Shown: positions 1 to 56,175, counted from the first letter of the stretch. The stretch is DNA of 56,175 nt from an uncultured Bacilli bacterium (GCA_944358405.1 CALVQX010000029.1:1-56175), one strand, 5' to 3'. Notes: generated by a model from the letters alone, not told the origin. Program-made: numbers and translations.

Positions 1-32
1 ATTTTCTTTACCTCATCTATTAATTTCTTCAT
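1..32 (-). CDS. 5' end of an unidentified CDS running off the left edge (MKKLIDEVKK...)
   Basis: ATG at 32-30 (minus) just downstream of an AAGAGGT Shine-Dalgarno; only about 10 codons visible. Confidence 0.3.
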   Translation of the reverse strand, partial: MKKLIDEVKK

Positions 33-135
33 TTTTACCTCTTATTCTTTCAATTAATAGATTATCAAAAAAAGATTAAATTAACAACTTATGTGTCAAT
101 CTAACCTTTTTCATGCTTTTGTCCTGTTTTTTAAA

Positions 136-768
136 CTAAATTTCTTTTCTTGATTTTTCTTCTTTTTCTTTTGATTGTTCTTTTTTAGAAAAAATACATC
201 CACAGTAATCTTGACGATATAATTGATACTCTTTTGACAATTCTATGCTTCTTTTATAGCCATTTTTCTTTTTGAAGTCTGCATATAAATATATCGGATG
301 ATACACTTTATTTAATTCTTCCCCTATTTCATTTAGCCAATTGCTATTTTTATAAGGACTGATACTTAAGGTTGTTGTGAAGTAGTCAAAACCTAATTCT
401 TCTGCTACTTTCGCTGTTTCTTCTAGCCTTAGTTTATAGCACTGATAGCATCTTTTTCCACGCTCTGGCTCTTGCTCTAAACCGTTGGCCATTTGAAGAA
501 ATACTTCTGGATGATATTTTCCTGGAAGAACTTTTATATTTTCTGCCTTTAAATTCTCAATGAATCTTTGTAATTCATCTAGTCTTTTTTGATATTCTTT
601 TTCGTCTGTAATATTTGGATTATAATATAATATTGTAATATCAAAATATTTTGCTATTCTTTCTAATACGGCAGAAGAACATGGAGCACAACATGCATGT
701 AATAATAATTTATTTTTGTTTGCTGTTAACATAGCAATTTGCTTTTCCATTTCTAAATCATAATTCAT
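136..768 (-). CDS. queH: epoxyqueuosine reductase QueH (DUF208)
   Basis: 210 aa; cysteine motifs LLLHACCAPC, CYQCY, DYCGC and overall layout typical of QueH; SD AAGAGGA before ATG 768. Confidence 0.9.
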   Translation of the reverse strand: MNYDLEMEKQIAMLTANKNKLLLHACCAPCSSAVLERIAKYFDITILYYNPNITDEKEYQKRLDELQRFIENLKAENIKVLPGKYHPEVFLQMANGLEQEPERGKRCYQCYKLRLEETAKVAEELGFDYFTTTLSISPYKNSNWLNEIGEELNKVYHPIYLYADFKKKNGYKRSIELSKEYQLYRQDYCGCIFSKKEQSKEKEEKSRKEI

Positions 769-840
769 AAATTTTCCTCTTTTCGTGATTATTATACTAC
801 GACTTGTTCTTTTCTTCTAGAGGAAAGCATAGATTGAAGT

Positions 841-1590
841 ATGAATACAATTATCCTTAGTTTTTTAACAACGTCTTTGGCAGGGTTTTCGACATTGTTT
901 GGAATTTTACCTTGCTATTTCAAAAAAAGAAAAAAGGAAGAAATTATTACTTTTTCCCTTGCTTTTTCCAGTGGAATTATGCTTAGTATTTCCCTTTTTT
1001 CTTTAATTCCAGAATCTGTTAGTTTGATTACAGATCTTCAGCCTCTTTTCCCTAGTTTTTTGTTAGTAGCTATTTTTATTGTAATTGGAATATTATTTTC
1101 TTTTGGAATTGATCATGGAGTTTCTAAAAAATTTGCTACTACTCCTCTTTATAAGCTGGGAATCATTTCTATTATTGTTTTGATGTTACATAATATTCCA
1201 GAAGGAATTACTACATTTATTTCTACAAACGCTAACACCCGTTTAGGAATTACTTTGTCTTTAGCAATTGCTCTTCATAATATTCCAGAAGGTATCTCTA
1301 TTGCAGTCCCTATTTATTATGCAACCAAGAATATGAAAAAAGCTTTTTGGTATACTTTTATTGCAGGATTTTCTGAATTGTTAGGTGCAATTTTAGCTTA
1401 TTTATTTATTGCACAATATATTAGTTTTTTTCTACTAGCTTTCATCTTAGGAATAACTGCGGGTATTATGATTCATATTTCCATCTATGAATTATTTCCT
1501 AATTCTCTTTCATATAAAAAGAACAAATTAACTATTATAGCTTTTGTTCTTGGTTTTTTTATTATGTTACTTTGTGATTATATTATATAG
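841..1590 (+). CDS. zupT: ZIP-family zinc/divalent metal transporter, ZupT-like
   Basis: 249 aa polytopic membrane protein with two HNIPEG motifs (LHNIPEGITTF, LHNIPEGISIA). Confidence 0.85.
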   Translation: MNTIILSFLTTSLAGFSTLFGILPCYFKKRKKEEIITFSLAFSSGIMLSISLFSLIPESVSLITDLQPLFPSFLLVAIFIVIGILFSFGIDHGVSKKFATTPLYKLGIISIIVLMLHNIPEGITTFISTNANTRLGITLSLAIALHNIPEGISIAVPIYYATKNMKKAFWYTFIAGFSELLGAILAYLFIAQYISFFLLAFILGITAGIMIHISIYELFPNSLSYKKNKLTIIAFVLGFFIMLLCDYII

Positions 1591-1594
1591 CAGC

Positions 1595-1996
1595 TTATAG
1601 AGTGATTGGTTGCAGAAATTCGAATGCTGGTAGATTACGCATAATACCGTAAACGATGAAAATTATGAGAATTCCTATCCATATAGAGTTAGGAATTTTT
1701 TGATACAAAGCAATTTTATTTTTCCAGAGACTACAAAGATAGTCTATCCATAAGAATAGAATTGCTGGCAATGTAATAAATAGTAGCGGATTATACCGGA
1801 ATGCTTGATATAAGTCTCCTGTAATTATTGCGTATAACATTCTAGTAATTCCACAACCAGGACAATAAAATCCTGTTATTTTATGAAACAGACACGGGAT
1901 ATAAATATTTATATGTTTACTGACAAATAAATAAAGTATTACTAATAGAATCCCTATTACCCCTATGGATAGTGGACGAACTATTTTTTTTCTCAT
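1595..1996 (-). CDS. DUF2752-family small membrane protein
   Basis: 133 aa, 3-4 TM segments, CPGCGITR motif characteristic of DUF2752; no obvious SD, 14 nt after the upstream stop. Confidence 0.65.
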   Translation of the reverse strand: MRKKIVRPLSIGVIGILLVILYLFVSKHINIYIPCLFHKITGFYCPGCGITRMLYAIITGDLYQAFRYNPLLFITLPAILFLWIDYLCSLWKNKIALYQKIPNSIWIGILIIFIVYGIMRNLPAFEFLQPITL

Positions 1997-2010
1997 AAAG
2001 AAAAAAAGCT

Positions 2011-2379
2011 CTATGCTTGTGTTACTCCAGCTTCTTTTCTTGTAATTTCATTCAAATCGTTTTGCATTAATGCATATCCTATGATTGATAAACCAAACAA
2101 TTGTAAAATTAGGTATAGTACGGAATTATCATCTGCACTTAATCCAACGTTTGATTTCGCCTTTGCTAAAGTTTTTCCCATCTTGTAAGCCCAGTATAGT
2201 CCATAAAGTCCGCAGCTTACAAGGGTCAATACAAAGGAAAGTCCTCCAGATGGTGCGCTTTCGTCTTTACTTGCAATTTTTGCTTCATCTGTTAATACAA
2301 TGAACTAATAAATTCCATAAATTCCACAACTAGCAATACTCCAAATAATGCATAAAGCAATGTTTCTTTCTTTTCTCAT
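2011..2379 (-). pseudogene. DUF4234-type membrane protein gene interrupted by an in-frame TAG (2305-2307)
   Basis: ATG 2379 with AGGAG SD; MRKERNIALCIIWSIASCGIYGIY-TAG-FIVLTDEAK...VSCGLYGLYWAYKMG; duplicated CG(I/L)YG(I/L)Y(W) motif, with the stop exactly where the second copy has Trp. Confidence 0.6.
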
Positions 2380-2733
2380 GATCTCACTCCTTTCTATAAT
2401 TTAATCATAACATGTTTTTTTATAGATTACTAGACCATATTTTCCCTTTTTGATATTGCAAAATTTATCTTACCATTTTTCCTTTGCTTTCTAGTTGCAG
2501 ATTTTAATTTTAAGGGGGCTATTTTGCTAATATGAGAATTTTTTTAATAGTTCGATTTAAATCTGCTGTGTATTGGGAATCAACTCGAGATACGCCTCTT
2601 TATAAAAGTTATATAGAAGAAAATAATAATTTAATAAAAATATAATAAATAGTTTGGTTATGTATTTCAGCTATTTAAAGCGTAGATCATAATATACCAT
2701 AGTTTATAAAGATTTATAAAAATTAATATAAAA

Positions 2734-2760
2734 AATAGCCAATAATAATTATTGACTATT
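2734..2760 (-). terminator. putative intrinsic terminator after the BI-1 gene
   Basis: imperfect hairpin AATAGcCAATAA-TAA-TTATTGaCTATT followed (minus strand) by a T-run. Confidence 0.4.
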
Positions 2761-2819
2761 GCAAATTGCTTTTCTGTTTGTGTTTATAGATACTATTTGA
2801 CTAATCTTATTTTATTAAT

Positions 2820-3464
2820 TTAATTTCTCTCATTGCCAAATAACTTTAATAAGCGAATAAAAATATTAATAAAATCTAGATATAATTCAAATGCGCCGAT
2901 AATGGCCATATTATCATTATTTATACCACTTTCTGCTAGCTGTTTTATTTTTTGCATATCATAAGCAATATATCCCATGAATATTACTAGTCCAACAATA
3001 CATAATATCATGTCTAGTGTTCCGTTCATTAGAAAAATATTAATAATTTCTAAAATAATAATTCCAGCTAGGGTCATTAACAGGAAGATGCCTAATTTAC
3101 TTAAATCAATTTTAGTAACTTTTCCTATAAGTGCAAACACACCGAAAATGATTGACGTTGCTAAAAAGATTACAAGTATTGAACTTATTTCAAATAGTAG
3201 AAATAGGCTGGCAAAAGTAGCTCCTGTTAATACAGTATAAGCGATATATAACAGTTTGGCTGTTAAGGGATTCATCTTTTGAATACGAACACCTAATACA
3301 ATAGCAATTACAATTTCTGCAATGAAGATAATCCAATATGCTGAGCTACTAAAAATCATTGTAATCAAAGATTCTGATGTAGAAACTAAATAACCACTTC
3401 CAAATGTAATTAATAATCCTATGAACATCCAACCAAATACTTTTGAATAAAAATCTTTTGTCAT
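2820..3464 (-). CDS. Bax inhibitor-1/YccA-family membrane protein
   Basis: 214 aa, 7 predicted TM segments, N-terminus MTKDFYSKVFGWMFIGLLITF and C-terminal charged tail typical of the BI-1/YbhL family; SD AAAGGAGG. Confidence 0.85.
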   Translation of the reverse strand: MTKDFYSKVFGWMFIGLLITFGSGYLVSTSESLITMIFSSSAYWIIFIAEIVIAIVLGVRIQKMNPLTAKLLYIAYTVLTGATFASLFLLFEISSILVIFLATSIIFGVFALIGKVTKIDLSKLGIFLLMTLAGIIILEIINIFLMNGTLDMILCIVGLVIFMGYIAYDMQKIKQLAESGINNDNMAIIGAFELYLDFINIFIRLLKLFGNERN

Positions 3465-3579
3465 AAATTATATACCTCCTTTTTATTATATCCAAATAAT
3501 AAATAAAACATGATTTTTTCTGTTTTTATTATTATGGTTTTATTATAGCTTATTTTTTTTTAAAGATATAGTTTTTTTA

Positions 3580-4905
3580 TTATTTTTTTCGAAGTTCTTT
3601 TTTTATTTTTTCGATTTCTATCAATCTGTTTTTGACATCTTTTTCTTTTCCTTGCATGGAAGGATTATAATATTTTTTGTTTTTTAATTTTTCTGGTAAG
3701 CATTGTAATCCAGTAATCTTATTTTCAAAGTCATGTGCGTATTGATAATTTTTACCATATCCCATTTGGCTATCTAGAGAAGTAACTGCATTTCTAAGAT
3801 CTAACGGTACTTTTTCGTCTAATGTTGCTAAGGCATCTTTTTTTACTTCTTCGTAAGCTTGATAAAGCGAATTTGATTTGGCCGAAACACTTAAATAAAC
3901 TACTGCTTGAGCCAAATTGACATTACATTCTGGCATACCTAAATAGTGAGCAGCTTGATAAGCAGCCGTTGCTTGTATTAAGGCGTTTGGGTTAGCAATT
4001 CCTATATCTTCTGATGCAAATCTAATTAATCTTCGTGCTATATAGAGAGGATTTTCACCAGCTTCTAACATTCTTGCTAGATAATATAAGGCAGCATCTG
4101 GATCACTATTTCGCATGGATTTATGTAAGGCTGAAATCAGATTATAATGCTCCTCACCATTTTTATCATATAAAAATACTTTTTGTGATAAAGCTTGTTC
4201 GATAGTTTCTTTTGTAATCTTTGTTTTCCCATTTACTTTCTTTGCAATGTTTGTAGAAATTTCTAGTGTATTGAGTGCACTTCTAGCATCGCCACAGGAA
4301 ATATCGGCAATCATTTCCAAGCAGTCTTCAGAAATTTCTACTTTATCCTTTTTTAATTTTTGGTCGTTTTGAATGGAGCGATTTAGTATTTTTATTATTG
4401 CTTCTTTTGATAGTGATTTTAAACAATATACTTTACATCTGGATAATAAAGCAGCATTTACTTCAAATGATGGATTTTCTGTTGTTGCTCCGATCAATAT
4501 GATATCTCCTTTTTCTACATAAGGAAGAAATGCATCTTGTTGAGCTTTGTTAAAACGGTGAATTTCATCTACAAAAAGAATAGTTTTCCCACCTTCTAAT
4601 TTATTACACTTTGCAATTTCTACGATCTCCTTTATTTCTTTTACACCTGAAGCAACGGCACTGAGTTGTCTAAAGTCAGCCTTGGTTGTTTTAGCAATAA
4701 TTTTAGCTAATGTTGTCTTTCCGACTCCTGGCGGTCCCCATAGTATCATCGATGGAATACTATCTTTTTCGATCATTTGTCTCAGCGAAGAATCTTTTCC
4801 AATGATTTCTTCTTGACCAATAAAATCTTCTAAAACTTCTGGTCTCATTCTTTCTGCCAAAGGTTCTTGATCTTTTGCTTCATAAAAATCAAAAATTGTA
4901 TTCAT
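3580..4905 (-). CDS. rarA: replication-associated recombination protein A (AAA+ ATPase RarA/MgsA)
   Basis: 441 aa; Walker A GPPGVGKTT, Walker B ILFVDEIHRFNK, MgsA C-terminal region (HYNLISALHKSMRNSDPDAALYYLARML). Confidence 0.92.
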   Translation of the reverse strand: MNTIFDFYEAKDQEPLAERMRPEVLEDFIGQEEIIGKDSSLRQMIEKDSIPSMILWGPPGVGKTTLAKIIAKTTKADFRQLSAVASGVKEIKEIVEIAKCNKLEGGKTILFVDEIHRFNKAQQDAFLPYVEKGDIILIGATTENPSFEVNAALLSRCKVYCLKSLSKEAIIKILNRSIQNDQKLKKDKVEISEDCLEMIADISCGDARSALNTLEISTNIAKKVNGKTKITKETIEQALSQKVFLYDKNGEEHYNLISALHKSMRNSDPDAALYYLARMLEAGENPLYIARRLIRFASEDIGIANPNALIQATAAYQAAHYLGMPECNVNLAQAVVYLSVSAKSNSLYQAYEEVKKDALATLDEKVPLDLRNAVTSLDSQMGYGKNYQYAHDFENKITGLQCLPEKLKNKKYYNPSMQGKEKDVKNRLIEIEKIKKELRKK

Positions 4906-5062
4906 ACTTCACCTACTATCTATTCAAATGCCTGATTATATATTATAACAAAAACATATGTTCGTCAATATTTTGATAAAAAATAAATTCATATATTTTC
5001 AGCAGATCATTTCTAATTCTATTTTTCAGGTAAATGAAATAAAAGATAGATTATTCTACCTT

Positions 5063-5578
5063 TTATCCATTTACAATCCATAACGTAATAAAGAAGGCAA
5101 CTAAAAGTATGGTTCCTATAGTTGCTAAAGCATTCCAAAAAATGGTTGGAATCTCCATATTTTTCATTTTGTAATAAGATAATGTTGCTACTCCGATGCC
5201 AATTAATCCTCCTAAGCTATTAGTTATGATATCTGTAATATCTAATCTTCCAATTGCTAATACATATTGTGATATTTCTAATCCCATGCTAAATAATAAA
5301 ATGGGTAAAAATTTTTTCCATAGCTTGGTCTTTGGTTTTAATACAGTGGTATAGATCCCTAATGGAATAAAGATTAAGATATTATTCCATATTTCAGAAA
5401 AATTAATTTTTTCATTGGTTGTTAGTGTTGCTGCAAAGGGAATCAAATTCCATTCTCTAGAATGATCTAGGACATCAAGTGAAAATTGCATTTTAAATAA
5501 AATAATCCAAATTACTATTAAAATATATAATATAGTTAAAGTTAAGGTCCAGTCGATTGATGCTAGATTCTTTTTCAT
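5063..5578 (-). CDS. VanZ-family membrane protein
   Basis: 171 aa, 4-5 TM segments, NIxxFIPLG and DIxDIxxNxxGGxIG motifs; start overlaps the upstream stop by 4 nt. Confidence 0.75.
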   Translation of the reverse strand: MKKNLASIDWTLTLTILYILIVIWIILFKMQFSLDVLDHSREWNLIPFAATLTTNEKINFSEIWNNILIFIPLGIYTTVLKPKTKLWKKFLPILLFSMGLEISQYVLAIGRLDITDIITNSLGGLIGIGVATLSYYKMKNMEIPTIFWNALATIGTILLVAFFITLWIVNG

Positions 5579-7212
5579 GCTTCTTCCTCCACTGTTTCAT
5601 TAATATCATCATACCAGCAAGAATACTGAATGATTGTTCCTTTGGTTGTTTCCATAGATTCTTTACTACATACACAATCTTCTTCTAGACAAGTAATGGT
5701 ATCCGTTACTGCGTTATATTCTCCATTACACTCATCATCATAAATGCGAATTTTAGATGATAATTCCGTAATCTGATAGCCATTCTCTATCTTTTTTTGA
5801 TCATATAAATATACTTTGGAAAGATTAGACATTAATTTGTTAATGGTTTCTTGAGATGCTTTGATTGTCATTGTATCAGCATATAGAAAGTTATAGTCTC
5901 TAAGAATATTATTTTTAAGATCTTTTGTTATCATTTGATAGATATCTTTAATATTTGATTTTGATTGGTAATAAAAATTATAATTTACCATTCCATATTC
6001 ATCTGAAATTACGTGCCCTATTTTAGTAAATCTAGGGTCATAGTCTATATTTATTATAATGTCATTTTCAGCAATCGAATTGTCTATAATATAATTATAT
6101 TCATGAATATAGTGATTGGTAAAGAACATGTTCTCTTCATATAATAGATGGTTTTCAAATGTTTTTGATTGTATAATATCTGATACATCTTCTTTTATTT
6201 CTATATCTTTTAACCCAATTAAACTAACTCCTATTCCTATTCCACATAAAAAAATTGATGCAAAAAATAAGATAATAAAGATTTTTATGGGGACTTTTTT
6301 GTTTATGACAAAATATATAATTGCTAGTAATATTAATACATTAAGTATGATTGCTCCTATCATGCTTATATCTACTCCAATAAAAATTAAAGAGTATTTA
6401 CTTAAAAATAGAGAAATTACAATTACTATTACGGACAATCCTAAAGTCAAAGTAAATCCCATAGCCATAAAAATCATAAATGCTTTTACAAACCAAATGA
6501 TAATTTTAGATAGTACAGATAAGAAAGCAAATGGCTGATGGCTAGGATCTCTTATAATAATGTTAGGTTCTTTTTTTAATTTTAACCCTTCTTTTTTCTT
6601 TTTACTTTCTTGTGTTTTTTTGTCTATTTCTTCTTCCTTATTTTCTTCTTTTTGTGTTAATTGATCATAATAATCTAAGTATCTAATTTTAAAAATATGA
6701 ACTGCTATAATCACGGTTAGAATAAACCACAATAGCTCGAAAATGCTATTTGTAATCCCTGTAAAAATTTGATGGGCAGAACGGGGTAAAAAAGATACCA
6801 AACTACTTACAATATAACTTAAAATATTTGTTATGATAATTCCACTTACTGCAATTATCAGAATAATCAAAGCCATTTCTATTAAGCACCTTAATCCACT
6901 ACTAAATTTCATACTTGAAAATAAGTTAATGGTTTTACTAATGAATTCTAGCAAAGAATCCCAAACTATATTCCAATTGTTTTTACTTTTTCTTTCTATT
7001 GATGTTAGATCAGTTATATTATCATTAATTAAATCATCCATACTACAATCGAATATATTACAAATTTGAATTATTTTATCTGTTTCTGGATAAGTATTGT
7101 TACTTTCCCACTTGGAAACAGATTGCCTAGATACATTTAACTTTGCTGCTAACTCTTCTTGAGAAAGTCCATGCTTTTTGTTTTTTTTTTTCAACTTGTC
7201 ACCAAATTTCAT
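5575..7212 (-). CDS. membrane-tethered XRE-family HTH transcriptional regulator with large C-terminal domain
   Basis: 545 aa; N-terminal HTH LSQEELAAKLNVSRQSVSKWESNNTYP, several TM segments, extracytoplasmic Cys-containing C-terminal region. Confidence 0.7.
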   Translation of the reverse strand: MKFGDKLKKKNKKHGLSQEELAAKLNVSRQSVSKWESNNTYPETDKIIQICNIFDCSMDDLINDNITDLTSIERKSKNNWNIVWDSLLEFISKTINLFSSMKFSSGLRCLIEMALIILIIAVSGIIITNILSYIVSSLVSFLPRSAHQIFTGITNSIFELLWFILTVIIAVHIFKIRYLDYYDQLTQKEENKEEEIDKKTQESKKKKEGLKLKKEPNIIIRDPSHQPFAFLSVLSKIIIWFVKAFMIFMAMGFTLTLGLSVIVIVISLFLSKYSLIFIGVDISMIGAIILNVLILLAIIYFVINKKVPIKIFIILFFASIFLCGIGIGVSLIGLKDIEIKEDVSDIIQSKTFENHLLYEENMFFTNHYIHEYNYIIDNSIAENDIIINIDYDPRFTKIGHVISDEYGMVNYNFYYQSKSNIKDIYQMITKDLKNNILRDYNFLYADTMTIKASQETINKLMSNLSKVYLYDQKKIENGYQITELSSKIRIYDDECNGEYNAVTDTITCLEEDCVCSKESMETTKGTIIQYSCWYDDINETVEEEA

Positions 7213-7351
7213 ATATTTTCACCTCTTTCGCTATACATTGTACGAAAATTCTTGGTTTCATCCTACCAACTTTAGTTGGAATTTTTGTAAATTTTTAGTT
7301 GCGTTCAATATATTTTAACATAATTTGCTGTAAATTTTGCTAAAATTAAAC

Positions 7352-7380
7352 AAAATGCTCCGGTAATTAGGGAGCATTTT
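7352..7380 (-). terminator. intrinsic terminator after the thioredoxin-fold gene
   Basis: hairpin AAAATGCTCC-ggtaatta-GGGAGCATTTT, T-rich on both sides. Confidence 0.55.
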
Positions 7381-7399
7381 GTTTACTAAACTATAAAAT

Positions 7400-8035
7400 T
7401 TATTTATTACAATCAGTACAAATTCCTACTTGTGTTTTCTCAATCATTTCTGTTAACTTCTTTTTTAAATCATTTATCTCATCTTCAGTCCAATACTCAT
7501 CAGGGCTTTCCTTTCCATTTGTATCCAAGGAAGTTTCATCATCAAATCCAACAATATCCCCCTGTTGTATAGCAATTACACTAGGGACATAAACTCTTTT
7601 ATTTCCTTCTTCATCGTACTGTAAATATTCCTCTAATATTTTTACAATTTGTTGATATTCATTCGTGTTTTTTTCACGTGCTTCTAAGATATTATAATAA
7701 TAAATTTTCTCTACATTTTCTGCTTTGGCTACTTCATTTAAAAATGTAACGTATCGCTGACACCATTTACATTCTGGAAATCCTAAGTAAACAATTCCTG
7801 TACCATTTTCTAGGATTTTAATAATCTCTTCTGCATCACGATAAACAAATACATTATTTTGATCTACTTCCTCATATTCTTTAGCAAATCGTGCTGCATC
7901 TGTTTCTACTTTATTATTATTTTGATTCGAAGAATTCAAATTCTCGTTTCGTATTAATGACATTATCCCCAGTATAGAAACTAATACCAATAGGAGAATT
8001 CCAATGATATATATTTTTTGATTTCCTTTTTTCAT
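7400..8035 (-). CDS. membrane-anchored thioredoxin-fold protein (CxxC)
   Basis: 211 aa; N-terminal TM anchor, IVYLGFPECKWCQ CxxC motif in a thioredoxin-like context; second CxxC at the C-terminus (CTDC). Confidence 0.5.
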   Translation of the reverse strand: MKKGNQKIYIIGILLLVLVSILGIMSLIRNENLNSSNQNNNKVETDAARFAKEYEEVDQNNVFVYRDAEEIIKILENGTGIVYLGFPECKWCQRYVTFLNEVAKAENVEKIYYYNILEAREKNTNEYQQIVKILEEYLQYDEEGNKRVYVPSVIAIQQGDIVGFDDETSLDTNGKESPDEYWTEDEINDLKKKLTEMIEKTQVGICTDCNK

Positions 8036-8123
8036 AAATTCTACCTCCGATTATCATTTTATCAAAAATATATTAAGAAAAAAAGAAACGGACCGTTTTT
8101 TACTATAAACTTTCCGTTGATAA

Positions 8124-8864
8124 TTATTTTTTTATTGCACATTGATTGTCAACTTGGATTGGAATATTATATGTAACTATTTTATTTTCTATATTTAAAG
8201 CATTAATTTTCAAATATAAATTTTTACAGCTTTTTGTGCTACAGGAGCAAGAATAATCATCAATGTTAAACTCTACTTCTTTTAAAAGACTAGATAGTGT
8301 TGCAGCATTTTTGGCGTTGTATTTTTTTGCTTGTTTTATATCTCCACATTGTGATATTTTCATTTCTTTATTTTTATCCACTTCATATAGAATACATTCT
8401 AGTACAACATATTCTTCCTCATTTTCATCATTAGCATAGTCAATATCCGAGATATAAATTGATTTTTTATTGTTATCATAAGCAATTACACCTTTTATAG
8501 AAAACTCATCATTATCGCTTGCTAGAGAAGAAAAATTAAATGTTTTGTTTTTTAATAGAGAAGAAAATCCTATACTAGCAATTATAATTACTATGACTCC
8601 TATAGTACCAAAAAACCATATTTTCTTCTTTTTCTTCATAGGATTTGGCAATTTGTTTGATTCTCCTTGAATTAACTCTTCTAAACTAATCTGAAAAATA
8701 TCGCTTAATTTATGTAATAATTCAATGTCAGGCAATCCACGACCTCTCTCCCATTTACTTACTGCTTGACTTGTTACATTTAATTTTGCGGCGAGTTGAG
8801 ATTGGGAATAACCATTTTTTATACGTAAGCTTTTAATAAATCTTCCTATTTTTTCTTGATTCAT
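8124..8864 (-). CDS. membrane-tethered XRE-family HTH regulator
   Basis: 246 aa; HTH YSQSQLAAKLNVTSQAVSKWERGRGLP, one TM segment (WFFGTIGVIVIIIASIGF), Cys-rich C-terminal domain. Confidence 0.7.
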   Translation of the reverse strand: MNQEKIGRFIKSLRIKNGYSQSQLAAKLNVTSQAVSKWERGRGLPDIELLHKLSDIFQISLEELIQGESNKLPNPMKKKKKIWFFGTIGVIVIIIASIGFSSLLKNKTFNFSSLASDNDEFSIKGVIAYDNNKKSIYISDIDYANDENEEEYVVLECILYEVDKNKEMKISQCGDIKQAKKYNAKNAATLSSLLKEVEFNIDDYSCSCSTKSCKNLYLKINALNIENKIVTYNIPIQVDNQCAIKK

Positions 8865-9030
8865 ACTTCACCACCATGACATTATATCTATATTATATAT
8901 GATTTTTGACAAATTGAAAACTATTATATTTTTTTATTAATTTTTTCTTATTATAGTATATAAGAATTAGGTCCTTTTTCTGGATCTTTTCGAAAAAAGT
9001 TATTTTTTTTAAAAAGATAGATATTAGCTC

Positions 9031-9059
9031 ACGAGAAAGTTTTAATTTTTCATATGATA
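9031..9059 (+). promoter_or_regulatory. possible mother-cell (sigma-K/sigma-E-like) promoter for the collagen-like gene
   Basis: CATATGATA at 9051-9059 fits the CATA-N3-TA type -10; an AC dinucleotide lies 18 nt upstream (slightly long spacer). Confidence 0.3.
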
Positions 9060-9079
9060 CTATGGAAGGAGGAAATCAA

Positions 9080-9781
<702 letters not shown>

Positions 9782-9813
9782 AGGGTTATTCCCTACTGCT
9801 GGAAGTAGATCTT

Positions 9814-9856
9814 AAAAACCTTTAGTTTCACTGTAAACTAAAGGTTTTTTATTTTC
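9814..9856. terminator. bidirectional intrinsic terminator between convergent genes
   Basis: 13-bp perfect stem AAACCTTTAGTTT/AAACTAAAGGTTT (9816-9828 / 9835-9847), 6-nt loop, A-run before and T-run after. Confidence 0.7.
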
Positions 9857-9885
9857 TAATAAATATCCTTAAAATAATATATTTT

Positions 9886-12321
9886 CTATTCTACATCAGT
9901 TCTAGCCAGAATTTCTGCTGGGCGTTTTCTTATAGTATTAAATACTGGCATTAATCCAACTAAGAGATTAAATAAATATATGAATAATGTAGCTAGTAAT
10001 ACTAATGGAATAGATATGGTAAACTCTCTACTTAAAATAGAGATTCCGGACATAATATTCAAGATATAGGCACATAGGATAATTCCTGGCAAACTAGCTA
10101 ACGTGGTGATCGCAATAATTTCTCCACTAAACATAATATAAATGTCTTTCTTTTTTACTCCGATTGCTCGGTAAATTCCCACTTCTTTTACTCTAGATAA
10201 GAAAGAAGAACGGATCATCAAGAAAATTTCGATTAAAGATATTGCTAAAATAATACCTGAACTAATCAAAGAACTTGTGATATTTTCTTTTCTGGATGCT
10301 ATATAAACATCCTTACTTTTCGTATAGCTATCCTCTATATTTACTGAGTATTTTTCTTGAAGGCTAATCAATACCTCTTCTTTTGATTTTGGATATACTG
10401 TGATGTTTTGACTTTTTTTGATCAATTGATATAAAATCATCTTTTGATTTACTAAATAATAGTTGATAGGATTTTCTGAAGAATAGTACCCTACTACTTT
10501 TAATTTTTTTCCATTTACTGATGTAGATATTTCTTTATTTAAAGGCATCTGTTCTTGGTTTTCGATATTAACAATTGTCTCATAATCGTTTGTTGGCCAA
10601 TTTCCTTTGACTAAGGAAATTTGATCATTGAGCAATTCATAGCTTTGAATCATAGTATTTCCACTACTTTCTATACTTCCATTTCCATTTTCCTGTAATG
10701 TATTATATAAAATAGGGACCATTTGCTCTTTTTCTACATAAATACTAGGATTATTTAGATCTGTTATTCCAACGATTTTAAACTTATTCATCAAGTTTAT
10801 TTGAATATCACGATTTAGAAAATCACTAACACTTGCTAAACCAGCCATCTTAGAATCAACATTATCATTAAGCAATCTTTGAATGGCTAGCGAATCTACT
10901 ATAATTTCTTCTTTATTTTCTGGCATTCTTCCTAAGATTAAGTCTTCTTTCTTTATCATTTGTGTACTAGCCAAAGATCCTGTCAGTGTTAACGTATATC
11001 TACTTGTCTGATAATAATCTTGAAGTGGAACAATGAAATTTACCTCAGAGTTTCCTGGAAAGATATAATTGATATTCTCTTCTTGACTATATTTTAAATA
11101 ATCTTCTACATTGAGCGTTTTTGCCTCTATTAATAAATAATTAGGATTTGTTTTGATAAAATCTTCATCATGAATTGTTAAATTAGCAACAATACGACTA
11201 ACAGCAAACATGATAAATATTCCAGATAAGAAAAAGCCACCTAATAATATCTTTTTTAAGATAGAATAATTTAATACTTTTTTGAACCCATTTGTTATGA
11301 AAGTAAGGGGATTAAATATGGAACTATACTTTAATTTTTTCTGATCATCAATAATATCTTTGAAATTAAACTCATATTGTTCCATGGTTGCTTTGTCCAT
11401 CTTTTTATAATGATCATCGATCATTTCGATATTTGATCCTTCCTCGACTACTTCGATCTTTTCTTTTTGCTTACTGCGAATATATATATTATCATTTTTT
11501 ATTACGATATCTAATTGCAAAGATGGCTTTTGATCAGAATAGATCTTAAAAGTTGAGTCTGAATTTGTAATCGTTTCTTGATTTTCAAAATCTTTTAAAT
11601 AAAATCTATTATCAATGGCATAATCTAATTCTTCGTTATGAACATTTTCATAATCGTTTATAATTTTTCCATCGGCAATTTCGATAATTCTTGAGGCATA
11701 AAATTTAGCTAAGTTTGTCTCGTGTGTTACTAATATTACTAATCGGTCTTTAGATATTGCTTTGATGATGTTCATAATCTCTAAAGAGTTTTTACTGTCT
11801 AGGTTACCAGTTGGTTCATCCGCAATAATAATATGTGGATTTTTTACAATAGCTCTAGCAATTCCTACTCTTTGTCTTTCTCCTCCAGATAACATATTCG
11901 CAGGACGCTTTCTATAGCGATACATTCCAACTTTTTCTAAGACGTATCTTACTCTTTTATCAATTTCTTTTTTATCTTTGATGCCTATCATCTTTAATAC
12001 TAGGGAAACATTATCATAAACTGACAAATTATCTACTAATTTATAATCTTGGAAAATATAACCAATATTCAGATTCCTAATTTTATCTACTTTGTAACTC
12101 CATTTGCTCGTTATTTTTTGTCCATCGATATGGATACTTCCACTTTTTACTTTGTCTAGCCCACCTATGGCATTTAATAGTGTTGTTTTCCCACTGCCAC
12201 TAGGCCCTAGTAGTGCAACTAGACCTTTATCTTCTAATGTAAGAGAGGTATTATTGATAACATGAATTTGATTTTTCTTATGACGATTAAAATATTTATT
12301 TAAATTTTCTATTTTTATCAT
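9886..12321 (-). CDS. MacB-like fused ABC transporter (N-terminal ATPase + FtsX-type permease with large extracytoplasmic domain)
   Basis: Walker A GPSGSGKTT, signature LSGGERQR, Walker B IIIADEPT; TM, roughly 300-aa external domain, then 3 C-terminal TM segments; start moved to ATG 12321 (GAGGAGG SD), 1 nt after the upstream stop. Confidence 0.85.
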   Translation of the reverse strand: MIKIENLNKYFNRHKKNQIHVINNTSLTLEDKGLVALLGPSGSGKTTLLNAIGGLDKVKSGSIHIDGQKITSKWSYKVDKIRNLNIGYIFQDYKLVDNLSVYDNVSLVLKMIGIKDKKEIDKRVRYVLEKVGMYRYRKRPANMLSGGERQRVGIARAIVKNPHIIIADEPTGNLDSKNSLEIMNIIKAISKDRLVILVTHETNLAKFYASRIIEIADGKIINDYENVHNEELDYAIDNRFYLKDFENQETITNSDSTFKIYSDQKPSLQLDIVIKNDNIYIRSKQKEKIEVVEEGSNIEMIDDHYKKMDKATMEQYEFNFKDIIDDQKKLKYSSIFNPLTFITNGFKKVLNYSILKKILLGGFFLSGIFIMFAVSRIVANLTIHDEDFIKTNPNYLLIEAKTLNVEDYLKYSQEENINYIFPGNSEVNFIVPLQDYYQTSRYTLTLTGSLASTQMIKKEDLILGRMPENKEEIIVDSLAIQRLLNDNVDSKMAGLASVSDFLNRDIQINLMNKFKIVGITDLNNPSIYVEKEQMVPILYNTLQENGNGSIESSGNTMIQSYELLNDQISLVKGNWPTNDYETIVNIENQEQMPLNKEISTSVNGKKLKVVGYYSSENPINYYLVNQKMILYQLIKKSQNITVYPKSKEEVLISLQEKYSVNIEDSYTKSKDVYIASRKENITSSLISSGIILAISLIEIFLMIRSSFLSRVKEVGIYRAIGVKKKDIYIMFSGEIIAITTLASLPGIILCAYILNIMSGISILSREFTISIPLVLLATLFIYLFNLLVGLMPVFNTIRKRPAEILARTDVE

Positions 12322-12322
12322 C

Positions 12323-14563
12323 CTATACCTCCTCTCTGTAGGCATTCATAACACTACTTTTAAATAATTTACTGGCATATTTTTGACTTAATAAATAAGA
12401 CATTAGAGTAATGATAATATATAGCAATAAATAATCTGAAAAATGAAAATATTGATTTACTGTATCAATGAAGGAAATATGTAATAATCCTCTTTGATTA
12501 AATATTGCAATTAAAACAAATAAGAAATAGGCTAAATTAGAAACTATTAGCAGTTCAATAACTAATAATTGTTTGGCAACTTTTTTTGATGCGCCTAACA
12601 TACGAATAATAGAAAAATAGCTATTTCTTGACTTCAATATTATCTTAATAATGAAATAGCAAATGAAGAATAAGGTGATTACTAAAATAATTGTAACTAT
12701 TGTCTTTAAAATTCTCATTGCTTCTACAGAGGATGAATTTACTAAAGTATCTTTGATTGCTAAAGTGTCATATCCTTGTTTATTTAGTGTCTGTAGGGTG
12801 TTTTCTATCTTATTTATATCTTTTATATAAACCCCTATCTGATAGGTTCCTTTATTGAAGAGATTATTGTAATCTTCTGGATTAATATAGATAATTCCAT
12901 TATATTTTTCTTGAAATTCATTGGTATTATAATTTGTTAGTCCTAATAAATTTTTAATATTATCTTTGTTATATGTTTTATCTATAGTTAACTCTTTTTT
13001 TTCTTGATAATATAGATTATCTACTGTAATGGAAAAGTTTTTTCCTAGACAGTTGCTTTTTGCACAGTAGCTTTGATAGTCTTCACTAATCCAGGCTTTG
13101 CCCACTGGAACACTTTCATTTATGTCCAATTTGAAATCATTTTGATAAACGGTTGAATCATAATTTTTTCCCATAAATAGCACGGTGATGATACTATATT
13201 CTTGATTGATATGAAATTGCATCTTTTCTAAGATAGAATCTGCAACGTATAATTGATAATCACTATAATCTCCTTCTGGAAGATATTTAATTCCTACTAC
13301 TTTTAAAGCAAATGTAGGATCTATGCTGTCCGTATTATTTAAGGAAAGATAAAATTCTTTATCCATTAATACTTCATAATTATTATTTAAGTAATAGTCT
13401 TCTTTGGAACCTAAAATTATTATTTCGTGATCATTTTCTGGCATTCTTCCAATGTCTACTTTTCCCTTTAGTGTGTGGATGCTTTTCACGGTTCCACCGA
13501 TCCATAATTCTTGATTTGCTGTTGTAAAACTAGTATATTGATCTGCTAAAAGATCATTATTTAACACATAATTGATATTTTCTTGATTCTCTATCTCTTT
13601 TAGCTCTTCTTCTGAAAAGGAAGATTTATCTTTCTTTTTTACAATGATTCTTTTATCGTCTGTATCTTGAAAAATATAATTATATCCTGATTTTTTTGCT
13701 TCGTATTCTTCTTTTCGAAAAGCGGAGTATTCTCCCATTAGTGCGCAAACAATAAAAGAATATACTAAAAATAGTAATATAAATTTAGAAGCGATGTTAA
13801 AGGTGTTTCTAATTCCTAATTTTAGTTTGTTCAACATACTAATGTTTTTGTATTCATTTCCTGGGGGAGATGCTAGTTTTTCCACTTCTTTTAATGTTTT
13901 ATCTTCTAATACTTTTCCATCATGCATGGTGATTTTTCTGGTAACATAATCTGCTACTTGTTCATAGTTGTGTGTTACGATAATTACTAATTTATCCTTA
14001 GCAATTTCCCTCAATAGCTTAATTACACCTTCCGCAGAACGTTTATCTAGGTTCCCCGTTGGCTCATCTGCAATAATAATTGGTACTTCTTTAGCTAGGG
14101 CTCTGGCAATTGCAACTCTTTGTTTTTGCCCGCCAGACAATTTAGAAACTTTGGTATTACGAAAGCGATATAGATCTACTTGTCTTATTAATTGTAAAAC
14201 CTTTTCTTTTACTTCCCTTTTCTTTTGACCATTCAAAGTCAAGACTAATTCAATATTTTGATATACTGTATAACTATTAATAAGGTTAAAATTTTGATAG
14301 ATATTCGCTATATTTTTTCTGCGATAGTCTTCCCAATCTTTTTCAATATAATGGCTGGTTTCTTTCCCATTAATGTACATTTCTCCTTCTTCATAGGTGT
14401 CAAGTCCAGAAATTACATTTAATAAAGTGGATTTCCCACTACCACTTTCTCCGGTAATCGCAACAAATTCCCCTATTTGGAATTCTAGATTTACTTTTGT
14501 AAATCCTGCCGCAATGACTCCTTTACTGTAATAAAATTTGGATACATTTTTCAGTTTGATCAT
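12323..14563 (-). CDS. MacB-like fused ABC transporter paralog (ATPase + FtsX permease)
   Basis: 746 aa; GESGSGKST, LSGGQKQR, IIIADEPT; same TM / external domain / 3 TM architecture as its neighbour. Confidence 0.85.
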   Translation of the reverse strand: MIKLKNVSKFYYSKGVIAAGFTKVNLEFQIGEFVAITGESGSGKSTLLNVISGLDTYEEGEMYINGKETSHYIEKDWEDYRRKNIANIYQNFNLINSYTVYQNIELVLTLNGQKKREVKEKVLQLIRQVDLYRFRNTKVSKLSGGQKQRVAIARALAKEVPIIIADEPTGNLDKRSAEGVIKLLREIAKDKLVIIVTHNYEQVADYVTRKITMHDGKVLEDKTLKEVEKLASPPGNEYKNISMLNKLKLGIRNTFNIASKFILLFLVYSFIVCALMGEYSAFRKEEYEAKKSGYNYIFQDTDDKRIIVKKKDKSSFSEEELKEIENQENINYVLNNDLLADQYTSFTTANQELWIGGTVKSIHTLKGKVDIGRMPENDHEIIILGSKEDYYLNNNYEVLMDKEFYLSLNNTDSIDPTFALKVVGIKYLPEGDYSDYQLYVADSILEKMQFHINQEYSIITVLFMGKNYDSTVYQNDFKLDINESVPVGKAWISEDYQSYCAKSNCLGKNFSITVDNLYYQEKKELTIDKTYNKDNIKNLLGLTNYNTNEFQEKYNGIIYINPEDYNNLFNKGTYQIGVYIKDINKIENTLQTLNKQGYDTLAIKDTLVNSSSVEAMRILKTIVTIILVITLFFICYFIIKIILKSRNSYFSIIRMLGASKKVAKQLLVIELLIVSNLAYFLFVLIAIFNQRGLLHISFIDTVNQYFHFSDYLLLYIIITLMSYLLSQKYASKLFKSSVMNAYREEV

Positions 14564-14746
14564 ATAAACTCTCCTCTACTCATATCTATTATAACTTACC
14601 TTTGAAAAAGAAAATGGCTTTTTGTCATTTTCTTTAGATATTTTTCTAATAGAATGACAAATATATTGTTTTGTTTACACTATATCAATATTTTGCGTTG
14701 CATTCTATCAATTTTAGTTGAAACTTATGTTAATTTTCAGTTGCTT

Positions 14747-15400
14747 TTATAGTACATAACAATAAATTGCTAGATAATGAAAGAAAGTTCCTAATAAGCA
14801 GAATAAGTGAAAAATCGAATGCATGTATCTTTTTTTGGATCCTAGCCCGTATAAAATTGCACCAATAGAATACATCGTTCCTCCTAAGATGATTAGTATT
14901 ACACCTCCTAAGCCAATATGTTTTAGTAAAGGATGTAGGAAAAACAGTGCACTCCAACCATTAAATAAATGACAAAAGACCGAGATTACTTTGAAACGAT
15001 CGATATCGATTACAGTAAAAGTAATCCCTATGATCGTTACGATGCTAACAGCTAAGAAAAAGAACATACCTTTCGTTCCTTGAATTCCTAGCAGTGAAAC
15101 TGGCAGTATCGTACCTAAGACTAGAAGATATACATTACAGTGATCAATGACTCGAAAGACTTTTTTCGCTGTCAGTTTTTTAGAAAAAGCATGATAGAGA
15201 CAGGAAATGATATACATGGATATCATACTAGCCCCAAAAATACTAATGCAAGTAACAGCTTTGGGTCCTTTTGCAATTGCTTTTAATATTAACATTACTA
15301 GACCCCAGATACTTAGGGCTCCTCCGATTCCATGAGTAATGGAATTTAATAATTCTTCTTGAATCGTGTAATCTGGGATTTTAATTTTTCTTTTCTTCAT
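14747..15400 (-). CDS. hemolysin III / PAQR-family channel protein
   Basis: 217 aa, 7 TM segments, N-terminal EELLNSITHGIGGALSI and conserved His residues typical of the Hly-III family. Confidence 0.85.
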   Translation of the reverse strand: MKKRKIKIPDYTIQEELLNSITHGIGGALSIWGLVMLILKAIAKGPKAVTCISIFGASMISMYIISCLYHAFSKKLTAKKVFRVIDHCNVYLLVLGTILPVSLLGIQGTKGMFFFLAVSIVTIIGITFTVIDIDRFKVISVFCHLFNGWSALFFLHPLLKHIGLGGVILIILGGTMYSIGAILYGLGSKKRYMHSIFHLFCLLGTFFHYLAIYCYVL

Positions 15401-15604
15401 ATTTTACCTCTTTTCTATTTATTATTCTCATCCTTAAACTATATGCTTACTTTCATTATGGAAGTTCTAAAATAAAAACAGATCTTTCGATCTATTTTGT
15501 CGTTGGAATCAAATATTTATAATTTTCTTTTTGTTTATCATAGCAAATGATTTGATATTCCCAGGCATGCTTTACTCTCTTAGTATTTAATACTAACACT
15601 ATTT

Positions 15605-16381
15605 TTAGCCTAAAGCAATATCTAAAATCATCATTAGCACAAAGCCAAGCGACAATCCTATGATACACAAATTCGAATGTTTGCCACTATGGGAATCTGG
15701 GATTAGTTCTTCTGTTACTACATAGAACATTGCTCCGGCAGCAAAAGACAAGAGATATGGAAGGATGGTTGTTACAACATTTACTAATGAGATCGTAAGT
15801 AGAGCTGCTAAGGGTTCGACGATACCCGATACTACTCCCATCAAAAAAGCTTTTTTCTTGGAGTTACCAGCAGCTTTTAATGGCATGGATATAATCGCAC
15901 CTTCCGGAAAATTTTGAATGGCTATTCCTACGCTTAAAGCTATAGCTCCAGCAAGAGTAACGATACCATTTCCTGATAATAGACTAGCATAAGATACCCC
16001 TACTGCCATTCCTTCTGGAATATTATGTAGAGTTACTGCTAAAGTTAACTTGGCGACTTTACTTAAATTGCTTTCTGGTCCTTCTTCTTTTTCACTATCT
16101 TTGTGTAGGTGTGGTGTAATATTATCTAAAAGCAGTAAAAAAACGATTCCTAACATAAATCCTATGGCTGCGGGAAGCCATGAAATTAGCTTCTGTTCTT
16201 TTGCCATATCAAGTGCTGGAATTAATAAAGACCATATCGCCGCTGCCATCATTACTCCTGATGCAAAACCTAACAATAATTTTTCTACTTTTTGATTCAT
16301 CGCTCTTTTTAGTAAAAACACTGTAGCAGATCCTAGCAATGTCCCTAAAAAAGGAAGTAGTATTCCTATCACAATCTCCAT
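15605..16381 (-). CDS. ZIP-family metal transporter (GufA-like)
   Basis: LHNIPEGMAVG and QNFPEGAIIS motifs; start moved to ATG 16381 (MEIVIGILLPF) behind an AGAGGCGGGG SD. Confidence 0.8.
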   Translation of the reverse strand: MEIVIGILLPFLGTLLGSATVFLLKRAMNQKVEKLLLGFASGVMMAAAIWSLLIPALDMAKEQKLISWLPAAIGFMLGIVFLLLLDNITPHLHKDSEKEEGPESNLSKVAKLTLAVTLHNIPEGMAVGVSYASLLSGNGIVTLAGAIALSVGIAIQNFPEGAIISMPLKAAGNSKKKAFLMGVVSGIVEPLAALLTISLVNVVTTILPYLLSFAAGAMFYVVTEELIPDSHSGKHSNLCIIGLSLGFVLMMILDIALG

Positions 16382-16645
16382 TTTACCCCGCCTCTTTCTA
16401 TCTAAATAATGCATTCATTTACTATAAATACCTTGGGAGTAGCCGTACAATAAATATAAGATATCGCCAAATTAGAAAGTATACAAGATTAAATCTCTTT
16501 TGTTAATTTCAAACTATCATTGTTATTGTTGCTGTTAATAACGGTTTGCTCATCTCTTAGTAAGACTATGAAGTATTTTCAATGATTAAAAAGGTTCCAA
16601 TCAATAATTAGTATCACTTGATTACTAAATTTATTATTTATTCAG

Positions 16646-17824
16646 TTATATTTTCCTTTCGTCATCAGAAATATTAGGATAAGATATTTCTGATTGCTTT
16701 TTTCTTATAATTTCTTGTAACTCATTAAAACATCTTTCAGGATCTTTTACTATAGAAAAGACTATTGATGATGATTTTCCTTTAATATAAATCGTACCTA
16801 CATTAAAAATTTTATCCCAAAAATCACGGTCAATCATCTCTACAGATATCACATCTGGGTAACTAGTAGTGACTACATAGTCTCTTAATAAATTGTCCTT
16901 CTCTACGGCCAAAAGGCGTCTATTGGTAGCGTAATAAGTTGTACTATTTATTTGCTTTTTTATAAAGATAAAAAGTCCAAGCCATGCTAGCGGAAGAAAA
17001 AATGTTGTAGCTGCTATTACGATAGACATTTCTGGTCCTATCAGATCTCCATAATATATTAAAGCCGGAATGGAAATAACGGTCCATATTACAACAAAAA
17101 AAAGATAAATAGACATCCGAAATAATGATGGAGAAATATCTGGTTTTTCTTTCCACAATATTCCTTCATCAGGTAATAAATGTGGATCTCTTTGATTAGG
17201 AATTGTTGCTTGGTGTTGAATTGCCTGTGGTTGCTCTTTCTGTGAATGTAAATATCCAGGATTATATGTTGGTCTTAATTCATTCGGATATTCTATATCT
17301 GCTTGTATATCAAATATAATTTTTTGCATTTTCTTATACGTTTCTTCTGGATTTTCTATTCCCCATAATGCCTCCATATGAGGTATTGTAGAGGGTTTTA
17401 CTTCATTCATATATATTAAAATTCTGCCACTATTAAAAAGAGAGTCAAAATATTTTATTGTCATATCAATCTTGTGAATCTCACTATAATAGATGCTGTC
17501 AAAAGATAAGTCGAATCTACCGGACTGTACTATGATTCTTTTATTAGTAAGATAAATTTCTTGGTTTCTCCATTTTCGAGTTACTGTGAAAATTTCATAA
17601 AACCAGCACCATAAGGGTATTAGTGCTATACTACTAGTTATAATGATAGCAGTAAACGAGATACGAAACGCCAATCGAAAAAGCACTGCCACTCCTATTA
17701 CAAGCGGAATCCAGACTAATAAAAAAGAGCCTGTATAAGACAACTCGTTTATGCAATAGGCTTTTTTGTTGGGCTTTATTTGTAGCAAAATTGATTCATC
17801 TTTATCTATAACGGTATTAATCAT
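16646..17824 (-). CDS. membrane protein with two bacterial PH (bPH_2/DUF304) modules, YdbT-like
   Basis: 392 aa; two repeats of a 2-TM hairpin plus LTNKRIIV / ATNRRLLAV PH-type core. Confidence 0.7.
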   Translation of the reverse strand: MINTVIDKDESILLQIKPNKKAYCINELSYTGSFLLVWIPLVIGVAVLFRLAFRISFTAIIITSSIALIPLWCWFYEIFTVTRKWRNQEIYLTNKRIIVQSGRFDLSFDSIYYSEIHKIDMTIKYFDSLFNSGRILIYMNEVKPSTIPHMEALWGIENPEETYKKMQKIIFDIQADIEYPNELRPTYNPGYLHSQKEQPQAIQHQATIPNQRDPHLLPDEGILWKEKPDISPSLFRMSIYLFFVVIWTVISIPALIYYGDLIGPEMSIVIAATTFFLPLAWLGLFIFIKKQINSTTYYATNRRLLAVEKDNLLRDYVVTTSYPDVISVEMIDRDFWDKIFNVGTIYIKGKSSSIVFSIVKDPERCFNELQEIIRKKQSEISYPNISDDERKI

Positions 17825-17832
17825 AGTTCCTC

Positions 17833-18447
17833 CTATTTGGGCCGATATTGTGTGTTATACCCTGGGTTTTCATCTGGTCTTAATTGATTTGGATACTCTA
17901 TATCTGTTTGAATGTCTATTACTGCTTTTTGAATGATCGAATATATTTGTGAAACATTTTCTATGCAGTAAAATCTATGACTATTGTGATCTAATGAGGA
18001 TGGAACATAAAAGTTAATACTACCAACGTGAAACATGTTTTCTATAGCATTTTTATATAAGGATACGCTTCCAATATCTTTATAGTATAGGGTGTTATAT
18101 CGAACAAATATCTGACCGTACTGAAAAAAAATTCTTTTATCTGTTACAATATATAATTCGTTGTTCCAACTTCTTTCTAATGTAAATAAATTCACTAATA
18201 ATATAATGATTGGAATAGATAAAAGGGAGAGCATAATAATTCCCATGGTAAACAATTCTATTTCCCCTTCTATGATGGCTTTGATTACTCCAACAATACC
18301 AGTTCCGAAGAATAAAGATATGATTAAATATGGCATTATTTTTTGAAGTTTAAAAGCTTTTTTTTGTGGTTTTCCTTTCCATATTATTGTTTCATCCTCG
18401 TTAATTAAACGCTCTATTATTGAATTCCCTGTACTTCTTTCCTGCAT
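17833..18447 (-). CDS. membrane protein with one bPH_2 module, YdbS-like
   Basis: 204 aa; 2-TM hairpin plus VTDKRIFF core; shares the DIQxDIEYPNxLRPxxNPGY tail motif with the downstream paralog. Confidence 0.7.
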   Translation of the reverse strand: MQERSTGNSIIERLINEDETIIWKGKPQKKAFKLQKIMPYLIISLFFGTGIVGVIKAIIEGEIELFTMGIIMLSLLSIPIIILLVNLFTLERSWNNELYIVTDKRIFFQYGQIFVRYNTLYYKDIGSVSLYKNAIENMFHVGSINFYVPSSLDHNSHRFYCIENVSQIYSIIQKAVIDIQTDIEYPNQLRPDENPGYNTQYRPK

Positions 18448-18584
18448 ATATATAACTCCTCTCTAGTTTCTGCTTTTATTATAACATGCTATTGTTGAAA
18501 GTACATATGAACTTATTCTTGTTTACAATCTTTTACAGTATTAAGCATATAGAAAATTGAAAAATAACAACCCTACTTTTGATA

Positions 18585-19787
18585 TCAGTTATGGACTAGT
18601 ACCGATACGCACTCTACATGATAGGTTCTAGGAAACATATTAAAAGGGGTAACGATCTTTGTTTGATACGTTTCTTTTAGCTCTTTTAGATCTCTAGCTA
18701 AGGTTACAGGATCACAAGAGATATAAATTAAATATTTAGGGGCAATCCGGATGATATGGCGTAATGTTTTTTTATCTAATCCTTTTCTTGGAGGATCGAC
18801 AATGATTAAGTCTGTATCTTGTTGAAACTGATCTATTACATTTTCTACTTTATTATTAATAAATTGAATATTTTTTACTTGATTTAATTTCTTATTATGA
18901 TTGGCATTTTTTATTGAGGAACTACAACTATCTATGCCAATTACTTCTTCTGCTTCACTACTAATATAAATACCAATGGTACCAGTTCCACAGTATAGAT
19001 CAAGCACTTTTTTTGGCTTAACTTTTTTTACTTCGTTCAATACCTCTTCATATAACATCTCTGTTAATTCTTGATTTACTTGAAAGAAAGATTCTATCGA
19101 TAAATAATATTGGTATTTACCAATGGTAGAGATGATTTCCTCTTTTCCTTGGAGTTGTTCTTCTTGAAAGAAAATTCCCGTTATGTCTTTCATATCAATA
19201 AGTGATTTGGGTTTGTCTCCAGATATTTTTATCAGACTTTCTTTTTCATCATTGGAGGTACGAATCATAATTTCTTGAACTTTGTTTTCTCTTGCTAATC
19301 TTTTCATTTTCGGTAACAATTCATTTATTTTTTGATTTAATAAAAGGCAAGTATCAATTGGGACTAGATTTTTGCTTTTTGGCTGATAATATCCTACTCT
19401 ATTCTTAGCTCCATGTAATGTTACTTTATTACGATAATGATAGGGACTTAAGTATTTTATTTCTTTTACTTCTACCTTCTCTATTTGAGAAAATTTTGCC
19501 AATAACTCTTTGACTTTTTCTCTTTTCCATTCGTTTTCTTTTTTATACTCTAAATGTTCTAAATCACACCCACCACAGATTTTGGCATAAGGACACACCT
19601 CTGGAATGCGATATGAAGAAATTGTAACCCATTCTTCTATTTCTGCTTCTATGTATTTTTTAGTTTCCTTTGTGACTTTAATTTTTACAATTTCATTTGG
19701 TAGTGCTTTGGCAACGAAACAAATCTTTTGATTTACATAAGTAATTCCTCTACCGAAATGATCTAATTTTTCGATTTTTACTTGCAT
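18585..19787 (-). CDS. 23S rRNA (uracil-C5)-methyltransferase, RlmD/RlmCD (RumA/TrmA) family
   Basis: 400 aa; N-terminal TRAM-like region, Fe-S cysteines (CPYAKICGGCDLEH), SAM motif LDLYCGTGTIG, IVDPPRKG. Confidence 0.85.
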   Translation of the reverse strand: MQVKIEKLDHFGRGITYVNQKICFVAKALPNEIVKIKVTKETKKYIEAEIEEWVTISSYRIPEVCPYAKICGGCDLEHLEYKKENEWKREKVKELLAKFSQIEKVEVKEIKYLSPYHYRNKVTLHGAKNRVGYYQPKSKNLVPIDTCLLLNQKINELLPKMKRLARENKVQEIMIRTSNDEKESLIKISGDKPKSLIDMKDITGIFFQEEQLQGKEEIISTIGKYQYYLSIESFFQVNQELTEMLYEEVLNEVKKVKPKKVLDLYCGTGTIGIYISSEAEEVIGIDSCSSSIKNANHNKKLNQVKNIQFINNKVENVIDQFQQDTDLIIVDPPRKGLDKKTLRHIIRIAPKYLIYISCDPVTLARDLKELKETYQTKIVTPFNMFPRTYHVECVSVLVHN

Positions 19788-19864
19788 ATTTCTTCATCCT
19801 TTTTTTTATTATAACAAACTTACATAGAATTGAAAATATTTTCCATACTAAGAATGGTGATGTT

Positions 19865-21262
19865 ATGACGATTCAAGAAAAGATCACAAAGAAAATTGGA
19901 CCATCTAAGGATTATATACAAAAAAATATTGTCATTGATAAAGTGTCCGTTTATTTAGTATTTAATGAAACTTTGACCAATGGATTGGGAATTGATGATT
20001 TTATTCTAAAAAGTCTTCTTCAGTTGAGAAAAAAAGAGTTAAATAATCTTCCAAATGTTCTTCCTAATACGAATATTAAAGAAATAAAAGAAGAGGAAAT
20101 TTTAGACTATGTTAATCAAGGATTTTTAGTTATTGTAACAAACAAGATTTATGCTAGTGAATTTAGAGCAGTTCTAGATCGCGGAATTACAACAATTGAA
20201 AGCGAATTATCTATTACTGGACCAAAGGATAGTTTTTCCGAGAATTTTAATACAAACTTAGGCCTTATCAGAAGAAGAATTAAGTCTTGTGATCTTTATT
20301 GCGAGGATATGGAAATTGGACGTAGTAGCAAAACAAAAGTTGGTATTCTTTATATGAATCATATTGCACAAAAAGAACTACCTAAAAGAGTGAAGGAAGT
20401 ATTAAGTGAAATTGATATTGATGGGATTATTGACTCTAGTTATTTAAAAATTACTTTAGAAGAAAATAAAAGTTATTTTCCCACTGTCATGATGAGTGAG
20501 CGTCCTGATAAAAGTGCTATGGCTTTGTTGGAAGGAAAAGTAGTAATTCTTGTAGATATGAGCCCCTATGCTTTAATTTTACCAACTTTCTTTATTGATT
20601 TTTTTCATACTGTAGACGATTACTATCAAAAACCTTTCAATACCTCTTTTATTCGAATCATTCGTCTATTTGCTTTTATTATTGCTATTTTTACTCCGGC
20701 AATTTACATTGCAGTAACAACGAGAAATTATGATTTGGTTCCCTTAGATCTTCTTTTTGTATTAAAAGCCGGAAGAACCTTTGTGCCTTTCCCTGCTTAT
20801 ATCGAAGCACTATTTATGATTGTTTGTTTTGAGATCTTAAAGGAATCTGATTTACGAATGTCTTCTACTTCTGGCTCTGCAGTTTCTATTTTAGGTGGAT
20901 TAATTTTAGGAGATGCCGCAGTAAGCGCTGGTATTGTTTCTCCTATCATGATCATCGTCATTGCCATTTCTTCGATTGCTGGCCTTATTTTTACGTCTAT
21001 TGAATTAGTTAATGCCTTGCGGATCTATAAAATCGGATTGTTGCTTTTAGGAACATTTTTTGGTATCTATGGAGTGGTAGCTGGTGGAATTTATTTGTTC
21101 TATCGTCTATTTACTTTAAAATTATTTGGCATTCCTTATTTTTCCCCGTTTGTACCATTAGAAAAAAATGAGCTTCATGATTCTCTGATAAAAAAAGAAG
21201 AACCTATTAAGAAGAGAAATTCTATTCTTACAAAAAATATAACGAGAGGAAGATATCGATGA
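19865..21262 (+). CDS. GerA-family spore germination protein (A-subunit type)
   Basis: 465 aa; MMSERPDKSAMALLEGKVVILVDMSPYALILP core and C-terminal TM bundle typical of GerAA/SpoVAF-type proteins. Confidence 0.85.
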   Translation: MTIQEKITKKIGPSKDYIQKNIVIDKVSVYLVFNETLTNGLGIDDFILKSLLQLRKKELNNLPNVLPNTNIKEIKEEEILDYVNQGFLVIVTNKIYASEFRAVLDRGITTIESELSITGPKDSFSENFNTNLGLIRRRIKSCDLYCEDMEIGRSSKTKVGILYMNHIAQKELPKRVKEVLSEIDIDGIIDSSYLKITLEENKSYFPTVMMSERPDKSAMALLEGKVVILVDMSPYALILPTFFIDFFHTVDDYYQKPFNTSFIRIIRLFAFIIAIFTPAIYIAVTTRNYDLVPLDLLFVLKAGRTFVPFPAYIEALFMIVCFEILKESDLRMSSTSGSAVSILGGLILGDAAVSAGIVSPIMIIVIAISSIAGLIFTSIELVNALRIYKIGLLLLGTFFGIYGVVAGGIYLFYRLFTLKLFGIPYFSPFVPLEKNELHDSLIKKEEPIKKRNSILTKNITRGRYR

Positions 21263-21660
21263 AAAGAATAATCTTATTGATTGTATTTATTATAGGTGTT
21301 TTTCTACTTCCGATTCCTTCTTATGTTGAGTTAAATAATTTAGCAATTATCGAAGGAATTGGTGTAGAATATGAAAATGATGCATATTCCGTTTATCTAA
21401 AGGAGATTATTCCAATGCGACAAGAGCAAGGCATAGAATATGAATATCATTACTATGAAGGAACTTCTTCTTCTGTTTCGAAGGCTCTTTTAAAAATTCA
21501 GGAAAAAGAAAAAAAGAAACTATACCTCAAAAGAAGTAAGTTTCTTGTTACAAATGTTACAGATAGCTTTTCTGTTTTAAAAGAGTTAGATATATCCCTT
21601 TCTACCATCTATCATCCACAAACAGATGTTTTTAAAAAATTAAAAGAAACTAAGTCCTAG
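21259..21660 (+). CDS. small membrane-anchored protein resembling only the N-terminal part of Ger(x)C germination lipoproteins
   Basis: 133 aa; 4-nt start/stop overlap with the GerA gene; LNNLAIIEGIGVE resembles the GerxC N-terminal motif, but there is no lipobox Cys and the length is about one third of normal. Confidence 0.4.
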   Translation: MKRIILLIVFIIGVFLLPIPSYVELNNLAIIEGIGVEYENDAYSVYLKEIIPMRQEQGIEYEYHYYEGTSSSVSKALLKIQEKEKKKLYLKRSKFLVTNVTDSFSVLKELDISLSTIYHPQTDVFKKLKETKS

Positions 21661-22183
21661 TGCTTTGGCAGGCATATCCTTGTGTTGCATAAAAACTTTC
21701 TTGTTCTGTTAATCCCTGTAGATAATTTAATAGATCTAAGATCTCTTTATTATTATCAATATCTTTACTAGTAATTGTAACTGTTATCTCTGTTGCTTCT
21801 GTTTTTATTGATAAGTTTGGCACAGATTGAAATAAAGCAAGTTCTGCTGCAACAGTTGTCCCTATCGTTTGTTCTTCTCCTGTTTGTTCTACTTGTGTTA
21901 GTTCTTCTGGTGTTAGTTTACGATAAATAATTATATTTTTTGTTGCTTCTTCATTGGAATAAGTAACTTCACTTGTAATTTGATATTGCTCTATCATATT
22001 AATTTTCGTACAATTTAAAACTGTCGTCTCCATGATATCATTTTGCTCTTCTCTATTTCTTGTACTGCTTGCCTCCGTTTTTGGATATACTAGTCTAAGT
22101 ATTGGTGGAACAATGATAAAAATAGATAAAAACAAAATCGTAATAATAACCAATACTGTACTTTTTTCTTTTTTTTCTTTCAT
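21650..22183 (-). CDS. hypothetical N-terminally anchored protein
   Basis: 177 aa; good SD (GAAGGAG), one N-terminal TM segment, Thr/Glu-rich external part; no recognisable family. Confidence 0.5.
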   Translation of the reverse strand: MKEKKEKSTVLVIITILFLSIFIIVPPILRLVYPKTEASSTRNREEQNDIMETTVLNCTKINMIEQYQITSEVTYSNEEATKNIIIYRKLTPEELTQVEQTGEEQTIGTTVAAELALFQSVPNLSIKTEATEITVTITSKDIDNNKEILDLLNYLQGLTEQESFYATQGYACQSTRT

Positions 22184-22242
22184 TTCTATCTCCTTCTATT
22201 CTCTCTAGTATAAGGTTATCACATTCTATTTACTTTTTCAAA

Positions 22243-22857
22243 TTATTTTATTATAATTCCCAATAAAGTTGACAAACTAAGAGCTTGTTCTAGGGATACT
22301 TGCAAGCCTTTTAGATTGTTTATTTCTACTTTAATCTGTGTAATATTACATTTTGAAACATCCAATCCTTGAAGTTTGGTGTGATACCATTCTGTTTCTG
22401 ACAAATCATCCTCTTCTAAAAAAAGATTTTTCCATTTGACATTGGAAAAGGTACTTTCTTTTAGATTACAGCCTTTAAATCGTACGTTTTTTAAATGGGT
22501 AGTGGAAAAATTACTATAACTTAAATTGCAGTCTAAAAACTCTACATTTTCTAAATATCCATCTGTAAAATCGACCCCTACCAAAGTACAATTTTTAATA
22601 TAAACTCTTTGAAGTGAACGATTATGAAAACTTTGATTAGATAAATTGCAACAGTCTAATTCGCAATCTGTAAGATCTAGTCCTTGAAGTGTTGCATCTT
22701 GAAAATTGCAAGAAATAAATTTGGAGTGATATACTTCTGTATAATCATAATACCCAGAGAAAATAGACTCTTGGTATTTTTTATGTTCTGTGATTTCTTC
22801 TAACTCCTTTGCTTCGATTAATTCTTCTGGGAATATGGGTGATAGTAACTCTTTCAT
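22243..22857 (-). CDS. pentapeptide-repeat protein
   Basis: 204 aa; tandem A(D/N)LxX-type pentapeptides (LQGLDLTDCELDCCNLSNQSF..., NVEFLDCNLSYSNFSTTHLKNVRFKGCNL). Confidence 0.8.
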   Translation of the reverse strand: MKELLSPIFPEELIEAKELEEITEHKKYQESIFSGYYDYTEVYHSKFISCNFQDATLQGLDLTDCELDCCNLSNQSFHNRSLQRVYIKNCTLVGVDFTDGYLENVEFLDCNLSYSNFSTTHLKNVRFKGCNLKESTFSNVKWKNLFLEEDDLSETEWYHTKLQGLDVSKCNITQIKVEINNLKGLQVSLEQALSLSTLLGIIIK

Positions 22858-22859
22858 TC

Positions 22860-23450
22860 TTATCCTTCTTTCTTATATACGCTCATTCCTTGTTCTATTC
22901 GTCTACACTTTTTCCCATTACAATACGTTTTCTTAAAAGTAATTGGAACTCCTTCATCGTGATAAAAATTGGCTCCTTTTTGCACTTGAAAATGAATATG
23001 GGGTCCTTGGGTATTACCACTATTTCCTACTTTACCGATTTTTTCTCCGGCAGTTACTAATTGTCCTACTTTTACTAATGCTGAATTTTTCTCTAAATGG
23101 CATACTGTACTATATTCTCCGCCTCTATGTTTTATGGTAATGTAATTTCCTCTGGAATCTTCGATATCACAACAAACGGGTCTTTCATTATAAATTTTGG
23201 TATTTTCATAAGAATCTTCTACGTCTATTACGAAACCATCGCAGGGACATAACACATCTTGTAAATAGCTATAGTAATTTTCTATTTTGTGATAATCTCC
23301 ATGATAAGGAAGATTATCTTTTCTAATTTCTAAATCGTAGGCATATCTTTGGGAAGAAATATTCCAAGAATGAGAAGTCTCTTTGGTATTGCCACCATAT
23401 TCTACATACCAGATACCAAAGCATGGAAGAAGATATTTATTTTTACTCAT
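22860..23450 (-). CDS. M23/LytM-type metallopeptidase-fold protein without signal peptide
   Basis: 196 aa; GNSGNTQGPHIHFQV (HxH motif) and GEKIGKVG loop; no N-terminal signal or TM segment. Confidence 0.7.
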   Translation of the reverse strand: MSKNKYLLPCFGIWYVEYGGNTKETSHSWNISSQRYAYDLEIRKDNLPYHGDYHKIENYYSYLQDVLCPCDGFVIDVEDSYENTKIYNERPVCCDIEDSRGNYITIKHRGGEYSTVCHLEKNSALVKVGQLVTAGEKIGKVGNSGNTQGPHIHFQVQKGANFYHDEGVPITFKKTYCNGKKCRRIEQGMSVYKKEG

Positions 23451-23685
23451 ACTTATCCTTTTCTTTGGCTAGTCCTTTTAATCTTGCTAGTTTTTCTTCT
23501 ATTCTTTTTCTTCTTCTTTGTTCTTCATCTTTATCCATTATATATTTTTCTCCTTGTTTTATGATAATGGCTCCTTCGTGAATTTCTGAAGGAAGAATAG
23601 AGGTAGAAAGTTGAATTTTTTCTTTTGTTTCGATGGACTCACAAACTGCTATATTTTCTTCGATTCGATCGATTGCATATTTCAT
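23443..23685 (-). CDS. DUF3006-family small protein
   Basis: 80 aa; MKYAIDRIEENIAVCES N-terminus typical of DUF3006; sits directly after an MBL-fold gene, as this family usually does. Confidence 0.65.
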   Translation of the reverse strand: MKYAIDRIEENIAVCESIETKEKIQLSTSILPSEIHEGAIIIKQGEKYIMDKDEEQRRRKRIEEKLARLKGLAKEKDKYE

Positions 23686-23693
23686 TTTATCAC

Positions 23694-24605
23694 CTACCCA
23701 TTTGTATTTGTTTGAATCATATCAAACGTTAAAGTCGTCTGATCCATTGTTGCAACAATCGTTCCCATTTCATCGGTTCGGTAGATTTTAGCTCCAGAAT
23801 TTTTGATTCTGTTTAATGTTGCCTCTTTAGGATGATCATATGAATTATTCTTGCCTACTGAAATAATCACATATTGTGGTTTTACTTGTTCTAGGAATTG
23901 AGACGTGGTAGAATACTGAGAACCATGGTGTCCTACTTTTAATACTTCACTAGATAGATCTTTCTTTATTATTTTCTCTTCTACTTTACTTGTGGCATCT
24001 CCCATAAACAAGAAACTATGATTTCCATATAACATTCGTAAAACAATCGAGGTATCGTTTAAATCGCTTGCATCATCACCAACATATAATACTTGAAACT
24101 TACAGTCTCCAAAACTAAAAGTTCCATCTATCTCTGGAGTTTGAAAAGCTACGCTTCGATCATCTAAGGCATCTAAAACATCTTCGAAGGTCTTGGTGGT
24201 AGTAATCGCATCAGGCATATAAAATGTAGTAATGGCAAAGTTTTCGATGATATCATCCATTCCGCCAATATGATCCTCATGGGCATGCGTTCCGATGACA
24301 AAGTCAAATGTTTCAATATTTAAGCTTTTAAAATAATTGACTAATAAGGGACCATCTTCATTATTTCCAGCATCGATTAGCATATATTTTCCTTGATTCT
24401 CAAGCAAAATCGAATCGGCTTGGCCTACATCTAAAAAATAAACTTTTACCGTACTTTGATTATCTAAATTGATGGTTTGTTCTACTTCTCTATTTTGTAC
24501 GGGACTATTCTCCTTGAAAATTTCTTCTATATCCTTCATATAAATAGCACCTATTGCTATTAATAAAAGGGAGAAAAAGGAGATTACTTTCTTTTTTCGT
24601 TTCAT
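23694..24605 (-). CDS. secreted/anchored MBL-fold metallo-hydrolase (ComEC C-terminal-domain-like)
   Basis: 303 aa; N-terminal TM/signal, HAHEDHIGG metal-binding motif, GHHGS later. Confidence 0.8.
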   Translation of the reverse strand: MKRKKKVISFFSLLLIAIGAIYMKDIEEIFKENSPVQNREVEQTINLDNQSTVKVYFLDVGQADSILLENQGKYMLIDAGNNEDGPLLVNYFKSLNIETFDFVIGTHAHEDHIGGMDDIIENFAITTFYMPDAITTTKTFEDVLDALDDRSVAFQTPEIDGTFSFGDCKFQVLYVGDDASDLNDTSIVLRMLYGNHSFLFMGDATSKVEEKIIKKDLSSEVLKVGHHGSQYSTTSQFLEQVKPQYVIISVGKNNSYDHPKEATLNRIKNSGAKIYRTDEMGTIVATMDQTTLTFDMIQTNTNG

Positions 24606-24656
24606 CCTACACCTCTTTATCTTCTTTTATTTTATCATAAATTAAAGTTAAAATAA

Positions 24657-24690
24657 AAGACTTCTAATTTACTTTACGAAAAGAAGTCTT
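24657..24690 (-). terminator. putative intrinsic terminator
   Basis: 9-bp stem AAGACTTCT/AGAAGTCTT with 16-nt loop, T-rich tail on the minus strand. Confidence 0.4.
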
Positions 24691-24714
24691 ATTCTATGTC
24701 GAATTTTAAGTTTT

Positions 24715-25158
24715 TTATCGGACAACAAATCGATCGATTTCTGCTCTATCCTCAATTAATTCCACTATTTTAGAGGGAAGCATCGCATAGTCTTTTATTT
24801 CTTTTAATAGAATCCATCGATAAAGCGTTTTATTATTTTCCCACTGTAGCGAAGTAATTTCTTCTTCATAAACTCCTTTATAAACTACTAGCATATGGTG
24901 TCGCCTTTTATTTTTTTCTTGTATTTTCGTATCGATCGCTCCGATATATGTTATTTTTATCGCCATCCAAGGAAACTCTTCCTTTATTTTTTTTCTTATC
25001 ACTTCTTCACTGTTATCAAAAAAAGATACTTTAGTATAAGGTAAAGTCCAAAATTTCTCATTTGGTAGTTTTTGCAGAAGAATTTTATTTTTCTCCCTAT
25101 TATAAATTAAAGCAGCAGAATCAAAGATAAAATAGTTTTTCTTTCTTCTTTTTTTCAT
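24715..25158 (-). CDS. hypothetical protein, possibly a degenerate NUDIX fold
   Basis: start moved to ATG 25158 (AGGTGA SD; ORF-track start 25194 is a TTG); KKIKEEFP is only a weak echo of the REUxEExG NUDIX box. Confidence 0.4.
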   Translation of the reverse strand: MKKRRKKNYFIFDSAALIYNREKNKILLQKLPNEKFWTLPYTKVSFFDNSEEVIRKKIKEEFPWMAIKITYIGAIDTKIQEKNKRRHHMLVVYKGVYEEEITSLQWENNKTLYRWILLKEIKDYAMLPSKIVELIEDRAEIDRFVVR

Positions 25159-25249
25159 AGGATCACCTAAATTTAGTTTACCATATTTTTTCAAAAGAAA
25201 CTATTATGTATTTTTAGTTTAAAAGTGATAGGTTATACTAGAACAAAAG

Positions 25250-25556
25250 AATTAAGTAAACTTAATTTTCCTTGGTCGTCACCTTCCAAGCCTCCTGCTT
25301 CACTGACTAAGTAACCTTACTTCTCCACAGGCTTAACAAAAGGTAGTCGCTACCGTAGTTTTTCTTTTGCCTTTTACTTTTTCTATTTTAATTCTATCAT
25401 ATACTTCTTTAACCCTTCAAACATAATATTATAACTGGCATTATAATCTCTATCATGATTACTTCCACATTCTGGACATACCCACCTTCTAACACTTAAG
25501 TCTTTTACTTTCTCTAAATAATGATTAAATGCAAATCTAGTACAACCAAATTTCTT
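25250..25556 (-). mobile_element. decayed 3' end of an IS200/IS605-family element (TnpB C-terminal fragment plus right-end / omega-RNA-like region)
   Basis: see the pseudogene entry; the 3' flank shares ordered sequence blocks with the right end of the IS200 copy at 55.5 kb. Confidence 0.6.
25383..25556 (-). pseudogene. tnpB: TnpB (IS605 OrfB) C-terminal zinc-ribbon fragment, last 57 codons only
   Basis: minus-strand translation KKFGCTRFAFNHYLEKVKDLSVRRWVCPECGSNHDRDYNASYNIMFEGLKKYMIELK-stop; CPxCG-x2-HDRDxNAxxNI is the TnpB C-terminal signature; an in-frame TAA lies immediately upstream. Confidence 0.75.
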
Positions 25557-25625
25557 TTATCAAATTTTCAAATTTGCATTTTAGAGAAACAATTCCTTAT
25601 GAACAAAGAAAAACTGTAAAAATTA

Positions 25626-26723
25626 TTACAGTTTTGTTATATTTTGCTCTTCTTTATTTCTTCTAATGGTACTTTGATAAGATGTTTTTAGGAGTTGATC
25701 GTAAAACATTTTTTTATTTTTTAATACTAGGAGCAGGTTGATATTGTAAAATAAGAGAACAAGAAGAAAAAGAAGTAGATAAAAGAAAGGTTCTTCTCCA
25801 CCTATGATACTTGCTATTTTTAAAAAATAGTGTGGGAGTAGGAAATAATAACTAAAAACAAATATGGCACGCAAGAATAGTTTCATTAGTTTCTTAGAAG
25901 AGATATCTAGACGCACATTTAAAAATTTTCCTCCTAAAGTAGATCCTTTCCAAAGATATGGTAAAAGAACGAAGTATATACCAAAACTAATTAGAAAGGG
26001 ATGTTTCTTTCCTACTTTCTTGCAAAGAAGGTAAAAGATAAGATATAGTATAATATCTAGAAAAAATAGAGTGACTCTTCTTAGTCCTGAGACTTTCTCT
26101 CCTCTTTCATATGACCATTGATCTAAAGTTTCTCTAGTCGGAAAAAAACGAGCCAGTTGCTTCATGATAACAAAGCCTATCATTCCGCCAGTTGTGTTTA
26201 ATATTAGATCATCTACATCGAAAAGACGATATGGTCTAGGATAGATAAAATATAGACCGCTAAGTTGTGTCAGTTCAAAAAATAGGCTTAATAAGAAACT
26301 ATACCATAGTGTTTTTTTCCAAGAAGTATTTAGGTAATAACGAAGAAACATTCCAAAAGGGATAAACAGAAGAATATTAAATACTACAATATAAACCGAT
26401 GGTTCTGTAATAGTCTTTAGATAAGTCGTAGGATCTGTAAGCTTCAAAGGGCTTTCCCGGATGATATCCAGTACAAAGGAAAAAGGAATTAGTCTAGACA
26501 TCCATTTTGGATTTTGTAAAACACTCTCTCTGCTAGGTAATGGCAAGATTACTAAGAAATAGGCACATAGCAAATACAAGACAAATAGATAGATAATCAT
26601 AACTCGTAGAGGATGAATCGAACCATACTTATGATATTGCCACAAGATAAAAGGAATGGTAATTAGAATGGCGATGATCGGAAAGATGAAAATGGCGGTT
26701 TTAATTGAAATTAGATAATTCAT
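25626..26723 (-). CDS. VanZ-family membrane protein with additional C-terminal TM (RDD-like) region
   Basis: 365 aa; VanZ-type core (NILLFIPFGMF, DVDDLILNTTGGMIGF) followed by 3-4 more TM segments. Confidence 0.7.
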   Translation of the reverse strand: MNYLISIKTAIFIFPIIAILITIPFILWQYHKYGSIHPLRVMIIYLFVLYLLCAYFLVILPLPSRESVLQNPKWMSRLIPFSFVLDIIRESPLKLTDPTTYLKTITEPSVYIVVFNILLFIPFGMFLRYYLNTSWKKTLWYSFLLSLFFELTQLSGLYFIYPRPYRLFDVDDLILNTTGGMIGFVIMKQLARFFPTRETLDQWSYERGEKVSGLRRVTLFFLDIILYLIFYLLCKKVGKKHPFLISFGIYFVLLPYLWKGSTLGGKFLNVRLDISSKKLMKLFLRAIFVFSYYFLLPHYFLKIASIIGGEEPFFYLLLFLLVLLFYNINLLLVLKNKKMFYDQLLKTSYQSTIRRNKEEQNITKL

Positions 26724-26739
26724 AAGAAGTTAAATCTTC

Positions 26740-26868
26740 TTACTTTTTTATTTTACTACGTATTGCAGCAATTAGAATAAAGATTAAAAATAGTGAAATT
26801 AAAGGAAAAAACATAAATAGAGAGTTATCTAATATCTGTTTTTCTATCCAATTTTCCAAAGGAGTCAT
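26740..26868 (-). CDS. possible 42-aa single-TM micropeptide between the permease and VanZ genes
   Basis: ATG 2 nt after the permease stop; MTPLENWIEKQILDNSLFMFFPLISLFLIFILIAAIRSKIKK; weak SD; not in the ORF track (too short). Confidence 0.3.
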   Translation of the reverse strand: MTPLENWIEKQILDNSLFMFFPLISLFLIFILIAAIRSKIKK

Positions 26869-26870
26869 CT

Positions 26871-28943
26871 TTATTTTTCCTTGATGATGTTTTTGCTACA
26901 ATAATAGGTTAATATGAAATAACCACCATAAATAACGATTAAAAAGATCGCTGTCATTCCTACGGATGCTAGCATTTTTTCTTCCCCAAATGTCTCTAGG
27001 ATAAAACTACAAAATTGAATTCCAAAGAAAGAGTGTATCATTGCTAGTATCAGAGGAAAAGCAAAGAAGATTGCAATTTGCCAAAATAAGGCTTTGTGAA
27101 TCATTTTTTCATCTGTTCCGATCTTTCTTAACATACAAAATCTCTCTTTATTATCTGTACTTTCTGATAATTCCTTTAATGCTAAAATGGCTGCACTAGA
27201 AATTAAGAAAATGATTCCTAAATAAAGTCCGATAAATGTTACTAAGGCACCTAGCCCAACACTTGCTTCATAGATAGAAAGTTTGGTATTTCCCCCTAAT
27301 AATACTTTTTCTTCCATTCCTTGATAGTCTGACTTGGTGAATATTTCTTCTATTTCTTGTTTTTCTTCCTCTGTTTCTGCTTTGTAGTTTGCAATTAAAA
27401 ATTCTTTTTCTATTTGACTACTGTCTTCTTTTATATCTATTGCAGTATCTGGTACAACTAGAATTCCAGCATTAATATGATTACTAGACATTTCAATAAA
27501 ACCGTCTTGACATTCTTGATATTTAGGATGATAATTTTTGCCGTCTATCGTAATGATCGTATTTTCTTTTAATCCTTCGTTTCTAAGTTTGACCATACTA
27601 TCTAGATCGGCAATTATCATATATTCGTCTTCTTTTAATTGATATGTTTTATTTCCATATAATTGAGCTACTTTATTATAATCACTCAATTTAACAATTA
27701 CTTCTGGGCTCTGATAATCTAGACTTGGATAGGTTTTTTTTGCTTGTTTTAGTGCTTTTCCTAGCGTAGATTCTAAGGTTAAATTCTCTTCTATATAGTA
27801 ATATAAATTTACTTGATCTGTTAAATATTCATCTTCTTGAATTCCTAACTTTTGTAAGGTTTCGTCAATGGTATCATAAGAGTCTTCTATTTGATCTGCA
27901 TTATATCCATAATCATTTGCAAATTCCATGGGAATATTTCTAGTTTTACTTAAGAGAATATCTACTGGTGCTAGTTCTTTTAAGTTTGCTGTCATAGAAT
28001 TTTTAATCGATAAGGAACTAGACAAAACGCAAATTGTAACAAAAAGCATTAGACAAATGATCGTCATAGAAAATACAGTCGTATTAATTTTACTACTTAC
28101 CTGACGTAATATAAAGCTATTTAATCCTTTATAATATACTTTCTTCATGGACATCACAAGCTTTAAAATTAAGCCAGATAAAGACCAGAAAATTAAGAAA
28201 GTTGTAACAGCCCCTATCGCCATAATTGTTAGAATCTCCCTTGGACTGGCTATGGAATTTACTCCAGATGTGACTTTATAGTAGGCATATCCTAATAGGA
28301 TGGATGATATAATAAAGATGATAATGCAAAGGAAAGAGTTCTTAATCTTTATTTTTTCTGATTTTTTACTAGAATAAATTAAATCGATTAATTTACACTT
28401 GCTAATTTGAATGGTATTAAAAATCATTACTAAAAGATACATGATTCCAAAGTAGATGAACGTTTTTATCATGGCATCTTCAGAAAAGACAAAGGTAAAA
28501 TTCGTCATGTCTGCTTCGAACATGTTCGCAACTAAGATACTCATTAGTTGTGAAAGTAAAACACCTAAGATCAAGCCAATTACCAAAGATAATAAACCAA
28601 TCAAAATGGTTTCAAAAAATAGAATTAGAGAGATTTTTCTTTTGCTCATCCCTAAGGTTAAATAAATTCCAAATTCCTTATTCCTTCTTTTAATTAAGAA
28701 TCTACTAGCATAGATGATTAGAAATCCTAAAATAAAAGAAACAAAGACGCTAACGCCTGATAACATATTCGTCATCAGTTCAATGATTTCTCTAGTAGAT
28801 GAAGTTACTTTCATCATTACCGTCTGACTTTCTATAGCATTAAACACATAGAAAATTGCTACTCCTAAGATAAGTGTAAAGAAATAGATGGCATAATCCT
28901 TCATACTCTTTTTGATATTTTTATAAGACAATTTAAAGAGCAT
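26871..28943 (-). CDS. BceB-type ABC permease (10 TM, FtsX domains, large external loop)
   Basis: 690 aa; two FtsX-like 4-TM bundles with a roughly 220-aa external domain; overlaps the ATPase gene by 11 nt. Confidence 0.85.
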   Translation of the reverse strand: MLFKLSYKNIKKSMKDYAIYFFTLILGVAIFYVFNAIESQTVMMKVTSSTREIIELMTNMLSGVSVFVSFILGFLIIYASRFLIKRRNKEFGIYLTLGMSKRKISLILFFETILIGLLSLVIGLILGVLLSQLMSILVANMFEADMTNFTFVFSEDAMIKTFIYFGIMYLLVMIFNTIQISKCKLIDLIYSSKKSEKIKIKNSFLCIIIFIISSILLGYAYYKVTSGVNSIASPREILTIMAIGAVTTFLIFWSLSGLILKLVMSMKKVYYKGLNSFILRQVSSKINTTVFSMTIICLMLFVTICVLSSSLSIKNSMTANLKELAPVDILLSKTRNIPMEFANDYGYNADQIEDSYDTIDETLQKLGIQEDEYLTDQVNLYYYIEENLTLESTLGKALKQAKKTYPSLDYQSPEVIVKLSDYNKVAQLYGNKTYQLKEDEYMIIADLDSMVKLRNEGLKENTIITIDGKNYHPKYQECQDGFIEMSSNHINAGILVVPDTAIDIKEDSSQIEKEFLIANYKAETEEEKQEIEEIFTKSDYQGMEEKVLLGGNTKLSIYEASVGLGALVTFIGLYLGIIFLISSAAILALKELSESTDNKERFCMLRKIGTDEKMIHKALFWQIAIFFAFPLILAMIHSFFGIQFCSFILETFGEEKMLASVGMTAIFLIVIYGGYFILTYYCSKNIIKEK

Positions 28944-29700
28944 CGTTTAAATCCCCACCTAGTAAAGTGACTACGTCAATAATTTTATCAAAAAATTCTT
29001 TTCGTGTATCTTCTCCTCTGCAAAGTTCATGAAAAATTTTACCATCCTTGATAAAAATTACTCTCGTTGCATAACTTGCTGTAAAAGCATCATGCGTTAC
29101 CATCAAAATAGTAGCTTGTAATTCTTGGTTTAAGTATTGGAATCTTTCTAATAACATTTTAGATGATTTGGAGTCTAAGGCTCCGGTTGGTTCATCTGCT
29201 AGGATCAATTTAGGATCCGTGATAATGGCTCTTGCGGATGCTACTCTCTGCTTTTGTCCTCCACTCATTTGATAGGGATATTTATGTAGGACATCCTTAA
29301 TATTTAATTCTTGAGCAACTTTTTTGATCTTTTGATCAATCTCTGCTGCTTTTTTGTTTTGGATCGATAGAGCTAGGGCAATATTTTCATAAGCGGTCAA
29401 AGTGTCTAGAAGATTAAAATCTTGAAAGATAAACCCTAACTCTTCCCTTCTAAATTTATTTAATTCATTACCTTTTAATTTGGTAATATCCACACCATCA
29501 AGGAAGATATGCCCCGCTGTTACTTTATCAATTGTAGAAATACAATTTAATAATGTTGTCTTTCCTGAGCCACTTGCTCCCATGATCGCAACAAATTCTT
29601 TTCTTTCTACATCAAAAGAGATATTATCAATCGCCTTTGTTAAACTTGAACGATTTCCATAATATTTTTCAATATTTTTAATTTGCAAAGTTTTTTCCAT
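28933..29700 (-). CDS. BceA-type ABC ATP-binding protein
   Basis: GASGSGKTT, MSGGQKQR, LILADEPT; start moved to ATG 29700 (AAAGGAG SD). Confidence 0.9.
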   Translation of the reverse strand: MEKTLQIKNIEKYYGNRSSLTKAIDNISFDVERKEFVAIMGASGSGKTTLLNCISTIDKVTAGHIFLDGVDITKLKGNELNKFRREELGFIFQDFNLLDTLTAYENIALALSIQNKKAAEIDQKIKKVAQELNIKDVLHKYPYQMSGGQKQRVASARAIITDPKLILADEPTGALDSKSSKMLLERFQYLNQELQATILMVTHDAFTASYATRVIFIKDGKIFHELCRGEDTRKEFFDKIIDVVTLLGGDLNDAL

Positions 29701-29767
29701 ATGATTGCTCCTTTCATGTATCATTCTACTTTATATTATTATCTTTGTCGTGCTTTTAACCTTACAA

Positions 29768-29789
29768 AACCTTACAATTTTGTAAGGTT
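29768..29789 (-). promoter_or_regulatory. candidate BceR-type response-regulator box upstream of the ABC operon
   Basis: perfect palindrome AACCTTACAA-tt-TTGTAAGGTT containing TTACA-N4-TGTAA; an extra direct half-site ACCTTACAA lies at 29759-29767; about 70 nt upstream of the ATPase start and abutting the kinase stop codon. Confidence 0.5.
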
Positions 29790-30804
29790 ATTTCAATACA
29801 TCATAATAGCGATCTTTTGCAAAAGTAAGGGTTACTACGGTACATTTTCCTTCTTCTGATTTTATTTCTATCTTATGACCTAGCTTCCTACATAGTTTTT
29901 TTACAATATATAGCCCCATCCCTGTAGATTTTGTTCCACTTCTACCATTTTTTCCAGTAAATGATTTTTCAAATACACGTGGTAGATCCGCTTTTGAAAT
30001 ACCAATTCCATTATCATAAATAATTAAGTATATATTATCTTCATCTTCTTTTGAAGCAATTTTAATGTAGGCATTTTCTTTCTTTTTATATTTCATGCTG
30101 TTATCGATAATTTGGTTTAAAATAAATTCTAACCATTTGGAATCTGTCAAAATGAAATGATCTATATCGCTGACAATTAATTCTATTTTTTGTTCTAATA
30201 AACTATCTTTGTTTTTTAAAGCTACATTACTAATAATCTTTTTTAAGGAGCAATTTTTGATTAAGTAATCAACTTCTGCATTTTCTGAACGAACATAATA
30301 TAGTACTTGTTCTAAATAATTATCTAGTCTTTTTAATTGTTCTTTTACTTTGTTATCATAATGTGATTTGTTATTATGAACCATTAGTGTCAGGGTTGCT
30401 AGTGGGAGTTTTACTTCATGAATCCATAATTCAATATATTCTTTAAAATCTAACATATTGCTTTCTGAAGTTTGAATTCTTTCTAACATAGATTTATTAA
30501 TTTCATAAAGTGCATCTACTAAAATTTTTCCTTCATAGAAATTAGGAGTTTTTATCGTTTCTGTAACTAAATATTTTTGATCTAGTTTTTCTAGTTGGGA
30601 TAAAAAGGTCTGATAAAAGAAGTGCTTAGGCAGATAATCATAAAGGAAAAAGATAAAAGAAAAGCAAAAAATAATAAAACTACTAGCAATTATTAATTCT
30701 ATGGGGGCTTTTAGTGCTAATTGTAATAGAATGAGTAATAGTATCATCAGATGGAATAATAATATTAAGAGCCATTTTGTCTTTAAATATTCTTTTAATT
30801 TCAT
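29788..30804 (-). CDS. intramembrane-sensing histidine kinase (BceS-like)
   Basis: 338 aa; two N-terminal TM segments with almost no external loop, H-box WIHEVKLPL, N/G boxes (IDNSMKY, DNGIGI, GMGLYI). Confidence 0.85.
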   Translation of the reverse strand: MKLKEYLKTKWLLILLFHLMILLLILLQLALKAPIELIIASSFIIFCFSFIFFLYDYLPKHFFYQTFLSQLEKLDQKYLVTETIKTPNFYEGKILVDALYEINKSMLERIQTSESNMLDFKEYIELWIHEVKLPLATLTLMVHNNKSHYDNKVKEQLKRLDNYLEQVLYYVRSENAEVDYLIKNCSLKKIISNVALKNKDSLLEQKIELIVSDIDHFILTDSKWLEFILNQIIDNSMKYKKKENAYIKIASKEDEDNIYLIIYDNGIGISKADLPRVFEKSFTGKNGRSGTKSTGMGLYIVKKLCRKLGHKIEIKSEEGKCTVVTLTFAKDRYYDVLK

Positions 30805-31463
30805 AATAATATATATCCTTGATTCTTTCTGGTCTCAATTGCTTCTTCGTGACCGATCTCTTTTAATTTGGCACGTAATCTACTAATATTTACAGTTAGA
30901 GCATTGTCATTAATATATTCATTATTATTCCATAGAGTTGTCATCAATTCATCTCTAGTAACAATTCGATTGGGATGAAGTAATAGATAAGAAAAAATAA
31001 TCATTTCATTTTTTGTTAGTAATATTTCTGATGTTCCGTTTGATAATAAGCCTTTTTCTGGACTAATAGTTAAATCTTTGTACTTATAATTTTCTCCCTT
31101 TTCAGAGGCTCTTTTTAATAGATTGGCAATTCGTAATAATAAAATGGTTGGATTGTAGGGCTTAGTAATGTAATCATCTGCACCATAGCTCATGGATAAT
31201 ACTTCATCCGTTTCCGAATTTCTACTGGTTACCATAATGACAGGTAAATTTGAGTGTTTGCGAAACTCTTTTAATAAAAGCTCTCCGTTCATTTCTGGCA
31301 AGTTGATATCCAGTAGTATTAAATTGGCATCTGTATGTAGTATTTTTTCTAAAACATTAGAAACTTCTTCCAAAATTATACTTTCATAGCCACTGGTATC
31401 TAGTAGTTCTTTTAGTTCTTTGGCAATACTTTGATCATCTTCAATAATTAGTATTTTTTGCAT
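30801..31463 (-). CDS. OmpR-family response regulator (BceR-like)
   Basis: 220 aa; receiver domain (ILLDINLP, acidic pocket) plus winged-helix output; 4-nt overlap with the kinase gene. Confidence 0.9.
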   Translation of the reverse strand: MQKILIIEDDQSIAKELKELLDTSGYESIILEEVSNVLEKILHTDANLILLDINLPEMNGELLLKEFRKHSNLPVIMVTSRNSETDEVLSMSYGADDYITKPYNPTILLLRIANLLKRASEKGENYKYKDLTISPEKGLLSNGTSEILLTKNEMIIFSYLLLHPNRIVTRDELMTTLWNNNEYINDNALTVNISRLRAKLKEIGHEEAIETRKNQGYILL

Positions 31464-31510
31464 AATTCACCTACTTTTCTTTTTTATATTTTTGGTTTAT
31501 ATTCTTTCAT

Positions 31511-31894
31511 TCATTCTTTTCTATGCGGTTGTTTTTTTAACCATTCTAAGATTAGTGCTACCACAAAAGTTTTTTCTTTTTGAGATAACTCTTTTCCTTT
31601 TTGAATATGATGCCAACGTAGAAGGCAACCTCTACAACAGGTGGCTGTGGCATGTTGAGCAATAAATACAGGATGCCCATGCATAGGAGTTTGTTTACCA
31701 TCATTTTTTATTTCTTTTGGTGCAAGTCGTTGTTCAATTATCTTTTTTGCATGTTCTTCTATTATGGCTAGTCCCTTTTCTTCTAAATAGAGCTGTTCTT
31801 TTTTTCCTAATTTGAAACTACTTCGAAATTTTGATTTTTGCAATTTTTGTAGTTTTTCATTTAAAAATTGTTCTTGAACTTTTGTTAACTCCAT
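31511..31894 (-). CDS. DUF4186-family protein
   Basis: 127 aa; HPVFIAQHATATCCRGCLLRWH motif typical of DUF4186. Confidence 0.65.
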   Translation of the reverse strand: MELTKVQEQFLNEKLQKLQKSKFRSSFKLGKKEQLYLEEKGLAIIEEHAKKIIEQRLAPKEIKNDGKQTPMHGHPVFIAQHATATCCRGCLLRWHHIQKGKELSQKEKTFVVALILEWLKKQPHRKE

Positions 31895-31922
31895 AAACTG
31901 ATTCCTCTTCTTTTTCTAAACA

Positions 31923-32684
31923 TTACTTTTTTATATATCGCTTACATTGATTCCTAGGTTCTAGATAGTCTATAAATTCTTGATAAGAATCTATTTTATA
32001 GTCTGTTAACTCTTCTAGGGTATCTCTATCTTTGTCAGAATACTTATCATAGACATTTACTGTTTCAATCCCTGCATTTTTTGCAGCCAAAATCCCTTGG
32101 AGAGAGTCTTCAAAAACTAAGCATCCCTCAGGAGACACTTGGTAATGATCTAACACTTTCAAATAGATTTCGGGATCTGGTTTTTTCTTTTTGACATCTT
32201 CTTTTCGTAATATATAATCAAATGTTTCATAAAAGGACAGTGCTTGCTGCATCCGCTTGTTTTTTGTCGCATAAATTTCTAATTGATGTTGAGTAGTTGA
32301 GGTTGCTAGAGCAATGCTATAGCTTTTTTGTTGCAGATGATTTAATAACTCTGGGGCCTTTTCTTTATAAGTTAATTCCTCTTGTAAAATTTCGCTGGAT
32401 GCAATCTTTCGGAAATGCATCAGTTCTTCTGCATTGATTTTTAGATGGTATTTTTCAATGAGATATTTGCAATAGTCGAAATAAATTTCTCCGTGTCTAT
32501 TTTTTAGGAGGAACTGATCTCTTTCTTCTTGAACTTCTTCTAAGGAAACTAATTTGTCTCCATACTTTTGAATGCTTTTTTGATCTACATAATTCCAAAT
32601 TCCAATCGAATCAATTAAGGTTCCATCCATATCAAAGATAAATACTTCTTTTTTATCTAAATCTAGAGTTGCTAATGGCTTCAT
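31923..32684 (-). CDS. HAD-superfamily hydrolase (beta-phosphoglucomutase-like subfamily IA)
   Basis: FIFDMDGTLIDS motif I and FEDSLQG motif IV; start moved to ATG 32684 (GAGGTG SD); the ORF-track N-terminal extension overlaps the upstream gene. Confidence 0.8.
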   Translation of the reverse strand: MKPLATLDLDKKEVFIFDMDGTLIDSIGIWNYVDQKSIQKYGDKLVSLEEVQEERDQFLLKNRHGEIYFDYCKYLIEKYHLKINAEELMHFRKIASSEILQEELTYKEKAPELLNHLQQKSYSIALATSTTQHQLEIYATKNKRMQQALSFYETFDYILRKEDVKKKKPDPEIYLKVLDHYQVSPEGCLVFEDSLQGILAAKNAGIETVNVYDKYSDKDRDTLEELTDYKIDSYQEFIDYLEPRNQCKRYIKK

Positions 32685-32776
32685 TTTATCACCTCGGTTG
32701 TTCTTTATTATAACACATCTTAGTAGCGATTGTATTTTTGATATTCTAGTTTGTAAAAAGATGATAGAGTGTTCTA

Positions 32777-33775
32777 TCATCTTGAACTAGCGTAGCGTCT
32801 TATTTTGTTTTGATCCTGTTCTGCTTTCTCTAACTTTGCCACCAAATCGAGATCCACTTTACCTGACAATAAGGCCTGGTCTAACTTCTCTATCGGTCCA
32901 TATTTTTCTGTGGCCATATGATACATACTTTGCATCGCCTCTTTTTTTTCCTCTTCTTCTAAGTTCCAAAAAGACATTTCTTTTAGTCTTTGCAAACATC
33001 CAGAGATTTGTATCATACGTATTACTTCTTTTAAATTGGCAAATTTATTTTCTTTTTTGGCTTCTTCCTCGATTGCATCTCCTACCCTAAAAATATCTAG
33101 AATATGTGGATTTGGTGCGTATCCTTTGGAAGAGACTCCTCTTTGAATATTCCGACGGTAGCAATAATCTGGGTTGGCAAAAGATAAGATAGTGTCTGCT
33201 CTTATCATCATAGAATAGGTAAAGGCAATATCTTCCCACATACAATCTTCTAGAAATCGTAACTCTTGAATTTTATCTTTGCGAAATATTTTGTTGCAAC
33301 AAGATGGACTTTCCCAAAATAGAAGCATTGGATCTTTTTCTAGGGATTGAACAAATCCATTTCTCCTTTGGAACGTATCTTTCTTATCTTCGAATTTTGC
33401 AGTAGAATCGATAAAAGATATTCCTGTCGTTACTACCGTAGGATAATTATTTTTTACTGCACCTTCATACATCATTTGATACATTTCAGGATGAACAAAA
33501 TCATCACTGTCAACAAAGCCAATATATTCACCTGTTGCTAAATCTAATCCGATGTTTCTGGTAGCTCCTTGACCTAGATTTTTTTCATTTTGATAGATGT
33601 GAATTACTGAATTTTTAGAAGCGATGTCTTTTAAAACTTGATAACTCTCATCGGTAGAAGCATCATCGATAGCGATAATTTCTATCTCTTTTAGAGTTTG
33701 TGAGGTTAAAGAAGTAAGACAGTCTTTCAAATAAACAGCGTTATTATATATAGGAACAATGATACTTACTTTCAT
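32777..33775 (-). CDS. family-2 glycosyltransferase
   Basis: 332 aa; VSIIVPIYNN, IDDASTD, FVDSDD (DxD) motifs. Confidence 0.85.
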   Translation of the reverse strand: MKVSIIVPIYNNAVYLKDCLTSLTSQTLKEIEIIAIDDASTDESYQVLKDIASKNSVIHIYQNEKNLGQGATRNIGLDLATGEYIGFVDSDDFVHPEMYQMMYEGAVKNNYPTVVTTGISFIDSTAKFEDKKDTFQRRNGFVQSLEKDPMLLFWESPSCCNKIFRKDKIQELRFLEDCMWEDIAFTYSMMIRADTILSFANPDYCYRRNIQRGVSSKGYAPNPHILDIFRVGDAIEEEAKKENKFANLKEVIRMIQISGCLQRLKEMSFWNLEEEEKKEAMQSMYHMATEKYGPIEKLDQALLSGKVDLDLVAKLEKAEQDQNKIRRYASSR

Positions 33776-33779
33776 ATTT

Positions 33780-35975
33780 TTACCTTTCTAATTTTATTTT
33801 TTTTAGTCTTAATGCATTTAATGTTACTGTGAAGCTGCTGAAAATCATCGCAATACTTGCAAGCATAGGATTTATCTTTATCCCGATAGAATAAAATAGT
33901 CCCATAGCAATCGGAATCATTAAAATATTGTAGAAAAATGCCCAGAATAAATTTTGTTTGATAATTCTTAATGTTTTTTGACTGATTGTTAATAAATTTA
34001 AGATACTATTCAAATCATTTTTCGTTAAAATGACATCTGCTGAATCTTTTGCAATATCGGTTCCTTGAGATATACTAATTCCAATATTACTAGTTGCAAG
34101 TGCCGGACTATCATTAATTCCATCTCCACACATCATAACATAGTAGCCCTCTTCTTGATATTTTTCAATTTGTTTTGTTTTTTCTTTTGGACTTACGTTT
34201 GCTATTACTTCTGTGATACCTATTTCTTTGGCAATCACTTGTGCAGTTTTTTCATTGTCTCCAGTTAACATAATTGGTAAGATATTTCTTTTTGATAATT
34301 CTTGTATTACTTCTTTGGCATTAGTTCTAATTACGTCATTTACGCCAATTAAAGCTAATATTTTTTGATCTTCTACAACGTAGAGAATGCTATTTCCTTG
34401 ATTCGTTAGCTGATTTTCTTCTTCTAAATGATTGTTTTTTATGCGATGTTTTTTTAGCATTTTCGCATTTCCTAGTAAAATTTTTTTGCCATCAATTTCT
34501 CCAGAAATTCCTAGGCCACTTTCCTCTTGATAGTTATCTATTGGAATTGTGATTAATTGGTGCTCTTCTAAATAAGTAGTAAACGCCCGAGCGATTGGAT
34601 GAGTAGAATTTTTCTCTAGACTACCAACCAATTGAAGTAGTTTTTCCGTAGATAATTTGCTATAGTTTTTGATTTCTTTTATTTTTAACGTGCCATAAGT
34701 TAGGGTCCCTGTTTTGTCAAAAACAATCGCTGTTACTTTGTTGGCATTTTCTAAAACTTCACTTTTTTTCACTAGGATTCCGTGACTAGCACAAAGTCCT
34801 TCACTTACCACAATGGCTAGTGGTGTTGCTAGTCCTAGACTACAAGGACAGGCAACGACTAAGACAGAAACAAAACTAGTAATTGCAAAAGAAGGATTAA
34901 ACAATAGATTTCCTAACAATGCAATGAGTGCTAAGCCAAAGACAACAAAGACAAAATAACCACTTATCCGATCGGCAATTTTTGCAATTGGTGCTTTGCT
35001 CGCCGTTGCTTCTACTACTAAACGAACAATTTCAGAAATGGTAGAATCTTTTCCGATCCGTTGTGCTTCATATTCTATATAACCATCATAGTTTATACTG
35101 CCCGCAATCACTTTTGACTCTACTTCTTTTTTGATAGGTTTACTCTCCCCGGTCAAAAAAGCCTCATCTACATGAGTTGTCCCCGAAATTACAACTCCAT
35201 CTACAGCAATTTTACTGCCTGGTTTTGCAATTAAAATATCTCCTTTTTTGATTTCATCTAATGTCACTTCTACTTCTTTGCCATCTTTTTTTATAATAGC
35301 AAAAGAAGGAGTAATTTGAACTAATTGCTGGATTGCCTCTTTTGTTTTTTCCTTACTCATATGATCTAGGCTGCGCCCTAATTTTACAAAATAAATTACG
35401 AGAGCAGCAGATTCAAAATATAGATGATCTAGAGAAGATAAATCTCCTTGTAAAATGCGAATTACATGATATATGCTGTATAATAAACTACTCCAGACAC
35501 CGATCGATACTAAAGTATCCATATTAGGCATACGATGATATAAATTTTTAACACCACTTTTTAAAATATCTTTTCCATAAATTAAAAAAGAGATCGTTAA
35601 AATCATCAATGTTACAATATACAATATTGGAAATTCTTTCTTGTCGATCAAAGATATATGGAACATATGTCCCATAGAGACTAGCATCAGAAGAATGGCT
35701 AGAGTTGTCATTATTATTAATTTTGAGAAAGAAGAATCTTTTCCTTCTTGTTTTTGTTCTTGATAAATACCAGTACTAGAAAATCCTGCTTCTTCGATCA
35801 TTTTCTCTATTTTTTTTCGATCTAGAATCGTTTCGTCATATTCTATTTGTACATTTTCTAGCACTAGATTTACCACAGCTAAATAAATGCCTGATTGCTT
35901 ATTTAAATATTTCTCTAATCCGTTGGAACAAGCACTACAAGTCATTCCAGATACTCCTAGTACAATTGTTTTCAT
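33780..35975 (-). CDS. copA: copper-translocating P1B-type ATPase
   Basis: 731 aa; N-terminal GMTCSAC metal-binding domain, CPC in a TM helix (VVACPCSLGLATP), DKTGTLT, GDGINDSPAL. Confidence 0.92.
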   Translation of the reverse strand: MKTIVLGVSGMTCSACSNGLEKYLNKQSGIYLAVVNLVLENVQIEYDETILDRKKIEKMIEEAGFSSTGIYQEQKQEGKDSSFSKLIIMTTLAILLMLVSMGHMFHISLIDKKEFPILYIVTLMILTISFLIYGKDILKSGVKNLYHRMPNMDTLVSIGVWSSLLYSIYHVIRILQGDLSSLDHLYFESAALVIYFVKLGRSLDHMSKEKTKEAIQQLVQITPSFAIIKKDGKEVEVTLDEIKKGDILIAKPGSKIAVDGVVISGTTHVDEAFLTGESKPIKKEVESKVIAGSINYDGYIEYEAQRIGKDSTISEIVRLVVEATASKAPIAKIADRISGYFVFVVFGLALIALLGNLLFNPSFAITSFVSVLVVACPCSLGLATPLAIVVSEGLCASHGILVKKSEVLENANKVTAIVFDKTGTLTYGTLKIKEIKNYSKLSTEKLLQLVGSLEKNSTHPIARAFTTYLEEHQLITIPIDNYQEESGLGISGEIDGKKILLGNAKMLKKHRIKNNHLEEENQLTNQGNSILYVVEDQKILALIGVNDVIRTNAKEVIQELSKRNILPIMLTGDNEKTAQVIAKEIGITEVIANVSPKEKTKQIEKYQEEGYYVMMCGDGINDSPALATSNIGISISQGTDIAKDSADVILTKNDLNSILNLLTISQKTLRIIKQNLFWAFFYNILMIPIAMGLFYSIGIKINPMLASIAMIFSSFTVTLNALRLKKIKLER

Positions 35976-35976
35976 T

Positions 35977-36186
35977 TTATTTATCCTCTACTTTATAGTC
36001 TAACTCTTCTAGTTTTTCTTTGATATCATCGATAAAGGAATCATCCTCTAACACTAATGATACTGTTTTTTGGGTGTAATCCGCTGATACTTTCTCAACG
36101 CCAACCATTTGACTTAGAACCCTTTTGATTCTTGACTCACATCCACTACAAGTCATTCCATTTACTTTTAATGTTACTTCGATCAT
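35977..36186 (-). CDS. copZ: copper chaperone CopZ (HMA domain)
   Basis: 69 aa; GMTCSGC motif; stop 1 nt before the copA start. Confidence 0.9.
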   Translation of the reverse strand: MIEVTLKVNGMTCSGCESRIKRVLSQMVGVEKVSADYTQKTVSLVLEDDSFIDDIKEKLEELDYKVEDK

Positions 36187-36205
36187 ATTTTCTTATCCTT
36201 TCTTT

Positions 36206-36781
36206 TTACTTACTTTGAGCTTTTCCTTGGGGATATTTGAAACAATTTACTTCATGAGAATTAATGATTCCGATTGCTTGCAGATAAGAATAAACTGTTA
36301 TCGTCCCCACAAACTTCATTCCTCTTTTTTCTAAATCTTTAGAAATTGTATCAGATAATTTAGAACTCGTTTTTCCTAGCTCATAAATTATTTTTCCTTC
36401 TGTAAAATGCCATATATAATTAGAAAACGTTCCATATTCTTTTTGAATTTGTATAAAGATTTTAGCATTTAAAATCGCAGCGGTAATTTTTCTTTTATTT
36501 CTAATAATCGCAGTATTTTCTAACAACTCTTGAATCTTTGGTTCTTGATATTGGCTAATTTTATGCCAATTAAACTGATCAAAAGCATCTCTAAAGGATT
36601 CTCTTTTGTTTATGACACACTCCCAGGAAAGTCCTGCTTGAAAGCATTCTAGCAATAATAACTCATATAATTTTTTATCCTCATAAACTGGCACACCCCA
36701 TTCTTCATCATGATACTTTATATATTTATCATTTTTTAAATTAACCCAGGAGCATCTTTGTATTTTTTGATCTTTTTCCAT
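36206..36781 (-). CDS. tag: DNA-3-methyladenine glycosylase I
   Basis: 191 aa; RCSWV...YHDEEWGVP...LLLECFQAGLSW motifs typical of Tag. Confidence 0.9.
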   Translation of the reverse strand: MEKDQKIQRCSWVNLKNDKYIKYHDEEWGVPVYEDKKLYELLLLECFQAGLSWECVINKRESFRDAFDQFNWHKISQYQEPKIQELLENTAIIRNKRKITAAILNAKIFIQIQKEYGTFSNYIWHFTEGKIIYELGKTSSKLSDTISKDLEKRGMKFVGTITVYSYLQAIGIINSHEVNCFKYPQGKAQSK

Positions 36782-36786
36782 GCGAT

Positions 36787-37500
36787 TTATCCCTCATTTC
36801 TTGAATTCATCCACTCTGTTAAAACGGGAGATTTTTTTCGCATTTTTTTGAATTCCAAAGCATTTTCTTTGGAATAAAAGTATAGTTCGGTAATTTCATG
36901 ATCAAAATATTCCTTATTTGCCTCAAAGTATGATTGCAGTTCTTCTTTTGTATAGTTTAAACTTCCAGTAAATATGATACCAAAAGAATGATATGTCAAT
37001 TTATTATCCCCTGGTACTTTTAAATAGCTTATTTTATAGTCTGGAACTATTTCTTTATTATTTAGATCTATGCCAAGTTCTTCTTTCAATTCTCTTTTTA
37101 GGCAAAAAGTAGGAGAAAAAGTTTGCTCTTGAAAATCCTCTTCACTTGCCATTCCCCCAATAAAGCTTAGTTCTTTGTGATTATTTCGAATTAAGAGATA
37201 ATAATTGTCCTTGGTTTGAAAGATAATAGCGGCATATAAACTCCAAATTCGTAAATCCTGATTTTTGGTAGCATAAATTAGATCGGCATATTTTGCTTTT
37301 CCAATTTCTATTAGATAGGATGTTGTCGTTTCTTCTATATTAGTAACAGTAAAAATCTCCCCATTATAATATTTTCCTTCTCTTCCTGGAATAAATTCGT
37401 TCCAAGTAGCTTCGATTTTACTAGATTGAGATGGAGTCTTTTCTATTTCTAATGGCTCTTTTAAATAAAATTGTAAATTTTTTTCTATCGGTATTAACAT
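36787..37500 (-). CDS. NUDIX-family hydrolase
   Basis: canonical NUDIX box GGMASEEDF...CLKRELKEELGI; start moved to ATG 37500 (GGGAGG SD). Confidence 0.75.
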   Translation of the reverse strand: MLIPIEKNLQFYLKEPLEIEKTPSQSSKIEATWNEFIPGREGKYYNGEIFTVTNIEETTTSYLIEIGKAKYADLIYATKNQDLRIWSLYAAIIFQTKDNYYLLIRNNHKELSFIGGMASEEDFQEQTFSPTFCLKRELKEELGIDLNNKEIVPDYKISYLKVPGDNKLTYHSFGIIFTGSLNYTKEELQSYFEANKEYFDHEITELYFYSKENALEFKKMRKKSPVLTEWMNSRNEG

Positions 37501-37554
37501 CCTTAACCTCCCTATTTTGGTTATAAGCATCCACTCGTATATTCTGACTTTTGT

Positions 37555-38202
37555 CTACACATTTTTTCTAGCAAGAATATATATTTTAGGTTGACTATCA
37601 GATAATGAAGTTTCTTCTTTTAGTAAAAGTTTTTCTACTTCGTTCCATCCTTCTTTCCAATCATACCCAGCACGAAGAGCTCCTTTTTCTTTTAACTCTA
37701 CTTCCGTGATGTTTTTATTATGATAGGATGGAAATAATATTTTTGTTTCTACATTCTTATCTAGATTAAAAATTCTATCGTCTATCTGAATATCCGCTCT
37801 AAACATGTGTTTTGCACTTGTAAAAATATAGTGTTTTGGATCAATAAAGGGAATGTTACTTAATAAAAAATTATACTTATCTTGAAATATTCTGCCAGAA
37901 CCTTGGATATTTAAAGGATTCACACATGAGGAATAGAAATAAATATGATATATCTCGTTTAGTTTTTTTATTGTCTCAATAGCATGTGGCAAAATTTGCG
38001 CATTTTCATATAAGTTTCTTTGATTGATAAACTCGTTAAATTCAGAAAACCTTTCTTTAGGTATGGCAGCTTCATCAATATAGTAATCTTGAAAATCATC
38101 TATGACATAATCTGTTTCCATAAAATCATTTACTGCTTGCAAAAAGCCAGGAAAGCAAACAACCTCATCGACGTCTAGTAAAATATCCTTTCCTTTTTTC
38201 AT
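37555..38202 (-). CDS. HAD-like 5'(3')-deoxyribonucleotidase-type (NT5C/YorS-like) protein
   Basis: LLDVDEVV (DxDxV) N-terminal motif; start moved to ATG 38202 (AGGAG SD). Confidence 0.5.
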   Translation of the reverse strand: MKKGKDILLDVDEVVCFPGFLQAVNDFMETDYVIDDFQDYYIDEAAIPKERFSEFNEFINQRNLYENAQILPHAIETIKKLNEIYHIYFYSSCVNPLNIQGSGRIFQDKYNFLLSNIPFIDPKHYIFTSAKHMFRADIQIDDRIFNLDKNVETKILFPSYHNKNITEVELKEKGALRAGYDWKEGWNEVEKLLLKEETSLSDSQPKIYILARKNV

Positions 38203-38394
38203 AAAAATCGCTCCTTCTATCATGAATTTTCATTAGTATGAAATACTATCAATGTAAATCCATTTGCTTTATTATAACATATATTTTTGCATATTAAAAC
38301 TCAAACATAATTGCTCAAGTAGTATTTTTTATTCCTTTGTAAATTTTTTTGAAGGTGTACAATTAAAGACTTTTAATAAATTAATTTTTTCATC

Positions 38395-38423
38395 TTTTCA
38401 ATCAAACAACAATATGATATACT
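38395..38423 (+). promoter_or_regulatory. putative sigma-A promoter of tRNA-Thr
   Basis: TTTTCA - 17 nt - TATACT with an extended -10 TG (TGaTATACT); roughly 20 nt before the tRNA 5' end. Confidence 0.45.
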
Positions 38424-38443
38424 ATATATGTCTACTAGGTTTT

Positions 38444-38519
38444 GCCGACTTAGCTCAGTTGGTAGAGCAACTCATTCGTAATGAGTAGGTCGAAGGTTCA
38501 AGTCCTTTAGTCGGCACCA
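38444..38519 (+). tRNA. tRNA-Thr (anticodon CGT), CCA encoded
   Basis: manual cloverleaf: GCCGACT/AGTCGGC acceptor, GCTC/GAGC D stem, ACTCA-TTCGTAA-TGAGT anticodon arm, GAAGG-TTCAAGT-CCTTT T arm. Confidence 0.9.
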
Positions 38520-38556
38520 TGATGATAGAAAACTCAATTTTTTTGGGTCTAAATTT

Positions 38557-38586
38557 AAAACTACTCTCAAGATTGAAAGTAGTTTT
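38557..38586 (+). terminator. putative terminator after tRNA-Thr
   Basis: 9-bp stem AAAACTACT/AGTAGTTTT with 12-nt loop, then AATTT. Confidence 0.35.
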
Positions 38587-38766
38587 AATTTGGCATTTAA
38601 AAAACTTATAATATAAGTAGTAATACTCTGTGAAAAAAGAAAATTTATTTTTTCTTTTTATTGAATATAATTTTGATTAATTTTCTAATTTCTTTTTTGG
38701 ACTATTATCTTATAATCAATAAAATATTGGTTTTGTTTTATCAAAAATTTTTCTGTAATTTTCATT

Positions 38767-39411
38767 TTAATTCTTTATTTTTTGATTAGGTAGTAATTTT
38801 TTTACTTTTGATGTTTTTTCTTCTTCCGTTGATAGTAGTCTCAAAGATGTATCATTTTCGATTGATAGAACATTGTTAATATTACCTATTTTTTTGAAGT
38901 CTATTTTCCCATTCTTATCAACTGGTGCAGTTATTCCTAATAGCCCTATCTCCCCAGTAATTGTATTTAAAAACTCACTATCTTCATTATGGATGATTTG
39001 AATGAAATTTCCCATAGCATAACATTTGTGTTGGATAGAATCTAGTATTATTTTACCATCTGACTTTTGAAGTATTGTTCTCCATCTAGATTCACCATAA
39101 CCATAAGTCAACGAAAGATGGAAATGGATATAATCATAATCAACATCTCTTATACTACCATTTTCAGCATTTAATAATTGTTTATGCTCGTTTTCTCCAT
39201 CAAAGGTTCTAATAACAAACATACGCTCCTTATTACTATCAACACTTTCATAACTATTAGCAGATATTGTTATAATCGGTTCAAAATCAGCATGATAAAA
39301 ATGATAATCTGTTATTTCTGAACCAATACTATCTTGACCTATATATGTCAAGGGTGTCCAATATGGATAACCTTCAATAATATTATAATAAATATCAACT
39401 ATAATTCTCAT
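38767..39411 (-). CDS. hypothetical 214-aa protein, no recognisable family (islet gene 2)
   Basis: long ORF co-directional with and 150 nt downstream of the nuclease gene; no TM or signal; no SD in front of ATG 39411, so the start and expression are uncertain. Confidence 0.45.
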   Translation of the reverse strand: MRIIVDIYYNIIEGYPYWTPLTYIGQDSIGSEITDYHFYHADFEPIITISANSYESVDSNKERMFVIRTFDGENEHKQLLNAENGSIRDVDYDYIHFHLSLTYGYGESRWRTILQKSDGKIILDSIQHKCYAMGNFIQIIHNEDSEFLNTITGEIGLLGITAPVDKNGKIDFKKIGNINNVLSIENDTSLRLLSTEEEKTSKVKKLLPNQKIKN

Positions 39412-39561
39412 TTAATAAGTGCAGAAGAAATGAAACAAATTGAGTTAAAATTAAATATATAAATATTGTTACTTTCATTGATTAGGTCATTAGATAGATT
39501 GATACTCAAGCTTTTTAATTTATAAAATTGTTTGAGTTTTAATATACCTAAAGGTGAAATA

Positions 39562-40317
39562 CTAATTTTCATAAGAATATATTTTGTCAAAAAGCTTTTC
39601 AACACTATCTTTTCTTATAGAAAACTGGATGTTTTTATTTCTATTTTTACCAAGATTCTCCTCACTTCTTTCAAATCTTAATAGTAATGTAGCTTTTACT
39701 TCTCCCCGTTCCAAGCATTTTATAAAAGCTAGTATATTTTTTATAGTATAACATTCTAGCTTATAATATCGAAAAAAATAACTATTGTTCATTTTTCGTT
39801 TACTTGCATAGAATAAAGCAAGTTTATTTAATTTAATTAATAGTCTTTGTTCTAGAGAATCAAAAAATATAAATGCACTATCCTCTATAAAATTCATATT
39901 TTCATCATATATTCTTATAAATATCTTTTTATTATCATAGTCTATTTTTAATTCAAAATAATACTTATCAGATACTAAAACTTTTTGATTTGTTTTTAAG
40001 TTCACAACAAGTTTATTATAGTTTTCAAATATAGTATCGCATTTTCCATAGTTTTCTAAAAGATAATTACTTTCGAATATCCTAGGTCCATCAAATGATA
40101 AAGAAAATAGACTTATATTATATCTGCTAAATCTTTGGGTGCATTTTATTTCAATTCCCTCATAATCTGGAAAAAATAAACTATCTGGTTTCTTATCAAA
40201 ATAGTTTTCTAAAGTAAGACCTGCAGAATTATACAAGTTATTATTGATGCCCTGAATATAGCCTAAATTATTTAGTTTCTTAAATTTATCTATGATATTT
40301 TTAAAGTCTTTTTCCAT
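39562..40317 (-). CDS. MvaI/BcnI-family (MutH-like) PD-(D/E)XK restriction-type endonuclease, no adjacent methyltransferase
   Basis: 251 aa; FFPD51-YEGI-E56-I-K58 catalytic motif, SLFSLSFDGP, C-terminal FFDSLEQRL..KLNKLALFYA..YFFRYYKLE..GEVKATLLLR pattern matching my recollection of MvaI/BcnI; SD AGAGGTG. Confidence 0.6.
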   Translation of the reverse strand: MEKDFKNIIDKFKKLNNLGYIQGINNNLYNSAGLTLENYFDKKPDSLFFPDYEGIEIKCTQRFSRYNISLFSLSFDGPRIFESNYLLENYGKCDTIFENYNKLVVNLKTNQKVLVSDKYYFELKIDYDNKKIFIRIYDENMNFIEDSAFIFFDSLEQRLLIKLNKLALFYASKRKMNNSYFFRYYKLECYTIKNILAFIKCLERGEVKATLLLRFERSEENLGKNRNKNIQFSIRKDSVEKLFDKIYSYEN

Positions 40318-40345
40318 AATTCACCTCTTTTAGGTGCTTATACTA

Positions 40346-40452
40346 TCAGTTGGTTAGAGCAAAATTTGTCGACTTAGGTATTTTTTATATTATTATTCTT
40401 ATGTGAAAAATAAGGGCGGTCGATGGTTCAAAAAAAAAGACCATCAGGGTCC
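40346..40452 (+). pseudogene. degenerate, inverted copy of the neighbouring tRNA-CAT gene (tRNA fossil)
   Basis: 16/16 nt match to the D arm (TCAGTTGGTTAGAGCA, 40346-40361), 16/16 to the variable/T-stem (GGGCGGTCGATGGTTC, 40414-40429) and 12/12 to the T-stem/acceptor (CCATCAGGGTCC, 40441-40452); the anticodon arm is replaced by about 52 AT-rich nt and the T loop by an A9 run. Confidence 0.7.
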
Positions 40453-40466
40453 TTTAATTTTTTTAA

Positions 40467-40550
40467 TGGTGCGAGTAACAGGAGTTGAACCTGCACGTCT
40501 AAGACACTAGATCCTAAGTCTAGCGCGTCTGCCAATTCCGCCATACTCGC
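40467..40550 (-). tRNA. tRNA-Leu (anticodon TAG), long variable arm, CCA encoded
   Basis: manual fold: GCGAGTA/TACTCGC acceptor, CTAGA-CTTAGGA-TCTAG anticodon arm, 13-nt variable arm, GCAGG-TTCAACT-CCTGT T arm. Confidence 0.9.
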
Positions 40551-40558
40551 ATTTTAAA

Positions 40559-40635
40559 TGGTGGACCCTGATGGACTCGAACCATCGACCGCCCGGTTAT
40601 GAGCCGGATGCTCTAACCAACTGAGCTAAGGGTCC
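40559..40635 (-). tRNA. tRNA with CAT anticodon (Met by anticodon; loop CTCATAA and overall sequence look more like lysidine-type tRNA-Ile2 than initiator or elongator Met)
   Basis: manual fold: GGACCCT/AGGGTCC acceptor, GCTC-AGTTGGTTA-GAGC D arm, TCCGG-CTCATAA-CCGGG anticodon arm, GATGG-TTCGAGT-CCATC T arm; G1-C72 and no GGG/CCC anticodon stem, so not an initiator. Confidence 0.85.
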
Positions 40636-40646
40636 GCTGCTATTTA

Positions 40647-40675
40647 ATAATAGCACACATTTTTATTGCTTGCAA
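40647..40675 (-). promoter_or_regulatory. sigma-A promoter of the tRNA-CAT/tRNA-Leu pair
   Basis: TTGCAA - 17 nt - TATTAT with extended -10 TG (TGcTATTAT); -10 ends about 11 nt before the tRNA 5' end. Confidence 0.6.
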
Positions 40676-40694
40676 GAGAAAAATACATTTTTCT

Positions 40695-41114
40695 TTATTT
40701 TTGTAACATATTTAATAAATTAATTTTAAACATATCTTTTTCTGGATTGGTTTTAGAAATCATAACTCCTTTATATGTAGAAAGTTCAGCCCTATGTCCT
40801 TCATCTAAAATTCCTTCAGGTGTTATATTAGTTAATAAAATTATTCCTTTCTCTAAATAAACTGTATAATGTAGAATAATTTCCCCGTGTACCTTACGGA
40901 ATAATTCATCTGTTGGTAACTTTAATTCGTAATTAACTGTTTTATCTTTTTCATTTTTACTAACTTCTTGTCCTAAGAAATTACCTTTACGTAATTCTGG
41001 ATAATAATTGAATGTTAACTTTTTATATGCCAACATATTATACTTTCTTACTGATCTTTCTTTCTTTCTAAAATCATTTTCATCCAAATATTCAAATATA
41101 TAAGAATTCATCAT
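40695..41114 (-). CDS. hypothetical 139-aa cytoplasmic protein, no recognisable family
   Basis: ORF with a GGGGG SD region and its own consensus promoter; basic N-terminus, no TM segment. Confidence 0.55.
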   Translation of the reverse strand: MMNSYIFEYLDENDFRKKERSVRKYNMLAYKKLTFNYYPELRKGNFLGQEVSKNEKDKTVNYELKLPTDELFRKVHGEIILHYTVYLEKGIILLTNITPEGILDEGHRAELSTYKGVMISKTNPEKDMFKINLLNMLQK

Positions 41115-41173
41115 ATATATTCAACCCCCTAACCTACTACTTTGAAGTTCCCTCTTACCTTCAAGGTATACAT

Positions 41174-41202
41174 ATTATAGCATATTTTTTCATTATTGTC
41201 AA
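41174..41202 (-). promoter_or_regulatory. perfect consensus sigma-A promoter
   Basis: minus strand reads TTGACA (41202-41197) - 17 nt - TATAAT (41179-41174). Confidence 0.75.
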
Positions 41203-41280
41203 ATTTTTTCGAATCATGGCAATGCATATTTTATATGAGAACATGCCTTTATTAAGGCTAATTTTTTAAATCATAAAAGA

Positions 41281-41308
41281 AAAATGAAGGAGATAATTCC
41301 TTCATTTT
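41281..41308 (-). terminator. intrinsic terminator after the 756-aa gene
   Basis: 11-bp perfect stem AAAATGAAGGA/TCCTTCATTTT, 6-nt loop, TCTTTTAT tail on the minus strand. Confidence 0.7.
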
Positions 41309-41311
41309 ATA

Positions 41312-43582
41312 TTATTTGGTATATACATATCCAGCTTCTTCTGCAGTTGGATTGTTTGCCATTTCTTCTACAAGTGCATTTGCTAGTTCCTCATTTGAAA
41401 TCGTCTCTTCATATTCATAGATTACTTGATCCGTAGTATTTTCTGCTGGAGGGCTAGCCTGTTCTATTGATACTGTTGTATTCGTATCAGTTACATCTAC
41501 AAATGTATTATCCGTTGTTGGAGCACTTGTTTCTGGTGTATATGCTGGAGCTTGATTATCAAATTCTTGTCCCGTTTGATTTGGATCTGGTAAATTAGAT
41601 TCAGTCTTACTTCCAGTACCATCTGTTGTAATGTCTTGAACCGAATCATTTAAGTTGCCATTACTGTCAGAATAATTTTCATCAAAGTCTACATTGTGAT
41701 CTCCAAAATCATCTTCATTTACTGGAGTTGTTTCAGAAGTTGATGATTGATTATTTTTATCGATTTGCTCGTTTGCAGCATCAATTTTATCTTGTAGATC
41801 CTGATCACTTTGTGCTACTTGTTGTTCTAATTGTTCTTTCTTTTGGTCTTCTTGTTGTTGCAATTGCTCTGCTTTTTCAGAAGCTTCTTGCTCTGCTTTT
41901 TCCTTGGCAGCAGCATTTTCTTTTTCTATTTGTGCATCTACTTTTTTCTCTGCTTCTTCTACAGCTTTTTCTCCAACTAATTCTATAGCTTTATCACGAT
42001 CACTCGTTTTTATTTTTTCTGTTGTAGTTTGATAATCCGTATATGATTCACTGGTTATCGTAGTATAAGAATAGCTAGAAGTTGTTGAATATCCTCCTGA
42101 ACCGCTATTATAGTCTATAATGTTCATTGAATTTACCCATTTTTGGAATGCGTCTAGTTCGCTCAATTCACGATGAGCATCGTCAATTACATATTTCCCT
42201 CTTGCTTGTAGTTCAAGGATTTTAGCATTTTTAAACTCTTCATAGCTTGGATTGCTTACATCACGTTCTGTCATTGTACTAATTAGACTTGCCTTTTGAA
42301 TGTATTGATCAGCATAGTTACAGATACCTAAGTCATTGAAATATGCAATAGCTTTATCTGATAATGTATGATCAATTTCAAGATTTTGAAACATCATTTC
42401 TGCTGCAGCTACCATTGGGACAACTGAGTATTTATAAGGTAGAAGGGAATTTCTAGCATCTGCATGGGCAATTCCTTCTTCTCTAATTTCATCACTAATT
42501 GGGAAGTCATTAAATAATTCTTGATAAAAAGCATTTACTTTGTTAATTTGATCTTGTCCAGTTGCTTCTTTAGCCTGTAAAAACATCTCATGATACTTTT
42601 GATAGAACGCTTTTCCCTCTTCACTATTAATTAATTCATCCATTTTTACAGGATTATCACGTACTTCAATCACATGTGCTCCCATTAGTTGCAATACTCC
42701 TGTTTTATAGGCATTGCTTAAAGCAGTAGCATCTAACTCTGCCCCATTGAAAATTGATTGAATCTCTTCTTTAGAGTAATTGTTATATACAAGATCCAAT
42801 GCTACTACTTCATCCCATGACAAAGCAGCACGAATGTCTTTCCCTTCTTCTAAATAACCTGAGGCGAAGGTACCGTTAAAGTTATCTAAGACATTGCTAT
42901 ATTTTTGCATAGTTTCTTTTTGTAGTTCATTGGTAGTATCATTAAGTAATTGATCAAAGGTTGACTCACCGATGATTATTATATCCCCATTTGCATTCGC
43001 CAATGCTTCGTTAGTTACACTATTTTCCTTTTCTGCATCTGCTTTTTTATTATTCAAAGCAGCACAACCAGTTAAACCTAATGCAGCTGCTGTGATAAGA
43101 GCAGTTAATTTTCTTGCTCTAGTTTTTAAGGCCCTTTTGAAAAATTTAGCTACTCTAGTATTGGCAATCCACGAGGTAATGCGTCCTATGATCCCTACTT
43201 TTTTCTTTGCTGGCTTCGTTTTAGCTTTTGATTTTTTTGACAAATCGCTCTCTTCCACTGCTGGAGTAGGAGGATTACCTCCTATCAAATCGTCAGATGG
43301 ATTTGGAGTCGTTCCTGGCTTTTTCTTTCTTCCTAAATAGGTTTTGAAATTTTTTTCAAATTGTTCACCTGATATATTATAAATATAATTTTTATTGATA
43401 TATTCTTCAGGTGTTCCTGATAATTTCTTTTCTTGAATTAACTTTCTAGCAGCAATAAGTCCATCTTCTTTATCTACATTTTTTACACTACCATCGGCAT
43501 AGAAAATACATGCTTGCGTTCTTTTTCCTGTTTCACTATTAAATTCATAGAATACAACATTTTCAATTTTTTTATCATTCAT
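41312..43582 (-). CDS. large exported/anchored protein with internal lipobox-like signal, coiled-coil and acidic Thr/Asn-rich tail
   Basis: 756 aa; strong SD (AAGGGGGA); roughly 150-aa basic/Pro-rich N-terminal region, then KTRARKLTALITAAALGLTGC173, alpha-helical domain, EKAEQ.. coiled coil, low-complexity C-terminus; no LPXTG. Confidence 0.6.
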   Translation of the reverse strand: MNDKKIENVVFYEFNSETGKRTQACIFYADGSVKNVDKEDGLIAARKLIQEKKLSGTPEEYINKNYIYNISGEQFEKNFKTYLGRKKKPGTTPNPSDDLIGGNPPTPAVEESDLSKKSKAKTKPAKKKVGIIGRITSWIANTRVAKFFKRALKTRARKLTALITAAALGLTGCAALNNKKADAEKENSVTNEALANANGDIIIIGESTFDQLLNDTTNELQKETMQKYSNVLDNFNGTFASGYLEEGKDIRAALSWDEVVALDLVYNNYSKEEIQSIFNGAELDATALSNAYKTGVLQLMGAHVIEVRDNPVKMDELINSEEGKAFYQKYHEMFLQAKEATGQDQINKVNAFYQELFNDFPISDEIREEGIAHADARNSLLPYKYSVVPMVAAAEMMFQNLEIDHTLSDKAIAYFNDLGICNYADQYIQKASLISTMTERDVSNPSYEEFKNAKILELQARGKYVIDDAHRELSELDAFQKWVNSMNIIDYNSGSGGYSTTSSYSYTTITSESYTDYQTTTEKIKTSDRDKAIELVGEKAVEEAEKKVDAQIEKENAAAKEKAEQEASEKAEQLQQQEDQKKEQLEQQVAQSDQDLQDKIDAANEQIDKNNQSSTSETTPVNEDDFGDHNVDFDENYSDSNGNLNDSVQDITTDGTGSKTESNLPDPNQTGQEFDNQAPAYTPETSAPTTDNTFVDVTDTNTTVSIEQASPPAENTTDQVIYEYEETISNEELANALVEEMANNPTAEEAGYVYTK

Positions 43583-43595
43583 TTTATCTTCCCCC

Positions 43596-45122
43596 TTAAC
43601 TTGCTAATTTTTTATAGCCAGTATAGTACCATCCATTATTTAATAAGCTAGTATCATTATATTTACTCCATTTAGTTGTTGTTTTTCCAGCACTTAATAA
43701 GTTTCTTGTTTTAGTACTTTGATAACATACCGTACCATACAATGGTTCTTTTCTAGTTGCAATCTCTGAAACTTGTATTGTGCTATAAACTGGAATCGTC
43801 TTTGTAACTACTTCTCCACAACTAGCAGTGATGCTTGATGAGGTTGAACTAGAAGTAGAACTACTACTTGAAGATCCTCCAGGTGTAGAGGTAGTTGAGC
43901 TTACAGATGAAAGTCCTCCTGTATAACTGTATTCATCGTACCAATAATATGGCAAGGAAGTACATGTAGTACTACAGTAACTAAAGTCTGCACCTACAAA
44001 TATATATTGTGTACTTGCACTACTGCTTGGTGGATTTTGATATCTTTGACGTCCTTTGTAAGTCCATCCACCAGTACTACTCATCGTCGTTGAAGTCACT
44101 GTATTTATAGTTGTATAAGTTGTTGTGGTGGTGGTTGCATAAGTTGTATTATTAACAATTACATAGTTATATTTAGAACATGCCTTTTGAGTATAAGAAC
44201 CAGTCTGTACTAGTTTATTTCTTGTTGCAACATACTTTTTATCATAGGTACCAATTTGTTCTTTTTGATCATATCTTTGGACTTTCTTTAGACACGTTGT
44301 ATCTTGGTCAGAGCAATTAACTGTTGGAGTACTACAACTTGTTTCAGTCCAAGAAGACCAAGACGTCCAAGCTGAGAATTGCGCACCAGTAGTTTTTTGA
44401 TACTCATATATATATCCAGGTTCTTTGGTTGGTACGGGATCTGCAGTATCTGTTGGCGTTGGCTTATTATTATCATTATTGTTATTGTTATTGTTATCGT
44501 TATTATTATTGTTATTATTGTTATTATTGTTATTATTGTTATTATTATTGTTGTTATAGTTGTTGTTTGTATTGTTATTTGTAATAGATGTTACAGAGGT
44601 TGGTTGAGAAGCTTTGATAGCTACTTGTGTACTTTCTTTTTCACATACATAAGAATCACAATATGTATAGCATCCTAAATGAACTAAAATATAGTCTTCT
44701 TTTTCACTATCTTTTAAATTTACCTTTAATAAATATTCGTCATCCATTTTTGTGATTTTTACATAACTTGCCTCTACATCACAAGCTTTGTTATTTTTGT
44801 CTATTAAAGGGACAAGTAGTTTCTTGCCAATCATATCACTTAAGGTCATTGTGTCAGATTCTCCAACTTCTTGTGGTAATCTTTCATCAGTGTAATATGA
44901 AATGGCGGCATCTTTCATCTTCTCCAAATTATCTGCAAATATTTGTGATGTTAATGGTGATAGATCAACCGTCTGCCCTTCTGTTGTTTGAGTTACTACT
45001 TTTGGCTCAATAAATTTTGGTAATAACCATACTAATAAGAACACAAATATAATAATTAAAATTAATTTTAGCAAAAAGTCTCGAAACGGAAACCCCTTGT
45101 GTTCATACTCTTCTGTGTACAT
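43596..45122 (-). CDS. N-terminally anchored surface protein with poly-Asn linker and Cys/Ser/Thr-rich C-terminal region
   Basis: 508 aa; SD AGGGGGG; TM FLLKLILIIIFVFLLVWLL; Asn/Asp-only tract of about 30 residues; WTSWSSWTETSC motif; Ser/Thr runs. Confidence 0.6.
   Translation of the reverse strand: MYTEEYEHKGFPFRDFLLKLILIIIFVFLLVWLLPKFIEPKVVTQTTEGQTVDLSPLTSQIFADNLEKMKDAAISYYTDERLPQEVGESDTMTLSDMIGKKLLVPLIDKNNKACDVEASYVKITKMDDEYLLKVNLKDSEKEDYILVHLGCYTYCDSYVCEKESTQVAIKASQPTSVTSITNNNTNNNYNNNNNNNNNNNNNNNNNNNDNNNNNNNDNNKPTPTDTADPVPTKEPGYIYEYQKTTGAQFSAWTSWSSWTETSCSTPTVNCSDQDTTCLKKVQRYDQKEQIGTYDKKYVATRNKLVQTGSYTQKACSKYNYVIVNNTTYATTTTTTYTTINTVTSTTMSSTGGWTYKGRQRYQNPPSSSASTQYIFVGADFSYCSTTCTSLPYYWYDEYSYTGGLSSVSSTTSTPGGSSSSSSTSSSTSSSITASCGEVVTKTIPVYSTIQVSEIATRKEPLYGTVCYQSTKTRNLLSAGKTTTKWSKYNDTSLLNNGWYYTGYKKLAS
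44464..44580 (-). repeat. AAT/AAC trinucleotide microsatellite encoding poly-Asn, including 4 perfect tandem copies of a 9-bp unit (44511-44546)
   Basis: plus strand reads (GTTATTATT)x4 within a longer ATT/GTT run. Confidence 0.9.
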
Positions 45123-45179
45123 ATAAAATACCCCCCTTGCTTATTTGATTCTATATTCTAGCACAAATGTTCTAAATTG

Positions 45180-45440
45180 TCAAATTTTTTTCCTAATTTC
45201 AACGACTGTTGTTCCACTGTTAAAATTGTCTAATTTATAGCTTTCTACTAATTTGTTATTTTTTAATACTTCATGCGTTGTTTTTTTTAAAATTCCCGTA
45301 CCTATCCCATGAATGATTAATACTTTTTCATTTCTTAATTCATAATTGTCTCGAATAAATTCATTAATTAAGATTTTTGAATACTCTCGGTCTAGTCCAT
45401 GTAAATCAATCTGAGGTAAATACTTATATAATGTCGTCAT
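45180..45440 (-). CDS. Smr-domain protein
   Basis: 86 aa; DLHGL...LIIHGIGTGILK motif of Smr/MutS2 C-terminal nuclease domains. Confidence 0.8.
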   Translation of the reverse strand: MTTLYKYLPQIDLHGLDREYSKILINEFIRDNYELRNEKVLIIHGIGTGILKKTTHEVLKNNKLVESYKLDNFNSGTTVVEIRKKI

Positions 45441-46320
45441 ATTCTAATACCTCTTTTAACTCTGGTATTGAATATCTAGAACCAATTCTAGTAACAGAAA
45501 TTGCTCCAGTAATCGATGATAGACGAATGGCTTCTCTTAACGAATAATGGTTTCCAATAAAATAAGTAAATGCTCCGTGAAAAATATCTCCTGCTCCAGT
45601 AGAATCCACAGCTTTTACCTTAATACTTGGAATTTGCTCATATTTTCCATCGATTTTAGTAAAACTTCCTTTATCTTCCAAGGTAATTATTACATTTGTA
45701 TTAAAATATGCTTTTAATTTTTCATAGCATTCGATTAGTGTATTTGGATTTTGATAATCTATTTTAAGATCAACAAATTCCTGAGCAAAATCTTTAGAAC
45801 ATACTAAATAAGTTACTAATTTTCCTAGTTTTCTCGTATCATCATTTAATCTACCAGCATCCAATACACTAATTGCATTAGGATTATCCATTAATACTTG
45901 AAGCGCTGTATCTGGATGTTCTCCATCGATTAAGATTAGATCTGCAGAAAGGTTAATGTCTTGCTCTAATCTTCTGATAGGATCTCTTTTCGAAGTAATA
46001 ATTGTTCTACTTCCATTACTCATATTAGCAATAATATAACTACTAGATGTATCATGATTTTTTCTTTGTTCTATATATTTTGTACTAACTCCTATTTTTT
46101 GGAAATCTTCAATAATTTTATCCCCATAATAATCATCCCCAACTACGGATAATATTGTTGTATTCATTCCCCATTTAGCTAGTAGATAAGCGCCATTAGA
46201 TGCAGGTCCTCCACCGCACTCTATATGTTTTTCTATGCGATATTTTAAATTTTCCGTTGGATATTCTTGCATTGGTAATGTGGTATCATAGGTAGAATGT
46301 CCTACACAAACTACGTTCAT
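45424..46320 (-). CDS. PfkB-family carbohydrate kinase (ribokinase-like)
   Basis: 298 aa; GGGPASNGA N-terminal motif and DSTGAGDIFHGAF C-terminal motif. Confidence 0.85.
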   Translation of the reverse strand: MNVVCVGHSTYDTTLPMQEYPTENLKYRIEKHIECGGGPASNGAYLLAKWGMNTTILSVVGDDYYGDKIIEDFQKIGVSTKYIEQRKNHDTSSSYIIANMSNGSRTIITSKRDPIRRLEQDINLSADLILIDGEHPDTALQVLMDNPNAISVLDAGRLNDDTRKLGKLVTYLVCSKDFAQEFVDLKIDYQNPNTLIECYEKLKAYFNTNVIITLEDKGSFTKIDGKYEQIPSIKVKAVDSTGAGDIFHGAFTYFIGNHYSLREAIRLSSITGAISVTRIGSRYSIPELKEVLEYDDII

Positions 46321-46501
46321 ATCTTTTATCTCCTATCTCTTTATTGTATTTGAAGAACAATTTTTTTACCCTTTTTTATTGTTCTTTCTTTTATTATACA
46401 TCATTTTTAGTTCATAGAAAGTAATTTTTGACATTTTTCTACTACTTTTATGGCCTTTTAGTCAACCTTTCAATGAAGAAGTTCCAATATTTAGATTTTA
46501 T

Positions 46502-48172
46502 TTAAAAATACCAGGTAGAGAATAATTTTAATTGTTCTAAATAGTTATTTGAAGTAATATTTCCAGAAATTGCCGGATAGTAGATGCAGAAGATGACAAT
46601 TATAATTAAGCTATATAATGGAATGATCCATTCTTTTTTTGTCTTTTCTACTAAGTCATAAAATAAGGCAACAATGCTTAGCATAATAAATGGCAATACT
46701 GGGAAGTAATGATATAAGAACATGACTCTACCAATAAATATATATGGTAGCCATAATGTCAGTCCAGCAACTAAAAGCATAAAGCTTATTGGGTCTTTTT
46801 TTCTAATCCATCGGATGATCAAATATAAAAAAGCGAGTACTCCTGTCCACCAAATTGCGATGTTTCCTATTCCTGTAATCGTACCATGATGATATTCATC
46901 TATGTTATTGGTATAGTACCAGACCGGTTTATAGCATATTGGCCAACTATACCACGGAGAGGAAAAAGGATGGTCATCTTCCAACTCTGAATGATATTCA
47001 TAAATTTTTTCAGTTTGTACTAAAATATCCGATAGGCTATCTGTATAGGTAACCTGGATATTTGGAAATAACAGATAACTTCCAATATAAATTACTAAAG
47101 GAATCGCAATAAAGAACAAACAGCATTTTCCTACTAATTTTGTTGTGACTTGTTTCTTTTTGAACACATAGACTAAGAAAATAATGGCTAAACCAAGTCC
47201 AGCAAATAATCCAGTCCATTTTACTGAAGTAGCCATACCAAAGAATAATCCAGAAAAAAGAAGATGATATTGCTTATTAGGTTCTTTCATATACCGAATC
47301 ATAAAATAGTAAGAAAGCATAATAAATAAAACTAAAAAACTATCTACTGTTCCCATTCTAGTCTGTGCAAAGTGAAAGCAGTCAAACATCATTAAAAGTG
47401 CAGCTAATATAGCATATTTTCTCTTCTGAAATATTATTTTTCCAAATAGATACATCACTGCAATCATAAGAATTCCCGCAACATTTCCCATAAAGCGATA
47501 ATAAAAAGGAGCCATAGTATTAGATAACTTTATAGGGATTGCTTGAATCAATTTTCCTAGTGGAGGGTGTACCCATTCGTATGCTTCTAGGCCATAAGTA
47601 TATTCATAGGCTGTTCTAGCAAAGTAGATCTCATCAAAATAACTAGAGTTTAAATAACTAATCTCTTCTGGGGTTGCTGTCTTTTCATCAAGCAAAACCT
47701 TTGTTTTTTTTGTTTTTTGGGAAACAGAAGAAGTTGCCTTTGACACTTTGATCTCTTCTTTTGTATTATCATAAAACACGATGCTTCCAAGAGTTGCCCC
47801 TTCTATTTGAGATTCTATTTTTAAATATTTTGCTCTTTCTAATATCTTTTCTTCATTCCATGAAAATGCTCCATTCCCCGTAATATCTTTTATAAAAGTA
47901 TATTCTTTATTATCTGAAGAAACAGATAAAGAAAACGTTCCGTTGATTTCTCCATTATAAAACTTCATGCGAACAATATCTACTAAATCTGGAAATTCAA
48001 AAACAACAGACTCTTGCTCGTAAAATGTATAAAATGTTTGAGGATTTGTAGTAGACCCTAAATTTATAAAAGATAAAATACCATAGATTAGAAGAAGTAT
48101 TCCTAATATTATATAATCTGCTTTTTTCATTTTTGTTTCTTGTTTATTCCAGAATCGGTACCATTGTTTCAT
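46502..48172 (-). CDS. GT-C fold, GT39/PMT-type lipid-carrier-dependent glycosyltransferase with an inserted beta-sandwich (discoidin-like) module
   Basis: 556 aa; DEIYFARTAYEY...EWVHPPLGK loop-1 motif, about 10 TM segments; roughly 120-aa insert after TM1 (tentative discoidin/CBM-like); start 1 nt after the upstream stop. Confidence 0.75.
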   Translation of the reverse strand: MKQWYRFWNKQETKMKKADYIILGILLLIYGILSFINLGSTTNPQTFYTFYEQESVVFEFPDLVDIVRMKFYNGEINGTFSLSVSSDNKEYTFIKDITGNGAFSWNEEKILERAKYLKIESQIEGATLGSIVFYDNTKEEIKVSKATSSVSQKTKKTKVLLDEKTATPEEISYLNSSYFDEIYFARTAYEYTYGLEAYEWVHPPLGKLIQAIPIKLSNTMAPFYYRFMGNVAGILMIAVMYLFGKIIFQKRKYAILAALLMMFDCFHFAQTRMGTVDSFLVLFIMLSYYFMIRYMKEPNKQYHLLFSGLFFGMATSVKWTGLFAGLGLAIIFLVYVFKKKQVTTKLVGKCCLFFIAIPLVIYIGSYLLFPNIQVTYTDSLSDILVQTEKIYEYHSELEDDHPFSSPWYSWPICYKPVWYYTNNIDEYHHGTITGIGNIAIWWTGVLAFLYLIIRWIRKKDPISFMLLVAGLTLWLPYIFIGRVMFLYHYFPVLPFIMLSIVALFYDLVEKTKKEWIIPLYSLIIIVIFCIYYPAISGNITSNNYLEQLKLFSTWYF

Positions 48173-48173
48173 T

Positions 48174-49325
48174 TTATCCCTTCTTTTCTTTTTTTAATTT
48201 TTTTTCTTTTTCTTTGATTCTTCCTTTTACACTTGTTCTAAAAATACTATATAGAATTGAACATAAAGGTACGCTAAGTAGCATTCCTATCATTCCATAA
48301 ATACTGGCACCTATCGTTACCGCTACCATAACCCAAATACTAGGTAATCCAACTGATTTTCCTACCACTTTTGGATAGATTAAATTTCCTTCTATTTGTT
48401 GAAGAATAATAATATAAATAATAAAAATAATTGCCTTACTAGGATTGAACATAAAAATTAAAAATGCACCAATTATCGTTCCAATAAATGCTCCAAATAC
48501 TGGAATTAAAGCAGTAAATCCTACTAATACAGAAATAGTGGCCGCATAAGGAATTTTTAATATAAGCATTCCCAAAAAGCATAATATTCCGATAATGAAA
48601 GCTTCCATACATTGTCCAGTAATAAAATTAGCAAAGGTCTTATTAGATAGTGTTGCTATTTGTTGCAGTTTTTCTTCTTGTTTTTTCGTTCCATAGGCAT
48701 AAATAATTTCTTTTGCTTGGCGTGCTAGCGTTTCCTTTTTTAATAAAATATAAATAGCAAAAACAATTGCTAAAATCCATGTAGTTATCGTCTGAAATAT
48801 ATTCGCTGCTACTCCAATTGTTGTATCCATAATTTTTTCTTTGTTACTGCTCACAAAGGAAATAATTCCATCTTTAAAATCTATAATGTAGTTATTAAAA
48901 TTATTAATATCTTTTTTAGAAACTCCAAAATTTTCCAATAGCTCTACACTTTCTTTTCTATAGTTCGGTAAATTTTTAGTAAATATTTCTGCAGTATTTT
49001 GCAACTGAGGAATTACTAAATACAGCAAAAAGACAAGTGTACCAACAATCAAAAGCAAGGTTATTGTTAAAGAAACTGGACGATGCCATTTTTGCCAGTA
49101 TTTATACTTTTTCTGATTCAATTTGGAAAAAAATTTATTTTCTACTATATTTAATAAGACATTTAAAACAAAAGCAATCATTGCTCCTATGATAAAGGGC
49201 ATGAATAATCCAATCAAATAACCTAAAAAGTCTAAAATTGATGAAATATGAATTAAAGCAAAGATAAGCACGATTGTTATAACAATAATTTCTAGAATCG
49301 TTTTTTTATTTTTCTCTAGATCCAT
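48174..49325 (-). CDS. AI-2E (PerM/UPF0118) family transporter
   Basis: 8 TM segments, conserved IPVFGAFIGTIIGAF and LIYPKVVG motifs; start moved to ATG 49325 (AGAGGTG SD). Confidence 0.85.
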   Translation of the reverse strand: MDLEKNKKTILEIIVITIVLIFALIHISSILDFLGYLIGLFMPFIIGAMIAFVLNVLLNIVENKFFSKLNQKKYKYWQKWHRPVSLTITLLLIVGTLVFLLYLVIPQLQNTAEIFTKNLPNYRKESVELLENFGVSKKDINNFNNYIIDFKDGIISFVSSNKEKIMDTTIGVAANIFQTITTWILAIVFAIYILLKKETLARQAKEIIYAYGTKKQEEKLQQIATLSNKTFANFITGQCMEAFIIGILCFLGMLILKIPYAATISVLVGFTALIPVFGAFIGTIIGAFLIFMFNPSKAIIFIIYIIILQQIEGNLIYPKVVGKSVGLPSIWVMVAVTIGASIYGMIGMLLSVPLCSILYSIFRTSVKGRIKEKEKKLKKEKKG

Positions 49326-49416
49326 ATTAACACCTCTTTGGCATATTATAGCATGCTTTTTTAGAAAGTGGAACTGCTTTCCAATAGAAAAATATGCCAT
49401 ATGGCATATTCTCTTA

Positions 49417-52038
49417 TTATTTATTTTGAATTGCAGCTTGAGCCGCAGCTAGTCTTGCAACTGGAACACGGAATGGAGAGCAAGAAACATAAGTTAGACC
49501 TACTTTGTGACAGAATTCTACACTCTTTGGATCGCCACCATGTTCTCCACAGATACCTAATTTAATATCTTTTCTAGTCTTTCTTCCTAACTCTGCTGAC
49601 ATTTTTACTAATTTTCCAACACCTTCTTGATCGATAGTTGCAAACGGATCAAATTCTAAAATTCCTTTCTTATAATAATCATCTAAGAATTTTGCAGCAT
49701 CATCTCTAGAGAAGCCAAAAGTCATTTGCGTTAAATCATTCGTTCCAAAACTAAAGAACTCTGCTTCTTTTGCAATTTCATCTGCTGTTAAGGCTGCTCT
49801 TGGTATTTCAATCATTGTACCAACACTATATTTGATATCCATACCAGATTCTTTGATAATTTGATCTGCGGTTTCTACGACAATATTTTTCACATATTTT
49901 AACTCTTTAATTGTACCAACCAATGGAATCATAATTTCTGGTTCTACTTTAATTCCATCTTTATTTACTTTAATTGCTGCTTCAATGACTGCTCTTGTTT
50001 GCATTTCGGCGATTTCTGGATAAGTTACGGCTAAACGACAACCACGATGACCCATCATTGGATTAAACTCTTTTAAAGATTCTACACGATTTTTCAATGC
50101 TTCGAAGCTCATTCCCAAGCTTTCTGCAAGTGGTTTAATTTCTTCATCCGTATGAGGTAGGAATTCATGTAGTGGAGGATCTAAGAAACGGATAGTTACT
50201 CCATAACCTTCCATTGCTCTAAATAAACCTTCAAAATCATCTCTTTGATATGGAAGAATTTTTTCTAAAGCTTCTTTTCTTGTCTCTACATCTTCTGCCG
50301 TAATCATTCGACGGAAGTTAAAGATTCTTTCTGGTTCAAAGAACATATGCTCTGTACGGCACAATCCAATACCTTCTGCTCCGAACTTTCTGGCTTGAAG
50401 AGCATCTTTTGGAGTATCTGCATTGGTTCTAACTTTTAATTTTCTTACCGCATCTGACCAGTTCATAAATGTTTCAAAATTTCCAGAAATTTCTGGAGCT
50501 ACGGTCTTGATTTGTCCTCCATAGACATTTCCGGTAGATCCATCTAGACTCATATAGTCTCCCTCTTTAAATACTGTTCCATCTTTTGTCGTCAATGTCT
50601 TTTGCTCTTCATCAATGACTAATTCTCCACAACCAGAAACACAGCAAGTACCCATTCCACGTGCTACTACGGCAGCATGAGAAGTCATACCTCCACGAAC
50701 AGTTAAAATTCCATGAGCAATATTCATTCCTTCAATATCCTCTGGGGATGTTTCTAAACGTACTAATAAAATATCTTTTTCCCCTGCTTCATGCATTTTT
50801 ATGACATCTTCTGCTGTAAAACAGATTTTTCCCGTTGCGGCACCAGGAGAAGCAGCTAATCCCTTTGCTATGACCTTTGCTGCTTTTAAGCTTTCTTGAT
50901 CAAAGTTTGGATGTAATAGCTGATCTAGTTGTTTTGGTTCTACTTTTAATAAAGCTTCTTCTTTAGTAAGCATTCCCTCTTCTACCAAATCTACTGCAAT
51001 TTTTAAAGCAGCAGCAGCAGTTCTTTTACCATTTCTGGTCTGTAACATAAATAGCTTTCCATCTTCGATCGTAAACTCCATATCTTGCATATCTCTATAA
51101 TGTTCTTCTAGTTTATGGCAAATCTTTACAAATTCTTCATAGCATTCTGGCATAATATCTTTTAAAGTGTCAATGGTTTGGGGAGTTCTAATTCCTGCTA
51201 CAACATCTTCTCCTTGGGCATTCATTAAAAATTCTCCATATAATTTCTTTTCACCAGTTGCAGGATTTCTAGTAAAAGCTACTCCAGTTCCAGAAGTATC
51301 TCCACGGTTTCCATAAACCATTTCTTGAACATTTACAGCAGTTCCCCAACTACTTGGAATATCATTTAATCTACGATAAGTGATTGCACGATCATTATTC
51401 CAACTTCTAAATACAGCTTTTACTGCTTCAATTAACTGTTCTTTTGGATCTTGTGGAAATTCACGACCTGCATGCTTTAGATATTCTTGCTTATAGATCT
51501 CTACTACTTCCATTAAATCCTCTGCCGATAGTTCCGTATCAAATTCTACATTTTTTTCTTCTTTAATTTTATCAAACTTTCTTTCAAAAGATGATTTTGG
51601 GAATCCCATTACAACATCAGCAAACATTTGGATAAATCTACGATATGAGTCATAAACGAATCTAGGATTTTTCGTTACTTCACTAAATCCTTTGGCAACC
51701 GTATCATTTAATCCTAAATTTAACACCGTATCCATCATTCCAGGCATAGAAGCTCTTGCACCACTTCGAACAGAAACTAATAGTGGATTTTTCTCATCAC
51801 CTAATTTCTTGCCTGTAATTTTTTCTAATTCTTCTAGTTTACTTTCAATTTCTTCTACGATGTCTTTACTTAGTGTTTCGTTATCTTCATAATATTTTAA
51901 ACATGCTTCTGTTGTTACAGTAAATCCCCTAGGTACTGGTAATCCAATATTGGTCATCTCAGCCAAATTAGCACCTTTTCCTCCTAAAAGATTACGCATA
52001 TCTTTACTACCTTCGGTAAATAAATATACATATTTCAT
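49417..52038 (-). CDS. ppdK: pyruvate, phosphate dikinase
   Basis: 873 aa; GGKGANLAEM, phosphohistidine GGMTSHAAVVARG, C-terminal PEP-utilising TIM barrel motifs; start moved to ATG 52038 (GAGGAGG SD). Confidence 0.95.
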   Translation of the reverse strand: MKYVYLFTEGSKDMRNLLGGKGANLAEMTNIGLPVPRGFTVTTEACLKYYEDNETLSKDIVEEIESKLEELEKITGKKLGDEKNPLLVSVRSGARASMPGMMDTVLNLGLNDTVAKGFSEVTKNPRFVYDSYRRFIQMFADVVMGFPKSSFERKFDKIKEEKNVEFDTELSAEDLMEVVEIYKQEYLKHAGREFPQDPKEQLIEAVKAVFRSWNNDRAITYRRLNDIPSSWGTAVNVQEMVYGNRGDTSGTGVAFTRNPATGEKKLYGEFLMNAQGEDVVAGIRTPQTIDTLKDIMPECYEEFVKICHKLEEHYRDMQDMEFTIEDGKLFMLQTRNGKRTAAAALKIAVDLVEEGMLTKEEALLKVEPKQLDQLLHPNFDQESLKAAKVIAKGLAASPGAATGKICFTAEDVIKMHEAGEKDILLVRLETSPEDIEGMNIAHGILTVRGGMTSHAAVVARGMGTCCVSGCGELVIDEEQKTLTTKDGTVFKEGDYMSLDGSTGNVYGGQIKTVAPEISGNFETFMNWSDAVRKLKVRTNADTPKDALQARKFGAEGIGLCRTEHMFFEPERIFNFRRMITAEDVETRKEALEKILPYQRDDFEGLFRAMEGYGVTIRFLDPPLHEFLPHTDEEIKPLAESLGMSFEALKNRVESLKEFNPMMGHRGCRLAVTYPEIAEMQTRAVIEAAIKVNKDGIKVEPEIMIPLVGTIKELKYVKNIVVETADQIIKESGMDIKYSVGTMIEIPRAALTADEIAKEAEFFSFGTNDLTQMTFGFSRDDAAKFLDDYYKKGILEFDPFATIDQEGVGKLVKMSAELGRKTRKDIKLGICGEHGGDPKSVEFCHKVGLTYVSCSPFRVPVARLAAAQAAIQNK

Positions 52039-52126
52039 AATATTCCTCCTCAATTGTCGTCAGACAACTTTAGTATAACAAGGCTTTTTCTAACTGGCAA
52101 TAGAAATCAGTAAAATTTACTTTTTT

Positions 52127-52152
52127 TGACAAAAAGAAAAAGACTATTGAAA
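52127..52152 (-). terminator. intrinsic terminator overlapping the trxA stop codon
   Basis: stem AAAAGACT/AGTCTTTT, 9-nt loop, TCTTTTTG tail on the minus strand. Confidence 0.5.
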
Positions 52153-52443
52153 TAAGTCTTTTAACTCATGTTTATCTAGGTATCCACTATGAGAACGAAT
52201 TAATTTTCCATCTTCAAATACCATGATCGTAGGTACGGATAAAATTTTATATTTTCTAGCTAAATTCATAAACTGATCAATATCTACTTTCACAAATTGA
52301 ATGTCTTTTTCCTCTTTTGCGACCTCTTCTATTACAGGTCCTAATAGCTGGCATGGTCCACACCAAGTTGCATAAAAATCTACTACGACCTTTCCCTTTT
52401 TTATGATTTGTTCAAAATCTTCTTCTTTTTTTAAATGTTCCAT
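52144..52443 (-). CDS. trxA: thioredoxin
   Basis: 99 aa; WCGPC active site in the canonical context. Confidence 0.92.
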   Translation of the reverse strand: MEHLKKEEDFEQIIKKGKVVVDFYATWCGPCQLLGPVIEEVAKEEKDIQFVKVDIDQFMNLARKYKILSVPTIMVFEDGKLIRSHSGYLDKHELKDLFQ

Positions 52444-52470
52444 TTTTATCTTCCTTTCTTTTTCCTGATA

Positions 52471-53190
52471 TTATTCTTGATATTTTTTTATTACATCATC
52501 TAGTTCTTGGATTCCTTTTAGTTTATCTAATGCTTCTAATTGTTCTACTGTTTTGGGACGAACTACTTTATACTTTAGCATGACATCAATTGTTTTTAAA
52601 TTGGCTTCATTTGTTGTTAGTTCATTCTTTGATAGTTGATCTCCTAAATCATAGATTTCTTGAATAGAATTCGTCATACTGCCAGTACCTTTAGATAGAA
52701 TCGGGGTATGATATACAATCTGATTCGTTAGTTTACTTTCTAAGAAAATTGGCTTATCTTTACAAGGAATCATCGCAACTAATAATACAATAAATAAAAC
52801 AATGTATCCTTCTAATAGTCCAATGATTGCTCCTCCAATTTTAGATGGTAAATATAATATTACTGTCATATTGACTAGTTTTTGTAAAATTCCAGATAAA
52901 TGTAATACAATTGTATAAACACTAAATAGTAAACTGTAAATAATTAAAAAGGCAATTAATTGATAGATCAAAATATTAATTGCAGTCATTCCCGTTAAAG
53001 TTCCTCCAAATTGAAAAAACGGGAGATACTTGCATAAAAAGTTTCCTAATGGTTCTCTTAGAATGTAGGCAATGACAAAAATAAGGATCATTCCTATCGC
53101 TGAGGTTGCCTCTTTAATTAGACCTTTTTTTAATCCTGTAATAGTGAACATAATTAGAAACAATACAATCACAATATCTAATATATTCAT
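52471..53190 (-). CDS. cvpA: CvpA-family membrane protein
   Basis: MNILDIVIVLFLIMFTITGLKKGLIKE N-terminus and 4 TM segments typical of CvpA; start moved to ATG 53190 (AGGAG SD). Confidence 0.75.
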   Translation of the reverse strand: MNILDIVIVLFLIMFTITGLKKGLIKEATSAIGMILIFVIAYILREPLGNFLCKYLPFFQFGGTLTGMTAINILIYQLIAFLIIYSLLFSVYTIVLHLSGILQKLVNMTVILYLPSKIGGAIIGLLEGYIVLFIVLLVAMIPCKDKPIFLESKLTNQIVYHTPILSKGTGSMTNSIQEIYDLGDQLSKNELTTNEANLKTIDVMLKYKVVRPKTVEQLEALDKLKGIQELDDVIKKYQE

Positions 53191-53334
53191 AACTTCAACT
53201 CCTACTATTATAGTATATCGCATTTCACAAAATTATGCCATAGTAGTCCCTAAAAATTTAACTACTATAATTTATTAAAAATAGAAAATAGACTTTATTC
53301 AAGCAATCTGATACAATAAATGAGAGGTGAGATA

Positions 53335-54246
53335 ATGAATGTCGTTATTAAAGTAAATGATGAAATTAAAGAAAAGATGATTGAATATTATAAAGATAAA
53401 GTTCGCGATAAAAAAATACCTTATGCTATTTTTCAAGCTCAGGAAGAAGATACTGTAATTACTTTATATGAATCTGGAAAAGCTATGTTCCAAGGAACTA
53501 GTGCTGATGTGGATGCTGCTATGTGGGGAGTTGCTTTGGAAAATACTCAAGAAAAAAAGAAAGAGCGTAAAAAAGAAGAAGAAAAATATTACTATTGTAA
53601 TGCGGTTGGCTCTGACGAAGTTGGAACCGGAGATTATTTTGGCCCCATTGTCGTTACTGCTACTTATGTTCCCAAAGAAGAAATTCCCTTTTTGGAAAAG
53701 TTGGGGGTTGGAGATTCCAAAAAGATCGATGATAATAAAATTTTAAAAATTGCTCCTGAACTTGCTAAAAAAATTAAATACCGTAGTGTTATCTTATCAA
53801 ATTCTGAATATAATGAGAAATATACTAAAAATGTAAATATGAATAAAATTAAAGCAATCATGCATAATAAAGTATTATATCAATTGATGCAAGAAGAAAA
53901 GCCAAAAGTTGATTATATCATTGTAGATGAATTTGCAAGAGAAGCAAGATATTACGAATATTTACAGGGGATTTCAAATATTCAGCGAAATATTACCTTT
54001 ATGACCAAAGCAGAAGATAAAAATTTAGCTGTTGCTTGTGGATCTATTATTAGTCGTTATTTATTTTTAAAAGAATTCAATAAATTAAGTGATGAATTAC
54101 ATATTCCTCTTCCAAAAGGTGCTGGTCATGATGTCGATACGATTGGAGAAGAAATAGTAGAAAAGTATGGGGAAGAAAAATTAAAAGAAATTGCAAAATT
54201 AAATTTTAAAAACACGGATAGAATTTTACATACACTTATATATTAA
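53335..54246 (+). CDS. rnhC: ribonuclease HIII
   Basis: N-terminal DUF3378-like domain plus RNase H type 2 core (GSDEVGTGDYFGP, VDEF); start moved to ATG 53335 (GAGAGGTGA SD). Confidence 0.9.
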   Translation: MNVVIKVNDEIKEKMIEYYKDKVRDKKIPYAIFQAQEEDTVITLYESGKAMFQGTSADVDAAMWGVALENTQEKKKERKKEEEKYYYCNAVGSDEVGTGDYFGPIVVTATYVPKEEIPFLEKLGVGDSKKIDDNKILKIAPELAKKIKYRSVILSNSEYNEKYTKNVNMNKIKAIMHNKVLYQLMQEEKPKVDYIIVDEFAREARYYEYLQGISNIQRNITFMTKAEDKNLAVACGSIISRYLFLKEFNKLSDELHIPLPKGAGHDVDTIGEEIVEKYGEEKLKEIAKLNFKNTDRILHTLIY

Positions 54247-54270
54247 AAATACTAAGGATTTTCCTTAGTA

Positions 54271-55182
54271 TTATTTTTTTACAACCACTGCGGTATCTGT
54301 TGTAATGCTTTCATATAATTGTTTTGCGGCACTTGGTTGCATATTTACACAACCATGGCTACCATTATATTGATAAGTAGAAGTGTTAAATTCGCTAGTA
54401 GATCTCCACGTAGCATCATGCATTCCAATTCCTCTTTCTGTAATAAATGGCATCCAGTAATCTACATAGGAAGCATATGTAGAACCATCATCATTGTATC
54501 CTCTTAGTGTTACTCCTCTTTGCATATTAGCAACTTTTAGGACATAACGTCCTGTTGGAGTATCATGACTGTTTTGAAGACCAGTTACAACTGGAGTTTG
54601 TTGTTGAATCTTGCCTTTTTCATAATAGGTTAGACTTTGATCACTGATATCAATTACAATAACATTTCTACTTACTAAAGGTCCATATACATAACCATAC
54701 TTATAGCTATTATTAGATAATTTTATTTTATACCAATCTCCTACTTGTTTTACTATGGTTACAGCATCCCCCATGTCTAAACTTCCAATCACTTTAGAAC
54801 TTGTCGTAGCACTTTTTCTAATATTGATATCATTTCCAATTGCTAGAGCTTTGTTGCTTGCAATATAGCTTGGTTTTTCTTGGCTTCCTACTAATACATT
54901 TAGTTTAGAACAAGTATTTGGTCCAACAATTCCATCCACATCTAAATTATATTTTGCTTGAAATGAAGTTACACAACGATTGGTTTCACTACCAAAAATT
55001 CCGTCTACATCTAGGTTACATTTCATTGCCTTGTTTAGCATCGTTTGTAAGGTCTTTACATCGCTTCCTACACTACCGTTTGCTAGGTAAGTATTACAAT
55101 TTAATGTTTGTGCTGATACTTTGATTGTCGTGCATAAAAATACTATTATAAAAACACTAATCAACTTCCAACATTTACTCAT
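54271..55182 (-). CDS. L,D-transpeptidase with two PG-binding domains and an SH3-like domain
   Basis: 303 aa; signal peptide, two LxVDGIFG(S/P)xT PG_binding_1 repeats, YkuD catalytic SHGCVNM. Confidence 0.88.
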   Translation of the reverse strand: MSKCWKLISVFIIVFLCTTIKVSAQTLNCNTYLANGSVGSDVKTLQTMLNKAMKCNLDVDGIFGSETNRCVTSFQAKYNLDVDGIVGPNTCSKLNVLVGSQEKPSYIASNKALAIGNDINIRKSATTSSKVIGSLDMGDAVTIVKQVGDWYKIKLSNNSYKYGYVYGPLVSRNVIVIDISDQSLTYYEKGKIQQQTPVVTGLQNSHDTPTGRYVLKVANMQRGVTLRGYNDDGSTYASYVDYWMPFITERGIGMHDATWRSTSEFNTSTYQYNGSHGCVNMQPSAAKQLYESITTDTAVVVKK

Positions 55183-55205
55183 ACTTCTCTCCTCCTTGAT
55201 TTATA

Positions 55206-55234
55206 ATTGTAAATACTTCTTTTTCATTTGTCAA
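55206..55234 (-). promoter_or_regulatory. sigma-A promoter of the L,D-transpeptidase gene
   Basis: TTGACA - 17 nt - TACAAT on the minus strand, about 20 nt before the AAGGAGGAG SD. Confidence 0.65.
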
Positions 55235-55435
55235 ATCAATATAACAATATTTATCATTTTAAAATTTTAATTTATACTTTTCTACTTTACCATTTTGTAA
55301 GAAATCAATAGCAAATCGAATCTTTTGTTCTATCTTCTTCTAAATTTATTCCGGTATTTTCTTTCATTTACTTGCAGATGTCTTTTTCTCTTCTTACTTT
55401 TATTTTAGCATAGATAATACGTGATGTAAACAAAC

Positions 55436-55483
55436 CTTAAGCCCACAGTAAAAATCCACCTTAAGCCCACAGTAAAAATCCAC
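55436..55483. repeat. perfect 24-bp tandem duplication (CTTAAGCCCACAGTAAAAATCCAC x2) abutting the IS200 right-end hairpin
   Basis: 55436-55459 equals 55460-55483; a third partial copy (CCTTAA) runs into the hairpin. Confidence 0.9.
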
Positions 55484-55580
55484 CCTTAAAAAGGGTGGTT
55501 TTTCTCTGAAGCCTATAAGGCTTGACACTGGCAGCTACCATTTGGTAGCTTTTCTAGTCTGCCTATTGCCTTTGTCACTC

Positions 55581-56048
55581 TTACTTCCCCGTAAACGGGG
55601 CCTTATATTCCTTCAAACTTCTTTGGTCTTTTATTTTATCTTCTAAGTCTTGATTTTGGATATATCTTTTTATTGTATTTTTATTGAGATCTACCGTACT
55701 TTCATAATATCCTTCTGCACAAAAATGACGGTTTCCATAATTATATTTTAAATTTGCGTGTTCTTCAAAAATCATTAATGAACTTTTTCCTTTCAAATAT
55801 CTCATAAATGATGATACACTTATTTTGGGTGGAATCTTCACTAACGTATGTATATGATCAGGGCATGCTTGAGCTTCTACTATCTCAACTCCCTTATAAT
55901 CACATAGTCTTCTTAAATATGTACCTATATCTCGACGTAATTTTCTATAAATTGCTTTTCTTCGATATTTTGGGGTAAAGACTATGTGATATTGGCAATT
56001 CCATCTTGTATGAGATAAAGAACTTTCATCATCGTTTTTTCTTCTCAT
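55581..56048 (-). CDS. tnpA: IS200-family Y1 (HUH) transposase TnpA
   Basis: 155 aa; YHIVFTPKYRR, HUH motif DHIHTLV, catalytic-Tyr region GNRHFCAEGYYESTV. Confidence 0.92.
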   Translation of the reverse strand: MRRKNDDESSLSHTRWNCQYHIVFTPKYRRKAIYRKLRRDIGTYLRRLCDYKGVEIVEAQACPDHIHTLVKIPPKISVSSFMRYLKGKSSLMIFEEHANLKYNYGNRHFCAEGYYESTVDLNKNTIKRYIQNQDLEDKIKDQRSLKEYKAPFTGK

Positions 56049-56049
56049 A

Positions 56050-56121
56050 AAATAAATCCTCCCTTGATTTTAGATTTTGGTTGGCAGACCATTTTCTATT
56101 ATATCAAAGGAGGATTTATTT
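56050..56121 (-). promoter_or_regulatory. 5'-UTR stem-loop sequestering the tnpA Shine-Dalgarno
   Basis: 13-bp perfect inverted repeat AAATAAATCCTCC (56050-56062) / GGAGGATTTATTT (56109-56121); the proximal arm contains the GGAGGA SD 1 nt from the ATG context. Confidence 0.65.
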
Positions 56122-56175
56122 TTCTCTTAACGCCACCGCTTCTTCAGCTCTCACCCGCATAGCGGGTGGTTTTGT

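Follow-up and report, generated by a model that had tools for sequence, protein, structure and literature searches.

The locus described here lies in a window of 56,175 nucleotides, by which is meant the whole stretch of DNA analyzed, from an uncultured Bacilli bacterium. On one side is tRNA-Thr(CGT) (38444-38519, + strand), the far boundary of a variable segment, and on the other are tRNA-Leu(TAG) (40467..40550, - strand) and tRNA-Met(CAT) (40559..40635, - strand), all three as placed in the preliminary description. The two co-directional open reading frames (ORFs) reported between them are also present. One (39562..40317, - strand) encodes a stand-alone 251-aa PD-(D/E)XK endonuclease of the MvaI/BcnI family, which has the MutH fold, and the other (38767..39411, - strand) is 214 aa long; together they make the islet region one functional gene plus one dead gene. 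Beyond tRNA-Met lies up139 (40695..41114, - strand), which encodes a core 139-aa protein of unassigned function and has its own consensus promoter (41202-41174). The islet had been judged by eye to be AT-rich, and its computed GC content is indeed 24.7%, versus 30.3% for the whole window. The nuclease ORF is the lowest of all 49 window ORFs (23.3%; mean, 30.4; sd, 2.9). Low GC is nevertheless a weak sign of foreign origin because the core gene up139 stands at 24.3%, and the idea that composition proves horizontal origin was rejected for this reason. As claimed, Pfam revealed no integrase in the window ORFs that it covered, which included most of the larger ones directly and, via the precomputed Pfam list of the sister contig, those of the 29.8-36.8 kb block.

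The family assignment of the 251-aa protein is secure. The PF15515 (MvaI_BcnI) profile matches it end to end (positions 1-227 of 227; E=1.8e-24; score, 87.5 bits; curated cut-off, 25), phmmer aligns it with R.MvaI (2OA9) at E=1.5e-19, and the PADLOC REase_II model matches it as well. With the monomeric Type IIP enzymes R.MvaI (CC/WGG) and R.BcnI (CC/SGG), both in PF15515, it thus shares a full-length profile match, a size of about 250 aa, a two-lobe layout by alignment, and a Glu-Asp-Glu-Lys active site in the motif T-F/L-E ... P-D-x4-E-x-K. The catalytic residues E37, D51, E56, and K58 align with Glu36, Asp50, Glu55, and Lys57, given as the MvaI active site in PMC1874612. The triad D51/E56/K58, encoded at nt 40167-40144, had been located correctly, and E37 completes the MvaI-like site. 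The four catalytic residues are 99-100% conserved among 125 relatives, and many further positions are at least 90% conserved across these 125 sequences, which range from 22 to 100% identity. As read from its sequence, the nuclease is thus an orphan member of the MvaI/BcnI family that is intact and has all four residues of the Glu-Asp-Glu-Lys active site. At E<=1, Pfam returned only MvaI_BcnI and a sub-threshold DUF2808, with no match to the MutH/Sau3AI family model, and detected no known modification-reading domain in the protein.

Could the gene still be an inactive or decaying leftover of an old restriction-modification (R-M) system, tolerated since it is unexpressed or no longer cuts? The sister strain carries a 5-bp frameshift in its copy, the neighboring 214-aa gene is a remnant (see below), the GC content of the nuclease ORF is the lowest in the window, and many restriction endonucleases that stand alone are fragmentary or have lost activity (PMC3488263), all of which fit decay. 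The gene has been kept at full length, however, in more than 100 relatives, with a strong Shine-Dalgarno sequence and a conserved upstream element, and no methyltransferase pseudogene is seen nearby, at least among open frames 150 aa or longer, a screen that a heavily fragmented copy would escape. With catalytic residues so strongly conserved among the 125 sequences, a decaying R-M remnant, as had been suggested among other options, is quite improbable.

What would such an enzyme cut? If it works as MvaI and BcnI do, it would be monomeric, have one Mg2+ active site, and cut the strands of a short target in turn. CCWGG/CCSGG had been put forward as its target, and candidate sites do occur at the positions named (9680, 10085, and 40592). 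Over the window, CCWGG is found 25 times versus 30 expected and CCSGG 3 times versus 8.6. In a comparison made with the residues of MvaI, the major-groove readers D207, R209, H223, D224, and H225 are replaced by T210, L212, R226, N227, and K228. The specificity for CCWGG/CCSGG is therefore unsupported, as the MvaI readout residues are not conserved. Within the readout loop, N227-K228 is a conserved N-K pair specific to this family, whose members would share a specificity different from that of MvaI. A Markov screen for site avoidance, of low power at 56 kb and 30% GC, revealed no palindrome of 4-6 bp that is absent or singularly depleted.

Canonical members of the family come with a methyltransferase. 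As had been stated, the sole SAM methyltransferase in the window is an RNA enzyme (TRAM/tRNA(U5), 18585-19787), and a Pfam sweep plus a motif screen of ORFs of at least 150 aa identified no DNA methyltransferase in the 56 kb. The search was extended to the loci of relatives, up to about 20 kb each. In about 25 distinct loci, the 5-10 kb around the nuclease, or as much of it as the contig provides, contain no DNA methyltransferase, and there is no methyltransferase in the Pfam-annotated neighborhoods of about 6-7 kb around the nuclease in relatives. The motif screen ([DNS]PP[YFW], or PCQ plus ENV) was negative for the window and for 116 chromosomal loci. As a positive control, it found the SPPY methyltransferase adjoining each of three canonical plasmid enzymes (3/3). 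The orphan status claimed for the nuclease thus holds for the window and for every chromosomal relative examined. These data show that this nuclease subfamily of uncultured low-GC gut Bacilli never has a neighboring DNA methyltransferase; being solitary in every lineage, the nuclease would not depend on a linked one. In the window's clade, it also differs from MvaI and BcnI in occupying a fixed chromosomal slot by tRNA genes rather than a mobile R-M cassette.

An unprotected restriction enzyme is expected to kill its host, which makes solitary Type II-like nucleases a long-standing puzzle. The subfamily is a deep, clean case of this puzzle, combining an intact active site with a methyltransferase that is never linked. 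Ershova et al. (2012; PMC3488263) surveyed restriction endonucleases that are solitary, having no candidate methyltransferase, an example being an HpaII-like group conserved across Bacteroides. The likeness is clear, in that an intact restriction-type gene occurs across species with no linked methyltransferase and raises the same question of host survival. The difference is that a whole deep subfamily (22-100% identity) is solitary here, in a context of a tRNA pair and an inverted tRNA relic that is not described in that survey.

One solution to the puzzle is a separated Type II R-M system, in which unmodified DNA is cut and an unlinked, possibly clade-wide orphan methyltransferase protects the host. 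Such an arrangement has precedent, in that 57 separated systems were predicted from a set of 272 solitary restriction endonuclease genes (PMC3488263). It would suit the intact catalytic site and the site counts given above, which reveal no avoidance of the candidate sites in the window, and a methyltransferase present throughout the clade would allow free gain and loss of the nuclease. Set against this are the loci and the window that lack a methyltransferase and the canonical members, whose methyltransferases stay adjacent. Moreover, stable separation over such divergent lineages would be unusual because R-M systems of the separated kind are considered dead ends in evolution (PMC3488263). A separated system is thus a possible but rather unlikely explanation.

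The 214-aa ORF had been proposed to be a partner that restrains or triggers the nuclease in a two-gene module. The observations behind this proposal, that it matches nothing and lacks a Shine-Dalgarno sequence, were right: Pfam, PADLOC, and NCBIfam give no match, and Pfam gives none for ten full-length members of its family. The ORF is truncated at its 5' end, however, and compared with the sister strain it has lost 168 bp by an internal slippage deletion. It is evidently the dead remnant of an unrelated protein of about 550 aa, Pfam-less and perhaps beta-rich, of which it retains the C-terminal part, and it lies outside the nuclease unit. The two ORFs are adjacent and co-directional only in the window and its near-identical sister strain. 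When co-occurrence was checked, adjacency was not kept across genomes, as the 214-aa family is not beside the nuclease in any of the 11 other occupied lineages (11/11). Full-length relatives are found elsewhere, without the nuclease, in L002-4, and 5 kb off on the other strand in L008-10/L015; the remaining nuclease loci have none. The two-gene module thus fails the adjacency test that the preliminary description set for it and is hardly credible, and a false lead is removed: the "partner" is a pseudogene. The AlphaFold model of a full-length relative (P0003) is poor (pLDDT 56), and its Foldseek matches are all beta-propellers with a TM of ~0.2; with such values, a beta-rich repeat fold for the ~550-aa protein is only a hint.

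If not with the 214-aa ORF, with what is the nuclease associated? A conserved unit, in the order tRNA-Met(CAU), tRNA-Leu(UAG), an inverted and broken copy of tRNA-Met, and nuclease, is present in 12/12 nuclease-bearing lineages (the window, L005, L008, L011, L014, L030, L109, L111, L113, L115, L120, and L122), whose nucleases are 38-100% identical, and in 0/29 related empty sites. tRNA-Leu(TAG) is directly upstream of the nuclease unit in 12/12 occupied loci; in L109, tRNA-Thr(CGT) is positioned between tRNA-Leu and the nuclease. The outer flanks are different in nearly every occupied lineage, while the unit itself is intact. Its conservation ends at the nuclease stop codon, with no tRNA-derived boundary found 3' of the nuclease, so the unit is not bounded by two tRNAs as first described. 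In a distant clade the nuclease adjoins tRNA-Pro, and no relic was found there.

The broken tRNA-Met copy is made up of three segments on the - strand. The first, GGACCCTGATGG (40452-40441), corresponds to the inverted acceptor plus the 3' strand of the T-stem; the second, GAACCATCGACCGCCC (40414..40429; repeat I13), to the inverted variable loop plus T-arm; and the third, TGCTCTAACCAACTGA (40346..40361; repeat I12), to the inverted D-arm. Alignment with the reverse-complemented tRNA-Met places an AT-rich insert of ~52 nt (40362..40413, - strand) where the anticodon arm should be. The third segment is 16 nt long and 100% complementary to 40609-40624. The second has two matches in the window versus 0.03 expected and is found in 12/12 occupied but 0/29 empty loci. 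The local alignment score of the relic is 45, compared with 13 +/- 2 for shuffled sequences. The tRNA fossil of the preliminary description is thus real, with two perfect inverted 16-nt matches to tRNA-Met, at 40346-40361 and 40414-40429. An Rfam E-value scan of 40250-40700 called the two real tRNAs only, from which it follows that the relic is too degraded for a gene. Whichever variant of tRNA-Met a genome has, its relic matches that variant, a sign of concerted evolution with tRNA-Met as both source and ongoing template. Literature searches found no description of the nuclease subfamily or of the relic.

These features do not resemble those of an integrase-mobilized island: the scan of window ORFs gave no integrase, there is no repeat on the 3' side, and the tRNA-derived repeat is inverted, of whole tRNA length, and derived from tRNA-Met rather than from the adjacent tRNA-Leu. 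Presence/absence polymorphism among close relatives, as looked for in an island, was observed, with the nuclease in only 1/30 of the related loci retrieved with up139. Homologs form 128 clusters for the nuclease and more than 4053 for up139. In L030, the nuclease allele is 38% identical although up139 is 91% identical and upstream synteny is shared; elsewhere, the identities of nuclease and flanks roughly co-vary, leaving L030 as the one clear incongruence. The gene is thus shown to be accessory: few related genomes have it, the sister strain has a frameshifted copy, and in one close relative it has been replaced by another allele. The view of the locus as accessory cargo at a tRNA hotspot gains from L123/L124, where a phage with an integrase uses tRNA-Leu(TAG) as a live attachment site.

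Two other candidates were set aside. up139 adjoins the tRNA pair often but not obligatorily, is missing from the 6-7 kb around the nuclease in L113 and L120, and belongs to a family of more than 4000 homolog clusters that are mostly without the nuclease; it was therefore rejected as a dedicated partner. The up139 model (pLDDT 59) gave only non-significant RelE/HigB-like matches. Two IMG/VR viral hits were considered as phage copies of the nuclease and rejected, as they are flanking host DNA next to a prophage that has integrated in tRNA-Leu, and a phage database yielded no nuclease homolog.

The distribution of the unit invites another explanation, that of a selfish homing-type endonuclease that would cut near tRNA genes, after which repair would copy the relic plus nuclease into empty tRNA-Met-tRNA-Leu loci. 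Strict presence or absence at one fixed site by highly conserved tRNA genes, the incongruence in L030, and an intact unit between varying flanks are what homing would produce, and the relic could be a break-repair scar. There is also a precedent in SegB, a free-standing homing endonuclease within the tRNA cluster of phage T4, likewise a nuclease gene beside tRNA genes with presence/absence polymorphism (PMC2330249). SegB, however, is a GIY-YIG enzyme in a phage, whereas the nuclease here is a chromosomal PD-(D/E)XK enzyme from a family built like restriction enzymes for short sites, not for the recognition of long ones. Homing between species also lacks two-sided homology, because the downstream flanks differ between lineages and are not shared; the two viral-contig hits leave no phage copy, and the distant clade has no relic. 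Altogether, homing seems unlikely.

How might the nuclease be expressed? A Shine-Dalgarno sequence, AGAGGTG (40322..40328, - strand), precedes the gene and is conserved in the close clade. Just upstream is TGATAGTAT (40340..40348, - strand), an extended -10-like element of the form TGnTAnnAT and the putative nuclease promoter; the pattern is conserved in the window, L005, L008, L011, L014, L120, and L122. We infer this promoter from its conservation, since a two-hexamer consensus scan did not flag the extended -10. Its TG derives from the D-arm part of the relic. A terminator scan found a terminator-like hairpin plus T-run just after tRNA-Leu (40435..40455, - strand), the 5' arm of which is relic segment 1. 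The relic thus supplies the tRNA unit with its terminator hairpin and, apparently, the nuclease with the TG of the extended -10. The nuclease would then have a promoter of its own, located beyond the tRNA terminator. If so, a concertedly evolving relic that serves as terminator and apparent promoter part represents a tRNA pseudogene reused as regulatory DNA.

Tight association with tRNA genes might instead point to housekeeping. A domesticated MutH-like nickase, active in repair strand discrimination or tRNA-locus processing, would work with an unlinked methyltransferase as MutH does with Dam. MutH is of the same fold superfamily, monomeric and solitary, with an unlinked methyltransferase (PMC1874612). 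Surroundings of core genes (PolA-Fpg and HisS-AspS, plus, in the distant clade, ORFs that by size alone resemble L21/L27) and tRNA adjacency throughout the family, the tRNA-Pro clade included, would suit such a role. The protein does not match the MutH Pfam family, however, and the gene is patchily distributed and dispensable, since most close relatives lack it and the copy in the sister strain has a frameshift. This housekeeping role is very unlikely.

The reading we tentatively favor, from sequence evidence, is that the nuclease is a methyltransferase-independent restriction-type defense enzyme, most probably directed against foreign-modified DNA in the manner of Type IV/IIM enzymes, which it would resemble as a single nuclease gene needing no methyltransferase. 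If foreign-modified DNA is the target, the unmodified DNA of the host would not be a substrate. A methylation-dependent variant had been among the options of the preliminary description; here, such dependence is suggested solely by the fact that a linked methyltransferase is lacking in every case. The family can be methyl-directed, as MvaI nicks C5-methylated BcnI sites (PMC3001055). If the nuclease is modification dependent, it would represent a new specificity class for the MvaI/BcnI fold and possibly a useful reagent. The sister-strain frameshift and the patchy distribution count against the defense proposal in that they also fit a gene being lost. In addition, a plain defense role leaves the strict linkage to the tRNA pair and the concertedly evolving relic unexplained.

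A more speculative proposal, and a doubtful one, is that the inverted relic is functional and not a scar, acting either as a coupler of nuclease expression or as part of a restriction-fold homing element. As a coupler, its 12 + 16 nt, which can pair with the 3' half of the precursor of tRNA-Met, may compete with the terminator hairpin, such that unprocessed tRNA precursor or read-through would switch the nuclease on. As a homing part, the relic-plus-nuclease unit would target the neighborhoods of tRNA genes. In either case, the manner in which a solitary restriction-type nuclease is wired or spread would be one not described before. Folding of the read-through RNA (z = -9) was considered as a discriminator between the hypotheses and rejected, since the result simply reflects the inverted repeat. 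Alleles that are occupied, empty, or frameshifted all exist in nature and allow direct comparison, and the relic provides a simple sequence signature for finding nuclease units in metagenomes.

The islet is bounded by tRNA-Thr(CGT) (38444-38519, +) on one side and by tRNA-Leu(TAG) (40467-40550, -) and tRNA-Met(CAT) (40559-40635, -) on the other, all called by ARAGORN and Rfam. Between them lie two co-directional ORFs, one encoding a 251-aa nuclease (39562-40317, -) and one of 214 aa (38767-39411, -). GC content is 24.7% in the islet versus 30.3% in the window; among the 49 window ORFs, that of the nuclease is lowest in GC, and the adjoining core gene, called up139 for its 139-aa product (40695-41114, -), is close behind at 24.3%. 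Direct Pfam scans took in most of the larger ORFs, leaving a few unscanned, and the content of the 29.8-36.8 kb block was read only from the sister contig's precomputed list. They depict an ordinary chromosome, with GerA, PPDK, an RNase HII-family protein with DUF3378, and ABC transporters. The only SAM methyltransferase found by these scans is a TRAM/tRNA(U5) RNA enzyme (18585-19787). ARAGORN, Rfam, and Pfam thus bear out the tRNAs, paired ORFs, MvaI/BcnI match, and lone RNA methyltransferase of the preliminary description. Judging from gene content, the host is a spore-forming member of the Bacillota, since the window encodes an exosporium-type protein with collagen-repeat and C1q/BclA-C-like domains (9062-9781, +) as well as GerA/GerAC (19865-21660); related loci also carry SspI.

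By profile and predicted active site, the nuclease is a member of PF15515 (MvaI_BcnI). Its Pfam match spans the whole profile (E = 1.8e-24; 87.5 bits, cutoff 25), and further matches are to a PADLOC model for a Type II REase and to the solved structure of R.MvaI, 2OA9 (E = 1.5e-19). The MvaI active site is given as Glu36, Asp50, Glu55, and Lys57 in PMC1874612, and E37, D51, E56, and K58 of the nuclease align with these residues once an offset of +3 in the PDB chain numbering is taken into account. More than 120 full-length relatives (about 250 aa; 38 to 72% identity) come mostly from MAGs labeled Bacilli bacterium, and a genome scan added others at 24 to 38% identity in uncultured Bacilli, "Tenericutes," and Erysipelotrichaceae. 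The enzyme looks active because these four residues are nearly invariant in a 125-sequence alignment (E37, E56, and K58, 100%; D51, 99%), and its specificity looks conserved within the family. What does it cut? The readout loop has a family-specific N227-K228 (90% of the 125 sequences) where MvaI has D224-H225, and the remaining MvaI major-groove readers, D207, R209, and H223, are not conserved, so neither CCWGG nor CCSGG can be read off the protein. Within the window, where counts have low power, there is no avoidance of candidate sites, nor does any palindrome stand out as absent.

A cognate methyltransferase, which defines a Type II R-M system, was found neither in the window nor in the Pfam-annotated neighborhoods of the nuclease. 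A motif screen ([DNS]PP[YFW], or PCQ plus ENV) likewise found none in the window or in 116 chromosomal loci; next to each of three canonical family members on plasmids, it picks up an SPPY/FxGxG methyltransferase. The subfamily is conserved and solitary throughout the lineages examined and, as judged from the local neighborhood, does not belong to a Type II R-M system so defined. A separated R-M system, with its methyltransferase unlinked, is the likeliest of the rival readings but is judged unlikely. Universal solitude is characteristic of modification-directed (Type IV/IIM-like) enzymes. Given this solitude, and the ability of C5-methylation to direct MvaI itself (PMC3001055), the nuclease is tentatively read as a modification-directed defense nuclease of this kind. 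Its gene is intact, has its own Shine-Dalgarno sequence (AGAGGTG) and a conserved extended -10-like element, and lies behind a terminator made from a tRNA relic. The product would be a Mg2+-dependent monomer that, like MvaI and BcnI, cuts a short site one strand at a time, and it would not rely on a linked methyltransferase. It fits among the solitary restriction endonucleases, a recognized but still puzzling category (PMC3488263).

Is the 214-aa ORF a partner? The preliminary description had proposed an undescribed two-gene system. The ORF has no match in Pfam, PADLOC, or NCBIfam, no Shine-Dalgarno sequence was found before it, and it has only nine relatives among 5.8 billion clustered proteins. 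The version in the near-identical sister strain (locus L001) is 270 aa long; relative to it, a slippage deletion between two direct copies of ATGGTTATGGTG has removed 168 bp from the window copy. Other relatives reach 347 to 363 aa, and a profile search of 1.84 billion representatives puts the usual form at 520 to 560 aa. The window ORF matches only the C-terminal half of this form, and nothing of the N-terminal part is left in the window. No Pfam domain was found in the family, and a low-confidence model suggests an all-beta fold with weak matches to beta-propellers only. Because of the internal deletion, the 5' truncation, and the lack of a domain, the ORF is established as a gene remnant. 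Among the loci examined, its family adjoins the nuclease only in the window and the sister strain. Members lie among unrelated genes in L002-L004 and 5 kb from the nuclease on the opposite strand in L008-L010 and L015, and the family is absent from the other nuclease loci examined. The proposed partners are not neighbors in other species, and by the criterion of the preliminary description itself the two-gene module is thereby refuted, retaining almost no probability. Parts of the family are also joined to unrelated sequence in three predicted proteins from short contigs (865 to 1,946 nt): P0007 and P0009 carry its C-terminal part behind an ArsR-type HTH and a DUF1016 N terminus, respectively, and P0006 starts identically to the window ORF and then continues with a different C terminus. 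Either genuine recombination or chimeric assembly of the metagenomes may account for these joins.

No defense reading explains the most interesting feature of the region, the strict tie of the nuclease to a tRNA pair and a concertedly evolving relic. In twelve distinct lineages (the window, L005, L008, L011, L014, L030, L109, L111, L113, L115, L120, and L122), the nuclease gene immediately follows tRNA-Met(CAT) and tRNA-Leu(TAG) and shares their strand, and the outer flanks differ nearly every time (PolA-Fpg, HisS-AspS, CysS-TruB, an RNase HII-family protein, and a sortase-anchored surface protein among them). The up139 gene is almost always beside this tRNA pair, usually upstream. It is convergent in L109, L111, and L124, lies downstream of the nuclease in the first two, and in L113 and L120 does not occur within 6 to 7 kb of it. 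Given this placement, and more than 4,053 homolog clusters (at about 90% identity) versus 128 for the nuclease, up139 is ruled out as a partner and is a frequent neighbor. It is a core gene of this clade, its function unassigned by Pfam, NCBIfam, or PADLOC, none of which gave a match. An AF2 model of poor quality (pLDDT 59) gave weak, nonsignificant RelE/HigB-like matches (E = 0.04 to 0.1), and its promoter (41202-41174, -) is a perfect TTGACA-17-TATAAT with TG.

The nuclease start is separated from the last tRNA before it (tRNA-Leu; tRNA-Thr in L109) by 137 to 327 nt, and this spacer is the resident tRNA-Met copied in inverted orientation and degraded. The window copy has three segments: GGACCCTGATGG (40452-40441), from the acceptor and the 3' strand of the T-stem, forms the 5' arm of a terminator hairpin (40455-40435); GAACCATCGACCGCCC (40429-40414), from the variable loop and T-arm, has no assigned role; and TGCTCTAACCAACTGA (40361-40346), from the D-arm, has a CTG that supplies the TG of the conserved extended -10-like element TGATAGTAT (40348-40340). 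The anticodon arm is replaced by an AT-rich insert of about 52 nt. A 15-nt pattern occurs twice in the window (0.03 expected), and the local alignment scores 45 versus 13 ± 2 for shuffled sequence (maximum, 24). Occupied loci all have the relic (12/12), and related empty loci, with both tRNAs but no nuclease, all lack it (0/29). The relic follows the resident tRNA-Met in its lineage-specific variants as well: CCATC in the window; CCTAC in L005, L011, L109, L111, and L115; CCTAT in L008, L014, L030, and L113; CCAAT with GGCC in L120; and GATC in the variable loop of L014, with a partial match in L008. The single imperfect case is L122 (tRNA-Met CCTAC, relic CCTAT). Such matching implies that the inverted copies still undergo gene conversion or that their complementarity is under selection. 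Literature searches found no description of this architecture; the orphan nuclease is genuine and defined with unusual clarity, and it brings a conserved cis-element that was not expected, as well as natural alleles that can serve as controls.

Adjacency to tRNAs is family-wide, with a different geometry in a distant clade (L018-L028; nuclease identity 24 to 38%). No relic was found there, and a functional, convergent tRNA-Pro(TGG) lies about 77 to 132 nt from the nuclease stop in 7/11 loci (528 nt in L028). This tRNA ends a tRNA operon, followed by tRNA-Ala or tRNA-Arg. In L019 and L021, going by size only, ORFs beyond the tRNAs suggest L21/L27 and ORFs upstream of the nuclease suggest PNPase/S15.

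How did the nuclease come to occupy its site? With up139 as bait in a metagenome collection, 30 loci extending at least 200 nt past tRNA-Leu were recovered (up139 83 to 93% identical to that of the window). Many keep the upstream synteny of PfkB, 508-aa gene, 756-aa gene, up139, and tRNAs, and 29 of the 30 have neither relic nor nuclease. In the empty loci, tRNA-Leu is followed by ordinary genes, for glutaminyl cyclase, mTERF, a metallo-beta-lactamase-fold protein, histidine phosphatase, or Tag; the site is a synteny breakpoint and not an obvious defense island. The nuclease is accessory, and its being a domesticated MutH-like enzyme is highly improbable. Simple vertical descent does not fit the one occupied locus, L030, because its nuclease is 38% and its up139 91% identical to those of the window. 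A homing-type selfish element is an improbable reading. Conservation does not extend past the stop codon of the nuclease, and no tRNA-derived repeat was found on the 3' side. In the sister strain, one extra AATTA (a 5-bp duplication) in a short (ATTAA)n run (about 700-730 in L001; about 39815-39840 in the window) shifts the nuclease out of frame, and the longer 270-aa remnant is kept; these near-identical strains have thus each lost a different piece. That the nuclease gene is inactive or decaying is a quite unlikely reading beside the conserved active site.

In L123 and L124 (about 3554-5000), IMG/VR "viral" contigs that carry host flank, a prophage with an ERF recombinase and a 420-aa tyrosine integrase is integrated into tRNA-Leu(TAG) at its 3' end. 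Between the integrase and the nuclease unit lies the displaced tRNA 3' fragment, ...CACTCGCACCA, followed by terminator, relic, nuclease, and up139. The tRNA is therefore in live use as a phage attachment site, with the nuclease unit belonging to the host flank; no nuclease homologs were found in the phage database.

Several further observations concern the surroundings. The tRNA with anticodon CAT (40559-40635, -) has a G1-C72 pair, and its D-arm and acceptor presumably resemble E. coli ileX. It may be a lysidine tRNA-Ile2 that decodes AUA rather than a tRNA-Met, in which case the pair would decode AUA and CUA. In L109 (5794-5869), tRNA-Thr(CGT) lies between tRNA-Leu and the relic with nuclease on the same strand, unlike in the window, where it is on the opposite strand beyond nuclease and remnant, which suggests that the window's lineage underwent a local inversion or rearrangement. 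The 756-aa (41312-43582, -) and 508-aa (43596-45122, -) proteins have no Pfam match. Their genes are syntenic with PfkB and up139 on many related metagenome contigs, at 27 to 50% identity for the former, which is low-complexity and fast evolving, and 25 to 79% for the latter. Finally, a group II intron-type reverse transcriptase fragment (L111, 1-457) and a Cas12f1-like TNB (TnpB-type) fragment (L112, 3277-3627), each within a few kb of the nuclease unit, show mobile-element traffic around the nuclease site in one lineage.
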